From contig OZ242374.1 of assembly GCA_965209055.1 (NCBI GenBank), forward strand, positions 4,352,001-4,416,000: 64,000 nucleotides of DNA, in the 5' to 3' direction. The translations under genes and the position numbers were made by a program. Every line of letters starts with the position of its first letter. Within the stretch, counting starts at the first letter, position 1. Below the pieces are notes generated by a model. The model ran no database searches, was not told the origin of the DNA, and saw only the letters and a program-made list of their open reading frames with translations. The stretch comes from Acidobacteriota bacterium. GTDB lineage: Bacteria; Acidobacteriota; UBA6911; RPQK01; JAJDTT01. Shown piece by piece: positions 1-64,000 of the stretch.

Positions 1-2484
1 GAAGATCGCGTCCCGGTCGGCTCCACCGGCACCGACTCCCGCAACCCCGATCTCGGTGTGGGCAAAACGCAGGAACCCACCGATGGGGCCATTGGCGATA
101 ACTTTCACCGACCCGGTTACCAGATTCCCCCGGCCATGGGTCGAGATCGTAAGCTCCGCCAGCGGGGCCACGTCCGTCTGAACCGTCAGGCCTCCGTCCC
201 GCTGGACCTGAAGCCCCGCGACCATGGCCACCACTGACGGGGGAGCAATGAGACCGCCTTCGCCATCGTAGAAATAGAGGGCAGGGCGGATCGAGTCTGA
301 AGCTACGTTCACGAGCACCAGGTCGGAAGCGATGGCCGCCCCGTTGGCGAAATGGGGGAAGTGCAGCTGCGTGTAATCCTGTGTCCGCGTCGGTGGAACG
401 GGAACCACCGGCAAGGTGGTGAAGACCTGGTTCCGGAAATCCATTTCCAGAGCCACGCCGGCGAATAGGGCATCCTCGGGCGCTCTGCACCGCACCGACC
501 CCACGAAGTTCCCCGTATTAGCCTGGGGGAACAACTCATCAATGAACTGGGCCGTCTGGCCGTTTCCAGCCAGGGGGAGATCCACTTCGCCAAGCACTTG
601 GCCCTTTTGGGTCAGTTGGCAGGTCACGGTCATGGGATCCTCTCCCAGGTTGCGAATCGCGGCTCCGGTATTGATGCCGGATTCGCGGCGGCGCGCGGGA
701 AAGATCGCATCATGTGTAGGAAACCCTGTTCCTACTCCGGCGACTCCGATATCAGGACTGTCGAAACGCAAGACTCCGCCCATCGGGCCGTCGGCCAGGA
801 CCCTCACGGAGCCGGTCACCACCGGCCCTCGTCCGTGGGTCGAGACCGTGAGTTCTCCAAGGGGTTCTATTTCCTTCCTTACGGTCAGGGCTCCGTCGGC
901 CCCGACGAACTGATCTTCGCAGATGTCCACCACGGATGCCGGGGCCATGAGGTCTCCCTCTCTGTCGAAAAAGTAGAGAGCCGGCTGGATGGGAGTGGCC
1001 GCGACATTCACGAACACCAAGTCGGAGCGAATGGCCGCCCCGTTGGCGAAATAGGGAAAGTCCAGGGAAAGCGGCGCCAGAACAGTCAGGGGTAGGAAGG
1101 GCCTGACCAACTCGTAACCGCTATGGTCTACAGGTTTCTCCGGAAACTGTGCAATCTCGACGGTAACTGGCGAGGCCGTTCCGGGCTGTCGAGATACCGA
1201 AAGAATGTTGCTGGTCTCTTGCCCGGTGGGAATCGTGAGGTGGAATGAATTCTCGTGAAACACGCCGCTGGTTACAGTTACTGGAAGATGGATCTCAAAG
1301 GGTGCGCCAGTATGCACTCTCGCCTGGAATCTGTCTGGATCGAACCATTCCAACGAAATGTTGATGGGTAGAGGAACTGCCAGGTTGTCATGAAGGGTGA
1401 GAATTTGCAAAGAGGGGAGGCCAGAGAAGATCTTTTCCGGCAGACTGGTTAGTTGGTTGCCATCTAGGCCGAGGTATTTTAGCGAGGAGAGGCTGGAGAG
1501 GACCCCCGCCGGCAGACTGGTTAATTGGTTGTCTCTAAGCTGGAGGCTTTCGAGCGAGGAGAGGCCGGAGAGGACCCCTTCCGACAGATTGGTTAACTGA
1601 TTGTCTCTTAGCCCGAGGTATTTTAGCGAGGAAAGGCCGGAGAAAACCCCCGCCGGCAGACTGGTTAATTGGTTGTCTCTAAGCTGGAGGCTTTCGAGCG
1701 AGGAGAGGCCGGAGAGGACCCCCGCCGACAGACTGGTCAGCTGGTTCCCACCTATCCGGAGGGACCTTAACGAGGAGAGGCCGGAGAAAACCCCCGCCGA
1801 CAGACTGGTCAGCTGGTTCCCACCTATTCGGAGAAACGTTAACGAGGAAAGGCCGGAGAAAACCCCCGCCGGCAGACTGATCAGTTGGTTCCCAGCTAGC
1901 CCGAGGGACGCTAACGACAGGAGACCGGAAAAGACTCCCGCCGGCAGACTGGTCAATTGGTTGGCATCTAGTCCAAGGTATTCCAACGAGGAGAGGCCGG
2001 AGAAGACCTCCGCCGGCAGACTGGTCAGGTGCGAGTAATCCATGTTGAGGGTTCTTAACGAGGAGAGGCCGGAGAAAACCCCCGCCGGCAGACTGGTCAG
2101 TGGGGTCCTGTCCAAGTAGAGGGTCGTTACTGACGAAAGCCCAGAAAAATCGCCGGCTCTCAACTCTTCCACCTGCGGAGGGGACCGCCGCAGGCGGGTG
2201 GGTTCGATGCCGAGAGGGGGCAAAAAATAAAACCAACCGGAGTGAAAAAACTCGCCCTCAATCGCAGCCAGATGAGCATCGGTCACATCGGCGCAATCGG
2301 TGACTTCTGGCACGAGCTTCACGATCTCGTCGCGCACCTCTGGGGTCCGGTCACAGACGGGGACGATTTGCGCTACGGCCGGCTCTGACGCGGCCAGCAG
2401 GCCCAAGCTCAAGGTGACGGACAGCAGCGATCCTCTGACTCGCCGCCGGCAAAGATGCGGGATCTTCGGAAAGTGGACAGACAT
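1..2484 (-). CDS. Secreted leucine-rich-repeat surface protein, paralog A (runs off the left edge; missing from the ORF track)
   Basis: ATG at 2484; manual translation MSVHFPKIPHLCRRRVRGSLLSVTLSLGLLAASEPAVAQIVPVCDRTPEVRDEI..., 11 LRR units, then the same C-terminal domains as 2894..5545. Position 1 aligns in frame with 3206, so about 312 bp of the gene should lie outside the window. Confidence 0.9.
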   Translation of the reverse strand, partial: MSVHFPKIPHLCRRRVRGSLLSVTLSLGLLAASEPAVAQIVPVCDRTPEVRDEIVKLVPEVTDCADVTDAHLAAIEGEFFHSGWFYFLPPLGIEPTRLRRSPPQVEELRAGDFSGLSSVTTLYLDRTPLTSLPAGVFSGLSSLRTLNMDYSHLTSLPAEVFSGLSSLEYLGLDANQLTSLPAGVFSGLLSLASLGLAGNQLISLPAGVFSGLSSLTFLRIGGNQLTSLSAGVFSGLSSLRSLRIGGNQLTSLSAGVLSGLSSLESLQLRDNQLTSLPAGVFSGLSSLKYLGLRDNQLTNLSEGVLSGLSSLESLQLRDNQLTSLPAGVLSSLSSLKYLGLDGNQLTSLPEKIFSGLPSLQILTLHDNLAVPLPINISLEWFDPDRFQARVHTGAPFEIHLPVTVTSGVFHENSFHLTIPTGQETSNILSVSRQPGTASPVTVEIAQFPEKPVDHSGYELVRPFLPLTVLAPLSLDFPYFANGAAIRSDLVFVNVAATPIQPALYFFDREGDLMAPASVVDICEDQFVGADGALTVRKEIEPLGELTVSTHGRGPVVTGSVRVLADGPMGGVLRFDSPDIGVAGVGTGFPTHDAIFPARRRESGINTGAAIRNLGEDPMTVTCQLTQKGQVLGEVDLPLAGNGQTAQFIDELFPQANTGNFVGSVRCRAPEDALFAGVALEMDFRNQVFTTLPVVPVPPTRTQDYTQLHFPHFANGAAIASDLVLVNVASDSIRPALYFYDGEGGLIAPPSVVAMVAGLQVQRDGGLTVQTDVAPLAELTISTHGRGNLVTGSVKVIANGPIGGFLRFAHTEIGVAGVGAGGADRDAIF
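1381..2163 (-). repeat. 72-bp tandem LRR-coding array of paralog A (1 partial + 10 full 24-aa units)
   Basis: Repeating GAGGAGAGGCCGGAGAA-ACCCCCGCCGGCAGACTGGTCAG motif with 72-bp period; consensus LTSLPAGVFSGLSSLxxLxLxxNQ. Confidence 0.95.
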
Positions 2485-2519
2485 CGGAATGGTTCCTCCG
2501 GGTAGACGGTAGCACCGGC

Positions 2520-2697
2520 AACAATATTCAGGGATGCAGAGGGGCTCCTGCTGGCCGAATTCTAGACCGGACCGCCGACGCGGCGGATGGGAGTCGGACC
2601 TCGTTTTCACCCACGGGAACTGACCGGATAGGCGAAGAAAGGGAGGCGTTTGAAGCGGACACTCAGGCCGTCAGGGCCGTGTCTTAGACTACGATAA
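2520..2697 (-). promoter_or_regulatory. Conserved upstream region of LRR paralog A (blocks 2520-2570 and 2670-2697)
   Basis: The blocks match 5582-5632 (49/51) and 5743-5770 (27/28); the spacer between them is diverged. Confidence 0.6.
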
Positions 2698-2893
2698 GTG
2701 GATCTTATCGGACCCTGATCCCTCTCGGGGGCCTCTGACCAACTTCTCCTAGGCCGAATTTCCAGGCAGGTCGGCGCTGATTCACGCGCCCCGAGAGAAC
2801 CGGACAAACCCTCCTCTTTCCCGCAGGGACTCCGATAATTTCAGTGAACGGACGTTCCCCAGAGCATCGCCGGCGCCCGCTATTCTCAGCAGG

Positions 2894-5545
2894 TCAACGC
2901 CGGACCGGCACCACCGGCAAGGTCGTGAAGATGCGATTGTCGGCGTCCATCTCCAAGGCCAGTCCGGTGAACCTCCCGTCCTCTGGCGCGGTGCAGCGCA
3001 TGGACCCCACGAAGCCGGAGGTGACGGTCTGGGGAAACAACTCGTGGATGAACTGAGCCGTCTGTCCATTGCCGGCCAAGGGGATTTGCTTCTCCCCCAG
3101 ACCCCGGCCGCCTTGCATCAGTTGGCAGGTGATGTCGATGGCGTCCTGTTTCAGGTTATGGAGGGCCATCCCCGTGCGGACTCCTAGTGCCTGGTGTTGA
3201 GCCGGGAAGATCGCGTCCTGGACCGCGCCGCCGGCGCCGACTCCCGCAACCCCGATCTTGGAGTGGGCAAACCGCAGGAATCCCCCGATGGGACCATTGG
3301 CGATGACTTTCACCGATCCCGTCACTAGATCCCCCCGTCCATGGGTCGAGATCGTGAGTTCCGCGAGCGGGACCACGTCCGTCTGAACGGTCAGGGATCC
3401 GTCCCCCTGGACCTCAAGCCCCGCGACCATGTCCACCACTGACGGGGGTGCAATGAGACCGCCTTCGCCATCGTAGAAATAGAGGGCAGGGCGGATCGAG
3501 TCCGAAGCCACGTTCACGAGCACCAGGTCGGAAGTGATGGACGCCCCGTTGGCGAAATGGGGGAAGTGCAGCTGCGTGTAATCCTGTGTCCGCGTCGGTG
3601 GAACGGGAACCACCGGCAAGGTGGTGAAGATCTGGTTCCGGAAATCCATTTCCAGGGCCACGCCGGCGAACAGGGCATCCTCTGGCGCCCTGCAGCGCAC
3701 CGATCCCACGAAGTTCCCCGTATCGGCCTCGGGGAACAACTCATCAATGAACAGGGCCGTCTGGCCATTACCGGCCAGGGGGAGATCCACTTCGCCAAGC
3801 ACCTGGCCCTTTTGGGTCAGTTGACAGCTCACGGTCATGGGATCCTCTCCCAGGTTGCGAATCGCGGCTCCGGTGTTGATTCCGGATTCGCGGCGGCGCG
3901 CGGGGAAGATCGCCTCCTGTGAAGGGAACCCTGTTCCCACTCCGGCAACTCCGATATCCGGACTGTCGAAGCGCAAGACTCCGCCCATCGGCCCATCGGC
4001 CAGGACCCTTACCGAGCCGGTCACCACCGCCCCTCGTCCGTGGGTCGAGACCGTAAGTTCTCCCAGGGGTTCTATTTCCTTCCTTACGGTCAGGGCTCCA
4101 TCGGCCCCGACCAACTGGTCTTCCCCGATGTCCACCACCGATGCCGGAGCCATGAGGTCTCCCTCCCGGTCGAAAAAGTAGAGGGCCGGCTGGATGGGGG
4201 TGGCCGCGACATTCACGAACACCAGGTCGGAAGTGATGGACGCCCCGTTGGCGAAATGGGGGAAGTCCACGGAAAGCGGAGCCAGGACTGTCAGGGGCAG
4301 GGCGTCTTTGACAAGCGCGTATCCGCTATGCCTTGGAGGGGTCTCCGGAAACTGCTCGATTTCGACGGTGACCGGAGCGGTCGTTCCAGGCTGTCGAGCT
4401 ACCGAAACAACGTCACCAGTCTCTCGCCCTGCGGGAATCGTGAGATGGGAGGAATTCTCGTGAAACACGCCGTTGGATACGGTAATCGGAAGACGAATCT
4501 CAAAGGGTGCGCCAGTATGCACTCTGGCCTGGAATCGGCCGGGATCAACCCATTCCAACGAAACGTTGATGGGTAGAGGAACTGCTGGGTTGTCATGAAG
4601 GGTGAGAACTTTCAGCGAGGGGAGGCCAGAGAAGACTCCCGCCGGCAGACTAGTCAATTGGTTGCCACGTAGCCGGAGGAATTCTAACGAGAGAAGGCCG
4701 GAGAAGACTCCCGCCGGCAGGCTGGTCAGTTGGTTGTCACGTAGCCAGAGGGACTTTAGCGAGGGGAGGCCAGAGAAGACCCTCTCCGGCAAGCTGGTCA
4801 GTTGGTTGGCATGTAGCCCGAGGGATTCTAACGAGGGGAGGCCAGAGAAGACCCTCTCCGGCAAGCTGGTCAGTTGGTTGGCACCTAGCCCGAGGAACTC
4901 CAGCGAGGGGAGGCCAGAGAAGACCCTCTCCGGCAAGCTGGTCAGTTGGTTGGCATGTAGCCCGAGGGATTCTAACGAGGGGAGGCCGGAGAAGACTCCC
5001 GCCGGCAGGCTGGTCAGTTGCGAGTATTCCAGATCGAGGGTTCTTAACGAGGAGAGGCCGGAGAAGACCCCCGCCGGAACAGTGATCAGTTGGGAATTAG
5101 ACCATACGAGGAACTCCAGAGAGGAGAGGCCGGAGAAGACTCCCGCCGGAACAGTGGTCAGTGGAGTCCTGTCCAAGTAGAGGGTCGTTACTGACGAAAG
5201 CCCAGAAAAATCGCCGACCGCCAACTCTTCTACCTGTGGAGGGGGTAACCGCTTGCGGGCGGGTTCGACAAGGAGAGGAGGCATAGTGTAACTCCATCCG
5301 CCGTGAAAAAACTCGCCCTCAATCGCAGCCAGATGAGCATCGGTCACATCGGCGCAATCGCTGACTTCTGGTACGAGCTTCACAATCTCGTCGCGCACCT
5401 CCGGGGTCCGGTCGCAGACGGGGACGATCTGCGCGGCGACTGGCTCTGACGCGGCCAGCAGGCCCAAACTCAAGGTGACGATCAGCAGCGAGCCTCTGAA
5501 TCGCTGCCGGCAAAGACGCGGGATCTTCGGGAAGGGGACTGACAT
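2894..5545 (-). CDS. Secreted leucine-rich-repeat surface protein, paralog B (883 aa): signal peptide, 2-Cys N-cap, 9 LRR units, linker, two copies of a ~225-aa C-terminal domain
   Basis: ORF track: hydrophobic N-terminus ending VAA-Q; VCDRTPEVRD...DCADVTDAHLAAI cap; LTSLPxxVFSGLxSL repeats; duplicated FPHFANGASITSDLV...FTTLPVVPV. Confidence 0.92.
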   Translation of the reverse strand: MSVPFPKIPRLCRQRFRGSLLIVTLSLGLLAASEPVAAQIVPVCDRTPEVRDEIVKLVPEVSDCADVTDAHLAAIEGEFFHGGWSYTMPPLLVEPARKRLPPPQVEELAVGDFSGLSSVTTLYLDRTPLTTVPAGVFSGLSSLEFLVWSNSQLITVPAGVFSGLSSLRTLDLEYSQLTSLPAGVFSGLPSLESLGLHANQLTSLPERVFSGLPSLEFLGLGANQLTSLPERVFSGLPSLESLGLHANQLTSLPERVFSGLPSLKSLWLRDNQLTSLPAGVFSGLLSLEFLRLRGNQLTSLPAGVFSGLPSLKVLTLHDNPAVPLPINVSLEWVDPGRFQARVHTGAPFEIRLPITVSNGVFHENSSHLTIPAGRETGDVVSVARQPGTTAPVTVEIEQFPETPPRHSGYALVKDALPLTVLAPLSVDFPHFANGASITSDLVFVNVAATPIQPALYFFDREGDLMAPASVVDIGEDQLVGADGALTVRKEIEPLGELTVSTHGRGAVVTGSVRVLADGPMGGVLRFDSPDIGVAGVGTGFPSQEAIFPARRRESGINTGAAIRNLGEDPMTVSCQLTQKGQVLGEVDLPLAGNGQTALFIDELFPEADTGNFVGSVRCRAPEDALFAGVALEMDFRNQIFTTLPVVPVPPTRTQDYTQLHFPHFANGASITSDLVLVNVASDSIRPALYFYDGEGGLIAPPSVVDMVAGLEVQGDGSLTVQTDVVPLAELTISTHGRGDLVTGSVKVIANGPIGGFLRFAHSKIGVAGVGAGGAVQDAIFPAQHQALGVRTGMALHNLKQDAIDITCQLMQGGRGLGEKQIPLAGNGQTAQFIHELFPQTVTSGFVGSMRCTAPEDGRFTGLALEMDADNRIFTTLPVVPVRR
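4586..5224 (-). repeat. 72-bp tandem LRR-coding array of paralog B (1 partial + 8 full units)
   Basis: 72-bp periodic repeats; near-identical units LESLGLHANQLTSLPERVFSGLPS recur at a 144-bp offset. Confidence 0.95.
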
Positions 5546-5581
5546 CTGAATGGGTCCTCACAGGTGGACGATAGCGGCGCT

Positions 5582-5777
5582 AACAATATTCAGGGATGCA
5601 GAGGGGCTCGTGCTGGCCGAAGTCTAGACCGGGCCACCGACCTCGACGGTGTGGACGCTGGCCTCGTTTTTGACCCAAATGGACTCATCGGGTCGGAGAA
5701 GAAGGGGAGGGTTCAGAGCGGCTCGGAGCGGAAAATCAGAAGGTCAGGGCCGCGTCTTAGACTACGATAAAGTCTAA
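5582..5777 (-). promoter_or_regulatory. Conserved upstream region of LRR paralog B, ending in the palindrome TTAGACT-N7-AGTCTAA (5757-5777)
   Basis: Homologous to 2520-2697; inverted repeat read directly. Confidence 0.55.
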
Positions 5778-5967
5778 TATACGTATCTTCTATGAGCGCC
5801 TGGGAGTTCGTCCCGAAAAACCCCGATTCGCTTTCTGCAACGGACCTCAAAGGAGCCTTCCCGGCGGAAACGCGTTGGTCCTCGGTTGCATACGCCCGGT
5901 ATGCTCAGAGCGCCTTGTCCGGCGGGCGCAGCCCCGGGGCGTTGCGTGGGACTTTCGCCACGGACTG

Positions 5968-6462
5968 CTAACCCCGTCTTTTTTCCGCGCTTCCGCGACT
6001 GAGTGACAGGCACCCCGTACGGTGCACGTCGCGCACACCGTACACCCGCATGTTCTGGAGAAATCCGTTGATCTTCTCCGAGTTTCCCGTGACCTCGAAT
6101 ACACAGCTCTGAGGACTGGCGTCGACGACGCGCGCCCGAAACACCTTGGAGAACTCCAGGATCTCCGACCGGGTGGATTCCGTGACACGCACCCGGATCA
6201 GCGCCATCTCGCGAGCCATATGGACCTGCGGATTGTATGGGATCACCTTGATGACATCGATCAGCTTGTTCAACTGCTTGATGACCTGCTCCGTGCCCGC
6301 CACATCCGTCTTCGTGGAAAGGGTGATGAGGGAGATGGTGGGGTCGGAGGTCGGAGCGACGTTCAGAGTCTCAATATTGTAGCCCCGCTGGCTGAACAGC
6401 CCCACAACCCGGGCCAGGACACCCGATCTGTTTTCGACCAGTAACGAAAGCAACTGAACCAT
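5968..6462 (-). CDS. ilvH: Acetolactate synthase small regulatory subunit (IlvH/IlvN)
   Basis: MVQLLSLLVENRSGVLARVVGLFSQRGYNIETLNVAPT ACT domain, EQVIKQLNKLIDVIKV, REMALIRV; start reassigned to ATG 6462. Confidence 0.93.
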   Translation of the reverse strand: MVQLLSLLVENRSGVLARVVGLFSQRGYNIETLNVAPTSDPTISLITLSTKTDVAGTEQVIKQLNKLIDVIKVIPYNPQVHMAREMALIRVRVTESTRSEILEFSKVFRARVVDASPQSCVFEVTGNSEKINGFLQNMRVYGVRDVHRTGCLSLSRGSAEKRRG

Positions 6463-6598
6463 AGCGTGTCCCGTATAAGCACTTTGGCCCCCGGAGTCAA
6501 GGCAGGAGCGACTCCCGACCGATCCGTCACTGTCCCTGGAACGCCCTGCCGCGGGAACCGAAAGGGCATCATCGCAGGGCGCGTCCCCGGGAACGAAT

Positions 6599-9085
6599 AT
6601 GGCAGAATGGCCGGAAATGGCCACGACGACCCGTGCGCAGGCCTGGGAAACCTATTCGGCTCGGCGACGCCTCGTCGAGCAATCGTTTCGGTCGGACCTC
6701 TGTCCCGAGGCGGCGCTGGAGGACCTGACCCGGGCCATGGACACCCTGGTCTCCCAAGTCGCTCAGCGACACCTTCAATCCGGTTTGTTTTGCATCCTCG
6801 CCTTGGGCGGATACGGCCGCCGCGAGATGTTCCCCCACTCGGACGTGGATCTGCTGCTGTTGTTCCGGGGGGAAGATCAGGAAGCCGCCGAGGAGGCCAT
6901 CAAACGCCTGCTCCACGACTTGTGGGACCTCCGCCTGGACCTGGGGCATCAAGTCTGGTCGCTGGAGGAATTGACGGCCCAGGGCCCGGACCTGGAGTTG
7001 GCCCTGTCACTGTCGGATGCTCGCATCGTAACTGGTAGCGCGGCATTGGGAAATCTCCTTCTCCGCGACTTTCTTCCCGGTTGGCATCGAGGAGAGACCG
7101 AGGAACTTCGTCTTGGAATCGACCACCTGACCCGTCAGCGCCATGAGAATTTCCAGAACACCATCTTCCATCTGGAGCCGGACCTGAAGGAGGGCCCGGG
7201 CGGACTCCGGGATGTCCTGGCGGGCGGATGGCTGTCGAAGCTCCGGCGGGAGGGACAATTCGTCCCGTACAGCCAAGAGCGCATCGATGCCGCGTCCAGT
7301 TTCATGAAGCGGATGCGCATGCTGGTCCACCTGGTGCGCGGGCGAAATCTGAACCGCCTGACGTATCGGCTTCAGGAAAAAATCGCTCCTCTGGCCGGAT
7401 ACGAATCCGAAGACGATCGGATGGGCGTCGAGTCCATGATGCAGGAGTACTATCTCAATGCACGGGTCATCCACGGGTGTTGCCGCTACGGGCTGGTCCC
7501 CAGGAGACCGGTGGACCCGTCGACTCAGATCCACCTGGACGGAGTCTCTTCGGAACGGGCCGGCCCCATCATCCTCAAAGTTTTTCGCGACTCCATGACC
7601 CGGTCAAAACCGTTGAGCGACGGGGCCCGCATGTCGATTGCCCGTGGCAGTTCCGAGTTGGCCGCCAGCTTGCGCCTCCATCCCCAACCGGGATCGATCA
7701 TGGAACTCTTCCATCCCCGGCCCGGCCTCTACCGGGCCCTGACCGAAATGTACGAACTGGGGGTCCTCGAGGCTCTCTTTCCCGAGTTCGGCGGCATCAA
7801 GGCCAAGGTCACGCGCGATTTCTACCATCAGTACACCGTTGACGAGCACAGCCTCATGGCCATACGCAATATTGAGGAATTGAGGGCAGGGAATTCCGGC
7901 GGGGATGCCCGGTTCGCGGCCCTGCTCGACGAGGCGACCCACCCGGAACTGTTGACTCTGGCCCTTCTACTGCACGACGTGGGTAAGAGCCGCGAAGGAC
8001 ATCACGCCGACCGAAGCACGCGAATGGCGGGCGCGGCGCTGCGGCGCCTGTGCTTTCCCGCGGAATGCATCGAGGCCGTCTCGTTTCTGATCCAACAACA
8101 TCTGTCCATGACCAGAGTCATATTCCGGAGGGATCTGGAGGACCCGAGGGTGATCGACCGCTTCGCCGACCGCGTCGGCGATCCCGATCGGCTCCGGCTC
8201 CTTTGTCTTCTCACCTACGCGGACATCAAGGCCGTCGGGCCCGGAGTGCTCAAGGATTGGACCAAGGATCTCCTCTGGCAACTGTATGTGTCCGCGTACC
8301 GGAAACTCACTCTGGGCTTTGGCGTGGACTCGGTGGAAGAAGAAACCCCGGACCTCCTCTTCAGAGATCTGCCCGGCGACCTCGATGCCCGGGATTTCGG
8401 AAGGTTCCTCGAGGGACTTCCTCTCAGATACGTCAAGATCACCCCGCATTCCGAAATTTACGAGCATTATCGCCTGGCTAGAGGTCTGAGAACCGATCGG
8501 CCGGTGCGCTTGCGGCTGACCCGGGATCTCGACGGCTACAAGCTCTGTGTGGTGACTCCCGATCGCTTCCACCTGTTTGCCCGGATCGCCGGCGTCCTCG
8601 CCTCGTTCGGCATGAACATATTCCGCGGCTATGCCATGTCCAACCGGGCGGGTACGACTCTGGACCTGTTCCACTTCACCGACGTCCGCCGGCGTTTCGC
8701 CCTGAATCCCAGTGAGAAACAGACGTTTCAGGATTTGGTCAGCCGGGTGATTCGGGATGAACGTTCCGTAGAGACTTATTTCAAGGGCAACGGCAGGTTG
8801 GTGAACCCGCGCTTTTCGCCGGCGCGGTTTCGCCCCTCGGTCTACTTCGAGGATGAGCCCACACAGCGCTACACCATCATGGAACTCGTGGCTCCCGACG
8901 CCGTCGGCCTCCTCTACACCATCGCCGAGCGGATCTCGTCCCTTCGCTGCAACATCGATCTGGTCCTGATCAATACGGAGGGTGAGAGAGCCGTGGATGT
9001 CTTTTACTTGTCGCGGGATGGGTGTAGACTTGGGCCCGATCTACAGCAGGAACTGGAAGCTCAGATTCTTCAGGCGATAGGGTGA
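6599..9085 (+). CDS. glnD: PII uridylyltransferase/uridylyl-removing enzyme
   Basis: ALGGYGRREMFPHSDVDLL nucleotidyltransferase motif, LEPDLKEGPGGLRD, HQYTVDEH, LLHDVGK HD domain, two C-terminal ACT domains; adjacent to PII. Confidence 0.95.
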   Translation: MAEWPEMATTTRAQAWETYSARRRLVEQSFRSDLCPEAALEDLTRAMDTLVSQVAQRHLQSGLFCILALGGYGRREMFPHSDVDLLLLFRGEDQEAAEEAIKRLLHDLWDLRLDLGHQVWSLEELTAQGPDLELALSLSDARIVTGSAALGNLLLRDFLPGWHRGETEELRLGIDHLTRQRHENFQNTIFHLEPDLKEGPGGLRDVLAGGWLSKLRREGQFVPYSQERIDAASSFMKRMRMLVHLVRGRNLNRLTYRLQEKIAPLAGYESEDDRMGVESMMQEYYLNARVIHGCCRYGLVPRRPVDPSTQIHLDGVSSERAGPIILKVFRDSMTRSKPLSDGARMSIARGSSELAASLRLHPQPGSIMELFHPRPGLYRALTEMYELGVLEALFPEFGGIKAKVTRDFYHQYTVDEHSLMAIRNIEELRAGNSGGDARFAALLDEATHPELLTLALLLHDVGKSREGHHADRSTRMAGAALRRLCFPAECIEAVSFLIQQHLSMTRVIFRRDLEDPRVIDRFADRVGDPDRLRLLCLLTYADIKAVGPGVLKDWTKDLLWQLYVSAYRKLTLGFGVDSVEEETPDLLFRDLPGDLDARDFGRFLEGLPLRYVKITPHSEIYEHYRLARGLRTDRPVRLRLTRDLDGYKLCVVTPDRFHLFARIAGVLASFGMNIFRGYAMSNRAGTTLDLFHFTDVRRRFALNPSEKQTFQDLVSRVIRDERSVETYFKGNGRLVNPRFSPARFRPSVYFEDEPTQRYTIMELVAPDAVGLLYTIAERISSLRCNIDLVLINTEGERAVDVFYLSRDGCRLGPDLQQELEAQILQAIG

Positions 9086-9089
9086 GTCG

Positions 9090-9416
9090 ATGAAATTGAT
9101 CATGGCGATCGTACGCCCCAGCAAGGTGGAAGAGGTCAAGGATGCGCTGGGCAAGCTGAACGTTTCAGGCATGACGATCTCGGAAGTTCGCGGTCACGGA
9201 CGCCAGAAAGGACATACGGCGATCTACCGCGGCAAAGAATACAGTGTCACCCTCCTGCCCAAGATGAAAATGGAGATCGTCCTGGCGGACGATCTGGTGG
9301 AAGAAACCATCGAAACCATCATGGAAACGGCTCGCACGGGCGAAATCGGCGACGGCCGCGTCTTCGTGCTTCCCGTGGAAAGCCAGTACAACATCCGCAC
9401 CGGCGAGAACGACTGA
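9090..9416 (+). CDS. glnB: Nitrogen regulatory protein PII (GlnB/GlnK)
   Basis: GHGRQKGHTAIYRGKEY T-loop with Tyr51, ARTGEIGDGRVFV, NIRTGE. Confidence 0.95.
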   Translation: MKLIMAIVRPSKVEEVKDALGKLNVSGMTISEVRGHGRQKGHTAIYRGKEYSVTLLPKMKMEIVLADDLVEETIETIMETARTGEIGDGRVFVLPVESQYNIRTGEND

Positions 9417-9516
9417 TCCGCCTCTCACCGGCCCACCGAACCGGGTTCCCCACCACGGCGACGTGAGGGGCTCAACCTTCTGATCAGAGGCCTGCAGGCG
9501 GCTTGGACCTCTTTCA

Positions 9517-12500
9517 TCAACCGGCTTCGGCCGGCTGGCGGAGATAGGTCAGCAGCAGGTCCTTGGTATTCACCCGATCTCCCGCCTCCACCAGCAGGTC
9601 GTCGACCTCCGCTTCCCGGTCGGCATAGAGCGTGAGCTCCATCTTCATGGCCTGAAGCGTCAACAGCTTTTCTCCCTGCGCGACTTTCGCTCCGGTTCCC
9701 ACCGAGACGGAAATGACCATTCCGGGCATGGGCGCGCCGACGTGAAGCGGATTGCCCGGGTCTGCCTTGGCCCGTTTCGACACCTGGGGAATCACGGACT
9801 GATTGGGAATCTGCACCTCCCTCGGCACGCCGTTGAGTTCGAAAAAGACGGTGCAGTTTCCCTGGGTGTCCGGCTCCCCCACAGCCATCAGCTTGACAAT
9901 CAGCGTCTTGCCGGCCTCCAGCTCCACCAAGACCTCGGTTTCCCTCTCCATCCCGTAAAAAAATACGGGTGTAGGGAGCACCGAAACATCTCCGTACCGG
10001 GTTTGGTGACGAATGAACTCCTGAAACACCTGCGGGTACAGGATGTAGGAAATCGTGTCCCGCTCACTGAACTTGCGGCGAAGCCGCCCCTCGAGGTCCT
10101 CCTGCACGGCTTCCAGGTCGGCAGGAGGCAGCGACTCGCCCGGCCGGCCCCGGACGGGGCGCAGATCCCCCAGAATTCGATCTCTCAACCGGACGGGGAA
10201 ACCCCCTTTCGGCGTCCCCAGCCGGCCCTGGAAGAAATCGATCACCGACTCGGGAAAATCGATCTTCTTGGAGGGGTCGGTCAAGTCCTCGGGGGAGAGA
10301 TCATTGGTCAACATGAAGAGGGCAAGATCGCCGACCACCTTGGACGATGGGGTGACCTTGACGATATCCCCGAACAGTTCGTTCACCCGGGCGTAGGTTC
10401 GCCAGACCTCCGGCCAGTTCTCCTCCAGGCCCAAGGCCGCCGCCTGCTGATACAGGTTGGTGTATTGCCCGCCCGGCATCTCATGCTTGTAGACATCCGC
10501 CGTACCCGTCCGCAGCGTCGACTCGAAGGCGCAGTAATATTGCCGCACGACCTCCCAGTAATGAGCCGTTTCCTCGAGGCTCGCAGTGTCGAGACCGGGG
10601 TCCCGGGGAGCAAACCGCAACATTTCCGCCAGCGTGTTGAGACTGGGCTGAGAGGTGAGCCCGGCCAAGGGAGCCATGGCGGCATCCACGATGTCGGCGC
10701 CCGCCTCCACGGCCTTCAGGAGCGCTCCCATCTGGCCGCCGCTCGTATCGTGGGTATGAAAATGGATCGGTATGCCCACTTCGTTCTTCAGCGCCCGAAT
10801 CAACCGGTAGGCGGCGTAGGGCTTGCACAGTCCGGCCATGTCCTTGATGGCCAGTATATGGGCGCCCATGCGCTCCAACTCCCGGGCCAACTCCAGGTAG
10901 TAGTCCAGGGAGTACTTGCTCCGATCCGGATCCAGGATGTCGCCGGTGTAGCAGATGGCGGCCTCGGCCACGCCTCCACTCCGGACCACCGCGTCGATGG
11001 CGACCTGCATGTTGCGGGAATCGTTGAGTGAATCGAAGATTCGAAAGATGTCGATGCCCGACTCGGCGGCGTGCCGCACGAACTCCCGGACCACGTTGTC
11101 GGGATAGCTCGTGTAGCCCACGGCGGCCGAGGCTCGCAGCAACATCTGAAAGGGAATGTTGGGGATAGCCTGGCGCAGGCGGTCCAGGCGGTCCCAGGGG
11201 GACTCCCGCAAGAAACGCATGGCCGTGTCGAACGTGGCTCCGCCCCAGAGCTCGAGTGAGAAGAAGTCGCTGTGACAATGAGCGTAGACGTCCGCGATCC
11301 GGCTCATGTCATAGGTTCTCATTCGAGTGGCCAAGAGGGACTGGTGCGCATCCCGGAGGGTGGTGTCCGTAATGAGCACCTCGGAACGACCTCGAACCCA
11401 ATCGGCGAATTTCCGGGGTCCGTCCCTGACCAGCCGAAAACGATGGCCCTCGGGAATCTCTCCACCGGTCGGGCGCCAGGGAACCGGCGCCGGCCTGCGG
11501 TTGACCTTGCCGTGAAACTCCTTGACCACGAGAGTTTCATTCACCACCTGATTTCCCAGAAAGCGAAGCAGGCGGGTCGCCCGGTCCCGGCGAGCCGGGA
11601 AACGGAAGAGGTCCGGATTCTCGTCGATGAAACGAGTCGTGCAATTGCCGTTCCGAAACTCGGGATGGTCCACCAGGTTGATCAGAAAGGGGATGTTCGT
11701 CTTCACGCCGCGGATTCGGAATTCCTGCAGGCAACGCTCCATCCGGCGGACCGTTTCGGGGAACCGAAGGCCCCAGGCGGTGACCTTCACCAGGAGGGAA
11801 TCGTAGAAGGGGGTGACCGTGGCCCCGGAAAAGGCGGTCCCCGCATCCAGCCGGATTCCCGCCCCGGACGCCGACCGATAGTGGAGAATGCGTCCGTAGT
11901 CGGGGATGAACGAGTTCTCCGGATCCTCCGTCGTGACCCGGCACTGGCAGGCGTGGCCCCGGACCTGCACATCGGATTGACTGGCCAGTCCGATCTCGGG
12001 ATGTTCCAGCGCAAGCCCCTCGGCGATCAGAATCTGATGGTGCACCAGGTCGACGCCGGTCACCTCTTCCGTCACCGTGTGCTCGACCTGGATCCTGGGG
12101 TTGATTTCGATGAAATAGAACTGGTCCGTATCCTGGTCCACCAGGAACTCAACCGTTCCCGCGTTGTCATACCCGATGGCCCGGCCCAGAACCACCGCGG
12201 CGTCGCAGATCTCCCGTCTCAGGTCCGGCGCCAGATTGAGGGCGGGGGCCATCTCCACCAACTTCTGATGACGCCGCTGCAGGGAACAATCCCGCTCGTA
12301 GAGATGGACGAGATTGCCATGCCGGTCGCCCAGAATCTGCACTTCCAGATGCCGGGCCCGGGACACGAATCGCTCCAGAAAGATTTCTTCACGGCCGAAC
12401 GCGGACAGCGATTCACGCTGCGCCTCTTGAAACTGCGCTTCCAGATCCGCCTCCCGGGTCACGACACGCATGCCGCGCCCGCCGCCGCCGTGTGCCGCCT

Positions 12501-12993
12501 TGAGGATCACAGGAAAACCCATGGCGGAAGCCAGGCTCCTGGCCTCCTCCAGATCCGAGAGGGGCTCGTCGCTGCCCTGTAGTATGGGAACCCCCAATCG
12601 GGCCGCCAGCGCTCGAGCCGCCGTCTTGTCGCCCAACTGCTCCAGAATCTCGGGCCGGGGACCGACGAACAGAATCCCGGCATCCGCACAGGCCCGGGCG
12701 AACACCGGGTTCTCGGAGAGGAATCCGTAGCCGGGATGAATCGCGTCGACCCGCTTCTCCACGGCCAGCGCGATCACGTTCTTGACGTTGAGATAGGCCT
12801 GGATGGGATCCATCCCGGAGCCGATCAGGTAGGCTTCTTCCGCCTTGTACCGGTGCAGAGAAAACCGATCTTCTTCCGAATAGAGAGCAACCGTCCGGAT
12901 GCCCAATTCGTGTGCCGATCGAAAAACGCGAATCGCAATCTCACTGCGATTGGCGGCCAGCAGGCGTTTGATTCGTGACTGACGTAAGGACAT
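9517..12993 (-). CDS. pyc: Pyruvate carboxylase
   Basis: ANRSEIAIR and IHPGYGFLSEN biotin carboxylase, TDTTLRDAHQSL carboxyltransferase, HFHTHDT, C-terminal AMKM biotin attachment motif; 1158 aa. Confidence 0.97.
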   Translation of the reverse strand: MSLRQSRIKRLLAANRSEIAIRVFRSAHELGIRTVALYSEEDRFSLHRYKAEEAYLIGSGMDPIQAYLNVKNVIALAVEKRVDAIHPGYGFLSENPVFARACADAGILFVGPRPEILEQLGDKTAARALAARLGVPILQGSDEPLSDLEEARSLASAMGFPVILKAAHGGGGRGMRVVTREADLEAQFQEAQRESLSAFGREEIFLERFVSRARHLEVQILGDRHGNLVHLYERDCSLQRRHQKLVEMAPALNLAPDLRREICDAAVVLGRAIGYDNAGTVEFLVDQDTDQFYFIEINPRIQVEHTVTEEVTGVDLVHHQILIAEGLALEHPEIGLASQSDVQVRGHACQCRVTTEDPENSFIPDYGRILHYRSASGAGIRLDAGTAFSGATVTPFYDSLLVKVTAWGLRFPETVRRMERCLQEFRIRGVKTNIPFLINLVDHPEFRNGNCTTRFIDENPDLFRFPARRDRATRLLRFLGNQVVNETLVVKEFHGKVNRRPAPVPWRPTGGEIPEGHRFRLVRDGPRKFADWVRGRSEVLITDTTLRDAHQSLLATRMRTYDMSRIADVYAHCHSDFFSLELWGGATFDTAMRFLRESPWDRLDRLRQAIPNIPFQMLLRASAAVGYTSYPDNVVREFVRHAAESGIDIFRIFDSLNDSRNMQVAIDAVVRSGGVAEAAICYTGDILDPDRSKYSLDYYLELARELERMGAHILAIKDMAGLCKPYAAYRLIRALKNEVGIPIHFHTHDTSGGQMGALLKAVEAGADIVDAAMAPLAGLTSQPSLNTLAEMLRFAPRDPGLDTASLEETAHYWEVVRQYYCAFESTLRTGTADVYKHEMPGGQYTNLYQQAAALGLEENWPEVWRTYARVNELFGDIVKVTPSSKVVGDLALFMLTNDLSPEDLTDPSKKIDFPESVIDFFQGRLGTPKGGFPVRLRDRILGDLRPVRGRPGESLPPADLEAVQEDLEGRLRRKFSERDTISYILYPQVFQEFIRHQTRYGDVSVLPTPVFFYGMERETEVLVELEAGKTLIVKLMAVGEPDTQGNCTVFFELNGVPREVQIPNQSVIPQVSKRAKADPGNPLHVGAPMPGMVISVSVGTGAKVAQGEKLLTLQAMKMELTLYADREAEVDDLLVEAGDRVNTKDLLLTYLRQPAEAG

Positions 12994-12996
12994 GAG

Positions 12997-15957
12997 CTAG
13001 CTGGAAAAGAACTTCCGGTAGATTTGCCGGATCGCGGTGGTTTCGAACCGATAACGCTCCAAGAGCGAGTCCCCCGAGTCCAAACCCATGAGCCTGGCGG
13101 TGACCGCACACCGGGCCGGATCGCGGGGTAGTCTGGTCGCCGGACTTTCAGCCAACAGTCGCTGCAGAGCCTCAAGGTGGAAGAGGAATCCCGCGCCCCG
13201 GCTCAGGACTCGTCCCTCGTCAGCACCGAGATGACCCGCCTCGACGAGCCTGGAGATGCCGAACCGAGTCCCTCTTCCCTCGATCCCGTGTTGCAGCTGC
13301 AGATACTTTACCACGAACTGGATGTCCATCAGCCCCCCGCGGCCGACCTTGAAATCGTAGTCGACTCCATCTTTTTCCTTTCCCACCTCCCGCTCTTTGC
13401 GCCGGCGGACGTGGTCCAGATCCTGCACCTGATCCGGCGTGAACGGCCGGCCGTGCCAGATCAGGCACCTTGCGTCCAAGGGTTCTCCATGGCTGTAGAC
13501 CGGACGAAGACTGGCGTAAGCCATTCGTTCCCAGGGGTCGGCCCGGGTCGCGAAGTAGCGTTCAAGCGCCGGGAAGGGAATTGCCAATGCCCCGTGGCGG
13601 CCTTCGGGGCGCAATCGGAAATCCACCAGGTAGGCACGCCCCTGACCGGTGTAGTCCTCCATCTCCCGAATCAGTCTCCGGACCAGGCGTATGAAGAGGC
13701 TGGACAGATCCTGGTCCGGACGGAGGCCGTAAACCAGCAACAGATCCAGATCGGAGTGATACGTCATCTGCTGCTCTCCCAGCTTTCCCAGACCCAGGAG
13801 GCAGAAGGACTCGTCCCGGAGGGCGGGGAAGTCCTCGAGAATCTCCCCGATGACGTGACGGAGGCAGGTATCGGCCAAGTGGCTGAGGCGGAGCCTGGTC
13901 CCGGCGGTCCCCGGTTCCAACAGATCGTGCAGCGCCACCTTGAACTCCTCCCGGCGCTTGAAGATCCGCAACGCGTCCCCCCGGCTTTTGGCCCCTTTCG
14001 CCAGTTGCTCCAGCGATTGCCGCATGCCGGGCGCATCGTCCTCCAACGGTGGAACCCGGGAGACCGAATCCAGCAACTCCGGGTTGTGGATCAGGGTCTC
14101 GGACAAGAACTCGCTGGTCGCCAATACGGTCAGAAGGGTCTTCCGGAAAACCCGGTTCTCAATGAGTTCGGAATACAGATCGGCACGAGCATGGAGCGAC
14201 TCGCTGAAGCGGTCCAGCCGTGTGAACAGGTGGGAGGCTTTCGAGGCCAGGCCGAGGTAGTCGATCAGGTGAGGCACCAGGTTGGCCAGCAGATTCCGCA
14301 TCCGGCTGGGCGAATGAGGAAAAGAGGGGGCCTTCTCCAGAACGGCGATGCCCTCCAGGACTTCCCCGTCGCGGATCCCGTTGGCTCGGAGAATCTCCAA
14401 CGCCTCCTCGCGGCTCATATCCGGATTGAGCACCAGCCGTTCCAGACCCCGCTGAGTCGGATCCTGCCCGAACAACGACTCGAAGATTCGCTGGACCTGG
14501 TCCTTCCTTCGCTCCAACTCTTCCTGGAACGCATCGGTCTCGGGCTCGGCCGCCGGACCGCCCGGTACGGCGCCGAATCCCAAGCGCCGGGCCAGGCGCA
14601 ACAACTTGCCCGGATCCCGGGGAAGACGGTGGGTCTGCAGGTCATGGACGAGTTGCAGCTTGTGCTCGACGTCGCGCAAAAACAGGTAGCTGCCGCGCAG
14701 CCTCCGATGGTCGCCGGCGGAGATGAGTCCGCCGTCCACCAAGCGGTCCAGGGCGTCCAGGGTGTTGGGGGTTCTGATCTCCGGCCGGGACCCGCCGTAG
14801 AGAAGTTGGAAGGCCTGGGCGAAGAACTCGATTTCCCGAATCCCGCCCCGGCCCAACTTGACGTCCCAACTCTCGCTCCCCGCCTGCTCCGTCTGCCGCT
14901 CCGCCCGCCGCTTGAGCCACCGCACCTCCTCGATGGCGGCGAAATCCAGATATCGTTTGTAGACGAATTCTTCCTGAACGATTCCCACCAGTTGGGCGCC
15001 CAGGCCGGCGCTTCCCGCCACCTGCCTGCACTTGATCAGCGCCAAGCGGTCGGGTGTGTCCCCCCAGGTCTGGTAGTAGGAGCGGTAGGCGTCCAGCGAA
15101 TACACGATCTCCCCGGATCTGCCCATGGGCCGCAACCGGAGGTCGACCCGGTAGAGCCTGCCCTCCGTCGTAATGGCGGACAAGGCCCGGGTCAAATCAC
15201 GGGCGAAGCGGGCCGTGCGTCCAAAATCGGTCCCGTCGCCACGGACGTACAGGAGATCGACGTCGGAGCTGAAATTCAACTCTTCTCCGCCCAGCTTCCC
15301 CAGGGCCAGAACCGAAAAATCGGATTTCGAGTCCAGCCCCGCCGGCGCCAGAAGGTCGAAGGTCCGCTGGAGCACGGCGTCGGCGAGATGGGACACTTGA
15401 CGGGCCGTCTCGTCCGGCGTGCAGAAACCCAGAATATCTTGTGCCGCGATGCGGAGAGTCTCCCGCCGGCGAAGCCGCCGCAGGTTTTCGAGCGCCGTCT
15501 CCGGACTCTCCGGCGGACCCGCCGCCCGGGCCTGTGCAAGGAAGCCGTCTCTGCCTGGGATCGATGCGAGCCGGTTCTCTTCCAGGAGCCAATCGACGTA
15601 TTCGGGACTCCGCAGCAGGAGTTGGGCCAGGTAGGCCGAGGCCCCCAAAACCCCGGACAAGGTTCTCAGCGCACGCGGCCGTTGACTCAGCAGGTCAAGA
15701 AATGCGCCGGGACTGGACGCCGATTCGATCAGCGTTGCCAAGTGGAGGATGGCGGCGTCCGGGTCCGCGGCCCGCAGCGCCTCCCGAAACAGATTTTCGG
15801 CGAATTCGGGCAATTCGGGGCGATGGCGGCACAGACCGCGGATCACCCGAAGACTCTGAGCCACTCTGGAGGGCTTTCGAAAGCCGGACCGGGCCAGAAT
15901 CCGGCTGGCCTCCTCGTCGGACAAGCGGGAGGACAGGAACAATTCCCGGGCGCGCAT
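12997..15957 (-). CDS. glnE: Glutamine synthetase adenylyltransferase/adenylyl-removing enzyme
   Basis: Two NT domains (LGKLGGEELNFSSDVDL...VDLRLRPMG; LGKLGEQQMTYHSDLDL...VDFRLRPEG), KLGRGGIREIEF; downstream of glnA. Start could be 15984. Confidence 0.93.
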   Translation of the reverse strand: MRARELFLSSRLSDEEASRILARSGFRKPSRVAQSLRVIRGLCRHRPELPEFAENLFREALRAADPDAAILHLATLIESASSPGAFLDLLSQRPRALRTLSGVLGASAYLAQLLLRSPEYVDWLLEENRLASIPGRDGFLAQARAAGPPESPETALENLRRLRRRETLRIAAQDILGFCTPDETARQVSHLADAVLQRTFDLLAPAGLDSKSDFSVLALGKLGGEELNFSSDVDLLYVRGDGTDFGRTARFARDLTRALSAITTEGRLYRVDLRLRPMGRSGEIVYSLDAYRSYYQTWGDTPDRLALIKCRQVAGSAGLGAQLVGIVQEEFVYKRYLDFAAIEEVRWLKRRAERQTEQAGSESWDVKLGRGGIREIEFFAQAFQLLYGGSRPEIRTPNTLDALDRLVDGGLISAGDHRRLRGSYLFLRDVEHKLQLVHDLQTHRLPRDPGKLLRLARRLGFGAVPGGPAAEPETDAFQEELERRKDQVQRIFESLFGQDPTQRGLERLVLNPDMSREEALEILRANGIRDGEVLEGIAVLEKAPSFPHSPSRMRNLLANLVPHLIDYLGLASKASHLFTRLDRFSESLHARADLYSELIENRVFRKTLLTVLATSEFLSETLIHNPELLDSVSRVPPLEDDAPGMRQSLEQLAKGAKSRGDALRIFKRREEFKVALHDLLEPGTAGTRLRLSHLADTCLRHVIGEILEDFPALRDESFCLLGLGKLGEQQMTYHSDLDLLLVYGLRPDQDLSSLFIRLVRRLIREMEDYTGQGRAYLVDFRLRPEGRHGALAIPFPALERYFATRADPWERMAYASLRPVYSHGEPLDARCLIWHGRPFTPDQVQDLDHVRRRKEREVGKEKDGVDYDFKVGRGGLMDIQFVVKYLQLQHGIEGRGTRFGISRLVEAGHLGADEGRVLSRGAGFLFHLEALQRLLAESPATRLPRDPARCAVTARLMGLDSGDSLLERYRFETTAIRQIYRKFFSS

Positions 15958-16072
15958 TTCAGGCGATCCAGCAGCCCGCGGCAAAAGCGGTCAAGAAAGT
16001 CGGCCGGTTCGGGCACTACGGGAGACTCTCACCATGGACTCCCGCCGTGGACCGGGAAACTCGATTCGGGTA

Positions 16073-16108
16073 TGGACGGGGCGTTCGGATTGTCGAACGC
16101 CCCGTCCA
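16073..16108 (-). terminator. Perfect 15-bp stem-loop between glnA and glnE (terminator or mRNA-stabilising hairpin)
   Basis: TGGACGGGGCGTTCG-GATTGT-CGAACGCCCCGTCCA, 37 bp after the glnA stop; no U-tract. Confidence 0.55.
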
Positions 16109-16145
16109 CGGGAAGGCCGCCTATTGAGCCGCAGGGCGGGGAAGA

Positions 16146-17561
16146 TCAAATGTCGAAGTAGAGAGCGAACTCGTAGGGATGCGGTCTCAGGCGCATGGCG
16201 TCGACTTCACGCTCCCGCTTGTAGTTCAACCAGGTCTCGATCACATCCGGAGTGAAGACGTCTCCCTTGAGCAGAAAGTCATGGTCGCCCTCCAAGGCGT
16301 CCAAGGCCTGATCCAGACTCCCCGGAACCGACTCCACGTCGGCCATCTCCTCCGGAGGGAGGTCGTAGAGGTCCTTGTCCATGGGATCGGGCGGCATGAT
16401 CTTGTTCTGAATCCCGTCCAGACCGGCCATGAGCATGGCCGCGAATGCCAGGTAGCCGTTGGCCGAAGGATCGGGAGGACGGAACTCGACCCGCTTGGCC
16501 TTCTCGCTGCTGGAGTAGGTGGGGATTCGGACGCAGGCGCTGCGGTTGCGCATCGAATAGATGAGATTGACCGGCGCTTCGTAGCCGGGGACCAGCCGCC
16601 GGTAGGAATTGGTGGTGGGAGCACCGAAGGCCAGAACGGCGGCGGCGTGCTTGAGGAGTCCGCCGATGTAGTAGACGGCCTCCTGACTCAGATCGGCATA
16701 GGTCCCGGGGCCATAGAAGACGTTCCGGCCATTCTTCCAGAGGCTCTGATGGACGTGCATCCCGGAGCCGTTGTCCATGAATATGGGCTTGGGCATCAGG
16801 GTGACCGTCTTGTCGTAACGGCGCGCCACGTTCTTAATAATATACTTGAACTTCAGCATCTTATCTCCCATGTTTACCAGGGAATCAAAGCGCATGTCGA
16901 TCTCGCATTGGCCGGCCGTCGCCACTTCGTGATGGTGGACCTCCACCTGGATGCCGGCATCCTGGAGGGCAAGCATCATCTCCGTCCTCATGTCCTGCAG
17001 CGTATCCATGGGAGGAACCGGAAAGTAGCCTTCCTTGTATCGAGGCTTGTATCCCAGGTTGGGGTTTTCCTCCCGCCCGCTGTTCCAGAAACCCTCCACC
17101 GAATCGACGTAGTAGTAGCCGTGATTGTACGACTGGTCGAACCGGACATCGTCCAGCACGAAGAACTCCGGCTCGGGTCCGAAATAGGCGGTGTCGCCGA
17201 TACCGGTCGACACCAGGTATTTCTCGGCTTTCTGAGTGATGTAGCGGGGGTCCCGGCTGTAAGGCTCCTGGGTGATGGGATCGGCGATGTTGCAGATCAG
17301 GATCAGGGTCCTGACCTTGGAGAAGGGGTCCTCGAAGCAGGTGCTCGGATCGGGGATCAGGATCATGTCGCTTTCCTGAATCTGCTGAAAGCCCCGAATG
17401 CTCGACCCGTCGAAACCGAACCCTTCCACGAAACTGTCCTCGTCCAGATCGCCGGCGCTGATGGTAAAGTGCTGCCACAGTCCCGGAAGGTCGCAGAACC
17501 GCAGATCCACGGCCTGAATCTGCTGATCTCGAATCAGATTAATCACTTCTCTGGCATCCAT
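16146..17561 (-). CDS. glnA: Glutamine synthetase type I
   Basis: [48 protein letters not shown], adenylylation-site motif [10 protein letters not shown]; AGGAGG RBS before ATG 17561. Confidence 0.97.
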
Positions 17562-17748
17562 AAGCGAGGTTCCTCCTAATGCTGGTTCTAGAATTGTTCG
17601 CGTAACAGTCCGTGGTAAAAGTGGTAAATGACCCGCTTGGGGGCATGGTACAACGGCATGCGTCCTCCCGAAAGGCCCTCGCCCGGATTTGCCGGGCAAC
17701 CACCGGTCCGGCAGCGAACGGCTGGTTCTGCCGTTCAGGACGCCGCGG

Positions 17749-18327
17749 TTACCGGCCCGGGTCCACCGGCGTCTCCATGAAGAAGTAGGAGACCAGGTGG
17801 AGAATCAGGAAATGGGCTTCCTCGATGTGCCCCATGTGGGACGAATCGACGCGGATGACGTGGCGCGCGCATTGGGAGAGTTTCCCTCCGGATCTTCCCG
17901 TAATGCCGACGGTGGCGATTCCGTTGCGGTTGGCCCAGCCGACGGCGTTGATCACGTTGGGGGAATTTCCGCTGCCGCTGAAGGCCAATAGCAGATCTCC
18001 GCTGCGGCCGTAGTTTCTGAGCTGCTCGACGAAGACCTGGTCGTAGTCGTAGTCGTTGGCCACCGCCGAGATCCAGGGAATGTTGTCGGTGAGAGAGAGG
18101 ACCCGGAACCGCGGACTCCGGCCATAGGACGCCCCCTTTCCCAGGTCGTTGGCCAGATGAGAGGCAGAGGCCGCGCTGCCACCGTTCCCGCAGACGAATA
18201 TCTGACGCCCGTTCCTCCGGGCCGATTCCAATCGGCTCGCCAGGTCCGCGACCAGATCTTCCGGAACCCCTTCCAGCACTCGCAGGGAGTTTTTCTTGTA
18301 GGCCGCGACGTAGCTCTTGATATCCAC
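17749..18327 (-). CDS. gmhA: SIS-domain phosphoheptose isomerase-like protein (GmhA family)
   Basis: [48 protein letters not shown]; start reassigned to GTG 18327. Confidence 0.8.
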
Positions 18328-18516
18328 CGGAAACTCTCCCTCGTCCAGGCACCGACTATTCGATTGCACGCCAGAGCGTATCTCCCGGATCGGCTCTCCC
18401 GCAAGCTCGCGCCGGCCCGGGCGTTCCGGGCGCCGCCTGACGGGGAAGGCGGCCCGTCCTGCCCGGAACCATCCCCGGAAACCACCGCGCCAACCCCCTC
18501 CGTTCCCAATTCCAGA

Positions 18517-18544
18517 ACGTCGCATAATGAATATTATGTTAACT
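18517..18544 (+). other. dif: dif site (XerC/XerD chromosome dimer resolution site)
   Basis: ACGTCGCATAA-TGAATA-TTATGTTAACT versus E. coli dif GGTGCGCATAA-TGTATA-TTATGTTAAAT; intergenic and locally AT-rich. Confidence 0.9.
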
Positions 18545-18667
18545 ACCGGGGTTCGTGCCCAAACCGGAACGGAGATCGGGAAAGGATGTAATTCGCTTTA
18601 TTTTAGAGGTATTTAGGGAATTTTACCCAACAAGAGTCTAAACCCGGGGGGGGGCGACGCGTGGACG

Positions 18668-19153
18668 CTACATCTTGTATTTGCCCATTTCTTCCGGGTT
18701 CAGATTCTCCAGCCACTTGCGCACTTCTTCCGGATCCAGGTTTTCCTTGTCGAGAGTGATGTTGCGGCTGTTGTTGATGACGTCTTCCGTGACGAAGATG
18801 GGGGAGTCGGTGCGGAGGGCCAAGGCGATGGCGTCGCTGGGACGGCTGTCGATGGCGATGGGTTCCCCATTGAGCTTGAGATGAATCAATGCGTAGAAGG
18901 TGTTGTCCTTGAGCTCCGTGACGACGACCTTGTAGATCTCGGCATCCAGGTGCATGAGGATGTTCTTGATCAGATCGTGGGTCATGGGACGCGGCGTGTC
19001 GATCCGCTCCACCTGGAGCGCGATGGCGTTGGCCTCGAAAATCCCCACCCAGATCGGAAGCAGCGTGTTCCTCTTTACGTCCTGGAGAATGATGATCGGA
19101 GAATTGGTGATGGGATCCATCATCAGCCCGCGAATCTTGAATTCTCGCTCCAT
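18668..19153 (-). CDS. Bifunctional nuclease family protein (DUF151)
   Basis: LPIWVGIFEANAIA, RPMTHDL, IDSRPSDAIALALR. Confidence 0.92.
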   Translation of the reverse strand: MEREFKIRGLMMDPITNSPIIILQDVKRNTLLPIWVGIFEANAIALQVERIDTPRPMTHDLIKNILMHLDAEIYKVVVTELKDNTFYALIHLKLNGEPIAIDSRPSDAIALALRTDSPIFVTEDVINNSRNITLDKENLDPEEVRKWLENLNPEEMGKYKM

Positions 19154-19161
19154 GTGGACTC

Positions 19162-20511
19162 CTAGTGGCTGGTCTCGGGACCGATTCTGGTCCCCAGGAG
19201 ACTGTTGGCTCCGATTCCGGTGATGTGGACCCGGACGAATGATCCGGGGGGATCCTGACCCGGGAAATTGACCACCTTGTTGGTCGCGGTCCTTCCGAAG
19301 ATGTTCACGCCGTCGCGAGCGGGTCCTTCAACCAGAACCTCGAATTCCCTGCCCAGATACCGGTCCCGGTGGAGCTCGAGCTGGATCTCTTTCTGGCGGC
19401 GCTGCAACTGCATCAGTCGGCGGGTCTTCTCCAGTTCGGTCTGGTCATCCGTCCAGTGTTCGGCATCCGTATAGGGCCGGGGGGAGTATTTGAAGGAGAA
19501 CATGGACTCGTAGCGGACCGCTTCCAGGAGGCTCATGGTCTGCTGAAAATCGTCTTCCGTCTCCCCCGGAAACCCGACGATCACATCGGTGGAAAACGCG
19601 TAATCGGGATTCCAGCGGCGGAACTTGTCGACGATCTCCAGGTATCTCTCGCGAGTGTACTGCCTCCGCATTCGCTTCAAAATCGGATTGGACCCGCTCT
19701 GGACCGGCAGGTGGACCTGGGAACAGATGCGGGGTTCCTGCGCCATCAGCGCGATGGCGTCGTCGTTGAACTCGCGCGGATGCGGAGAGGTGAACCGGAT
19801 TCGCCGGATTCCATCCACGCGCGCCACCTGGGCCAGGAGCTCGGCGAAGCGGAACCGGGGCCGCCGGGGGTCCCGATAACTGTTGACGGTCTGTCCCAAC
19901 AGGACGATCTCCACGAATCCCAGGTCGGCTGCGCGCCGGACTTCGGCCAAAATGGTTTCGGCAGGCCGATTTCGCTCTTTGCCCCGCGTAAAAGGCACGA
20001 TGCAGAACGTGCAGCGCTTGTTGCAGCCCTCCATGATGGTGATCTGGGCCCTGAATCGGCTTGACCGCAGCACCGGTTCGATCTCGACCGGAATCGAGTC
20101 CGCCAGGAATTCGGTGCGGACCCGCCGGGACGGGTCATGATCCGAATCCTTGGAATCCAGCTCGTCCAGGAGATCGGGCAGCGAGTGGTAGAGGTGGGTC
20201 CCCACAACCAGATCAAGAAAAGGAGCCCGCTTCAGCATTCGCTCGCCCTCCTGCTGGGCCACGCAACCCACCACCCCGATTCTGAAGTTGTCCTCCTTGC
20301 GCTTTCGCTCCTTCATCTGTCCCAGACGGCTGTAGACCTTCTGGGCCGCCTTTTCGCGGACGCTGCAGGTGTTGAGCAGGAAAAGATCGGCTTCCTCGGG
20401 CGTCGAGACCGGAGTCATCCCGCGATGAACCAGGAGCCCGGAGATCTTCTCCGAGTCATGCACGTTCATCTGGCATCCGAAGGTCTCGATAAAAAAGCGC
20501 TCAGAACGCAT
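19162..20511 (-). CDS. miaB: tRNA-2-methylthio-N6-isopentenyladenosine synthase
   Basis: TFGCQMNVHDSE, NTCSVREKA, radical SAM GCNKRCTFCIVP, TRAM domain. Confidence 0.96.
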   Translation of the reverse strand: MRSERFFIETFGCQMNVHDSEKISGLLVHRGMTPVSTPEEADLFLLNTCSVREKAAQKVYSRLGQMKERKRKEDNFRIGVVGCVAQQEGERMLKRAPFLDLVVGTHLYHSLPDLLDELDSKDSDHDPSRRVRTEFLADSIPVEIEPVLRSSRFRAQITIMEGCNKRCTFCIVPFTRGKERNRPAETILAEVRRAADLGFVEIVLLGQTVNSYRDPRRPRFRFAELLAQVARVDGIRRIRFTSPHPREFNDDAIALMAQEPRICSQVHLPVQSGSNPILKRMRRQYTRERYLEIVDKFRRWNPDYAFSTDVIVGFPGETEDDFQQTMSLLEAVRYESMFSFKYSPRPYTDAEHWTDDQTELEKTRRLMQLQRRQKEIQLELHRDRYLGREFEVLVEGPARDGVNIFGRTATNKVVNFPGQDPPGSFVRVHITGIGANSLLGTRIGPETSH

Positions 20512-20620
20512 CCTTCAAACTCCGCCGGCCCGCCCGGCAGCCGGTCGTTCGGCCGCCGCAACGGAATTCATTCTAGCCGATGCTCAAAAGGCGAGACAAT
20601 TGCATGGGGTCAAAACGGGA

Positions 20621-22345
20621 TCAGGAGGGCTGAGAGGCCGGCGCCTGAGGATCGTCCCGGGACCCGGAACCGGAGCCGGACGTCGCCCGCCGAAGCAGTT
20701 CCCGGGCCTGCCGGAGCGTCGTCTCCGTCAGCGAATCGCCGGCCGTCATCCGGGCCAGTTCCCGGACCCGCTCGTCTCCCTCCAGGGCCTGGACCCGAAT
20801 CACGGTCCGTCCCCCGCGAACTCCCTTGTCCACGTGCAGATGGCGTGTCGCGTGGCAGGCCAACTGAGGCCAATGGGAAACGCAGAACACCTGGTCGCGG
20901 CGGGCCAGGCGGGCCAATTTCAGGCCCACGGTGGACGCCACGCGGCCGCCGATGCCGGCGTCCACCTCATCGAAGACCAGGGTCTTGGGATACGGCGCGA
21001 ACGCGACCACCGATTTCAGGGCCAGCGTGATTCGCGAAAGCTCGCCTCCCGACGCCGTTCGCCCCAGAGGCCGGGGCGACTCCCCCGGGTTGGAACTGAT
21101 GAGGAATTCGGCGGCATCCGTTCCCTGCCCCGTCTGGACCGACTCGTCGGTTTCGATCCCGACCCGGAATACGCAACCGCCCATGGCCAGTTGGGAAAGC
21201 TCGTCCTCCACCCGCCGGCAAAACTCTCGCGCGTCTGTCCGGCGTTTCCGTGAGAGCTTCCGGGACAGCGAGAGATACCGCGATTCAAGGTCACTCTCCT
21301 CCCGAATCAACTCTTCCTCCCGCATCCGGGAGGAGTCCGCCGACGCCAACTCTTCCTCGATTTCTGCCTGGTGTTCGAGAACCTCCTCCAATGACGGCCC
21401 ATACTTCCTCTTGATGCCCTCCAAGGCCGAGAGTTTTTCTCCGACTTCGTCCAGGCGCGCCGCGTCCCACTGGATCGACGCGGCGTAGTCCCGCAATTCC
21501 AGGCCCACTTCCTCTACTTGGTAACGGAGGTCGAGACTGCGCTCGGCCGCGGATTCCATATCCGGGTCGAGACGGCTGAGATCATGCAGCCGCTTGTGGG
21601 CTTGATCCATAAGAGCGAGAACGCTCGACTCCTGATCGTAAAGCAGCCGATAGCTCTCGTATGCGGCCTGGTGCCGGCTCTCCGCCGTCGCCAGGAGATC
21701 CCGCTCCCGCTCCAGCCTACGGTCCAGCCCCGGTTCCAGGGAAAGCTGTTCCAGCTCCGACCGCTGGAAACGGAGCGTCTCCATTCTCTCGCGCCGCCGG
21801 CTCGCGCCTTCCCGGAGCCGTTCGAGACGCCGGCGGACCGCCTCCAGATCGACGTAGACCTGCCGGACCCGGTCCACCAGTTCCCCGTTTTCGCCAAAAC
21901 CGTCCAGGTGCCGAAGGTGGGTTCGCGGCCGCAACAGGCTCTGTTGATCGTGCTGGCCGTGGATGTCCGCCATCAGGCTCCCCAGGCGAACCAGGGCGCC
22001 CAGCGTCGAAAGGTTTCCGTTGATGAAGATTCGATTGGCGCCGGTCCGGGAAATCTCGCGCCGGATCACTATTTCGCCGTCTTCGGCCTCCAGGCCCGTT
22101 TCCTCCAGAAGGGACCATGCAGGATGCCCGGGTTTCAGGGAGAAGACGCCCTCGACCCGGGCCTTGCCGAAACCCTCTCGAATCATCTCCTGGGAGGCCC
22201 GTTCTCCTGCCAGAAGGGACACCGAATCCACCAGGATGGATTTCCCGGATCCGGTCTCGCCGGTGATCAGATTGAGCCCCGGGGCGAAATCCAGCTCCAG
22301 CCGGTCAATCAACGCGAAGTTGCTGATACGAAGGTACTTGAGCAT
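20621..22345 (-). CDS. recN: DNA repair protein RecN
   Basis: ITGETGSGKS Walker A, DIHGQHDQ, ASGGELSR, VFDEVDAGIGG; start ATG 22345. Confidence 0.95.
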   Translation of the reverse strand: MLKYLRISNFALIDRLELDFAPGLNLITGETGSGKSILVDSVSLLAGERASQEMIREGFGKARVEGVFSLKPGHPAWSLLEETGLEAEDGEIVIRREISRTGANRIFINGNLSTLGALVRLGSLMADIHGQHDQQSLLRPRTHLRHLDGFGENGELVDRVRQVYVDLEAVRRRLERLREGASRRRERMETLRFQRSELEQLSLEPGLDRRLERERDLLATAESRHQAAYESYRLLYDQESSVLALMDQAHKRLHDLSRLDPDMESAAERSLDLRYQVEEVGLELRDYAASIQWDAARLDEVGEKLSALEGIKRKYGPSLEEVLEHQAEIEEELASADSSRMREEELIREESDLESRYLSLSRKLSRKRRTDAREFCRRVEDELSQLAMGGCVFRVGIETDESVQTGQGTDAAEFLISSNPGESPRPLGRTASGGELSRITLALKSVVAFAPYPKTLVFDEVDAGIGGRVASTVGLKLARLARRDQVFCVSHWPQLACHATRHLHVDKGVRGGRTVIRVQALEGDERVRELARMTAGDSLTETTLRQARELLRRATSGSGSGSRDDPQAPASQPS

Positions 22346-22515
22346 GACCTGTCGAGGGGAGGCGAGGTCGGGTTTCGCCCTTGGCCCGGAAACAGGAATC
22401 ATTATAGGGAAACCGGGCCTGCTCCGGGAGACGCGCGAGCCCGGATATGACATAGGCCTGTTCTACAATTTGGCGGCTTGTTCTCGAAGGGATTGACCGT
22501 AGCAGCGGGGGAATA

Positions 22516-23235
22516 ATGGCAGGTGGTTGGCTGATTGCTCAGGGTTCCTTCGGCAGCTTCTGGTCTCTCATCGCCCAGAGCGGGCCGGTGGCCCTCCTGG
22601 TGCTTCTGGTCCTGCTCTTCTTCTCCGTTCTGTCTTGGACTATCATCGTATCCAAGGTCAGGGCCTACAAGAGGGTGGAAGAGCAGTCGTACGAGTTCAC
22701 CGAGTTCTTCCGGCGCAGCTCGAGTCTCTCCGAGATCCACCGGGCCTGTGACGACTACCCGCTTTCGCCGCTGGCCGGAATATTCAAGGCCGGCTATCGG
22801 GAGTTGGATCATTGGATTCAAGCCAAGGGAGACGTGAGCCGGACCAACCCCATGGACCAGCACGTTGCCATACGCAGCATAGGCGGGTTGGAGAGAGCGT
22901 TGCGCAAGGCGGCCGGAGCCGAGATGACCACGCTGGAAGGCTCCCTGAGTTGGCTGGCGACGACGGGATCGGTCACCCCGTTCATCGGCCTCTTCGGAAC
23001 GGTCATCGGCATCATCAACGCGTTTCAGGGATTGGGAGAGGGTTCGGGCACCACCATCCAGGCCGTCGCTCCCGGGATCAGCGAGGCCTTGGTCGCGACG
23101 GCGGCAGGCCTTTTCGCCGCAATTCCTGCGGTGATTGCCTACAACCATTTTCTGAACCGGCTGAAAGTCATCGGCATCGAAATGGACGATTTCACCACCG
23201 AGCTCCTGAACCTGATCGAGCGGAGTTTCGCCTGA
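22516..23235 (+). CDS. tolQ: TolQ (MotA/TolQ/ExbB proton channel)
   Basis: LATTGSVTPFIGLFGTVIGI, VAPGISEALVATAAGLFAAIPA; first gene of the tol-pal cluster. Confidence 0.93.
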   Translation: MAGGWLIAQGSFGSFWSLIAQSGPVALLVLLVLLFFSVLSWTIIVSKVRAYKRVEEQSYEFTEFFRRSSSLSEIHRACDDYPLSPLAGIFKAGYRELDHWIQAKGDVSRTNPMDQHVAIRSIGGLERALRKAAGAEMTTLEGSLSWLATTGSVTPFIGLFGTVIGIINAFQGLGEGSGTTIQAVAPGISEALVATAAGLFAAIPAVIAYNHFLNRLKVIGIEMDDFTTELLNLIERSFA

Positions 23236-23350
23236 TGGAACGGATCCGCAGCCGCGGCGGCCGATTCGTCCGGCAGTTGCGTTTTCGGACGGAACGGTAT
23301 CCGTCAGCTTGCGTCCGGCGGCACAGCGGCCTTTGCAACAGGAGGGCTGC

Positions 23351-23770
23351 GTGGCCTTCTCCGGCATAAATCCGACTCGGCCTTCCATGTCCGAGATCAA
23401 CGTCACTCCGTTGGTGGACGTCGTATTGGTCCTCCTGATCATCTTCATGGTGACGGCGCCGATCCTCCAGACCGGAATCGAAGTCAATCTTCCCCGGACG
23501 CGCACCGTTTCCAACGTCGATCCGGAGCAGCGCGCCGTGGTGACCATCGGACGCGAGGAAACCCTGTACTATGGGTCCTCACCTTTGAATTTCAATGAGT
23601 TGGGCGAGCGGTTGAAGACCGATATCGGGACCGGGAACCTGCCTGTGTTCCTCCAGGCCGACGAGGACGTCCGCTGGAAAACGATCGTCACCGTCATGGA
23701 CGCAATCCGGCTCTCGGGATACACGAATATCCAGGTCGTGACCCGGCCTTTCAAGGAGAAGGCCCCGTAG
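23351..23770 (+). CDS. tolR: TolR (ExbD/TolR)
   Basis: SEINVTPLVDVVLVLLIIFMVTAP; GGAGG RBS before GTG 23351. Confidence 0.92.
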   Translation: MAFSGINPTRPSMSEINVTPLVDVVLVLLIIFMVTAPILQTGIEVNLPRTRTVSNVDPEQRAVVTIGREETLYYGSSPLNFNELGERLKTDIGTGNLPVFLQADEDVRWKTIVTVMDAIRLSGYTNIQVVTRPFKEKAP

Positions 23771-23787
23771 GCCGCCGCAGGAAACCG

Positions 23788-24621
23788 ATGCCGCAAAGCC
23801 GAATCCTGATCACCCACGTCAAGAGCGACCGCCTTTCGCGTCCCTTCGTCTTTTCTGCGGTGGGGCACGCCGTTCTGTTTCTGGGCGCCACCTTCGTGAC
23901 CGACCTTTTCCCACCTGTGGAGATCGTCAGCGGAAGCACCGGCGCGGGCGGAGGCCAGGGAGGAAACCTGGTCTCGGTCGGCCTGGCGGCCGATCTGGGC
24001 GGCGGCGCCGGCATGTACAAGCCGGCAGTGACCCCCAGAGTCCAGGCGGCTCCTCCTCCCCAGACCAAGCGGAAACAGGAGGTGACCCCGAAGCCCGCGC
24101 CCGACCAGATCGAGTTTCAGCAGAAGACTTCACGCAAGCGCCGGTCACGTCCCAAGAAAAAAGCTCCTGTCCCCTCCCGCGCCGGTTCCAAGGACTCCCA
24201 ATCCAACGCCAAGGCACAAGTCCCCCGGAAAGCCGACGCCGGCAGCGGTGGCACCGGTGGAGCCCCGTCGGGATCCGGGGGTGGATTCGGCGGTGGACAG
24301 GGAGTGCGCGTCGGCAGCGGCACCGGGCAGGAGGGATTGCACTCCTGGTACGCTCGTCAGGTCGAGCAGCGGGTGGGACAGAACTGGCTCCGGGCTTCGT
24401 TGGGTGGGCTGGCGAGACCCGTGGAAACGGTCGTCAGCTTCGAGGTGCTGCGAAACGGCCGGATCCATCGGATCAAATTGGAGCAGGCCAGCGGGGTTCG
24501 AGCCGTTGATCTGGCCGCTCAACGCGCCATCCGCGCCAGCAGCCCATTGCCCGCTCTTCCACCGGAGTTGCGAAACCGAAGAGTGCGATTTGTGACCTAC
24601 TTCCAATATCCCCCACGGTGA
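23788..24621 (+). CDS. tolA: TolA/TonB-family energy transducer
   Basis: N-terminal TM with SxxxH (SAVGH), Pro/Lys/Gly-rich linker, TonB_C-like C-terminus (SGVRAVDLAAQRAI); sits between tolR and tolB. Confidence 0.8.
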   Translation: MPQSRILITHVKSDRLSRPFVFSAVGHAVLFLGATFVTDLFPPVEIVSGSTGAGGGQGGNLVSVGLAADLGGGAGMYKPAVTPRVQAAPPPQTKRKQEVTPKPAPDQIEFQQKTSRKRRSRPKKKAPVPSRAGSKDSQSNAKAQVPRKADAGSGGTGGAPSGSGGGFGGGQGVRVGSGTGQEGLHSWYARQVEQRVGQNWLRASLGGLARPVETVVSFEVLRNGRIHRIKLEQASGVRAVDLAAQRAIRASSPLPALPPELRNRRVRFVTYFQYPPR

Positions 24622-25979
24622 AATCGAGGGATTGCATCATGTCTCCAGCCATTTCGTCTTTGGCCACTGTCCTCATCCTCACGCTCGTCGCGCCGACGGG
24701 AATGGCGCAGCCGTCCGACGTCAAGATCTACCCCAAGGCTCGAGAAAGCACGCGCCTGGCGGTGGCCGACTTCGTGGCCCGGACAGCGGTCACTCCGCAG
24801 ACCCGGACGGCCGCGAAGGTCTTCAATGACGTTCTCTGGACGGATCTCAAATTCTCGGCATTCTTCGAAATGCCGTCCAAGAGCTTCTATCCCTTGAAGC
24901 CGCTGCGGTCGCCGCAGGACGTGAGTTTCGATCACTGGCAGGCGCCGACTCTGGACGTCGACTTTCTGGCCTTCGGCAATCTCCACGTGGATGCCGCCGG
25001 AGCCATGATCGAAGGGTACCTCTACGACGTGAAAACGCGCCAGCAGGTGCTGGGAAAGCGCTATTCCGTATCCGACGTGACGCTGATTCGAAGGGTTGCC
25101 CACCAGTTGGCGGACCAGATCGTCTACCAGTTGTCGGCCGGCACCAGCCAGGGTGTGGCCAGCACGCAGATCACATACAGCTCGCTGAAATCGGGGAGCA
25201 AGGAAATCTACACCATGGACTATGACGGTTCCAACGTCCGAACCGTCACCGCCAACCAGGGAATCAACAAGTTTCCCGACTGGTCCGAAGACAATTCAAA
25301 ACTGGCCTTCGTGACCATTCTGCCCGGAAGCGCCCGCTGGCAGTTCTGGATCCAGAGCCTGCAAGGGGGCCGGAGCGTCATTGCAACACCCACTTCGTAT
25401 GTGTCGTCACCGGCTTTCTCCCCCGATGGCCGGCAGATCGCCTACTCCGCCCGCGGCCGCGGACATTCCAATGCGGACATCTATGTGTCGAACGCTGACG
25501 GATCCGGCAAGAACAACATCTCCAACCATCCGGCTATCGACACTTCGCCGACCTGGAGCCCCTCGTCCCGGCAGATCGCCTTCATCTCGGACCGGACCGG
25601 ACGGCCCCAACTCTGGCTCATGGATGCCGACGGATCCGACCTCCGGCAATTGGTGTCGGAAGGAGGCCACTGCGACAGTCCCAGTTGGGCCCCGGACGGA
25701 AGACACATCATCTACTCTTGGCAGGCCCCAAAACGTTGGAAACACGATGTTTATATAGTAGAAGTGGCCAGCGGAAAGATTTTCCAGCTGACCTCGGGAA
25801 CCGGAAGCAACGAACATCCCGACTGGTCCCCGGACGGCAGGCACATCGTCTTCCAGAGTACTCGAACCGGTTCCAAACAACTGTTCATCATGAATGCCGA
25901 CGGCAAGAGTAGAAGGCAAATTACGGCCTATGGTATAAACGAAAGTCCAGCTTGGTCAGGCTACCTGACCCGTCCCTGA
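24618..25979 (+). CDS. tolB: Tol-Pal beta-propeller protein TolB
   Basis: Signal peptide, MDYDG, repeated SPxWSPDG PD40 motifs. Confidence 0.92.
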   Translation: MKSRDCIMSPAISSLATVLILTLVAPTGMAQPSDVKIYPKARESTRLAVADFVARTAVTPQTRTAAKVFNDVLWTDLKFSAFFEMPSKSFYPLKPLRSPQDVSFDHWQAPTLDVDFLAFGNLHVDAAGAMIEGYLYDVKTRQQVLGKRYSVSDVTLIRRVAHQLADQIVYQLSAGTSQGVASTQITYSSLKSGSKEIYTMDYDGSNVRTVTANQGINKFPDWSEDNSKLAFVTILPGSARWQFWIQSLQGGRSVIATPTSYVSSPAFSPDGRQIAYSARGRGHSNADIYVSNADGSGKNNISNHPAIDTSPTWSPSSRQIAFISDRTGRPQLWLMDADGSDLRQLVSEGGHCDSPSWAPDGRHIIYSWQAPKRWKHDVYIVEVASGKIFQLTSGTGSNEHPDWSPDGRHIVFQSTRTGSKQLFIMNADGKSRRQITAYGINESPAWSGYLTRP

Positions 25980-26007
25980 GTGTAATTTTTCCTTCCAAGG
26001 AGGTCCA

Positions 26008-26778
26008 ATGAACAGAGGCTTTCTGGTCACAGTGCGATTCGTTCCCTGTGTGTTAATGCTGCTGGCGGTGGGAAGCTGCAAGAAAAAGCCCCCCCCGGCC
26101 GTTGCGGCTGCCGACGCTCCAGCGGTGGCGGCCCCCACCAAACCGGCGGCCGTCATGCCGACCATTGAAATTACGGCGGAGCCCGGCACCATCGAGCGGG
26201 GCAGCCAGACGACGTTGAATTGGAAGAGCACGGATGCCACTTCCGTGCTCATCGACGGAGGTGTCGGCAACGTCGCCGAAACCGGTTCCCTGGTCCTCTC
26301 TCCAGCGGAGTCCACCACGTATACGGCCATCGCCCGCGGCAGCGGCGGCAGTGCCCGTGACAGTACCCGCGTGACCGTGGTGCCCAAGAGGGCTGACAAA
26401 CTGTCGGTCACGGATATCGAAGGTCTTCAGCGGGCCATCGACGATGGGCGGGTCCGTCCCATCTTCTTCGACTATGACAAGGCCCTGTTGGGCCCCAGGT
26501 CCAAGGGGATCCTGGAGGAGAACGCTCGCTGGATCAAAAGGTTCCCGACGGCGACGGTCATCGTCGAGGGACACTGCGACGAACGTGGCAGCGAAGAGTA
26601 CAACCTGGCTCTGGGAGATCGCCGCGCCCAGGCGACTCGCGACTACCTGCTGGACGCCGGCGTGAGTCCGACTCAGTTGGAAGCCCTCTCCTTCGGCGAG
26701 GAGCGTCCCTTCGAGAGCTGTCACGATGAGACCTGTTGGAGCAAGAACCGCCGCGCCCATTTCGCCGTCAAACGATAG
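26008..26778 (+). CDS. pal: Peptidoglycan-associated lipoprotein Pal with an extra N-terminal Ig-like domain
   Basis: Lipobox VGSC, IFFDYDK, EGHCDERGSEEYNLALGDRRA, KNRRA. Confidence 0.93.
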   Translation: MNRGFLVTVRFVPCVLMLLAVGSCKKKPPPAVAAADAPAVAAPTKPAAVMPTIEITAEPGTIERGSQTTLNWKSTDATSVLIDGGVGNVAETGSLVLSPAESTTYTAIARGSGGSARDSTRVTVVPKRADKLSVTDIEGLQRAIDDGRVRPIFFDYDKALLGPRSKGILEENARWIKRFPTATVIVEGHCDERGSEEYNLALGDRRAQATRDYLLDAGVSPTQLEALSFGEERPFESCHDETCWSKNRRAHFAVKR

Positions 26779-26907
26779 GGGCAGGCGTTGAACTTTCCGC
26801 TCGGTCGTGGGACAGGAGAGACAGCTTGCCCCGGTCCCACGGATGCCGGCGGTGGATTGTACGGGATGTCCGGCCATTACCGGAGGAACTCAACCTAGGA
26901 GCAGGCC

Positions 26908-27738
26908 ATGAAACTGTCAGCAGCCGTTCTCACGCCAGTATCGCTCGGATTATTCGCCTTCTCGATGGGCGGCACCAAGGAGGAGATCATTCGTCTGCAG
27001 AGCGATGTTCTTCAGCTCTCGAACCAGATTCGCTTGCTCCAGAAGAGCAACGACGAGACCGGATCCGTGTTCAAGTCCCTTCTGGAACAATTGAATGATC
27101 AGGTGGCACAGATGAATCTGGCGACGGATGAGTTGCACCGGACCATGCAGGATCAGAAGACGGATGTCTTCAACCTGGTCACTTCGATCCGATCCGAAGT
27201 CCAGAATCTGAGCGTAAAACTGGACGACACCAACAACCGGCTGGCGTCCGTGCAGAAACAGCAGGAAGAGCAGCAACTCAGAATGCAGTCGCTGAGAACG
27301 GCGCCGGCGAGCGCCGAGGGCAGAATCCAGCCCGATCAAGCCTACGCTGCCGCCTACAATGACTACATCATCGGAAACTACGACTTGGCCATCGCCGGTT
27401 TTCAGGACCTCCTGGCCAGCCATCCGGACAGCGAGTACAGCGACAACGCCCTCTACTACAGCGGCAGGTGTTCACTGGAGCAGAAGCGCTACGAACAGGC
27501 CATCCAAAACTTCGACCAGGTCATCAACCTGTATCCCAAGGGAGACAAGACAGCGGAGGCCTATTTCAAGAAGGCTCAGGTCTACCAGCACCTGCAGAAA
27601 AATACGGATGCCATCGACACCTTCAGGGAACTGATCGAAATCTTTCCGGATTCTCAGGAAGCGGTCCGCGCGCAACAGGAACTGGAGCGTATGGGCGTGG
27701 ATGTCGCTCAGACCAATCGGCGTTCCGGCCGCAGATGA
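26908..27738 (+). CDS. cpoB: Cell division coordinator CpoB/YbgF
   Basis: Coiled-coil N-terminus plus TPR repeats (SEYSDNALYY, YPKGDK); directly after pal. Confidence 0.85.
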   Translation: MKLSAAVLTPVSLGLFAFSMGGTKEEIIRLQSDVLQLSNQIRLLQKSNDETGSVFKSLLEQLNDQVAQMNLATDELHRTMQDQKTDVFNLVTSIRSEVQNLSVKLDDTNNRLASVQKQQEEQQLRMQSLRTAPASAEGRIQPDQAYAAAYNDYIIGNYDLAIAGFQDLLASHPDSEYSDNALYYSGRCSLEQKRYEQAIQNFDQVINLYPKGDKTAEAYFKKAQVYQHLQKNTDAIDTFRELIEIFPDSQEAVRAQQELERMGVDVAQTNRRSGRR

Positions 27739-27753
27739 CTCCGCGGCGACGGG

Positions 27754-28188
27754 TCAGAACGGGATGTCGTCGTCGGTGATCTCCACCTCCTGGGACGGCT
27801 GAGACGGCGCTGAACTCCGACGAGCAGGCCGGTCGGCTGGAGGGCGCCCTCCCATCCCGTCTGCCCGCGAATCCAGCATCTTCATGGCCAATGCTACGAT
27901 TTCAGTAGTGCGCCTTCGGTTCCCGTCTCGATCCTCCCACTCCCGGGTCTGGATTCGTCCCTCGATCATGACGAGACTTCCCTTACGCAGATATTTCTCG
28001 CATATCTCCGCCAGCCTTCTCCAGACGACGATCCTGTGCCACTCGGTCCGTTCCTGCCGTTCCCCACTTTGATCGGTCCAGACCTCGTTGGTCGCCACGG
28101 AAAAATCCGCCACCGCAGTGCCTGACGTCGTATGTCGAACTTCAGGATCGCGCCCCAGTCTTCCGATCAAGATTGCCTTGTTGAACAT
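27754..28188 (-). CDS. ssb: Single-stranded DNA-binding protein
   Basis: [26 protein letters not shown]-terminal DDDIPF. Confidence 0.97.
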
Positions 28189-28321
28189 CACCAACCTCCT
28201 TCGTCTGTCGTCCTTCTCACTATAACGACCGACCCCGAAAAAAACGCGTGCCGGCCTGCAACCGCACTGTCCCCTCGGAGAGTCGACCCGCTTGGCAGGT
28301 TTCGGCGGACGGTGGGTCCGT

Positions 28322-29473
28322 TCAGATGCGGCGTGCCCCGAACCGTTCGTATCCGACCAGTTCGATGACCGTCTCGATTCGTCGATCCCCTCGATGGAAG
28401 CTGGCGCCGATCCGGTCTCCGGGCCGCTTGTCGGCCAGCAGACGGACCAGGTCGTCGTGGCTCCGAACGGGCTGGCCGTCCAGGGAGACCAGAATGTCAC
28501 CCCCGATGATGAGAAAGAAGTTTCCCAGCAGGACTCTCCGCCGGCCGCCCCTCAGTCCGGCCAGATCCGAAGAACTCCCCTGCTCCACCCGTTCGATGAG
28601 AAGCCCTTCCTGAACCGGCAGCTTCAGTGCGCTCGCCAACCCCGGCGTCAGCGCTCGTCCCTGGACTCCGAACCAGGGACGGCGAACGTATCCCAGGGAG
28701 ACCAGATCGGGAACGATACGACGCAGTATGTTCACCGGGACCGCGAAACCGATCCCGGCGCTCTCGCCCGATCTGGAGTAGATGGCGGTGTTGATTCCGA
28801 TGAGCTCCCCCTGCGTGTTCAACAGCGGTCCCCCGCTGTTTCCGGGATTGATGGCGGCGTCGCTCTGGATGACGTTTTCGATGACTCCCGAGTCGGTTCT
28901 CAGGCTCCGGCCCAGGGAAGAGATGATTCCCGTCGTCAACGTGTGCTCGAATCCGAAGGGATTGCCGATGGCCAGAACCTTCTGCCCGACTTTCAGGTTG
29001 TCGCTGCTGCCCAGCTCGATGGGATGAAGTTTTTCGGCCGGACAATCGATCTCCAGGATCGCCAGATCGTTGAATCGATCGGTCCCCAGAACCTCGGCCT
29101 CGTAGCTGCTCTTGTCGTAGAGGGTGACTTCGATGCGGCTGGCCTCCTGAACGACATGGAAATTGGTCACGATGCGGCCCTTGCGGTCGATGACCACACC
29201 GCTGCCCACCCCCCGCCGCGGGATGACGTCGAACCAGAAGTTCCGCTCCAGAGTGGTGCTGGTCACGTTGACCACGCCCGGTCCCAGCTCATCATAGATG
29301 CGGATGTTGATGTCTTCGTCCTGGGTTCGGCCGGTGCCGGCCGTCTGCGTCCGGGGTTTGATGTACCCGGCATGGGCCGGCTCGGAAACCGGCCACCGAA
29401 TCAGGAAGACCACCAGCGCGGTGGAAAGCAGACTGCTGGCCAGAACCAGTCTCCAGAATTCCGTCCTCTTCAT
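28322..29473 (-). CDS. HtrA/DegS-like trypsin protease with one PDZ domain
   Basis: [24 protein letters not shown] catalytic motifs; N-terminal TM. Confidence 0.92.
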
Positions 29474-29486
29474 GGACCCGATTATA

Positions 29487-30662
29487 CTATCGGGCAGATC
29501 CTCGAGGCTCCTGGACACTCAGGAAGAAGAGGATGCCGGCCGCCGCCGAGAGCAACCCCACCAGTACAACGACGGCCCCGTATCCGGACCAGGAATAGCA
29601 CCAGCCCGAGACCAGGACCACCGCCGCGATTCCCATTTGCGAGAAGCAGTTTCGAAGAGCCAGGTATGAACCGCGCTCATCGGTCCCCACCAGTTGCGTC
29701 TGCAGGGTCTGCAAAGCAGTCTGACGGAAACTTACGCACAGGCTTACGGCGAAGAAGAGGCCGATGAGACCCGCTCCCCAGGGCATCGTCATCAGGCCCG
29801 AAATGGTGAGGATGAAGGCCAGGTTGGACAACAGAAACACCTTTCGCTTGGTCCAACGATCCACCACCCAACCCGAGATCAGGCTGCCCGTGACCGCGGC
29901 GATCCCCGCCACCACAAACAACCAGGAGATCTGGACCGGACTCACGCCGAAGCGGCCGATGAGGTAGCCGGAGAGATAGACCATCAGCGCCATGGTGCCC
30001 CCGGCGACGGCGAAGGAGACCAGCAGGGCGCTTCTCAGGGGACGAGCCGAGAAAAAACGGCGGTAGGCAAACCGAATCCTTCCACCCGCCGGGGCGCCTG
30101 AGCGGAAGCCGGACAGCGGCCCCCACAGCGAGGCCAGGACCGCCGCGGCCAGGAGGCACGAAGCCAGGAACACGGTCCTCCACTGCCAGCGATCGGCGAT
30201 CCAGGTTCCGGCCGGAACTCCCACGATCAAGGCGACGAAGTAGGCGCTCAGGACGATGCCTATGACCCGGCCCCGGCGACGGTAGGGAAAGATGTCTCCC
30301 ACCAGGCCGGCCGTGCAGGTCGAGATGAGTCCCGATGCCGCTCCCGTGCCGGCCCGTAGCCAGAGGAGTTGCAGATATCCCTGGGAGAAGTGGGTGACCA
30401 GAGACAGCAGGGCGAAAACCGCCAGACCCGCCCGGAGAAACGGAAGCCTTCCCCAGCGATCGGTGAAGGGGCCCACCAGCAGGTTGAATCCGCCGGCCGT
30501 CAGCGCATAGACACTGAAGAGCCGCCCCATCCCCTCCACCGAAGTCCCATAGTCCGCTTCCAGGCGCCCCAGAAGGGGGATCAGCATCTGGGCGTCGACG
30601 GCGGCCAGCAGCAGCCCTCCAAACAGTGCGGCAATGGTCCAGCGGTCACGAAACCGGCTCAT
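29487..30662 (-). CDS. MFS transporter
   Basis: About 12 hydrophobic segments, GPFTDRWGR motif A; ATGA overlap with the tsaB stop. Confidence 0.88.
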   Translation of the reverse strand: MSRFRDRWTIAALFGGLLLAAVDAQMLIPLLGRLEADYGTSVEGMGRLFSVYALTAGGFNLLVGPFTDRWGRLPFLRAGLAVFALLSLVTHFSQGYLQLLWLRAGTGAASGLISTCTAGLVGDIFPYRRRGRVIGIVLSAYFVALIVGVPAGTWIADRWQWRTVFLASCLLAAAVLASLWGPLSGFRSGAPAGGRIRFAYRRFFSARPLRSALLVSFAVAGGTMALMVYLSGYLIGRFGVSPVQISWLFVVAGIAAVTGSLISGWVVDRWTKRKVFLLSNLAFILTISGLMTMPWGAGLIGLFFAVSLCVSFRQTALQTLQTQLVGTDERGSYLALRNCFSQMGIAAVVLVSGWCYSWSGYGAVVVLVGLLSAAAGILFFLSVQEPRGSAR

Positions 30663-31357
30663 GGATGGCCGAGATGCGGGGCGCGGGGGGGAATCCTGGC
30701 ATCCGACGGACGCAGATAGTTGGCCTCCAAGCGCCGTGCGCCACCGGTCTCACCCCTCATGTGCCTCCGGTGGGCCAGGAGGCAAAGCTCCGGCAGGATG
30801 CAGTTGTCCGAACTGGCGACCCGGGACCCGGGATGCAGCGCCTGGATGGTGGTGCGGTACTGCTGCGCACCGTCGCCGACGAAGAGATGGTCTCCAGGGG
30901 GAACCCGCCTCAGGAACTCCGCGGGGGGCGCCACCTGTTCCTCGATCTCGAGGCGGACGCCCGCTTCGGGAACGGTGCGATAACAGGCTCCATAGATCTG
31001 TTGCCTTCGGGCGTCGATCATGGGAACGATCCGGCTCCGCGCCCAGCGGAAGCGGAAAGCGAGTGCTTCCAGGGTGGACAGCCCCACGGCGGGCCGATCC
31101 AGACTCTGGGCAAAGGCCTTGACCGTGGCCACGCCGATTCGCAGTCCGGTGAATGAGCCCGGACCCGCCGCCACCGCAAAACACCCCAATTCGCTGCGGT
31201 TCAACCGGAGGCCATCCAGCAGTAAATCCAGGCACGGGAGCACTTCTTCCGAATACCGCAGCGGCGCCTTCAACATGACCTGGCCGATCACTTCGGCGTT
31301 GCGGCTCAAGGCGATCCCGCCGCTGTTGGTGGCCGTATCGAGGGCCAGGATGTACAT
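30659..31357 (-). CDS. tsaB: tRNA threonylcarbamoyladenosine biosynthesis protein TsaB
   Basis: ILALDTAT, GPGSFTGLRIG, IDARR, YLRPSDA. Confidence 0.93.
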   Translation of the reverse strand: MYILALDTATNSGGIALSRNAEVIGQVMLKAPLRYSEEVLPCLDLLLDGLRLNRSELGCFAVAAGPGSFTGLRIGVATVKAFAQSLDRPAVGLSTLEALAFRFRWARSRIVPMIDARRQQIYGACYRTVPEAGVRLEIEEQVAPPAEFLRRVPPGDHLFVGDGAQQYRTTIQALHPGSRVASSDNCILPELCLLAHRRHMRGETGGARRLEANYLRPSDARIPPRAPHLGHP

Positions 31358-31426
31358 GGCAGACACTCCCGGAACTGGCGAAAATCCCGGAGTTTATTTC
31401 ACACGTTGCTGCTAAAGTAAATCATC

Positions 31427-33925
31427 GTGGAACGTCTCACCCCGATGATGAAACAGTACCATGAGATCAAGCTCCGGCACCCGGGGATCCTGCTTTTTTT
31501 CCGCCTGGGCGATTTCTACGAGATGTTCTACGAGGATGCCGTCGTCGCCAGCCGCGACCTGGAGATCACCCTCACCTCCCGGAACAGCAATGCCAAGGGT
31601 CAACCCATTCCCATGTGCGGCGTGCCCCACCACGCCATCAACACCTATCTGGGACGGCTGATCCGAAAGGGCCACAAGGTGGCATTGTGCGAGCAGGTCG
31701 AGAATCCGCGCCTGGTCAAGGGACTCGTCCGGCGCGAGGTGGTCCGCATCATCACTCCCGGGACCGTGATCGAGGAGGGGGTCCTCGACTCCAGGGAGAA
31801 CAACTACCTGGGCAGCCTCCTGCAGCACAATGACCGGGTCGGCCTCTCCTTTCTCGATCTCTCCACGGGGGAATTCTGGATCACCGAGTTCAGCGGCCGG
31901 GAGTCCTGGCAGCGGGCCCGGGAGGAGTTGGCGCTCTTTGGCCCGCGGGAACTGGTCCTGGCCGAGAAGGATGGCTCGCGGATCGGCGAAGAATTGTCGG
32001 CTGCCGATTACAGGCAGATCTCCCGGACCGTTCAGGAAGACTGGACTTTCGATACCGACTACGCCCGTCGCCTGCTCCTGGAACATTTTCGGGTATCCAC
32101 CCTGGAGGGCTTCGGCATCAATGGACAGGGCGCGGCCGTTTCGGCCGGTGGTTCCCTGCTCCATTACGTCCGCCAGACCCAGAAGGCTCCCCTGGACCAC
32201 ATCACCGAGATGCGCCTCCTGGAGACGCGAGACCACCTCAAGATCGACGAGACCAGCGTCCGAAACCTGGAACTGGTCCGCGAGCTGAACGGGGGCCGGC
32301 GCTGGACCCTCCTCTCGACTCTCGATTTCACCCGAACCGCCATGGGCGCCCGCCTGTTGCGCCAACGGATCTTGCGGCCTTCCCTCGACTTGGAGCAGAT
32401 CCGCCGACGACAGGACGCCGTCGCCGAATTACAGTCGTCTCTCCTCCAGATGGAGCGCTTGGGCAAGCTCCTGGATTCGATCCAGGATCTGGAGCGGCTG
32501 CTGAGCCGCGTCACTCTGGGCACCGCCAACCCGAGAGATCTGGCCGCGCTCAAAACGTCCATCCAGATCCTGCCCCGGTTGGCTCCCTTGCTGGAGCAAT
32601 ACGGCAGCCGGTTGCTGGAACCCCTCGAGGACACGCTGCCGGACATGGCTGAGGCGTTGGAGACTTCGCTGGCCCGCAATCCCCCCGTCAGCCTGACGGA
32701 GGGAGGGATCATCGCTCCCGGCTTCCATTCCGAGTTGGACCAACTTCGCGAGATTGCCCACTCAGGCAAGTCGTTCCTGGCCAAGCTGGAATCCCAGGAA
32801 CGGGAGCGGACGGGGATCCCGAGTCTCAAGGTCCGGTACAACAAGGTTTTCGGCTACTTCATCGAAGTCACCAAGACCCATGCCACTTCGGTTCCGGACC
32901 ATTACGTCCGCCGCCAGACACTGGTGGGATCGGAGCGGTTCATCACTCCCGAACTCAAGGTCCACGAGGAAAAGGTCCTCCAAGCCGAAGAGCGGATCTT
33001 CGAGCTGGAACGGGACCTCTTCCTGCAGCTCCGCCGGGAGGTCGCCGCTGAAGCCGCACGGATTCAGCAGGCGGCCCGGCGCGTGGCGGAACTCGACGTG
33101 TTGCTCTCCTTGGGCCAGGCCTCCAGGAAGTACGGCTACTGCAGGCCGCAGGTCGACGACTCCTGCGAGCTGGACATCGACGAGGGACGGCATGCCGTGC
33201 TGGAGGTTCAGGACGCAGGGGAGCCATTCGTGCCCAACCCGTTGCTGGCGAACAACGAATCCGATCAGATGCTGATCCTGACCGGTCCCAACATGGGGGG
33301 CAAGTCCACCTATCTTCGCCAGAACGCCCTCATCGTCATCATGGCCCAGATGGGATCGTTCGTGCCGGCCCAGCAGGCGCGCGTCGGCCTGGTGGATCAG
33401 ATCTTCACTCGAGTCGGCGCCAGCGACGATCTGTCCCGCGGCCGCTCCACCTTCATGGTGGAGATGATCGAGACGGCCAACATCCTCAACAGCGCGACGC
33501 GAAGAAGCTTCATTCTGCTGGACGAAGTCGGACGCGGCACGGCAACGTTCGACGGGCTCTCCATTGCCTGGGCCGTCGCCGAATATCTCCTTACCGAACC
33601 GGGCCGACGGGCCCGAACCCTCTTCGCGACCCACTACCAGGAACTGACCCAGTTGGAAACGATCTACAGCGGCGTCAAGAACTACCGGGTTGCCGTGAAG
33701 GAGTCGGGGGACCGGATTCTACTGTTCCACCGAGTTCTACCGGGCGTCGCCAACAAGAGCTATGGAATCGAGGTCGCCCGCCTGGCAGGGCTGCCCAGAA
33801 GCGTAGTCGGGCGCGCGCGGGAGATCCTTTCCCGACTGGAACGCAAGGAACTCAACCTCTCGGGCAATTCCCGGCAGCCTCACGTTTCCGAGCCCTTCGA
33901 ACAGCATCAGGGGACTCTCTTCTGA
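31427..33925 (+). CDS. mutS: DNA mismatch repair protein MutS
   Basis: TPMMKQY, GDFYEMF, TGPNMGGKSTYLRQ, STFMVEM, DEVGRGT, SYGIEVA. Confidence 0.97.
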   Translation: MERLTPMMKQYHEIKLRHPGILLFFRLGDFYEMFYEDAVVASRDLEITLTSRNSNAKGQPIPMCGVPHHAINTYLGRLIRKGHKVALCEQVENPRLVKGLVRREVVRIITPGTVIEEGVLDSRENNYLGSLLQHNDRVGLSFLDLSTGEFWITEFSGRESWQRAREELALFGPRELVLAEKDGSRIGEELSAADYRQISRTVQEDWTFDTDYARRLLLEHFRVSTLEGFGINGQGAAVSAGGSLLHYVRQTQKAPLDHITEMRLLETRDHLKIDETSVRNLELVRELNGGRRWTLLSTLDFTRTAMGARLLRQRILRPSLDLEQIRRRQDAVAELQSSLLQMERLGKLLDSIQDLERLLSRVTLGTANPRDLAALKTSIQILPRLAPLLEQYGSRLLEPLEDTLPDMAEALETSLARNPPVSLTEGGIIAPGFHSELDQLREIAHSGKSFLAKLESQERERTGIPSLKVRYNKVFGYFIEVTKTHATSVPDHYVRRQTLVGSERFITPELKVHEEKVLQAEERIFELERDLFLQLRREVAAEAARIQQAARRVAELDVLLSLGQASRKYGYCRPQVDDSCELDIDEGRHAVLEVQDAGEPFVPNPLLANNESDQMLILTGPNMGGKSTYLRQNALIVIMAQMGSFVPAQQARVGLVDQIFTRVGASDDLSRGRSTFMVEMIETANILNSATRRSFILLDEVGRGTATFDGLSIAWAVAEYLLTEPGRRARTLFATHYQELTQLETIYSGVKNYRVAVKESGDRILLFHRVLPGVANKSYGIEVARLAGLPRSVVGRAREILSRLERKELNLSGNSRQPHVSEPFEQHQGTLF

Positions 33926-33992
33926 TTCCGGCCTCGAAACTTCAGGAGCGTCCCACCGAGGCGCCGCCGGCAGGTTCCGTGGGGACAGCAAA

Positions 33993-35594
33993 TTGAAGCG
34001 ATCCACGCTCTGCGGAATGGCATTGCTGGCGCTCCCGCTGTTCGTGTCTCTCGACACCTCCTCCGTCTGGGACTCCAACGAAGCCTTCTACGTCCAGACC
34101 CCTCGCGAAATGGTGGAACACGGGGACTGGATCGTTCCCCGCTTCAACGGCCAACCGCGGGTGAACAAGCCCCCGCTCAGCTATTGGCTGGTCGCCGCGC
34201 CCTATTCGGTATTTGGCGTCTCCATCTTTTGGGAACGGCTGATGCTGGCCCTCCTGGCCTACGCCTCGGTGTGGGCGGTTTTTCTCTCCGGTCGGATTCT
34301 GGTCTCGGAACGGGCGGCTTTGCTGGCCGCCGTCCTGTTCACCACCACCTTCCGCTTCCAGGTCCTGGCTCGACGGCTGCTCATCGACATCCTGCTCCTG
34401 TTCTGTATCCTGGCGGCGCTGACCGCCTTCCTCTACTGGTGGAAGCGGGGCCGTGGTTCAGGCCTGATCCTGGCGGCTCTTTTTCTGGGTCTGGGAGTGC
34501 TGGCCAAGGGACCGGTCATCTTCCTGCCGGCGCTCATCCTGGCCGCCTTCACCTTTTGGTCCGTGCCGTCCGACCGGTTGCGCCGGGCTCCCTGGGCGCG
34601 TTCGCTGCTGGTGTTTCTGCTGGTCGCGAGTTCCTGGTACCTGCTGCTGGGGATCACCCAAGGCTGGGACTCGGTGTCGGACTTCCTCTGGAAGGAGAAT
34701 CTGGGCCGTTTCACCCACGTGGACTTCGGACCGCAACGGGGCCTCCAATACTATCCCCTGGTCTTCCTGGCTGATTACTTTCCCTGGTCGATCCTCTTGC
34801 TCGGCGCTGTGGCCGGCAGGTGGTCCGCTCGCCGCTTCCCCGATCACAGCCTCTCCATCCTCGTCGCGCTCTGGATGGGATCGTTTCTCCTCTTCTTCTC
34901 CCTTTCTCTCAACAAGCAGGAGTACTACATCCTCCCCGTCTATCCGGTGGCCTCCCTGTGGCTGGCCGCCTGTCTGGACCGGGAGAAAATGCCCGTCTGG
35001 AGCCGGTGGCTGGTTTGCGGCGTCCTGTTCGCCGCGGCCGCATCCCTGGCCGTTGTCGCCTGTTCCCTGTTCCGGGACGTGACCGGGTGGTGGCTTCCCC
35101 TTCTCTGCCTCGCGGCGGTCGGACCGGCGGTGGCGGGATCACGGATCCGCCTGGCGGCCTGGACCTTGAGTCTCTTCTACGCTCTGGCTTACCTCGTCTA
35201 CCTGCAACCTCTGGAGGAGTACCGGCCGGTCCGTCACCTGTCGAAGATCATCCCTTCCGGGAGTCCGTCCGGAGCCCCTGTGACGGCCGGTTACTATCGA
35301 TTGTCGACTCCAAGCCTCGCCTACTACCTGAATTCAACCATTCTGGAGCTTGGCACGCCGGAACAGGCCCTGGAGGCGCTGCGAGCCCCCGGCCCCGTCT
35401 ACCTGATCATGGCCGCCGAGGACTACCCCCGGCTGAAGCGGGATCTGGGGCCGATCCTGAAAATTGAGGGAGTCCGGCCCAAGCTGTATACTACCGCCTC
35501 CACGCTCGTCGAAGGTTGGAAACGTGGCCGACTCGACATCCGTCCCGAGGCTTGGACCCGCCCCGTCTACCTGGTCAGCAACCAGGGTGGATGA
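33993..35594 (+). CDS. ArnT/PMT-like membrane glycosyltransferase (GT-C)
   Basis: DSNEAFY..TPREMV..GDWIVP, NKPPL, LAKGP, KQEYYILP; polytopic. Confidence 0.85.
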   Translation: MKRSTLCGMALLALPLFVSLDTSSVWDSNEAFYVQTPREMVEHGDWIVPRFNGQPRVNKPPLSYWLVAAPYSVFGVSIFWERLMLALLAYASVWAVFLSGRILVSERAALLAAVLFTTTFRFQVLARRLLIDILLLFCILAALTAFLYWWKRGRGSGLILAALFLGLGVLAKGPVIFLPALILAAFTFWSVPSDRLRRAPWARSLLVFLLVASSWYLLLGITQGWDSVSDFLWKENLGRFTHVDFGPQRGLQYYPLVFLADYFPWSILLLGAVAGRWSARRFPDHSLSILVALWMGSFLLFFSLSLNKQEYYILPVYPVASLWLAACLDREKMPVWSRWLVCGVLFAAAASLAVVACSLFRDVTGWWLPLLCLAAVGPAVAGSRIRLAAWTLSLFYALAYLVYLQPLEEYRPVRHLSKIIPSGSPSGAPVTAGYYRLSTPSLAYYLNSTILELGTPEQALEALRAPGPVYLIMAAEDYPRLKRDLGPILKIEGVRPKLYTTASTLVEGWKRGRLDIRPEAWTRPVYLVSNQGG

Positions 35595-36585
35595 GCCCCA
35601 ACCGAGACTGTCCATCATCGTTCCCGTCTACAACGAGAAAGCCAACCTGGCGGACCTGTACCAGGGTCTGACCGAGGTGCTCCAGGGGCTCGGGGTCGAC
35701 TACGAGATCCTGTTCATCGATGACGGAAGCAACGACGGAGGGACGCGGATCCTGGCGGACCTCGCCGAACAGGACGACCATGTCCTGGTCTTGCAGTTCG
35801 CCAGGAACTTCGGCCAGACGGCGGCCCTCTCGGCCGGTTTCGACCATGCCCGGGGCGAGATCATCATTCCCATGGATGCCGATCTCCAGAACGATCCCGC
35901 CGACATTCCCCAGATCCTGGACAAGCTCGACGAGGGGTACGATGTGGTCAGTTGTTGGAGAAAGGACCGGCAGGACCCGTGGTTGACCCGCATCCTCCCC
36001 TCCCGGGCCGCCAATCGAATCATCAGTTGGATCAGCGGCGTCCGTCTCCGCGACTACGGATGCACCCTCAAGGGCTACCGGAGCGAATTTCTGCAACATA
36101 TCCGGCTCTATGGAGAAATGCACCGGTTCATTCCGGTCTACGCGAGCTGGACCGGCGCCAAAGTGACCGAGATCCCGGTCCGCCATCATCCCCGGCGGCA
36201 CGGACGATCCAAGTACGGCCTCCTGCGGACCATCAAGGTTCCTCTGGACCTGATGACCGTCAAGTTTCTGGTCACCTATTCCACCAAGCCCATGTATCTC
36301 TTCGGCGGACTGGGACTGGTCTCGATCCTCTTCGGGTGGCTGCTCAGCGCGCTCGCCCTCTACCAGAAATTTCTTCAGGATGTGAAGGTCCACCGCAACC
36401 CCCTCCTCCTGCTTTCGGTGTTCCTCTGCATCGTCGGAATCCAGTTCATTCTTTTCGGTCTGGTGGCGGAGCTCATCATTCGGACGTACCACGAATCGCA
36501 GGGCAAGCCCACCTACATTCTCAGCCGGACGATCCGAAAGGAACAGGAATCCCGTTCGCACTCGGCCGGTTCGGCCCCGGAGTAA
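35587..36585 (+). CDS. GT2 polyprenol-phosphate glycosyltransferase (ArnC/DPM-like)
   Basis: SIIVPVYNE, DDGS, RNFGQTAA, MDADLQND, two C-terminal TMs. Confidence 0.9.
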   Translation: MDEPQPRLSIIVPVYNEKANLADLYQGLTEVLQGLGVDYEILFIDDGSNDGGTRILADLAEQDDHVLVLQFARNFGQTAALSAGFDHARGEIIIPMDADLQNDPADIPQILDKLDEGYDVVSCWRKDRQDPWLTRILPSRAANRIISWISGVRLRDYGCTLKGYRSEFLQHIRLYGEMHRFIPVYASWTGAKVTEIPVRHHPRRHGRSKYGLLRTIKVPLDLMTVKFLVTYSTKPMYLFGGLGLVSILFGWLLSALALYQKFLQDVKVHRNPLLLLSVFLCIVGIQFILFGLVAELIIRTYHESQGKPTYILSRTIRKEQESRSHSAGSAPE

Positions 36586-36589
36586 TCTC

Positions 36590-38047
36590 ATGCAGGTTTT
36601 GGATTGGCTGCTGACGAACACGACGACGGTCTCGGGCTGGATCTGGGGCCTCCCCATGATCGTGCTCCTCTTCGGCACCGGGCTGCTCCTGACTGCAATG
36701 ACCCGCTTCGTTCAAATCCGTCATTTGGGCAGCTCGATTCGGCGGATTCTGAAGGGACCCCGGGCGAAGACCCGGGACCAGCAGCGCTCCCAGGGAGACA
36801 TCACACCGTTTCAGGCCCTGATGACCGCCCTGTCGGCCACTGTGGGCAACGGAAACATCGCCGGTGTTGCGACGGCCATTGCCGCCGGCGGACCGGGAGC
36901 CGCCTTCTGGATGTGGGTCACCGCCGTCTTCGGAATGGCCACCAAGTACTCGGAGGCCGTTCTGGCCATCCTCTTCCGCCGCCGCATGCGGGACGGAACC
37001 ATGGCCGGCGGGCCCATGTACTACTGCCGGGACGGCGTCCGGGGGCAGCTCGGTTTCGTCCTGGGGGGCGTCTTTGCCGTGTGCGGCGCGGCGACCGCGC
37101 TTCTGGGGACCGGAAACATGTTCCAGTCCCAGTCCATGGCCATGGCGGTCCGCGAGCAGTTCGGAACCCCTCAGTGGGCAACTGGCCTGGTCATGAGCCT
37201 GCTGGTGGGGCTGGTAATCATTGGCGGCATCCGCCGCATCGGGGCCGTCGCCGAGCGCCTGGTTCCGGTGATGATCATTTTCTATTTTTCCGGAGCGTTG
37301 CTGGTGATCATCAGCAATATCTCGCTGGTTCCGGATGCCTTCCGCCTGATCGTGGTGTCCGCCTTCAGTCCCGAGGCGGTCTTTGGGGGAGGCGTGGGGA
37401 TCGGAGTTCAGCAGGCCATGCGATTTGGAGTGGCCCGCGGCGTCCTCTCCAACGAGTCGGGCCTGGGAAGCGCGGCCATCGCCCATGGAGCCGCCCGGAC
37501 TCGATACCCCGTCGTCCAGGGCGGCATCGCCATGATGGGCACCTTCATCGACACCATCATCGTCTGCACATTGACGGCTCTGGCCATCACCGTCTCCGGA
37601 GCGTACCGCAGCGCCTCATTCCTGGTGGAGGACGGTCTCCGGGGAGCCGACCTCACGGTCCACGCGTTCGCCGTGGGCATGCCCGACTGGACCGGAGGGT
37701 GGGGCGGCCTGGTCGTCGCCTTCGCTTCCCTGATCTTCGGGTTCACCACGCTGATCGGATGGAGCTACTACGGTCAGATCTGCTGCGAGTACCTCTTCGG
37801 CCTGAAAGTCGTCAAACCGTACCGGGTCCTCTTCGTGGTGCTCCTGTTCGCGGGAGCGCTGCTCACGGGACGCTATTCCTCCATCATCACCAACGTGGGA
37901 GACATCTGTAACGCCGCAATGGCATTTCCCAATCTCATAGCGCTGATCTTACTGAGCCGCCGGGTCGCGGACGTCACGCAGGAGACCTACGTGGCGGGAG
38001 ATCCATACGCGGCCCGGGTGCCCAAGCTGCCGGATCCTATCGGTTAA
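36590..38047 (+). CDS. Alanine/glycine:cation symporter (AGCS family)
   Basis: ALSATVGNGNIAGVA, GGPGAAFWMW, GGPMYY, SNESGLGS. Confidence 0.92.
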   Translation: MQVLDWLLTNTTTVSGWIWGLPMIVLLFGTGLLLTAMTRFVQIRHLGSSIRRILKGPRAKTRDQQRSQGDITPFQALMTALSATVGNGNIAGVATAIAAGGPGAAFWMWVTAVFGMATKYSEAVLAILFRRRMRDGTMAGGPMYYCRDGVRGQLGFVLGGVFAVCGAATALLGTGNMFQSQSMAMAVREQFGTPQWATGLVMSLLVGLVIIGGIRRIGAVAERLVPVMIIFYFSGALLVIISNISLVPDAFRLIVVSAFSPEAVFGGGVGIGVQQAMRFGVARGVLSNESGLGSAAIAHGAARTRYPVVQGGIAMMGTFIDTIIVCTLTALAITVSGAYRSASFLVEDGLRGADLTVHAFAVGMPDWTGGWGGLVVAFASLIFGFTTLIGWSYYGQICCEYLFGLKVVKPYRVLFVVLLFAGALLTGRYSSIITNVGDICNAAMAFPNLIALILLSRRVADVTQETYVAGDPYAARVPKLPDPIG

Positions 38048-38092
38048 ACGTCGAGAAGCGGATCTACGGGAAGTATCCGGACTCCAGCGGCA

Positions 38093-39040
38093 TCAGGAGG
38101 AGGGGGACCGGTCGGACGCTCTGGGCGGCAATCCAGCCGCCTCGACGATTTCAGCCACCAGCTCCTCCTGCCGGTACGCCATGATGTGGACTCCGCTGAT
38201 TCCGGGAATCTCCCGCGCCTCCCGGATGATCTCGACGCAGATCCGCATTCCTTCGCGGCGCTGACGATTGCCCGGAACTCCCTTCAGACGACGGATCACC
38301 TCGTCCGGGATCACCACTCCCGGAACATTCTTCCGGATCCATTGAGCCGCCTTGGCCGAGCGCAGGGGACCGACGCCCAGCAGGAAAAAGACCTTCTCGT
38401 GCAGGCCCAGGTCCCGAACCGAATTCATGAAGCGGCGAAGCCTGGGCATGTCGAAACAGTATTGGCTCTGGATGAAGTCCGTCCCCGCCTCGATCTTCTT
38501 CATCAGCCGGAACGGACGGTAGTCGTAGGGGGGAACGAAGGGATTGCTGGCGGCCCCCAGGAAAATCCGGGGATTGGATTCCAGCTTCCTGCCGCTCAGG
38601 AAGCGGCCCTCGTCCCGGAGCAGGCGGGCCGTTCTCAAAAGAGTCATGCAATCCAGATCGAAGACCGGCTTGGCATCCGGATGGTCTCCCACTCCCACTC
38701 CGTCGCCCGTCAGGCACAAGACGTTCCGGACTCCCAGGGCCGCGGCCCCCAGCAGGTCTCCCTGAATGGCGATGCGGTTCCGGTCCCGGCAGGCGACCTG
38801 AAGCACCGGCTCGTAGCCGGCCCTGACCAGCAAGGCACAGACGGCGACGCTGGACATATGGACGTGGGCCCCGGAAGCGTCGGTGGCGTTGATGGCGTCG
38901 CACACCGGCGCCAGGACCAGCGCCCTTTCGACGACCGTTTCGGGGTCTGCGGTGTCGGGGGAGTTGATCTCGGCGGTGACGGCGAAGCCACCCGAGCGAA
39001 GCACCCGCTCCAACCGTGAGCCCGATTTCAAGGGATTCAC
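38093..39040 (-). CDS. metF: Methylenetetrahydrofolate reductase
   Basis: CRDRNRIAIQGDLLGA, LCLTGD, KKIEAGTDFIQSQYCFD; GTG start overlaps the metV stop (GTGA). Confidence 0.9.
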   Translation of the reverse strand: MNPLKSGSRLERVLRSGGFAVTAEINSPDTADPETVVERALVLAPVCDAINATDASGAHVHMSSVAVCALLVRAGYEPVLQVACRDRNRIAIQGDLLGAAALGVRNVLCLTGDGVGVGDHPDAKPVFDLDCMTLLRTARLLRDEGRFLSGRKLESNPRIFLGAASNPFVPPYDYRPFRLMKKIEAGTDFIQSQYCFDMPRLRRFMNSVRDLGLHEKVFFLLGVGPLRSAKAAQWIRKNVPGVVIPDEVIRRLKGVPGNRQRREGMRICVEIIREAREIPGISGVHIMAYRQEELVAEIVEAAGLPPRASDRSPSS

Positions 39041-39489
39041 CGCTTCCAATGGGGACCTGCCTTTTCGCCTTCGGAGAAGTGATTGATCCAGGCGGACGAC
39101 CCTTGGCGGTCGTAACTCAGCGGTGGCAGTACGTGCAGAATCTCGGAACCGAAGCGGGGCATCTTTCCGGACCGTTCCCAAGCCTGTACCCAGACGCACG
39201 GCATTTCAGGAACGACCTCGCAATGCCCATTGGGCCGCACCCCGCCACAGGGTCCGTTGCGGAGATTCTTGGGACAGGTCATGGGACAGGTCATCCCGGT
39301 GCTGTGCAGGACGCATTGACCACACATGCGACAGTCGAAAACGGCGCCCTTGGTCAATCGCTCCGCCGGAATCAGGAACCGTTCGAACCGGCTTCCGGGT
39401 TTGAGCCGGGAACGGAACAGTCCCAGAATCTTCACACTTAGAAGATAGATCGACTCTAAAATTTGAGGGTGATTCTGAAGGAATCTCAC
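39037..39489 (-). CDS. metV: MetV-like zinc-finger/Fe-S partner of MetF (MTHFR C-terminal-like domain)
   Basis: CRMCGQC..TCPMTCPKNLRNGPCGG..CEV....CVW. Confidence 0.88.
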   Translation of the reverse strand: MRFLQNHPQILESIYLLSVKILGLFRSRLKPGSRFERFLIPAERLTKGAVFDCRMCGQCVLHSTGMTCPMTCPKNLRNGPCGGVRPNGHCEVVPEMPCVWVQAWERSGKMPRFGSEILHVLPPLSYDRQGSSAWINHFSEGEKAGPHWKR

Positions 39490-39508
39490 GGTTCTCCGCT
39501 GCCCTCGT

Positions 39509-41146
39509 TCAACTCTGTGGAACCGAATCCAATTGCGCCGGCATGGCCTGGAACAGACATCCTTCCACAAAAATATCGAAGAAGTCCTCGGTCGTCTCCA
39601 ACTCGATGTGTTCAACTCGCCTGACCATTTCCTCGAGGCGGCGCCTGAGCGTCCGGCTGGTCAACATGAGCGTGGCTCCCTCGAGCGCGCTGTTCCCCAC
39701 CTTGGCGATGCGGCCTTGGGGAAGGGGTGGGATAAACCCGATGGACATGGCGTTGTCCACGTTGACGTAATTGGCGAAGCCCCCCGCCAGGTAGAGCCGC
39801 TTGAGCTGAGCCGGCGAGATCCCGTACTTCCTCAAAACGATCCACTGACCCGAGTAATTGGCGGCCTTCGCCTGTGCCAGGGCGCTGATGTCGGCCCGGG
39901 ACAGGAAAATCCCGCGTTCGCCCGGAATGGTGAACCGGTCCAGTCCACCGGCAAGAACACCCAGGTAGTTCATGTCCTCGACCCGAAGCAACTCCGCCAG
40001 GAGATCGATCAATCCTGAACCGCAGATCCCCTCCGGAGCGGCTCCGCCGATGGTCCTCCAGATCACCTCTCCGTTCCGGAGTTCCACCGACTCGATGGCG
40101 CCTTCGTATCCGGGCATGCCGAAGGTGATCTCACCACCTTCAAATGCGGGTCCCGCCGGGCAGGAAGCGGCCATCATCCCATGGCGGTTGCCGACCACTA
40201 CTTCGGTGTTGGTCCCCACGTCGACCAGCATGACCACGTCTTCTTCCTGGTCCATCCCCACGGCCAGAAGGTCTGCGGCCACGTCGGCGCCGACATGGCA
40301 ACCGATCAACGGCCCCCCGTAGAGGTTGGCCGCGGGATGGACTCTCAGCCCCAGGTCCCGGGCCTGGAAATTCAGGACGGTGTCGGCTCTTTCGCCCCGT
40401 TCCATTTCCAGTTGGGTGGCCGATTGGTACGGTTTTTCGCCGATGGATTGGATGTCGAGGCCGAAAAACAGGTCACGCATGGCGGCGTTCCCCACGATGA
40501 CGACCTCGTAGATCTGGCGCCGCGGCACCCCCGTCAATCGGCTCAGCTCCCGGATCTCGTAGTTGAGCCCGGAAATCACCGAGCTATGAAGCTCCCCCCG
40601 GTAGGGTCCGCCATCATAGGAAATCCGGCGCATGATGTCGCTTCCGCCGAATCTCTGCGGGTTTTCGAACGAGGCGGTGTGAAGGACCACGCCGTTTTCA
40701 AGATCCACTAGATTGAGGGCGACGGTCGTCGTCCCCAAGTCGACCGCAAGGCCGTAGATCCCGCCCCGGTAGGTATCGATGGTACTGCCGTCAAAAACGA
40801 CATTCGCCCCTTGGAGCCGCGTCAGGGGCTCGACGGGGGCATGACGGCGGACCGTTTGGGTCAGGATCCGCGGACGTCGGCGCAGCAGGGCAAATTCGAT
40901 GGTGGCGTCGGCATCCAGGACCTGAGCCTGACAGGCCAGGCGATAGCCCTCACGGAGAAACTCCTCCGTCTGGGTGGCGGCGGTCAGCGCTTCCCCGCCC
41001 CGGACGATCTGCACGATGCACTCGTGACACTCTCCGCTCCGGCGGCAGGAGGTGGGGACCCGCACCTGAAGGTCATCGGCGTAGTCGAATACGGTCCTGC
41101 CGGGGACCAGATCCAGCTTGCGGTCACCGTAGTGGAGGGGGGACAT
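39509..41146 (-). CDS. ATP-dependent reductive activator of corrinoid proteins (RACo/RamA-like; 2Fe-2S + ASKHA/DUF4445)
   Basis: N-terminal CRRSGECHEC...RLACQ, AVDLGTTT, NPQRFGGSDI, DVGTNTE, AGPAFEG, GICGSG, LAGGF. Confidence 0.9.
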   Translation of the reverse strand: MSPLHYGDRKLDLVPGRTVFDYADDLQVRVPTSCRRSGECHECIVQIVRGGEALTAATQTEEFLREGYRLACQAQVLDADATIEFALLRRRPRILTQTVRRHAPVEPLTRLQGANVVFDGSTIDTYRGGIYGLAVDLGTTTVALNLVDLENGVVLHTASFENPQRFGGSDIMRRISYDGGPYRGELHSSVISGLNYEIRELSRLTGVPRRQIYEVVIVGNAAMRDLFFGLDIQSIGEKPYQSATQLEMERGERADTVLNFQARDLGLRVHPAANLYGGPLIGCHVGADVAADLLAVGMDQEEDVVMLVDVGTNTEVVVGNRHGMMAASCPAGPAFEGGEITFGMPGYEGAIESVELRNGEVIWRTIGGAAPEGICGSGLIDLLAELLRVEDMNYLGVLAGGLDRFTIPGERGIFLSRADISALAQAKAANYSGQWIVLRKYGISPAQLKRLYLAGGFANYVNVDNAMSIGFIPPLPQGRIAKVGNSALEGATLMLTSRTLRRRLEEMVRRVEHIELETTEDFFDIFVEGCLFQAMPAQLDSVPQS

Positions 41147-41260
41147 GGCAGCGCAATTTCCCGCGCCAGCGCGACGCGGGCGCGATGGCAGGTTCCTTTA
41201 GAGAAAATGGTCGCGGAATCCGGTCAGCCAGCAGCGTGTGGTCCGAATCGCCACCGGCTG

Positions 41261-41527
41261 CTAGGTTTCCCAGGCATCCCGATAGTTCAGATCGTCGCTT
41301 CCGGTGCAGAGAGGCAACCCTTCGGAACCGGGACGCCGGAACTGGTTTCGGCAACCGAAACGGGCGGTGCAGCGATCTCGGGCATCCTTGTAGGGACACC
41401 GCCATTTGGATACGAGGTTGGCCGTTTCGCCGATCTGCCGGTAGATCTCCCAGAGGCGATCCATGCTGGCTTTGAGTTTCGCCTTGTCGACAGGTCGGAA
41501 GTTCCGGGGCACGTCTGTTCGCGACAC
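41261..41527 (-). CDS. Small 4-Cys hypothetical protein (~88 aa) in the methyl-transfer cluster
   Basis: Fills the gap between the corrinoid and RACo genes on the same strand; WRCPYKDARDRCTARFGCRNQ...LCTGSDDLNY. Confidence 0.7.
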   Translation of the reverse strand: MSRTDVPRNFRPVDKAKLKASMDRLWEIYRQIGETANLVSKWRCPYKDARDRCTARFGCRNQFRRPGSEGLPLCTGSDDLNYRDAWET

Positions 41528-41558
41528 TGGCCTGCATCCGTCGGGGAGGCGCCTCAAC

Positions 41559-42326
41559 TCAAGAATAGTCGGAGACGGCTTGCTGCGGCGTTTCCTGCCC
41601 GGTACCCACAAATTCCTTGGCCTTTTCCACACAGGCAATGGCGTCCTTGCCATAGCCGTCGGCCCCCATGTCGTCAGCGAACTCCTGGGTCACCGGAGCT
41701 CCACCCACCATGGTGCTGACGACATCTGTCAGACCCGCATCTTCCAAGGCCTGGATGGTCCGTCCCATGTTGGGCATGGTCGTCGTCAAAAGGGCGGACA
41801 TCCCGATGACCTGGGGTTCGAATTCGAACACCGCATCGACAAACTCGTCCGGCTTGGTATCGACGCCCAGGTCGTGCACGACGAAACCGGCTCCCCGGAG
41901 CATCATGATGCACAGATTCTTTCCGATATCGTGGAGGTCTCCCTTGACGGTTCCCATGACCACGGTGCCCACGGGTGGAATATCGGAAGCGGAAAGGATG
42001 GGCTCGATATGCGCCATACCGGCCTTCATGGCCCGGGCTGATATCAGCACCTCCGGAACGAAGATGATGTTGTCCCGGAATTTGATCCCCACCAGGGCCA
42101 TGCCGGCAATCAGCCCGTCATCCAAAACCGTATTGGCGGCGTACCCAGTGTCCAGAGCCTCTCTCGTCAGGCGGTCGACTTCGTGCTGGTTGCCGGTGAT
42201 CAGGGCGTAACTGATGTCCTGCATCAATGGATCGGCGTTCCGGAAGAGCGATTTGATGTGCTCTCGCTCGTTCCGGCGAGCCACGTGCCGGAGTTCCCTG
42301 GTCAGGCCCTCGTTGATCTGCGACAT
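41559..42326 (-). CDS. Corrinoid (B12-binding) methyl-carrier protein, MtaC/MtbC-like
   Basis: GTVKGDLHDIGKNL (DxHxxG), SALLTTT, GGAPV, cap domain FVPEVL. Confidence 0.93.
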   Translation of the reverse strand: MSQINEGLTRELRHVARRNEREHIKSLFRNADPLMQDISYALITGNQHEVDRLTREALDTGYAANTVLDDGLIAGMALVGIKFRDNIIFVPEVLISARAMKAGMAHIEPILSASDIPPVGTVVMGTVKGDLHDIGKNLCIMMLRGAGFVVHDLGVDTKPDEFVDAVFEFEPQVIGMSALLTTTMPNMGRTIQALEDAGLTDVVSTMVGGAPVTQEFADDMGADGYGKDAIACVEKAKEFVGTGQETPQQAVSDYS

Positions 42327-42441
42327 GCCGCTATTACCACCCAATCACTGAATTTGACAGACGCCAAGGCGCACTAAGGGGGAAATTAAACCTTTTCGGG
42401 TCGAGGTTTGTCAAACCTGCTACCGAACGGGACAGGGGTCG

Positions 42442-43488
42442 TCACGGCCCGGTCAACCGGCCATCCCGCCACGCCTGAATGTAGTTCATGCAGAAATCGT
42501 CCCGGCCCAGAAGCATGTCGCGGGCCAGGCCGACTCCCTCCGAATCCAGGTCCAGGGCGAACACGTCCTGGACGCGATTCTGGACCGGATCCATGATGGC
42601 GGCGTCGATTCCGGCCTCCAGACTCAGGTGAATGAAAGTGGCGTTGATCAGTTTCCGGTTGGGAAGACCGAAGGAGACGTTGCTCAACCCGCCCGTGACG
42701 TGCACGTCATTGCCGAAACTCGTTCGGACCTCCCGGACGGCATCCAGAAAATGACGTCCAAAGTCGCGCGAGACCGATATCGGGAAGACCAGGCAATCGA
42801 TGAATACGTCGTCCAGAGGGAATCCCCGTTTGACAGCCGCCTCCATGACCTGTTCCACGTTGGAGACACGATCGTCCGCGCTCTCCGGCATTCCGTCCTT
42901 TCCGGCGGCCGTCACGATCATGCGGGCATCGTTTTCCTGGACCAGATCCAGGGTCTCCAGCCGTTCCAGAGCGACGGAATTGACCAGTGGGCGGTCCGAT
43001 CTCCGGGTGTGCGCAGTCAATCCCGTGGCGATTATTTCCGCGTTGGAAGAATCGATGCTGAGAGGCAGGTCCGTCATTCCCTGCACTCTCTCCACGAGCC
43101 AGGTCATGGCTCGCTTCTGGACCTTGATGTCGTAGGAGACTTCGTCGACGTTCAGATCCAGAAAATGGGCGCCGGCGGTTTCCTGGCGGCGAACCTCGAA
43201 TTCGATGTAGGCGCTCCCCTCTTCCTCCTCCACGGGATCGCCACTGATCCCCTTCTGGACCGCGATCATGAAATGCTTGATCTGACCCTGCTCGTAGGGT
43301 TGAGTCTTCTTGGCGCTCTCCGGCACCCGGAGGTATCGGCGCTCACCGGGACTGGGGTCGAAAAAGACGGCTTCGGCTCCGTCGGGCGTCGTCGCAGTCC
43401 TTATGCCATTCCGCAAAACGATGCGAGTGGTATGGATATTTTCGCCGATGATGATCAGATCGCCGGAGTCAGTCACGAGCTTTGACAT
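42442..43488 (-). CDS. Pterin-binding methyltetrahydrofolate:corrinoid methyltransferase (AcsE/MeTr-like)
   Basis: IIIGENI, GAHFLDLN, PLSIDS, VNSV, GGLSNVSFGLP, AAIMDP. Confidence 0.87.
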   Translation of the reverse strand: MSKLVTDSGDLIIIGENIHTTRIVLRNGIRTATTPDGAEAVFFDPSPGERRYLRVPESAKKTQPYEQGQIKHFMIAVQKGISGDPVEEEEGSAYIEFEVRRQETAGAHFLDLNVDEVSYDIKVQKRAMTWLVERVQGMTDLPLSIDSSNAEIIATGLTAHTRRSDRPLVNSVALERLETLDLVQENDARMIVTAAGKDGMPESADDRVSNVEQVMEAAVKRGFPLDDVFIDCLVFPISVSRDFGRHFLDAVREVRTSFGNDVHVTGGLSNVSFGLPNRKLINATFIHLSLEAGIDAAIMDPVQNRVQDVFALDLDSEGVGLARDMLLGRDDFCMNYIQAWRDGRLTGP

Positions 43489-43508
43489 GGAATACCCGAT
43501 TGGGCGCG

Positions 43509-44546
43509 TCAGGCGTAGTGGTCCCGGCACCAGTCCTTGACCGCCCTCGGAATTTCGATGAGGTTTTCCAGTTTGGTCGCCAGGGGAATGGCACACTCGG
43601 GGGAGATCATGTCGACGCCCGCCGCCATGCATTCGTTGACGGCCGCTCGGACCTCCTCCGGACTCCGGCTGTAGAGGAGTTCCGGGTTGTTCAGATTCCC
43701 CACCAGGCGGATCCGCCCGGAAGCGATCTTCATGGCTTCGGCAGGGTTGTTTTTGGAATCGAAGTGGAAGCAGGCCAAACCGGACTGTGCGATGTATTCG
43801 AGGCGGTCCAGCGTCTGGCCGCAGATGTGGAGAATGAGCGGGCACGGGATTCGCTCACGCATCTCCTTGTGGATCTCCAACAGGAACCTGCGGTAATACT
43901 CACCGCTCACCAGGTCGCCCGTGGCATGATCCGGAAAGGTGAGCGCATCGGCGCCGGCTTCGATCTGGGCAACGGAGAACGCAACCGAGATTTCCTTGAG
44001 CCGATCCAGGCAGAGCATGGTCATTCCCGGATCGTCGATGCTCATGAGCAGAAACTTTTCCACGCCGAAGACGTGATAGGCCAGCGTCCATGGCCCCATG
44101 GCCTTGCCGATGATGGCCACCTCGTCTCCATACTCCTTTTTCAGGATTCGGAGCGCGTCCAGGACACACATGTTGTCCGGATGAGTCAGGAAGTCCTTCG
44201 GCATGTGGATGTCGTCCGGCCCCGACCAGATCGGTTGGTTCATCCGTACCGTGGGCCAGTTGTCCTTGACCTCCCATTGCATGTCGCATCCCAGGGCGGA
44301 AGACTCCTGGATAATGGTGAAAACGGGCATGATGCAGTCGTAGCCCAACTCAGTGTATCCCGTTGCCGCCAGGCGCGCGTTGAGCTCGGCGTCACGGCAC
44401 GCATCCGGAAACGGCGCGTCCACCAGATCCATGAGTTCCACGGTGGCGACGTTGGTCGGATTGCAGACCGGCGGACGATCCACCGGCTTGCCGGCCAGCG
44501 CGTTCATCACCCGCTCTCTACCGGTCATGGTCTCCACGAAAGGCAT
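43509..44546 (-). CDS. MtaA/CmuA-family methyltransferase (URO-D fold)
   Basis: MTGRERV..AL.G.PVDRPPV, GPWTLA, AQIEAGAD, Zn-ligand motif ILHICG...SPEC, LVGNL. Confidence 0.88.
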   Translation of the reverse strand: MPFVETMTGRERVMNALAGKPVDRPPVCNPTNVATVELMDLVDAPFPDACRDAELNARLAATGYTELGYDCIMPVFTIIQESSALGCDMQWEVKDNWPTVRMNQPIWSGPDDIHMPKDFLTHPDNMCVLDALRILKKEYGDEVAIIGKAMGPWTLAYHVFGVEKFLLMSIDDPGMTMLCLDRLKEISVAFSVAQIEAGADALTFPDHATGDLVSGEYYRRFLLEIHKEMRERIPCPLILHICGQTLDRLEYIAQSGLACFHFDSKNNPAEAMKIASGRIRLVGNLNNPELLYSRSPEEVRAAVNECMAAGVDMISPECAIPLATKLENLIEIPRAVKDWCRDHYA

Positions 44547-44564
44547 ACCGTTTACTCCTTGCGA

Positions 44565-45239
44565 TCAAAGAGGGCTGAAGCCCGCGGTTCCGGTGGTGAG
44601 CTGACCTCTTTGGGCCGAACTCTCCAACATGTTCTCCACGGCGCTGATGTTTCGGGAGTAGGGGAACAGGAGCCGAACCAACGGTTCATGACGGTATCCA
44701 CAACTGAAGGCGACACCGAAGTTTCCCACTTGCTCCATCTCGCCGTACTTTCGAAATCCCATCACGATGGCACGCAGGCGAAAAGGAGCGTTGCGCGCCT
44801 CCCCTTGAGCCGAGATCTGGTAGACCCAACGATTCTCGGAATAATGCGGCGTGAGCTTCAGGGTCAAGGGACTCCGAGTATCCTTAAGCACCATCTCACC
44901 CGTGGGATGAGCATAGTCGGGAGGCTTTTCAACGGCTTGCGGCATCAGAAACTTCATTGGCCGGAAATGGAGTAGTCCGCAGGGGAATCGAACCTGGTTC
45001 CTGGTGCCTTCGACAGCATCCAATCCACCCAGATTGCAAAGTTGGTCGCGGATTCTCTCGATCCGGTCCTCGACGCCCAGCTTCCTGCTGTAGGTCCAGA
45101 CGGTAAAGATACCGTCTTTCTCATAGAGTCCGACGGTGATGTTGTGGAAATGCGGATCCATGGGAACCAGCTCGACACAGCGCCCATAGCGCTCGATCGT
45201 CTCCTCGACGTGGGAAAGCTCGCCGTTCGTGCCCCTCAT
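44565..45239 (-). CDS. Hypothetical protein with two FxCGxxH motifs
   Basis: 224-aa ORF coupled (ATGA) to the upstream gene; FPCGLLH and FSCGYRH. Confidence 0.8.
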   Translation of the reverse strand: MRGTNGELSHVEETIERYGRCVELVPMDPHFHNITVGLYEKDGIFTVWTYSRKLGVEDRIERIRDQLCNLGGLDAVEGTRNQVRFPCGLLHFRPMKFLMPQAVEKPPDYAHPTGEMVLKDTRSPLTLKLTPHYSENRWVYQISAQGEARNAPFRLRAIVMGFRKYGEMEQVGNFGVAFSCGYRHEPLVRLLFPYSRNISAVENMLESSAQRGQLTTGTAGFSPL

Positions 45240-45613
45240 GACGAAATACTCCCGGAGGGTTCGGATGATGAATCCTCACTGATCCAACGCTCCAGCGCAC
45301 CGGGACGCTCATCCCGCTGACCTGCACGGTGAAGCCGGCAAATCCGGGCCGCCAGATCTTCAGGAAGTCCCCGATTGAATCTCCCGGCCATGTCTTGAGC
45401 CAGGCGCCGGGGATTTCCAGTGGCGCGCCCGTGATCCAGCCACTCCCAGCCCTCCAGATAGGCGTCGCTCCCCATGCTCCCCTCGAACATGGCGACGGCG
45501 TCCACCGCCTCCTGGAACCGGTGGTCCAGCATCTCGGAAACCCGATCGCCGCCGGCTTCGACTTGGACCTGAACCGGGATCTCTTTCCAATACAGCACTC
45601 GGATTCTGGCCAC
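45236..45613 (-). CDS. 'Virulence factor' domain protein (Virulence_fact-like), typical neighbour of corrinoid methyltransferase genes
   Basis: RVLYWKEIPVQV, RFQEAVDAVAM, DAYLEGW; AGGAG RBS before GTG 45613. Confidence 0.8.
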   Translation of the reverse strand: MARIRVLYWKEIPVQVQVEAGGDRVSEMLDHRFQEAVDAVAMFEGSMGSDAYLEGWEWLDHGRATGNPRRLAQDMAGRFNRGLPEDLAARICRLHRAGQRDERPGALERWISEDSSSEPSGSISS

Positions 45614-45818
45614 GGTTTCCGCTCCTGCGAGAGATGATCCGGAGTCGACTGTCGCCACCCGCCGGGAATGTCAGGCTACACCAGTGCCAGACACCCTGTA
45701 AAGCCCGTCACAACTGGCAAATCCCGGTTCCAGGCCGTGGACGGAGGAGAGTCGCAAAGTCTCGGATACGCCCATCCCCTTCTTGACTTGGTCCGAGCCA
45801 CTTCCGCAAAATGTGGAC

Positions 45819-46676
45819 ATGGATGTCTACGAGGAGATCGTCCGTCTCCGGCGCGAGGGCAGCTCGGGCGCACTGGCGACCATCGTTCGCCGCTTGGGGA
45901 GCACTCCCCGCAAAGACCATGCCAAAATGCTGGTCCGCCAGGATGGCAGCTTTGTGGGCACGGTGGGCGGTGGCTGTGTCGAGGCCGAGGTCTGGCGGCA
46001 TGCCAACCAGGTCATGGAGAGTGGCCGGGCCACTCTGGTCAAATACGAATTGACCCAGGAAGACACGGAAAACGAAGGTCTGGTCTGCGGTGGCACCGTG
46101 GAGATCTTCATCGAGCCCGTGATCCCCGAGCCCACTTTGATCCTCATGGGCGCCGGCCATTTGGGACAGGCCATCGCCGAGGCCGCCGAACGGGTCGGCT
46201 TTCAGGTCGTTGTCCTGGATGACCGGGAGTCATTCGCCAATCGAGAGCGTTTCCCCCGGGCCCAGGAGGTGATCGTGGACTCCTTCCGGACGGGCCTCTC
46301 GCAAACATCCGTCACCGTCAACACCTTCATCCTGGTCATCACGCGCGGTCACAGCCATGATCATGCGGCCTTGGAACAGGCCATCCGGACCGACGCCCGA
46401 TACGTGGGACTGGTGGGGAGCCGCCGCAAGATCCAGTTGATCGTAGAGCACTTGCTTGAGCAAGGGTATGACCCCGACCGGTTCAAGAGGCTCTACGCCC
46501 CCATCGGCCTGGCCATCGGGTCCGAGACGCCGGAGGAGATCGCCATCAGCGTCGTGGCTGAATTGATCGCCATCCGAAAGGGCGTTCATGAACGAAATCA
46601 CAAGCAGCGTTTCGTTCAGAAAATCCTGGACCGGGCCAGAATGAAGTCCGCTCCGGTCCGGGTCGCCGCCGGGTAA
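45819..46676 (+). CDS. XdhC/CoxI-family molybdoenzyme maturation protein
   Basis: GSTPRK, GTVGGGCVE, VCGG, GAGH, TRGH, YVGLVGSRRK, APIGL, TPEEIAIS. Confidence 0.9.
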   Translation: MDVYEEIVRLRREGSSGALATIVRRLGSTPRKDHAKMLVRQDGSFVGTVGGGCVEAEVWRHANQVMESGRATLVKYELTQEDTENEGLVCGGTVEIFIEPVIPEPTLILMGAGHLGQAIAEAAERVGFQVVVLDDRESFANRERFPRAQEVIVDSFRTGLSQTSVTVNTFILVITRGHSHDHAALEQAIRTDARYVGLVGSRRKIQLIVEHLLEQGYDPDRFKRLYAPIGLAIGSETPEEIAISVVAELIAIRKGVHERNHKQRFVQKILDRARMKSAPVRVAAG

Positions 46677-46694
46677 CCGGCTCCGCGTCCTCCC

Positions 46695-47363
46695 CTACCC
46701 GGAACCGGAATCCTCCGCCAGCAAGCGGAGTATCTTCTCGTCCATCGCGCCCTTCCTCACGATCCGGGGCGCCTCTTCGCACAGATCCAGGACCGACGAA
46801 GGCGCCGACTCCGGAAGTGTGCCCGCGTCCAGAAACAGATCGACGCTGGGCCCGAAGAGGGCTTCCAACCGGGATCCGGATTCCGGGGCCGGCTGTCCCG
46901 AGAGATTGGCACTGGTGGAAACGATGGGAACGGCGAGGCGTTCCAGCCACAGCCGGAGGAAAGGCAGGCTGGGACAACGGATCCCGACCTTGCCCTGGTT
47001 TCCGGTGACGGGCGCCGGGACCGTAGACGCAGCCGGCACCAGGAAGGTGACCGGTCCGGGCCAAAGTCGATCCGCCAGGCGTTGAAACTGTCGCGGCAAT
47101 CCGTCGGTGAGTCGTTCGGCCGCCTCCAGGTCTGGAATCAAGAGCAACAGACCCTTGTCGGCAGTCCGGCGTTTCAGTTGCAGGATCTTCTCGAGAGCTG
47201 GCTTGCACAATCCGTGGCAACCGATTCCGTAAACGGTATCGGTGGGATAGATGAGGACTTCCCCGCGATGGACCGCCCGGGATGCCACCTCGACGATGGC
47301 CGGATCGGGCCGGTGAAGATCGACCTCCAACCTTCTTCTCCAACCTTTACCAACGTCCTTCAT
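46695..47363 (-). CDS. tsaC: L-threonylcarbamoyladenylate synthase (TsaC/Sua5/YrdC)
   Basis: YPTDTVYGIGC, KRR..DK, WPGPVT, STSANLSG. Confidence 0.9.
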   Translation of the reverse strand: MKDVGKGWRRRLEVDLHRPDPAIVEVASRAVHRGEVLIYPTDTVYGIGCHGLCKPALEKILQLKRRTADKGLLLLIPDLEAAERLTDGLPRQFQRLADRLWPGPVTFLVPAASTVPAPVTGNQGKVGIRCPSLPFLRLWLERLAVPIVSTSANLSGQPAPESGSRLEALFGPSVDLFLDAGTLPESAPSSVLDLCEEAPRIVRKGAMDEKILRLLAEDSGSG

Positions 47364-47434
47364 CTGTCCGCACCCTACCCCGGCCGGTTGGACCACGGGA
47401 CGACCCTCGCCACAGGCTGCTAGAATACCACCCG

Positions 47435-48208
47435 GTGTCCACTTCTCCGGAGGTGATCCGAAGCCGGTCCAACCGGCGATTTCAACGGCTGCGCAAGTTG
47501 GCGGCCAGTTGCGCCTCCTCCGATTGTCCCTGGGCCATGGTGGAGGGATGGAAACAGGTTTCGGATCTTTCCAGAACTCTTGAAATCGAAGTCCTCCTCT
47601 ACTCTCAGGACAGCGATATCCGGCTGGCCAGGCTGAGGCGCCAGAGCCGAACCTTCTTTCATCTTTCCGAGCCATTGTTCCAAGCGCTCTCCCACGTGGA
47701 AAATCCCCAGGGAGTCGCCGCGTTCTTTCCAAAACGAAAATGGCATTGGTCCGATTTGGGGCCCTACGTCCTCTACGCTCACAAGATCCAGGATCCGGGC
47801 AACCTGGGAACGCTGCTGAGAACGGCCGAGTCAACGGGACTGTTCACGTTGGTGACCTCTCCCGGTAGCGTCGCTTGCTATGGCGCCAAGACGGTCCGGG
47901 CTTCGGTGGGAGCGGCCCTGCGCCTGCCGTTGCTGGAGGCGATACCGTGGAAATCGTTCAGATCGAAAGGTTTCCAGCTCTGGGCCACCACCCATCTGGG
48001 CGGCACCTCGTTGTTTCAGGCTCGCTTCCGTCCCCCACTTGCAGTTCTTGTCGGGAACGAAGGCAACGGGCTTCCAGGCCGAATCATGGACGAAGCGGAC
48101 CATCACCTGCACATCCCGATGGGGTCCGGTGCGGGGAGCCTGAACGCCGCCGTCGCCGGCTCTCTCGCCCTCTACGAAGTCTTTCGGCGGGAGCGTGGAC
48201 ATGAATGA
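47435..48208 (+). CDS. TrmH/SpoU-family RNA methyltransferase
   Basis: IQDPGNLGTLLRTA, GNEGNG, IPM...SLNAAVAG. Confidence 0.88.
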   Translation: MSTSPEVIRSRSNRRFQRLRKLAASCASSDCPWAMVEGWKQVSDLSRTLEIEVLLYSQDSDIRLARLRRQSRTFFHLSEPLFQALSHVENPQGVAAFFPKRKWHWSDLGPYVLYAHKIQDPGNLGTLLRTAESTGLFTLVTSPGSVACYGAKTVRASVGAALRLPLLEAIPWKSFRSKGFQLWATTHLGGTSLFQARFRPPLAVLVGNEGNGLPGRIMDEADHHLHIPMGSGAGSLNAAVAGSLALYEVFRRERGHE

Positions 48209-49547
48209 GCATTTGTTCCCCGGCATGGCTCCAGTTGAGGAAGAGGGAGGACCGAAGGCGCCCCTCGCGGATCGAATGCGCCCCCTTACCCTGGAACAGG
48301 TCGTCGGGCAGGAGCACCTTCTGGGTCCTGGGAAAATCCTGCGGGAAATCGCGGACTCGGGCGAGATCCCGTCCCTGCTGCTCTGGGGCCCCCCGGGCGT
48401 GGGCAAGACGACCTTGGCGCACCTGATGGCTGACCAGGGAAACTGCCACTTCATCTCCATCAGCGCGGTCCTGGCGGGTGTCAAGGAGGTCAAGCGGATC
48501 GTGCAGGAAGCGCGCACCGAGTGGCGCCTCCGGCAACACCGTACCGTGTTGTTCGTGGACGAGATTCATCGCTTCAACAAGGCTCAGCAAGATGCATTCC
48601 TTCCCCACGTCGAAAACGGGACCCTGATTCTGGTGGGCGCGACCACCGAGAATCCTTCCTTCGAGGTCATCCCTCCCCTGCTCTCCCGCAGCCGGGTTCT
48701 GGTTCTCGAGGCTCTGGAAGAATCGCACTTGCTCACGTTGCTCCGGCGAGCGCTCAAGGAGGACCGTGGATTGGGCCCCTGGAAGATCGAGGTGGAGCCG
48801 GGTTGCCTGCGGGCGATCGCCCGCTTTGCCGATGGGGATGCTCGCGTGGCCCTCAACTCGCTGGAATTGGCGGCGCAACTGGTTCGGCGGTCCAGATCGG
48901 GAGATCCGAGTATCACACGGGAAATCGTAGGAGAGGCGTTGCAGAAACGGACTCTCCGTTACGACAAGTCAGGCGAGGAGCACTTCAATCTGATTTCGGC
49001 TCTTCACAAGTCCCTGCGCAACAGCGATCCTGACGCATCCCTGTACTGGATGGGAAGGATGTTGGAAGCGGGGGAAGACCCTCTCTATATCGCCCGGCGG
49101 ATGGTCCGTTTTGCCTCCGAGGACATCGGTCTGGCCGATCCGGACGCGCTCGGACGCGCCATCGACGCCATGCAGGCCGTTCATTTCATCGGCCTTCCCG
49201 AAGGCAAGCTCGCCTTGGCGCAGTTGGCCGTCTATCTGGCCCAGGCGCCCAAGTCGAACCGGATCTACGAGGCCTACTCGCGGGTCGAGAAGGACGTCTC
49301 CAGAACTCGCAACCAGCCCGTTCCCCTGCACCTGAGGAACGCCCCCACCAACCTGATGAAGGAGCTCGGCTACGGCCGGAACTATCGCTACGCCCACAAC
49401 GAACCGGACCGAGTGGCCGATATGGCCTGTCTGCCTCCCAACCTGGCGAGTCGGCGCTACTACGAACCGGGCGGCGAAGGTTTCGAGCGCGACGTACGGA
49501 CACGGCTGGAAATCGTCGAATCGCTGAAAAAACGCCGCCACAAGTAG
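48201..49547 (+). CDS. rarA: Replication-associated recombination protein A
   Basis: PLADRMRP, WGPPGVGKTT, DEIHRFNKAQQD, GATTENPSFEV, ISALHKS, ASEDIG. Confidence 0.95.
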   Translation: MNEHLFPGMAPVEEEGGPKAPLADRMRPLTLEQVVGQEHLLGPGKILREIADSGEIPSLLLWGPPGVGKTTLAHLMADQGNCHFISISAVLAGVKEVKRIVQEARTEWRLRQHRTVLFVDEIHRFNKAQQDAFLPHVENGTLILVGATTENPSFEVIPPLLSRSRVLVLEALEESHLLTLLRRALKEDRGLGPWKIEVEPGCLRAIARFADGDARVALNSLELAAQLVRRSRSGDPSITREIVGEALQKRTLRYDKSGEEHFNLISALHKSLRNSDPDASLYWMGRMLEAGEDPLYIARRMVRFASEDIGLADPDALGRAIDAMQAVHFIGLPEGKLALAQLAVYLAQAPKSNRIYEAYSRVEKDVSRTRNQPVPLHLRNAPTNLMKELGYGRNYRYAHNEPDRVADMACLPPNLASRRYYEPGGEGFERDVRTRLEIVESLKKRRHK

Positions 49548-49619
49548 CGAAGATACCGCGGGGTTGCCGATCTCCCGTGTTCCGGCTCCCATCGGACGCC
49601 GGAGCACCTCCGGATCGAA

Positions 49620-51173
49620 TCACTGCGGCGGAGAAGGCGGTTTCCCGGTCCTGGGGGCGTCGACCAACACCTGGAGAAATTCCTCCTGGAGAGCTTGCAG
49701 GCCGGACTCGTCTCCCTTGAGGGCATTGACCAGCATGGCAAAGGCCAGGGTTTCCCCATGCACGGTCTCGACGAATCCGGACAGTGCCCGGACTCCCTCC
49801 ATGGATCCGGTCTTGGCCTGGACCCGGCCCTTCAAACCGGGTGCCGTCAACCGCCGGCGAAGAGTGCCGTCGGTTCCCGCCGCCGGCAACCATTGCCGAA
49901 AGGCGGTCCCGTAGGATTGACGGTGCGCGTACTCCAGGAGCCGGATCACGGCGCCCGCCGAGATCAGATTGTGCCGGGAGAGGCCGGAACCGTCCGCCAG
50001 ACGGAAACTGTCCGGCTCAAGGCCGGCTCGATGAACGAGTATCGACTCCATCCTCATGAGACCCGCCTCGCCGCGCTTCCCACTCGGGGCCGGGTCCAGC
50101 ATTCTCATGAGTGTCTCTCCGTAGAGGTTCTGGCTGATTTTCAGGAAGACCCGAAGCACCTGGGAGAGGGGAGGAGAGTCGTGGGAGAAGAGATCCGTCC
50201 TGGATGCACCGGGGTGTCCATGGCCGTTCTCGCCCTCCCGGCGCCCCATCAGTTCCAGGTGACCGGATCTCAGGACCTCGGCAAAAGTGCTGGTGAAATA
50301 GCGGACCGGATTCCGGACCGCGACGCGGAGCCAGATCGGAATCTGAGAGGGTTCCACGGCACCGGCCAATTCGACCTCATCTTCCCGGCGTCGCCACTTC
50401 AGTTCCAAATCTTCGCGCGGTCCGGTCCGGATCCGGTTTCGCCAACGGATCAGCGGCGTCGGCGGGCGCCAAAGCAGGTGGGCCGGAGATCCGGCGCCGG
50501 TCGGGGAGACGCGGACCAGGGCCACACCCTCGTTGAACTGCAGACCGCTGGGAACGGCGCCGTAGCCGTAAACCAGATCGTCCCATGACCACCCCCGCCC
50601 GGGGGCTTCCGCCTCCAGCAGGCTGTCGTCCGGCAGCAGCCGTCCCCGAATTCGCTGAATCCCCAATTCCCGCAGATTCTCTCCCCACTTCCGGAACACG
50701 GCGAGAGGATCCCCCTCCTCCATCTTCTCCGGATCGGGACTGAAGAAGCGCGCACCAAGGGTCGGGTCTGCCCCTCCCTGGATGATGAGGTTGCCCTCCA
50801 GGGTCCCGTCCTCGATTCGGCCATCGGTCCAGATCCGCGTCGTGAACCGGAAGTCCGGCCCCAGGTCTTCGACGGCGGCGACGGCGGTCAGCAGCTTCAG
50901 ATTCGAAGCGGGTATCAAACGCTTCTGGGGATTCTCGGAGAACAGGATCTTCCCGGTGTCCATGGACCGGACCTGGACTCCCCAGGAGGACCGAACCAGA
51001 ACCGGAGCCGACAGAACCTGTCCAAGCCGAACCGCCAGGCTGGGCTCTTCCGATCCGCCGGTTGCCGTCGTACCGGTCTGCGAGCTCGAAATTGCGCCAT
51101 GGGTGTGCGGACAGATGAGGAAAAGCAATCCGAAGAGCGCGCGCGCCATGGCCGGAATGTGATTCGTGGGCAC
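49620..51173 (-). CDS. dacB: D-Ala-D-Ala carboxypeptidase/endopeptidase PBP4
   Basis: PASNLK (SxxK), SQN, DGSGLSRHN, AKTGS. Confidence 0.92.
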   Translation of the reverse strand: MPTNHIPAMARALFGLLFLICPHTHGAISSSQTGTTATGGSEEPSLAVRLGQVLSAPVLVRSSWGVQVRSMDTGKILFSENPQKRLIPASNLKLLTAVAAVEDLGPDFRFTTRIWTDGRIEDGTLEGNLIIQGGADPTLGARFFSPDPEKMEEGDPLAVFRKWGENLRELGIQRIRGRLLPDDSLLEAEAPGRGWSWDDLVYGYGAVPSGLQFNEGVALVRVSPTGAGSPAHLLWRPPTPLIRWRNRIRTGPREDLELKWRRREDEVELAGAVEPSQIPIWLRVAVRNPVRYFTSTFAEVLRSGHLELMGRREGENGHGHPGASRTDLFSHDSPPLSQVLRVFLKISQNLYGETLMRMLDPAPSGKRGEAGLMRMESILVHRAGLEPDSFRLADGSGLSRHNLISAGAVIRLLEYAHRQSYGTAFRQWLPAAGTDGTLRRRLTAPGLKGRVQAKTGSMEGVRALSGFVETVHGETLAFAMLVNALKGDESGLQALQEEFLQVLVDAPRTGKPPSPPQ

Positions 51174-51316
51174 GGGGCAGAGAGTACGTCCGCCATAGTC
51201 TTTATGGCAACCCGGGCAGTCTGGCCGCCAATGGTCCCTGTGCCGCTTTTATTTTTTGTTGCCGGCCCATCGCGAAAAAACCTTCGGAATTGTACGCTTT
51301 TGGACTAAAGGGGCTC

Positions 51317-52786
51317 CTACCACCGGAACGCGCCCTGTCCCTTCCTGACCTTCGACGTGATCCGCGTTGGCGTCTCGAACGTCTTGCCCTTGACCATCTC
51401 CCGCGTGGTGAGAATCTGGACGTGCGGGTATTGGTGCTCTCCGACTTGGACCATCCCGGCCATTGCCGCCTCGCGCAGCATGGCCTTGGACGGCTCCCGG
51501 TTGCAGATGTATCCCGCCATCAGTGCCTCGTCCCGCTCCACGACGCCGCGCAGCTCCCGAATGTCCATGGGCTTGATATGACCGCCCTTCACGGACAGCA
51601 CCATGGACTCCAAGCCGTCCGGCGCGTCGAAGTAGATGCGGCCGTCGATGCCCTTGTCCGCCACCTGCTTCTGATTCGGGAACCCTCCCACTCGCTCCAC
51701 GGCCCAGTGCTCGAACTGGAACGGGTCGCGCTTGAACAAGTCCACGGCCTGGTCATAGCTGGCCGGAATTCCGGTGACCTGGTAGTGGCGATCATCCCGC
51801 AACCCATAGCGAGCGTCCAAAGTGTCGGCCACCAGACGGACCGCCAGAATGGCAATGTCGCAGCCGATCCAGGACCGGCCCAGCTCGTGGGCCGAATAGA
51901 TGGTCGTTCCGCATCCGCAAAAGGGGTCGAATACCACGTCCTCCGAATTGGAACTCGCCTTGATGATCCGCTTGAGAAGTCGGCTAGGCTTCTGGGTCGG
52001 ATAGCCCAGGCGCTCTTTCGCGGCTGAATTCAGGATCGGAATATCCCAGACTGAATCGAGGGGCTTGCCCTTGGCAATCACGTCATCGACCATCCGCTTG
52101 TAGCGGACTCCTTTTGCTCCACCATCCGTCCAAATGAACTCTCTCCCGTCCTCGTCCGTTTTGACATCGTGGCGACGTGCCAGAAATTCCTCCTTCTTCC
52201 ACGTCTGAGTTATCGGATTGAGAACGGTTTTCGGGCTTTTCGAGTAGAACAGGATCACGTCATGCTTCCGACTGAATCGGCGCCTAGAAATGGCCGTCCG
52301 TTGCCCGTAGTGCCAGATGATCTCGTTTCGGAAATTCCGGTGGCCGAATACGCCGTCCATCATCACTTTGATGTAGTGGCTCACCGTGGGATCGCAATGC
52401 AGAAAAATCGAACCGGTGGATTTGAGAAGCACCTTCATTTGAAGCAGCCGCTCCACCATGTAAATCAGGTAGGCCAGCAGGTGGGGCTGCGTGTACCGAA
52501 GAGCTTGCATCCAGAGCCGCCAGAACTCGACGTAGTAGTCATCTACGCCGTGTTCCCGCATCAGGACGGGCATCTGGCGGGCCGCTTGCTCCTTCTCCGG
52601 GTCCATCTCCCAGGTGTCGCAGAACGCCTCGACGGACTCCGGGACGGGCTTTCCCGTCATGGTCCGATACATGAGGTTGTAGTTCCGCTTCGAGTTGAAG
52701 GGCGGATCCAAATAGATGAGATCGACAGACCGGAGCGGCATCTCACGCATGATCGTGAGATTGTCGCCGTAGTAGAGGCGGTTCAT
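51317..52786 (-). CDS. Beta-class N6A/N4C DNA methyltransferase fused to a C-terminal Mrr-like restriction-endonuclease-fold domain
   Basis: DLIYLDPPF (motif IV) precedes YPTQKP and FDPFCGCGTT (motif I); C-terminal FEHW..DKGIDG..SVKGG; ATG 52786 overlaps the transposase TGA. Confidence 0.92.
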   Translation of the reverse strand: MNRLYYGDNLTIMREMPLRSVDLIYLDPPFNSKRNYNLMYRTMTGKPVPESVEAFCDTWEMDPEKEQAARQMPVLMREHGVDDYYVEFWRLWMQALRYTQPHLLAYLIYMVERLLQMKVLLKSTGSIFLHCDPTVSHYIKVMMDGVFGHRNFRNEIIWHYGQRTAISRRRFSRKHDVILFYSKSPKTVLNPITQTWKKEEFLARRHDVKTDEDGREFIWTDGGAKGVRYKRMVDDVIAKGKPLDSVWDIPILNSAAKERLGYPTQKPSRLLKRIIKASSNSEDVVFDPFCGCGTTIYSAHELGRSWIGCDIAILAVRLVADTLDARYGLRDDRHYQVTGIPASYDQAVDLFKRDPFQFEHWAVERVGGFPNQKQVADKGIDGRIYFDAPDGLESMVLSVKGGHIKPMDIRELRGVVERDEALMAGYICNREPSKAMLREAAMAGMVQVGEHQYPHVQILTTREMVKGKTFETPTRITSKVRKGQGAFRW

Positions 52787-53667
52787 GCGCCCACGAGCAC
52801 CTTGCAGGCGTAGCCGAAGGCGTGATCCATCTTGCGGACGTTGTACTTGAAGCAGGACTCCGCCAGATAGAGCGGCATGTACTTGTTCGAGTAGTGGTGA
52901 TGTGTCCCGTACCACGCTCTCTTGACCAGGGACCAGAACCCTTCAATCGTGTTCGTATGCGTGAGCCCGTCCACGAACTGGCGAGAGTGATTGATGACGG
53001 CGGACCGGACCGTTTCCCGGACCGCCTTGTATCCCTTGAACTCGTCCGTGATGAGCAGCGAGGCGTCATGGTCCAAGTAGGCCCCGACGAACTTGGAGAT
53101 CGCGTTGGACGTGAGGCGGTCCGTGGGCTTGGCAATGACCTTGCCGCCGCGCTCCACCATCCCGATCACGGCGGTTTTCTGTGTACCGCGGCCACGCTTG
53201 GCCTTGCGGATCGGCTTCCGGTTGTTGCCGGGCCGGGGCTTTCCTCCGACATAGGTTTCGTCGGCTTCGACGATCCCATAGAGCAGCGAGCGTTCCAGTT
53301 CGCTGTCCATGGCAACGCGAATTCGGTGCATCATGCTCCAGACCGTGGGTCGGCGGATGCCCAGGTCGCGGGAAATCTGGCACGCGCTGGCGGACTTCTT
53401 CGCGTTGAGCATCAGGCCCAGGACGAGGAACCAGTCTCGGAGCGGCTTGTGAGTGCCGTGGAAGATTGTTCCCACGGTGACGGAGAAGGTGCTTTTGCAA
53501 TCGCGGCACTGCCAGCGGCGCATGGCGCGGTCAGAACTGGCGTGTGTCCCGCAGGCCACGCTGTCGCAGTAGGGGCAGGTCGGCTGGCCGTTCCACCGGA
53601 CTTTCTCCAGGTATTCGACCGCTTGTTCCTGCGTCTTGAAGGAGTAGAATAGCGTGATGATGTTCAT
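52783..53667 (-). CDS. IS1595-family DDE transposase
   Basis: Zn ribbon CPYC...CRDC, FSVTVGTIF, VEADETYVGG, LITDE, HTNTIEGFWSLVKR; GGAGG RBS before ATG 53667. Confidence 0.96.
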   Translation of the reverse strand: MNIITLFYSFKTQEQAVEYLEKVRWNGQPTCPYCDSVACGTHASSDRAMRRWQCRDCKSTFSVTVGTIFHGTHKPLRDWFLVLGLMLNAKKSASACQISRDLGIRRPTVWSMMHRIRVAMDSELERSLLYGIVEADETYVGGKPRPGNNRKPIRKAKRGRGTQKTAVIGMVERGGKVIAKPTDRLTSNAISKFVGAYLDHDASLLITDEFKGYKAVRETVRSAVINHSRQFVDGLTHTNTIEGFWSLVKRAWYGTHHHYSNKYMPLYLAESCFKYNVRKMDHAFGYACKVLVGA

Positions 53668-53684
53668 TGACAACCTCCATGCAC

Positions 53685-53713
53685 ATACTACCTGAGTGCC
53701 TGGAAGGTGTCAA
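53685..53713 (-). promoter_or_regulatory. Sigma70-type promoter for the transposase-methyltransferase operon
   Basis: Minus strand TTGACA (53713-53708), 17 bp, TAGTAT (53690-53685); the -35 box abuts the inner end of the TIR. Confidence 0.8.
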
Positions 53714-53805
53714 GTCCAAAAGCGTACAATTCCGAAAACCTTATCCTCGGAAGCTTCCGGGTCTATTATCGATATCTCCGGGCCCAGACCTGACGGAATG
53801 AATCG

Positions 53806-55263
53806 ATGCGATATTTGCTGGTGGACGAGACCTCCGAAACGCGATTGGAATTCATCCCGTCCCCGGAGGCCGCGCCGCAATCCTTTTCCGGACGCCGGAT
53901 TGCCCGGTGGGCCGCGCGTTACGCCGCCCTCCTCCACCGGCGGGGGATTCGGGCCGGCGACCGGGTCGCCCTGCATCTGCCGAACTCACCCGAACTGGTC
54001 GTGGCGCTCCTGGGCAACCACCTGTTGGGCGTGGTGACGGTTCCCGTCATCTCCGCTGCGACGATGACGGAATTGGAGTACGTGGCCGGCCGGGCCGAGA
54101 TTTCGGGCCTCGTCGGTTCCGATCCGTTTCCGGGACGAGTGGGAATGCAACTCTTGAAGGAAGAGTTCTGGGAGGCGGTGCAGGAACAACAGGGCGGCTT
54201 TCCGGAATCGGACGACCCGGAGGCGCCGGCCCTCCTCTGCTTCACTTCCGGGACCACCGCGCAGCCCAAGGGGGTCCTCCTGACTCACCGGAACATCAGG
54301 AGCAACCTCCGGGACCTGATCCAGGTCTGGCAATGGACTCGGGAGGACCGGCTCCTGTTGACGCTCCCCCTGTTCCATGTGCACGGACTGGTCGTGGCGC
54401 TTCACGGATGGGCCATGACGGGGTGCCGGGCGATCCTTACCCGGAAGTTCGATCCCACTCATGTCCTGGACCTTTTGACCCACGGGGGCTGCACGCTGTT
54501 CATGGGCGTGCCCACCATGTACCACCGGATGGTCTCCGCCTTCGACCGGCGGGTCCACAGCTTTGACACGCTGCGCCTGGCCATCAGCGGGTCTGCCCCC
54601 ATGTCGGTGGAACTCCACCGCAAGTGCCACGAAATGACGGGTCAAACGATCCTGGAACGGTACGGGATGACGGAGACCATCATGAACACGTCCAATCCCT
54701 TCCATGGCCGCCTCCCCGGATCGGTCGGCCTTCCCCTGCCCTCGGTCCAGCTCCGCCTCATCGACGACCGGATGAGGGATATCCGGGAAGAAAGGCAGAT
54801 CGGGGAGGTCTGCGTGCGCGGCCCCAACGTCTTCGGCGGTTACTGGAAGGATCCGGAGGCGACGTCCAAGGCCTTCCTGGGGGATTGGCTGCGCACGGGC
54901 GACGCGGGGTACCGGGACGAGAACGGCTACTACCACCTGGCGGGCCGCCTGAGCGTGGACCTGATCAAATCGGGCGGCTACCGCATCGGCTCCCGGGAGG
55001 TGGAGGACGTCCTGGAGCGTCACCCGGGAGTCCGGGAAGTGGCGGTGGTCGGACTTCCCGACCCGGACCTGGGAGAGAAGGTGGCGGCGTTCGTGGTGAC
55101 GGACGGGACAGCCGGCGAGGAGGACCTGGCGGCTCATTGCCGGTCCGCGCTGGCTCTCTTCAAGTGTCCCCGGGTGTTTCTCGTCGTCGATTCCCTGCCT
55201 CGAAACGCCATGGGCAAGGTCACCAAGTCGGTCCTCAAAACCACCCGCCTGGATGGCTCCTGA
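53806..55263 (+). CDS. Acyl-CoA synthetase (malonyl-CoA synthetase MatB-like)
   Basis: FTSGTTAQPKG, LPLFHVHGL, ERYGMTE, RTGD, PRNAMGKV. Confidence 0.88.
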   Translation: MRYLLVDETSETRLEFIPSPEAAPQSFSGRRIARWAARYAALLHRRGIRAGDRVALHLPNSPELVVALLGNHLLGVVTVPVISAATMTELEYVAGRAEISGLVGSDPFPGRVGMQLLKEEFWEAVQEQQGGFPESDDPEAPALLCFTSGTTAQPKGVLLTHRNIRSNLRDLIQVWQWTREDRLLLTLPLFHVHGLVVALHGWAMTGCRAILTRKFDPTHVLDLLTHGGCTLFMGVPTMYHRMVSAFDRRVHSFDTLRLAISGSAPMSVELHRKCHEMTGQTILERYGMTETIMNTSNPFHGRLPGSVGLPLPSVQLRLIDDRMRDIREERQIGEVCVRGPNVFGGYWKDPEATSKAFLGDWLRTGDAGYRDENGYYHLAGRLSVDLIKSGGYRIGSREVEDVLERHPGVREVAVVGLPDPDLGEKVAAFVVTDGTAGEEDLAAHCRSALALFKCPRVFLVVDSLPRNAMGKVTKSVLKTTRLDGS

Positions 55264-55361
55264 GACCGAGTTCCCCCATCGATCCCCTTCCCTCTCCTCT
55301 CTTCACCCGCATCGTAGTAGACTGACCAACGCCGTCCATGACACCCATGAAGGAATTCACC

Positions 55362-56003
55362 ATGTTCAAACGTATCTCCATCTTCGCCCCTCTCCTTTTG
55401 TGCGCCTGGCCGGCCGCCAGCGCCTTGCAATTGGGAAGCAAGCCGGCCAAGAAATGGATCGAGTCGATGGAACGGCCCGAACGCCTCGCCAAGCTCAAGA
55501 CCGACGAGGTCATGGCCCGGCTGGATCTGAAACCGGGTGACCTGGTGGCGGACGTCGGCGCCGGCAGCGGCGTCTTCAGTTGGCCTCTGGCGCAGGCCGT
55601 GGCCCCCGGAGGCACCGTGTATGCCGTCGAGGTGGACCAGGGTTTCCTCGATTTCATCCGGGAGGGAGCGCAGCAGAGAGGCGCGGATAATGTCGTCCCG
55701 GTGTTAGGAGCGTTCACCGATCCCAAGCTGCCGGTCCGGAACCTGGACATGGCGTTCTTTCACAACGTCCTGCACCACATCGAGGGACGCCCGGCCTACC
55801 TTGACACGCTCTCGGGGTACCTGAAGCCCAATGCCCGAATCGTCATCATCGACCTGGTCGTGGGACACAAGGAGCCCGAAATGCAGATGAGCCTGGATCA
55901 GGTCAAGGAATGGATGGCCGGCATCGGGTTCGAGATGACCGCGGAATACTCACTCTTCGAAGACCGGTTCTTCGCCGTCTTTTCCCGGGTGGCGGCTCCG
56001 TGA
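55362..56003 (+). CDS. Class I SAM-dependent methyltransferase with a predicted signal peptide
   Basis: VADVGAGSG motif I, VYAVEV, VLHHI; hydrophobic N-terminus ending ASA. Confidence 0.85.
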   Translation: MFKRISIFAPLLLCAWPAASALQLGSKPAKKWIESMERPERLAKLKTDEVMARLDLKPGDLVADVGAGSGVFSWPLAQAVAPGGTVYAVEVDQGFLDFIREGAQQRGADNVVPVLGAFTDPKLPVRNLDMAFFHNVLHHIEGRPAYLDTLSGYLKPNARIVIIDLVVGHKEPEMQMSLDQVKEWMAGIGFEMTAEYSLFEDRFFAVFSRVAAP

Positions 56004-56581
56004 CGGGACGTCCGGGCGGGATCCGGGCTTCGATGAGGTCGATCCTGATCGGCCTGTTTTTCGTTGTCTTCGCCGGGTTCAGCGTCAGTGTCAAACTCGA
56101 TCTGCGGCGCCCAACCGAGACCACCAAGGTCAGAACCGGAGATGCGGCGCCCGATTTTTCCCTGGGCACCCTCCAGGGAAACCCCATCGAGCTGCACCGC
56201 ACCGCGAAGGAAAACAAGTTGGTCCTGGTCAACTTCTGGGCCACATGGTGCGGTCCCTGCCGCCTGGAAATGCCCGTCTTTGAAAAGATTTACCTCGAAA
56301 AAAGGAAGGAAGGATTCGAAATACTCGCCATCAGCGTCAAAGAGGAATCGAAGGTCGTAAAGGAATATCTCGACAAGAAGCCCGTGTCTTTTCCCGTCCT
56401 TCTCGATCCCGAGGGGACGGTGGCCGAGCAGTATGGCATTCGCGCCTTTCCCACGACCTTCCAGGTGAGTTCCGACGGCAAGGTCGAGCGAGTCATCGAG
56501 GGCCTGGACAGGTTCCTGAAGTACCAGATCGAGGCTCGTCTTGAGACGGCATCCTCTCCGGAGGAAGCTGCAGAACCGTGA
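56000..56581 (+). CDS. TlpA/ResA-like thioredoxin
   Basis: VNFWATWCGPC, AFPTT; N-terminal TM. Confidence 0.9.
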   Translation: MTGRPGGIRASMRSILIGLFFVVFAGFSVSVKLDLRRPTETTKVRTGDAAPDFSLGTLQGNPIELHRTAKENKLVLVNFWATWCGPCRLEMPVFEKIYLEKRKEGFEILAISVKEESKVVKEYLDKKPVSFPVLLDPEGTVAEQYGIRAFPTTFQVSSDGKVERVIEGLDRFLKYQIEARLETASSPEEAAEP

Positions 56582-57510
56582 ACGACCCGGTCGTCGAGAT
56601 CCGCGGAGTGTCGAAAACCTTCCGTTCCGGGCTGCGGCGGCTGCCGGTCCATGCCCTCAGGGGCGTGGACGTGACCGTGGCGCGGGGCACGGTCACCGCC
56701 TTCGTCGGTCCCAACGGAGCCGGCAAGACCACCACCATCAATACCGTCCTGGGGTTCCTCAAACCGGACCAGGGCAGCGTCTCGGTCTTCGGCCTCGAGG
56801 CCGGGTCCAGGGAGGCTCGGCGGAGAATCGGATTCCAGTCGGAGATCTTTCACCCCTATCCGTTCCACACCGCCAGGGGCGCCATGGAGTTTTACGGCCG
56901 ACTCTCGGGTCAGCCTGGCGAGAACCTTGCCGAAGCTGTCGTATACCAACTCGAACGATTGGGCCTGGGCGACTCCATGGACCGGAAAGTCGGGAGCTTC
57001 TCCAAGGGGATGATCCAGCGGCTGGGACTGGCGCAGGCCTTGCTCCACCGGCCCGAACTGCTCCTGTTGGACGAGCCGACCACGGGACTGGATCCGCAGG
57101 GACGCAAGCTGGTGGCCGACATCATCCAGGAGGAACAGGCGAACGGCACAACCGTCTTTCTCAGCAGCCACATACTTTCGGATATCGAGCGGACCTGTGA
57201 CCGGTTGATCATGATTCGAAATGGCGAGGTCGTGCTCAAGCAGGAGATCGGAGCCCGCTTGCACCAGGACGGGTGGGAAATCGAGGTACTGGGTTGGGGC
57301 GCCGGAGCGGATGCCGATCTGGCAAGGGCGGGTTTCCGTCCCGTCCGAGTGGAAGGCGGGGCAGCCTTTTTCGAATGCTCAAGGGGCGAGAAGAATGACC
57401 TGCTCCGTCGAGTCTTGGACCTGTCTCTCGACGTGGGTGTCATCCGGCGCGCCGCCCCTTCGCTGGAGGAAATCTATATGGAACACGTCAAGGGACGGCG
57501 CGGTGCCTGA
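56578..57510 (+). CDS. ABC transporter ATP-binding protein
   Basis: GPNGAGKTT, FSKGM, LLDEPT, SSH. Confidence 0.94.
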   Translation: MNDPVVEIRGVSKTFRSGLRRLPVHALRGVDVTVARGTVTAFVGPNGAGKTTTINTVLGFLKPDQGSVSVFGLEAGSREARRRIGFQSEIFHPYPFHTARGAMEFYGRLSGQPGENLAEAVVYQLERLGLGDSMDRKVGSFSKGMIQRLGLAQALLHRPELLLLDEPTTGLDPQGRKLVADIIQEEQANGTTVFLSSHILSDIERTCDRLIMIRNGEVVLKQEIGARLHQDGWEIEVLGWGAGADADLARAGFRPVRVEGGAAFFECSRGEKNDLLRRVLDLSLDVGVIRRAAPSLEEIYMEHVKGRRGA

Positions 57511-58303
57511 GATCCGGATCATCGCCGCTAACACCTTTCGAGAGATTCTTCGGCGCAAGGTGATCTACGTCCTGCTGTTGCTCGGAGTTCTCATGATCGT
57601 CATCTGGCTGGGCCAGACGTCTCTCATGAACATGGCCTCCGAAGCCGGCGAGCCTGAGATCCTGCTGGAGATGAAGACATCGCAGACGCGGTTCTTCTTT
57701 GGCATGTGGAGTTTCTGCACCGCCGTCCTGGGACTGTTCCTGGGAGCAGTCGCCCTCGCCACGGAAATCAGGACTCAGACCATCGTTCCGGTGCTTGTCA
57801 GACCGATTCCACGATGGGCGTACCTGGTGGGCAAGTGGCTGGGCACCCAGTCGTTCGTCTGCCTCGTGCTCGGATTGGGCATGGGAATCGGCCTTGCCAT
57901 CATCTGGGCGTTCGAGCTCGAGATGAGTCCCCTGTTCTGGTTCGGCATGTTGGAGATGTTCGCCTATGCCACTCTGTACACGGGGGTGAGCCTCGGCTTG
58001 AGCGTGGTGATGAATCCGATTCTGGCCGGAGGCGTGACGTTGCTGCTGGCCAGCGTCCCGAACATGATCGAGTTTCTGTTCCGCCATCCCCACTGGGCGC
58101 TCAAGGGCCTGGCGGCTGTGGTCTACTACTTGAGTCCCGCGCAAATGCCGACCGATCTGCTGGCCGACAGCTTCGAGCGGGAACCTCTGGAACCGGACTA
58201 CTCCCTCTACGCTCGTGTCATGGTCGAGAATGTCCTTTACTCGATGACCGTCCTCCTGGCAGGCTGCATCCTGTTCTCCCGGCGGGAGATCAAGCTGAAA
58301 TGA
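57503..58303 (+). CDS. ABC-2-type permease
   Basis: IAANTFREILR, LVRPIPRWAYLVGKWLG, about 6 TMs, FSRRE. Confidence 0.88.
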   Translation: MPEIRIIAANTFREILRRKVIYVLLLLGVLMIVIWLGQTSLMNMASEAGEPEILLEMKTSQTRFFFGMWSFCTAVLGLFLGAVALATEIRTQTIVPVLVRPIPRWAYLVGKWLGTQSFVCLVLGLGMGIGLAIIWAFELEMSPLFWFGMLEMFAYATLYTGVSLGLSVVMNPILAGGVTLLLASVPNMIEFLFRHPHWALKGLAAVVYYLSPAQMPTDLLADSFEREPLEPDYSLYARVMVENVLYSMTVLLAGCILFSRREIKLK

Positions 58304-58355
58304 CTGGGCGGGTCCGGGACCGGGCCCGGTTCGGATCGAGCGAGAGGCGGGAGAA

Positions 58356-59444
58356 TCAAGCAAACGCCGACTTGTTGAACACGTAGGGCATCTTCGACGG
58401 ATCTCCTCCGTAATTCCCTTCCAGCACGTCGATGACGCCCTGGGCGGTTCGACCCGCCATGCCCAGTTCCGGGTCTCCCGAGAGCCGCGTCCGCCTTCCG
58501 GCGCTGGCGAAATGGTGGAAAATCCGCAACCGGTCCGCCAATTCCGGGTCCTGCAAGGGGGAGTCGATGGGAAGCGGTTCCTGTTCGAAGACATCCAGAG
58601 CGGCGCCGGCGATCTGGCCCGCGCGGAGAGCTCTGACCAACGCGTCCGGGTCCACCACCGGACCTCTCGAGGTGTTGATGAGAAAGGCCGTCGGTTTCAT
58701 GATCTCCAGGGCCCTGTCGTTGATGAGATGGTGCGTGTCGGGGGTGAGAGGGACGTGCAGGCTGATGTAGTCCGCCTGGCGAAACGCCTCCTCGAACGAT
58801 GTCCATCGAATGGTGGCGCGCCGATTCGACAAGCCCTGTTCGAATTTGAAGTCGAAGAGCGCCTGCACCGACTCCACGAAGGACCGATCCTCCGGCAACA
58901 GGTCGCAGCAGATGATGTCGGTGTCCAGTCCCGTGCACTTGAGCAGAAAGGCCCGCCCGATGCGTCCGGTTCCGATGACGGCGACCGTCTTGCCCGTAAC
59001 CTCGTCTCCCAGGAAAGGGAGATAGGGATGCCAGGTCTCCCACCGGCCTTCCCGCACCAACCGCTCGCTCGGGTACAGCTTTCGCGAAACGCAACCCATG
59101 ATGAAAAAAGCGAATTCGGCCGTAGCATCGGTCAGCACCACGGCCGTATGGGTATAGGGGACCCGGAACTTGCGGGCTGATTCCTCGTCAATATTGTCGA
59201 CTCCCACGGCAATCTGGGATACGACTTTCAAGGTTTCCCGGCCCGCCTGGAACACCTCCTCATCGATGGGATCCCGCAACGTGGTGATGAGCGCGTCGAT
59301 TCCCGACGCGACCTTCTCAACGATCAGCGCCTTCGGTGGAGGTTCCACTTCGGGATAGACTTCTACCTCGTATCCCCAATCCGTCAGGCGCTTGAGTCCC
59401 TCTTCTCCAATGTCACAGGTGGCGTAGACGCGATAACTCTTCAT
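58356..59444 (-). CDS. D-2-hydroxyacid dehydrogenase (glyoxylate/hydroxypyruvate reductase-like)
   Basis: AVGVDNID, GTGRIG, LHVPLT, INTSRG, ALDVFEQEP. Confidence 0.9.
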   Translation of the reverse strand: MKSYRVYATCDIGEEGLKRLTDWGYEVEVYPEVEPPPKALIVEKVASGIDALITTLRDPIDEEVFQAGRETLKVVSQIAVGVDNIDEESARKFRVPYTHTAVVLTDATAEFAFFIMGCVSRKLYPSERLVREGRWETWHPYLPFLGDEVTGKTVAVIGTGRIGRAFLLKCTGLDTDIICCDLLPEDRSFVESVQALFDFKFEQGLSNRRATIRWTSFEEAFRQADYISLHVPLTPDTHHLINDRALEIMKPTAFLINTSRGPVVDPDALVRALRAGQIAGAALDVFEQEPLPIDSPLQDPELADRLRIFHHFASAGRRTRLSGDPELGMAGRTAQGVIDVLEGNYGGDPSKMPYVFNKSAFA

Positions 59445-59493
59445 CAGGCTTTCGACTCCCGTTTCTCGCTTCGCACCGGACCGGGCTCTGGTG

Positions 59494-60669
59494 TCAAACC
59501 ACAGCCGGCCACTTCGCCAGAGCGGCCTTCATCCTCCGAACTCCCTTTTCCAGCATTTCCAGGGAGGTGGCATAGGAAAGCCGCAGGTAGCCCTGTCCCA
59601 TGTTTCCAAAGGAGGTGCCGGAAAGGAGCGCGATGCCCCCTTCCTGCAACAGGTAATCGGCCAGCTTCGGGGAATCTTCCGACAGTGCCCGCGTGTTGGG
59701 AAAGACGTAGAAGGCGCCCTTTGGCTGCCGGCACGAGACGCCCTCGACACTGTTCAGAAGATCGACGATCCGGTCTCTCCGGGTCTGGAAGATCTTCACC
59801 ATCTCGTGAACCGGTTTGGGGTCCTGTCGGAGGGCCTGGATGCCGGCCATCTGAGTGAAGGCGGCCGTACAGGAATTGGAATTGACCATGAGTTTGGTCA
59901 CATGCCCGGCCAGTTCCTTGGGCATGACACCGTAACCCATCCGCCAGCCGGTCATGGCGTAGGTCTTGGAAAACCCGTCGAGCAATATGGTCCGCTCCTT
60001 CATGCCGGGAAAAGACGCAATGCTCACGTGGGGTTCGTCGTAAATGATGCGGTTGTAGACTTCGTCGGAGAGAAAGCAAACATCGGAATCCGCGAACGCG
60101 TCGACGATGGCGCTGATGTCTCCCCGGTTCAACACCGAACCGGTGGGGTTGTTGGGAGAGTTGAGAATGATGAGACGGGTGCGGGGGGTGGACAAGTCGA
60201 CCAGCTCCTGGATATCCATCCGAAAATCCAATTCCTCCCGCAAGGGAACGGGCACCGGGCGCGCCCCCACATAGCGGATCATCGACTCGTAGATGGGGAA
60301 CCCCGGATCGGGATAGATCACCTCGTCCCCCTTCTGAGCCAGAGCCAGAATGGAAAAGAAGATGATCGGCTTGGCGCCGGGTGTCACCACGACCTCGTCC
60401 GGATCGACTGCGATCTGCCTGGTCTCAGAGATCTCCCGGGCGATGGCTTGACGCAAGGGAAGGATACCCGCAGACGGAGTGTAGTGGTGGTGGCCGTCTC
60501 TCAACGCCCCGACTGCCGCCTCGACGATGTCTTCATGGGTATTGAAGTCGGGCTCTCCGATCTCCAGGTGGACGATGTCCCGTCCTTGAGCTTCAAGACC
60601 CTTGGCTCGGGCCAGAACCTCGAAGGCCGTCTCGGTCCCCAAATTGGACATTCGCTCCGCCAGCCGCAT
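59494..60669 (-). CDS. PLP-dependent class I aminotransferase (AspC-like)
   Basis: IGEPDF, NSPNNPTG, SDEVY, GFSKTYAMTGWRMG, GAFY. Start could be 60678. Confidence 0.93.
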   Translation of the reverse strand: MRLAERMSNLGTETAFEVLARAKGLEAQGRDIVHLEIGEPDFNTHEDIVEAAVGALRDGHHHYTPSAGILPLRQAIAREISETRQIAVDPDEVVVTPGAKPIIFFSILALAQKGDEVIYPDPGFPIYESMIRYVGARPVPVPLREELDFRMDIQELVDLSTPRTRLIILNSPNNPTGSVLNRGDISAIVDAFADSDVCFLSDEVYNRIIYDEPHVSIASFPGMKERTILLDGFSKTYAMTGWRMGYGVMPKELAGHVTKLMVNSNSCTAAFTQMAGIQALRQDPKPVHEMVKIFQTRRDRIVDLLNSVEGVSCRQPKGAFYVFPNTRALSEDSPKLADYLLQEGGIALLSGTSFGNMGQGYLRLSYATSLEMLEKGVRRMKAALAKWPAVV

Positions 60670-60773
60670 GCCGGTCATTCTCGGGGTGCAACCCTCTTTT
60701 CGTCAAGTATTCGACAGCCCGCGGCAAAAGTCGTCGCGGCATTCGACCACCAGGAGGGTCTTGGGGGCGGAAC

Positions 60774-60782
60774 TGCTATAAT
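60774..60782 (+). promoter_or_regulatory. Extended -10 promoter element for the GNAT/symporter genes
   Basis: TGCTATAAT about 30 bp upstream of ATG 60812. Confidence 0.55.
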
Positions 60783-60811
60783 CCGGCAGCGGACCCGGAT
60801 GGGAGCCGAAC

Positions 60812-61711
60812 ATGGCTGATCTCCTACCTGAACGGACGGTCCAGACGGGCACTCAAGCCATTCGTCTCAGAGCCCTCACAACCATCGGAGAAATGGATGA
60901 GGTCGTCGACCTGGAGGAACAGATCTGGGGGTATGGCGCACCCGGATCCGATTCCCCCTACCCCGCCCGGGCCCTGTTCGCCGTGGCCGAGAGCGGCGGG
61001 CTGGTGGCCGGCGCCTTCGCCGGCGGAGATCTGGTCGGCTTCGCCCTCTCCTGGCTGGGATCGGAAAACGGGACGCGAGTTCCCTACCTTCACAGCCAAC
61101 TCATGGGCGTCCTCCCCGCGTACCGTTCCCACGGGATCGGCTACCAATTGAAGTTGTTCCAACGGGACTACGCTCTGGACTCGGGCCTTGAACTGATCAA
61201 GTGGACCTTCGATCCCCTTATTGCGGCGAATGCGCACTTGAACCTGAAGAAACTGGGATCCGTGATTCGGTCGTACCTCCCCAACTACTACGGGAACCTG
61301 CAAAGCCGCTTCACCAGGGGAATCGCTTCCGACCGGGTGTGGGTGTCCTGGTTCGTCAAGTCGCAACGCGTCCGGGGAAGGGTTGACCGCTCGTCCTCGT
61401 CCACGTCAATGGTTGCCGGACTGCCCCGGGCGACCCGGGTGAAACCGGATCCGATCAGCGGTCTTGCACGCCTGTGCGGGTTCCGGCTCGACCTGGATTC
61501 GAAACGGCTGCTGGTGGAGGTGCCCGGCGCCTTCGGCACGCTTCGAAGAACGGAGCCGAAGCTGGCTCGGGAGTGGCAGCGAAAGATCCGTGAAATATTC
61601 GTCCACTACCTGAAAAGGGGCTACTGCGCCTCGGATTTCTTTTTCATGGACGGCCGGAGCGCCTACCTGCTGGATCGCTCACCCCTGTCCCGGATCCTGA
61701 ATTCAGAATAG
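60812..61711 (+). CDS. GNAT-family acyltransferase
   Basis: YLHSQLMGV, RSHGIG acyl-CoA motif, WTFDPL..NAHLN..KLG, NYYG, SDR. Confidence 0.85.
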   Translation: MADLLPERTVQTGTQAIRLRALTTIGEMDEVVDLEEQIWGYGAPGSDSPYPARALFAVAESGGLVAGAFAGGDLVGFALSWLGSENGTRVPYLHSQLMGVLPAYRSHGIGYQLKLFQRDYALDSGLELIKWTFDPLIAANAHLNLKKLGSVIRSYLPNYYGNLQSRFTRGIASDRVWVSWFVKSQRVRGRVDRSSSSTSMVAGLPRATRVKPDPISGLARLCGFRLDLDSKRLLVEVPGAFGTLRRTEPKLAREWQRKIREIFVHYLKRGYCASDFFFMDGRSAYLLDRSPLSRILNSE

Positions 61712-61754
61712 CTTCGATTGACCGGTGTCCGGGAACGTAGGACCATAACAGCCC

Positions 61755-63197
61755 GTGGGTTTCTCGCTCCTGGACTACGCCATCCTGGTCCTCTATCTCC
61801 TGGCCACGGCCATCCTGGGCATCCTGCTGGGCCGGGGCCGAAAGGACCTGGGTCAATATTTCCTGGCCGGCCGGAATCTCTCCTGGTGGGTCGTCTGTCT
61901 CTCCATCGTCGCTACCGAGACCAGCACCCTCACCTTCATCGGGGTCCCGGCCCTCTCCTACACCGGAAATTTCACCTTCCTCCAGTTGGTCTTCGGGTAC
62001 GTCGTGGGACGTGTACTGGTCAGTTTTCTCCTGGTGCCAGCCTACTTCAGGCAGCGGCTCCAGACCGCTTACCAACTCCTGGCCTACCGTCTGGGGAAAG
62101 GGGTGAGAAAATTCTCCGCCTTCCTGTTTCTGGGAACCCGTTCCCTGGCGGACGGAGTCCGTCTCTTTTCCACCGGGCTGGTGCTTTCGGTGGTCACCGG
62201 AATTTCCGACTTTTGGGCCGTGCTGCTGATCGGCGCCGTCACCGTCGCCTATACGTTTTACGGAGGAATGCTGTCGGTCATCTTCAATGACGTCGTTCAG
62301 CTGGTCGTCTACCTGTCGGGAGCCGTCATCGCCCTCTACGTCCTGCTGGAAAAGATTCCCGGAGGATGGTCCCAGGCCATCAGTGAGGCGCAACTACACG
62401 CCAAGCTGCAGGTCTTCGACTTCGATCTGGCTCTCGCCACCCCCTACACCTTCTGGGCAGGCCTCGTGGGCGGCGCCTTTCTCACTCTGGCGACCCATGG
62501 CACGGACCAGATGATGGTCCAGCGCTATCTCTCCAGCGGCACCCCCCGGCGCAGCCAGATCGCCCTGATCGCCAGCGGCGTTGTGATCCTGGCGCAGTTC
62601 GCACTCTTCCTTCTCCTGGGAGCTTTGCTGTTCGTCTTCTACAGGCACTTCCCTCTGGATCAGGCACTGGTCCAGACCGACCGGATTTTCCCCATCTTCA
62701 TCGTCCGGGAGTTGCCCTCGGGAATCTCGGGGCTGATCATCGCGGCCATTTTCGCCGCGGCCATGTCGACCCTGAGCAGCTCCCTGAACTCCCTGTCCGC
62801 CTCCTCCATCCACGACTTCTACCGCGGCTGGCGGCGTGGAACCGAAGCCCACTACCTGCGGGTGTCCCGGCTGCTGACCCTGGGCTGGTGCGGGATTCTG
62901 GTGGTCATCGCCCTGCTGGCCAGGAACTGGGGGTCCGTGCTGGAAGCGGGCCTGACCATACCGAGCCTGACCATGGGAAGCGTGCTGGGTGTGTTTCTGC
63001 TGGCTCTGCGCCGTCGCAGCATCACCCAGAGGGGAGCGCTGACAGGCATGGCGGCGGGACTTGCCACCATGCTCGTGATCCACTGGACGGGAGAAGTGGC
63101 GTGGCCCTGGTATGTTCTGGTGGGAACCGGCGTGACCTTTGCGACGGGATGGATCGCCTCCCGATTGGGTGGCGGCAACCCGGCCCCGGGTCACTGA
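61755..63197 (+). CDS. Sodium:solute symporter (SSS family)
   Basis: YFLAGR, SIVATETS, GTDQMMVQRYL, AAAMSTLSSSLNS. Confidence 0.92.
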   Translation: MGFSLLDYAILVLYLLATAILGILLGRGRKDLGQYFLAGRNLSWWVVCLSIVATETSTLTFIGVPALSYTGNFTFLQLVFGYVVGRVLVSFLLVPAYFRQRLQTAYQLLAYRLGKGVRKFSAFLFLGTRSLADGVRLFSTGLVLSVVTGISDFWAVLLIGAVTVAYTFYGGMLSVIFNDVVQLVVYLSGAVIALYVLLEKIPGGWSQAISEAQLHAKLQVFDFDLALATPYTFWAGLVGGAFLTLATHGTDQMMVQRYLSSGTPRRSQIALIASGVVILAQFALFLLLGALLFVFYRHFPLDQALVQTDRIFPIFIVRELPSGISGLIIAAIFAAAMSTLSSSLNSLSASSIHDFYRGWRRGTEAHYLRVSRLLTLGWCGILVVIALLARNWGSVLEAGLTIPSLTMGSVLGVFLLALRRRSITQRGALTGMAAGLATMLVIHWTGEVAWPWYVLVGTGVTFATGWIASRLGGGNPAPGH

Positions 63198-63211
63198 ACA
63201 TCCGGCAAAGG

Positions 63212-63865
63212 CTATTCGATCTCACCGTGGCCGAGCATCACCATGCCCAGCGTCAGAGATCCTGATCGGGCGACCAGCGTCCACTGGTCCATGTCGTTCT
63301 TGACGAGCGTGGGGCCGCTGACCTCATCGTAGATGGGGAAGAGGCTGAGAGTGGCGGGATGCCGTCCGACGGCGGCTTCGGCGCTGGCCTGCACCAACTC
63401 GTCCGCGCGGTATTCCGTATCCGGGTCTTCATCCATCTTGGCAGGGATCATAAGAAGAAAATCCCGGTAAATGGAAACCCCCATGTGAGCGCCGTCCTGC
63501 GGCTGGACGGCATAGCGGAGGGTATAGACGCCAGGTAAGATCGGCAGTTCCTTGTAGTCGGACCATTTGGCCGGAAAGCGGACGGCGCCAACCAGGGTTC
63601 CGACCTTCAATTGCCCGAAACTGACTCCCAACTCCGTGGACGGCGACGATGCCTCCGGCACATCCGCTCTCAACCAGAAATCCGCAAATGGTTGTCCGCC
63701 CTGCAAGACGCGCAGAGCTTCCGGCTGGAGAGAGTCCCGAACCTTCTGGGAAAGCTCCGGCGGCGGGTCGACCTCGGCCGTCTCCACGGCCAAGGGTCCT
63801 TCCGCACCGAAGGCCGGCGCAACAACGATACCGACCAGGATGATCGCCAGCAGCCTACGGGACAA
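63212..63865 (-). CDS. Hypothetical exported protein
   Basis: ORF with signal-like RRLLAIILVGIVVAPAFG; GVYTLRY..QP.DG.H.G motif; start uncertain (TTG 63865). Confidence 0.7.
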   Translation of the reverse strand: MSRRLLAIILVGIVVAPAFGAEGPLAVETAEVDPPPELSQKVRDSLQPEALRVLQGGQPFADFWLRADVPEASSPSTELGVSFGQLKVGTLVGAVRFPAKWSDYKELPILPGVYTLRYAVQPQDGAHMGVSIYRDFLLMIPAKMDEDPDTEYRADELVQASAEAAVGRHPATLSLFPIYDEVSGPTLVKNDMDQWTLVARSGSLTLGMVMLGHGEIE

Positions 63866-64000
63866 GATACAAGTTCTTTCGTGAACTCGCCGTCCGATTC
63901 GCAACGGGTTCCTCAGCGCGTGAAGCTCCCGACGAACGCCCCGCGGGTTCCGTAGGTTCCCCAACTGCTCCCCAGGCCGTCTCCCTGGAACCTATGGGAG

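Follow-up and report, generated by a model that had tools for sequence, protein, structure and literature searches.

Listeria internalins (InlA/InlB) are built from a cap, an LRR region, an Ig-like inter-repeat domain and C-terminal wall-anchoring modules. Lamprey VLRs carry cysteine-rich LRRNT and LRRCT caps. LRR proteins are reported to be abundant and expressed in sponge symbionts (PMC4850255). The ASRAH superfamily was argued to bind sugars, and extracellular cell-surface versions of it were described, in De Souza, Iyer and Aravind 2009 (PMC2739507), the sole relevant paper found on ASRAH or DUF5719. A literature search on LRR proteins of sponge-associated Acidobacteriota MAGs returned no paper with the architecture described here.

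The window analysed was a stretch of 64,000 nt from an Acidobacteriota bacterium (contig OZ242374.1, positions 4,352,001 to 4,416,000). Two tandem minus-strand paralogs, A and B, lie at its start and have an overall identity of 79% (BLASTP). They probably belong to an expanded, germline-evolving family of internalin-like exported binding proteins of one sponge-associated Acidobacteriota bacterium. Each protein begins with a probable signal peptide and a cap that has two cysteines and a variable aromatic hairpin; an LRR head of 9 units in B and 11 in A, an Ig-like spacer and two C-terminal modules follow (Table 1). The concave face of the head would bind the ligand, most likely a host or matrix molecule. 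The final 103 codons and the stop of gene A lie outside the window at genome positions 4351689-4352000, 311 nt before the window start. The start codons at window positions 5545 (B) and 2484 (A) are offset by 3061. The stop codons begin at window position 2894 (B) and at genome position 4351689, equal to window -311 (A), and are offset by 3205. Both offsets had been given by the first-pass annotation and were confirmed, as was the net length difference of 144 bp, which is seen in BLASTP as a gap of 48 aa. A block of ~100 nt upstream of A was conserved in an alignment of the upstream regions of five paralogs, and the upstream regions of A and B are similar over roughly 200 nt. Plus-strand frames across the arrays (window 1601-2038 and 4602-5180), with 'EERPEKTPAGRLV' repeats, were rejected as genes: they mirror the LRR repeats.

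Table 1. Positions within the window of genes A and B and of their predicted parts.
Feature	Position	Strand	Description	Basis
Gene A	1..2484	-	931 aa; aa 1-828 in window (P0002)	ORF and translation
A C-terminal module copy 2 (partial)	1..366	-	aa 707-828, its first 122 residues; remainder outside window	
A C-terminal module copy 1	397..1071	-	aa 472-696	HMM 386 bits
A Ig-like spacer	1072..1341	-	aa 382-471	Aligned to B spacer
A LRR array	1342..2133	-	aa 118-381, 11 units of 72 nt	TRF, unit alignment
Leader upstream of A	2485..2600	-	GGAGGA ribosome-binding site 8-13 nt before ATG	Alignment, 5 upstream regions
Gene B	2894..5545	-	883 aa, complete (P0001)	ORF and translation; Pfam LRR_8 E 1.1e-91
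B C-terminal module copy 2	2897..3571	-	aa 659-883; ends ...FTTLPVVPVRR at protein end	HMM 373 bits
B C-terminal module copy 1	3602..4276	-	aa 424-648; predicted generic plus ASRAH-like beta-sandwich	AF2 pLDDT 82.9
B Ig-like spacer	4277..4546	-	aa 334-423, predicted beta-sandwich	AF2 model all-beta over residues 285-382
B LRR array	4547..5194	-	aa 118-333, 9 units of 72 nt	TRF, unit alignment, AF2 model
B N-terminal cap and hairpin	5195..5428	-	aa 40-117; two Cys (VCDR...DC), variable aromatic hairpin HGGWSYTM	
B probable signal peptide	5429..5545	-	aa 1-39; Arg-rich start, 14-residue hydrophobic stretch, VAAQ site	Read by eye
Leader upstream of B	5546..5660	-	Conserved block as before A	Alignment, 5 upstream regions

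Residues 1-39 of B are probably a Sec signal peptide, judged from their sequence, and are kept among relatives. The signal peptide, two-Cys cap, first and last LRR and C-terminal domains had been described as strongly conserved, and the A/B identities agree: 82% for the signal peptide, 98% for the cap (aa 40-80), 92% and 79% for the first and last LRR, and 93% and 88% for copies 1 and 2 of the C-terminal module. The xxLxLxx strings and the loop sequences HSGWFYFL (A) and HGGWSYTM (B) listed by the first-pass annotation each read as claimed. The cap had a dN/dS of 0.07. The loop that follows it (aa 81-117) was 68% identical, with a dN/dS of 0.66. In the predicted structure the cap consists of helices followed by short strands, and pLDDT falls to its minimum in the loop (74-83). 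The Ig-like spacers of A and B were 74% identical with a dS of 0.53. A Pfam search with a 114-aa piece covering most of the B spacer found no family at E <= 10.

The C-terminal module is ~225 residues long, and an HMM search found 36 copies across 23 reading frames of the genome. The front parts of these frames are very different. The last copy lies <= 12 residues from the frame end in 21 of the 23, and in the other two it is internal, the frames running on for 141 and 306 residues past the module. Relatives of the module numbered 1,591 representative proteins at E <= 0.001. In B, copy 2 is 62% identical to copy 1. Cys155 of the module is nearly invariant and its partner Cys199 invariant; Arg, His, Glu, Asp and Gln columns are conserved, as is the terminal strand FTTLPVVPV. 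Residues 121-231 of the module model aligned to TM1070 (1nc7_A) with Z 12.2 and rmsd 2.6 over 105 of 116 residues, and the second half aligned to ASRT (2ii7_A) with Z 9.5, the following entry having Z 6.7. The second half is predicted from the model to have a TM1070/ASRT-like (ASRAH) fold, matched by fold alone. The first half gave generic fold matches only (Z 5-6). No Pfam family, ASRT (PF07100) and DUF5719 included, matched the module at E <= 10. Neither an ASRT nor a TM1070 chain was found when PDB sequences were searched with phmmer and an alignment profile, the matches being at chance level (E 0.53 with the single sequence; titin, E 0.05, with the profile). Foldseek with the module gave nothing convincing (TM <= 0.25, rmsd 13-20). 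The Atlas named DUF5719/ASRT for neighbouring clusters alone (scores 0.94-0.95); such naming is a pointer and does not test membership. The module probably acts as an anchoring foot, with which about 21 putatively exported proteins of this genome end. It would most likely fasten or target these proteins to a glycan, either in the cell envelope or in the surrounding matrix.

The genome contains six LRR-plus-module paralogs. Of 8,000 database candidates that were scored, 2,999 were relatives at E <= 0.001, and the family was matched in 8/8 same-genus genomes searched. The expectation of further paralogs was thereby borne out. The close relatives are named Acidobacteriota MAGs. Four related genomes also have tandem pairs of LRR-foot genes. 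The five 19-20-kb loci compared contained none of the five proteins that flank A and B, and the tandem pairs of those genomes therefore sit at other places.

All units of both arrays are exactly 24 residues long, as in the 'typical' LRR class. The Pfam LRR_8 model (PF13855) scored 300.9 bits on B and 205.3 bits on A (cut-off 27). The AF2 model of the LRR head had a pLDDT of 93.4 and placed a strand at unit positions 4-6, recurring every 24 residues, so that one short strand per unit builds the concave sheet of a curved solenoid. Over the 16 inner units, variability was highest at exactly five of the 24 positions, namely 3, 4, 6, 8 and 9 (1.85-2.56 bits), and the remaining positions were mostly <= 0.7 bits. 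The probability of drawing exactly that set of five by chance is 1 in 42,504. The same five positions had the highest within-array entropy in 69 family members (960 units). The earlier description of a fixed scaffold with a variable concave face is upheld by these entropies and the structure model.

The first-pass annotation had taken A and B as collinear except for two extra units in A. A unit-by-unit nucleotide matrix did not bear this out: it contains just three orthologous pairs, A01/B01, A02/B03 and A11/B09, with 6, 9 and 9 differences per 72 nt. Most inner units have their nearest relative within the same gene, as with A05/A06 (6 differences), A07/A09 (4), B04/B05 (6) and the identical B04 and B06. 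Unit B02 is without a near relative, its closest unit being 21 differences off. With so few orthologous pairs and with nearest units in the same gene, the 144 bp is the net outcome of several unit gains and losses. TRF reported periods of 72, 144 and 216 over the arrays. The longest exact direct repeat was 77 nt in A and 86 nt in B, each at offset 144, and array indels among relatives were 24, 96, 24 and 25 aa. The inner units were remade within each gene through 72/144-bp duplications. Divergence of the heads follows two commonplace routes. One is duplication and loss of whole units, frequently 144 bp at a time, probably by recombination or slippage at the exact repeats of 77-86 nt. The other is near-neutral replacement at the five exposed concave positions, with purifying selection holding the scaffold.

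The rates bear on whether the concave faces are instead driven apart by selection. Within the A/B arrays the concave positions had a dN/dS of 1.19 (A 1.09, B 1.37) and the scaffold 0.26; these are pooled crude pairwise counts from non-independent pairs near saturation, hence no p-value is given. Over the comparisons made, scaffold positions gave 0.17-0.37. The scaffold dS of 0.42-0.52 indicates that the scaffold is maintained by selection rather than by recent copying. Taken as the yardstick, it raises the concave dN/dS to 1.7-2.0. A collinear paralog pair, with one gene at 77 kb and the other at 4,515 kb, gave 1.24 at concave positions, 0.37 at other LRR positions and 0.25 outside the LRR, with amino-acid differences at 20/110 concave and 30/418 other LRR positions (p 0.0014). 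In the seven closest relatives the LRR head was 53-57% identical and the flanks roughly 65-90%. True diversifying selection, in which an arms race or niche partitioning drives the faces apart and each paralog has its own ligand, is a somewhat unlikely reading of these values. It is consistent with concave ratios 3-5 times those of other sites, with an LRR head less conserved than any other domain in almost every relative compared, with the multiple paralogs and recurring tandem pairs, and with the variable cap hairpin. Concave values of 1.2-1.4, or those by scaffold dS, also leave it room beyond crude pairwise counts. However, concave replacement ran at about the neutral rate and was significantly above it in no comparison: non-synonymous concave changes were 28/261 against 132/988 synonymous changes (p 0.30). 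Related genomes gave a concave dN/dS of 0.45-0.73, and in one of their ortholog pairs 0/50 concave codons had changed. The three orthologous unit pairs of A and B show no concave changes or conservative ones (N/D, M/L, D/E, Q/K, I/V), and the concave residues of the recent duplicates A07/A09 and B04/B06 are identical. Of the earlier claim of a 'diversifying family of surface binders', the expanded family stands; selection of the diversifying kind is unproven given the ratio never significantly > 1, the unchanged ortholog pair and the identical duplicates. The data are explained by relaxed constraint and unit turnover.

A highly improbable alternative is programmed variation, in which the tandem pair and its repeats would often change the displayed array through antigenic or phase variation, VLR-like copying or retro-mutagenesis. 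The exact direct repeats at 144-nt offset could support frequent gain and loss of units, and the uneven dS of A against B over the C-terminal half (0.05 to 0.56) points to patchy gene conversion. Against this, the longest stretch shared exactly by the two arrays was 30 nt, and the synonymous divergence of the arrays (0.4-0.5) indicates that the units are old. None of the 20 units had a full-length nucleotide match outside A and B in the genome, where just three short matches of 20-35 nt were found; there are thus no donor cassettes, and cassette copying was ruled out. A diversity-generating retroelement was likewise ruled out: the genome has four reverse-transcriptase (PF00078) matches, all > 640 kb away (the nearest at about 642 kb), and a genome search for a second copy of the arrays as template repeat found none. 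Upstream of the two genes there are no inverted repeats and no simple-sequence tracts, ruling out an invertible promoter or simple-sequence switch; the sole upstream direct repeat was a 15-nt pair of 87% identity. Sigma-70-like sites upstream of the two genes numbered 0, and that consensus says little for this phylum. Parts of the DNA occurred in 16 listed runs from 9 studies, sponge metagenomes among them. Four of these runs, all from one sample that may be the source, contained at least half of the sampled words, and there was no RNA run among the 16 listed. The Logan contigs compared over the arrays, from four of the runs, are short (longest listed pieces 543-667 nt) and none spans an array. 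Contig 'joints' were considered as array variants and rejected; their sides were 21-39 nt (one 149), mostly undefined between, and they were taken as repeat-induced breaks. Nothing indicates an antibody-like diversity machine, and the locus belongs to an ordinary expanded LRR family evolving in the germline. For the foot, it is unlikely that the module is a secretion or sorting domain for an export machine, or a self-association domain of a surface layer or matrix, and not an anchor. Its place at the very end of most frames behind unrelated front parts is like that of C-terminal sorting domains, and its occurrence in one or two copies with a conserved terminal strand also agrees with this. However, to our knowledge C-terminal sorting domains are much smaller than 225 residues, a size that the module, often doubled, reaches in each copy. 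It is also internal in two frames, and its ASRAH-like half with the conserved polar columns resembles a ligand-binding sandwich.

Sponge symbionts are repeatedly marked by 'eukaryotic-like' LRR proteins, and this locus is a clean and complete display example with head, spacer and double foot. It shows heads changing chiefly through whole-unit turnover. The foot is a better target than the heads, having many representative relatives and no curated family, and its ligand would reveal the destination of an entire class of Acidobacteriota exoproteins. A more far-reaching reading, quite speculative and improbable on present evidence, is a germline LRR receptor repertoire on a common glycan-binding foot, in which unit shuffling and concave selection would yield new host or phage specificities in sponge symbionts. 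Tandem pairs such as A and B would then be the birth stage of new specificities.

Compared with known systems, the architecture is like that of the internalins in plan. Both have a capped LRR head, a fused Ig-like domain and repeated C-terminal modules in the same order, and both form multi-paralog families. The internalins differ in their 22-residue units and GW modules or LPXTG, whereas A and B have 24-residue 'typical' units and an unrelated foot and come from an organism with a Gram-negative-type envelope. The likeness is one of domain order, with a putative role in attachment and with homology compared at the LRR fold alone. The nearest folds were animal typical-LRR ectodomains (LRRTM2, Nogo receptor, LGR4, Toll), which have the LxxLxLxxNxLxxLPxxxFxxL unit in common with A and B. 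The best structural match of the LRR head was engineered LRRTM2 (5a5c), with E 9.7e-15, 50% identity and an rmsd of 1.4 over 216 columns; the Nogo receptor (1ozn) gave rmsd 1.0-1.1 over 196 columns. The 50% identity arises because both sequences are near-consensus and does not imply descent. The animal ectodomains have four-cysteine LRRNT/LRRCT caps, whereas A and B have a two-Cys N-cap and an Ig-like domain as C-cap replacement. The Leptospira proteins LIC11098 (4u08) and LIC10831 (4u06), fold ranks 7 and 15, are also near-consensus exported LRR proteins expanded in host-associated species but have no comparable C-terminal foot; NCBIfam NF047464 (LIC_11051 family) matched at E 3.4e-28 and 98.5 bits, far under its 1000-bit cut-off. 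LRR effectors of type III secretion (XopAC, XopL, SlrP, SspH2; NCBIfam) were considered and rejected at 39-80 bits against cut-offs of 450-1243, LRR units alone being matched. Lamprey VLRs and the repebody 3rfs (fold match rank 37) also pair a constant scaffold with variable concave residues, a trait general to LRR proteins. A and B differ from VLRs in their caps, the array being followed by the Ig-like domain, and are without a cassette library, somatic assembly or stalk; they are no closer in fold to VLRs than to dozens of LRR proteins. The antibody/VLR-like architecture proposed at first does not hold beyond traits common to all 24-residue LRR proteins. The ASRAH superfamily agrees with the second half of the module in fold and not at sequence level, and in this foot the ASRAH-like domain is always preceded by another sandwich, making the 225-residue unit. 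The eukaryotic-like LRR proteins of sponge symbionts resemble A and B in being an LRR family expanded in a sponge-associated bacterium. In that literature LRR proteins are a bulk category, whereas here they form one defined architecture.

Two minus-strand genes, A and B, which encode tandem LRR paralogs, lay in the initial 5.5 kb of the window. The genome is a single contig of 6,077,182 bp with a G+C content of 62.8%, on which the window spans 4352001-4416000. The A and B proteins were 79% identical with a single 48-residue gap. The surrounding genes, as read from their translations, were apparent housekeeping genes (ilvH-, glnD-, MBL-hydrolase-, uppP-, guaA- and dnaE-like). The upstream regions of A and B were similar over roughly 200 nt and each gene copy therefore brought its own leader along. 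Approximately 100 nt upstream of the start codon was common to five genomic paralogs with an LRR head and the same C-terminal module, or foot. The conserved blocks were a GGAGGA site before the ATG, TTGAATA(C/T)TGT and TTCGGCCAG. This region may serve the LRR-foot family as a common promoter or leader.

Coordinates of genes A and B and of related features in the window and the genome
Feature	Coordinates	Strand	Remarks
Gene B	window 2894-5545	-	complete, 883 aa
Gene A	start at window 2484, past the window start, end at genome 4351689	-	931 aa
Conserved ~100-nt leaders	window 2485-2600, 5546-5660; genome 71150-71250, 77600-77702, 4515939-4516040		before start codons of five LRR-foot paralogs
Periods of 72, 144 and 216 (Tandem Repeats Finder)	window 1412-2101, 4606-5162		
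Long open frames opposite LRR arrays	window 1601-2038, 4602-5180	+	repeating EERPEKTPAGRLV; by-products of the repeat structure, not genes
Split LRR-foot paralog	genome 1715969-1723661		~4.7 kb insertion inside second C-terminal module
Three adjoining genes	genome 4915608-4921609		each with the module and a similar N-terminal domain
Three reverse-transcriptase matches	genome 784615-785313, 3708872-3709570, 5306520-5307218		identical scores, 506-aa frames
Fourth reverse-transcriptase match	genome 1095807		different from the other three

Counted from residue 118, A has 11 and B has nine 24-residue units (A01-A11 and B01-B09). The first-pass annotation was largely right, with the genes, the offsets (3061 nt between start codons and 3205 nt between stop codons) and every xxLxLxx string read correctly. 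Its description of the genes as collinear except for 144 bp, or two extra units, was wrong in detail. A nucleotide-difference matrix over all 20 units gave only three orthologous pairs: A01/B01 (6 differences of 72), A02/B03 (9) and A11/B09 (9). Most inner units had their nearest unit within the same gene, as in A05/A06 (6 differences), A07/A09 (4) and B04/B05 (6), and B04 and B06 were identical in nucleotides. B02 had no near relative, its nearest unit being 21 differences away. The longest exact direct repeat within an array was 77 nt in A and 86 nt in B, offset by 144 nt in both, and the longest exact match between the arrays was 30 nt. As the inner units have been rebuilt within each gene, the 144-bp length difference is the net of several unit gains and losses after gene duplication. 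Judging from these unit relationships, the difference in binding face between A and B is attributable mostly to turnover of whole inner units. Concave changes (unit positions 3, 4, 6, 8 and 9) in the orthologous end units were absent or conservative (N/D, M/L, D/E, Q/K, I/V). Recent duplicates kept their concave residues, with 0 of the 4 A07/A09 differences at concave positions and none at all between B04 and B06.

The proposed fixed scaffold and variable concave face are real. The five positions of highest amino-acid entropy in the 16 inner units were exactly 3, 4, 6, 8 and 9 (1.85-2.56 bits), for which the probability by chance is 1 in 42,504. Other positions were mostly at or below 0.7 bits, with positions 7, 18 and 24 reaching 1.2-1.4. 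The same five led across 960 units of 69 family members. Arrays in this set have 6 to 26 units, and their convex side showed moderate variability as well (1.2-1.7 bits). In an AlphaFold2 model covering B residues 40-429 (pLDDT 93.4, pTM 0.89), a strand recurred at unit positions 4-6 every 24 residues, and an all-beta Ig-like domain followed. The closest solved folds were animal typical-LRR ectodomains, namely engineered LRRTM2 (50% identity, rmsd 1.4 over 216 columns) and the Nogo receptor. Leptospira LIC11098 ranked 7 and a VLR-derived repebody ranked 37. The concave-variable pattern is the one expected for any protein of the typical LRR class.

The analogy with antibodies and lamprey variable lymphocyte receptors (VLRs) added nothing beyond this. 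None of the 20 units had a full-length nucleotide match elsewhere in the genome outside A and B which could be a donor cassette, and no inverted repeats were found upstream of A or B. No reverse transcriptase was near, the four matches in the genome all being more than 640 kb distant. Three of these are probably copies of one retroelement, given their equal scores and 506-aa frames, and our guess is a group II intron.

Selection was assessed using Nei-Gojobori counts, which are crude, at three levels. Taken over all pairwise combinations of the 16 inner units, concave dN/dS was 1.19 (A 1.09, B 1.37) compared to 0.26 for the scaffold. Scaffold dS was 0.42-0.52, so the inner units are old, and it is purifying selection, not recent copying, that keeps their scaffold conserved. 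The collinear paralogs located 77 kb and 4,515 kb along the genome, both of 1215 aa and 91% identical in a gap-free alignment, gave 1.24 for concave codons, 0.37 for the remaining LRR codons and 0.25 for non-LRR codons. Amino-acid differences in this pair were enriched on the concave face (20/110 vs 30/418, p 0.0014). Five comparisons were made in related genomes, four of ortholog pairs and one of a tandem-paralog pair of genome G004. In one, 0 of 50 concave codons had changed; the other four gave concave values of 0.69, 0.45, 0.69 and 0.73, with 0.17-0.29 for other LRR codons. Indels of 24, 96, 24 and 25 residues were present in these comparisons. The counts fit a concave face evolving near the neutral rate under relaxed constraint. 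Episodes of positive selection on this face possibly lie below the resolution of such counts. Of the suggested diversifying family, the further paralogs were found, with six LRR-foot members in the genome, but concave dN/dS was near neutral and the concave rate in the 77 kb/4,515 kb pair was not above synonymous (28/261 sites vs 132/988, p 0.30).

Outside the LRR units, A vs B dN/dS was 0.07 in the cap (aa 40-80), 0.66 in the aromatic loop region (aa 81-117, 68% identical), 0.31 in the Ig-like spacer, and 0.13 and 0.30 in C-terminal modules 1 and 2. Between window 2897-4546 and 1-1341, dS ranged from 0.05 at B aa 634-683, which includes an identical 10-residue linker, up to 0.52-0.56 at aa 384-433 and 734-783. 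These swings suggest that A and B have undergone gene conversion in patches.

Behind the LRRs and Ig-like spacer are two copies of a module of approximately 225 residues, mutually 62% identical. The module matched no Pfam family at E <= 10 and had no relative among PDB sequences. An exhaustive search found 1,591 matching representative proteins at E <= 0.001, 337 of them at E <= 1e-30, most with the module at the end of a long multidomain protein and often doubled. An HMM search of all genome reading frames found 36 copies in 23 frames, and in 21 of these no more than 12 residues separated the end of the last copy from that of the frame. The front parts were very diverse (LRR, FN3, protease-like and others, labeled by reading or precomputed Pfam). 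The module was modeled as two beta-sandwiches (pLDDT 82.9). Residues 121-231 matched Thermotoga TM1070 (Z 12.2, rmsd 2.6, 105/116 residues). They also matched the sensory rhodopsin transducer of Anabaena at Z 9.5, and the entry after that was far lower, at Z 6.7. For the first half the fold matches were generic only (Z 5-6). De Souza, Iyer and Aravind (PMC2739507) argued for sugar binding by the ASRAH superfamily, to which these two proteins belong, and described extracellular cell-surface versions. Conservation of a Cys pair (one nearly invariant, one invariant) and of Arg, His, Glu, Asp and Gln columns fits an extracellular ligand-binding domain. From the C-terminal placement, ASRAH-like fold and conserved columns we infer a common anchoring or targeting foot.

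The split paralog was the nearest to A and B (64-72% identical). Its insertion contained two ORFs, one of 332 aa that by eye resembles a zinc-finger IS transposase and one of 558 aa of no recognised kind. Source-named relatives were Acidobacteriota MAGs. Matches at E <= 1e-30 were found in 8/8 genomes searched from the genus, 5/6 of a second genus in the family and 6/16 further genomes of the order, tallies which track the foot as much as the LRR-foot family since most matches covered the C-terminal modules only. Tandem LRR-foot pairs were also present at other loci in four related genomes, with the same layout at L035, L036 and L038 (loci of G007, G006 and G005). One member of this pair was 96% identical between G007 and G005; its neighbour was 77% identical with five LRR units different. 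Identity to B across the seven closest relatives was 53-57% for the LRR head and roughly 65-90% for the flanking domains. Parts of this DNA were present in sponge metagenome runs. Sponge symbionts are known to have and express LRR proteins as a class (PMC4850255).

A literature search found no paper on the LRR, Ig-like and double-foot architecture. As an LRR family A and B are a known kind of protein, and the foot, which has no family name, is the more original part. The best working analogy for A and B would be an internalin, in which an Ig-like domain is fused to a capped LRR head and is followed by repeated attachment modules at the C-terminus.
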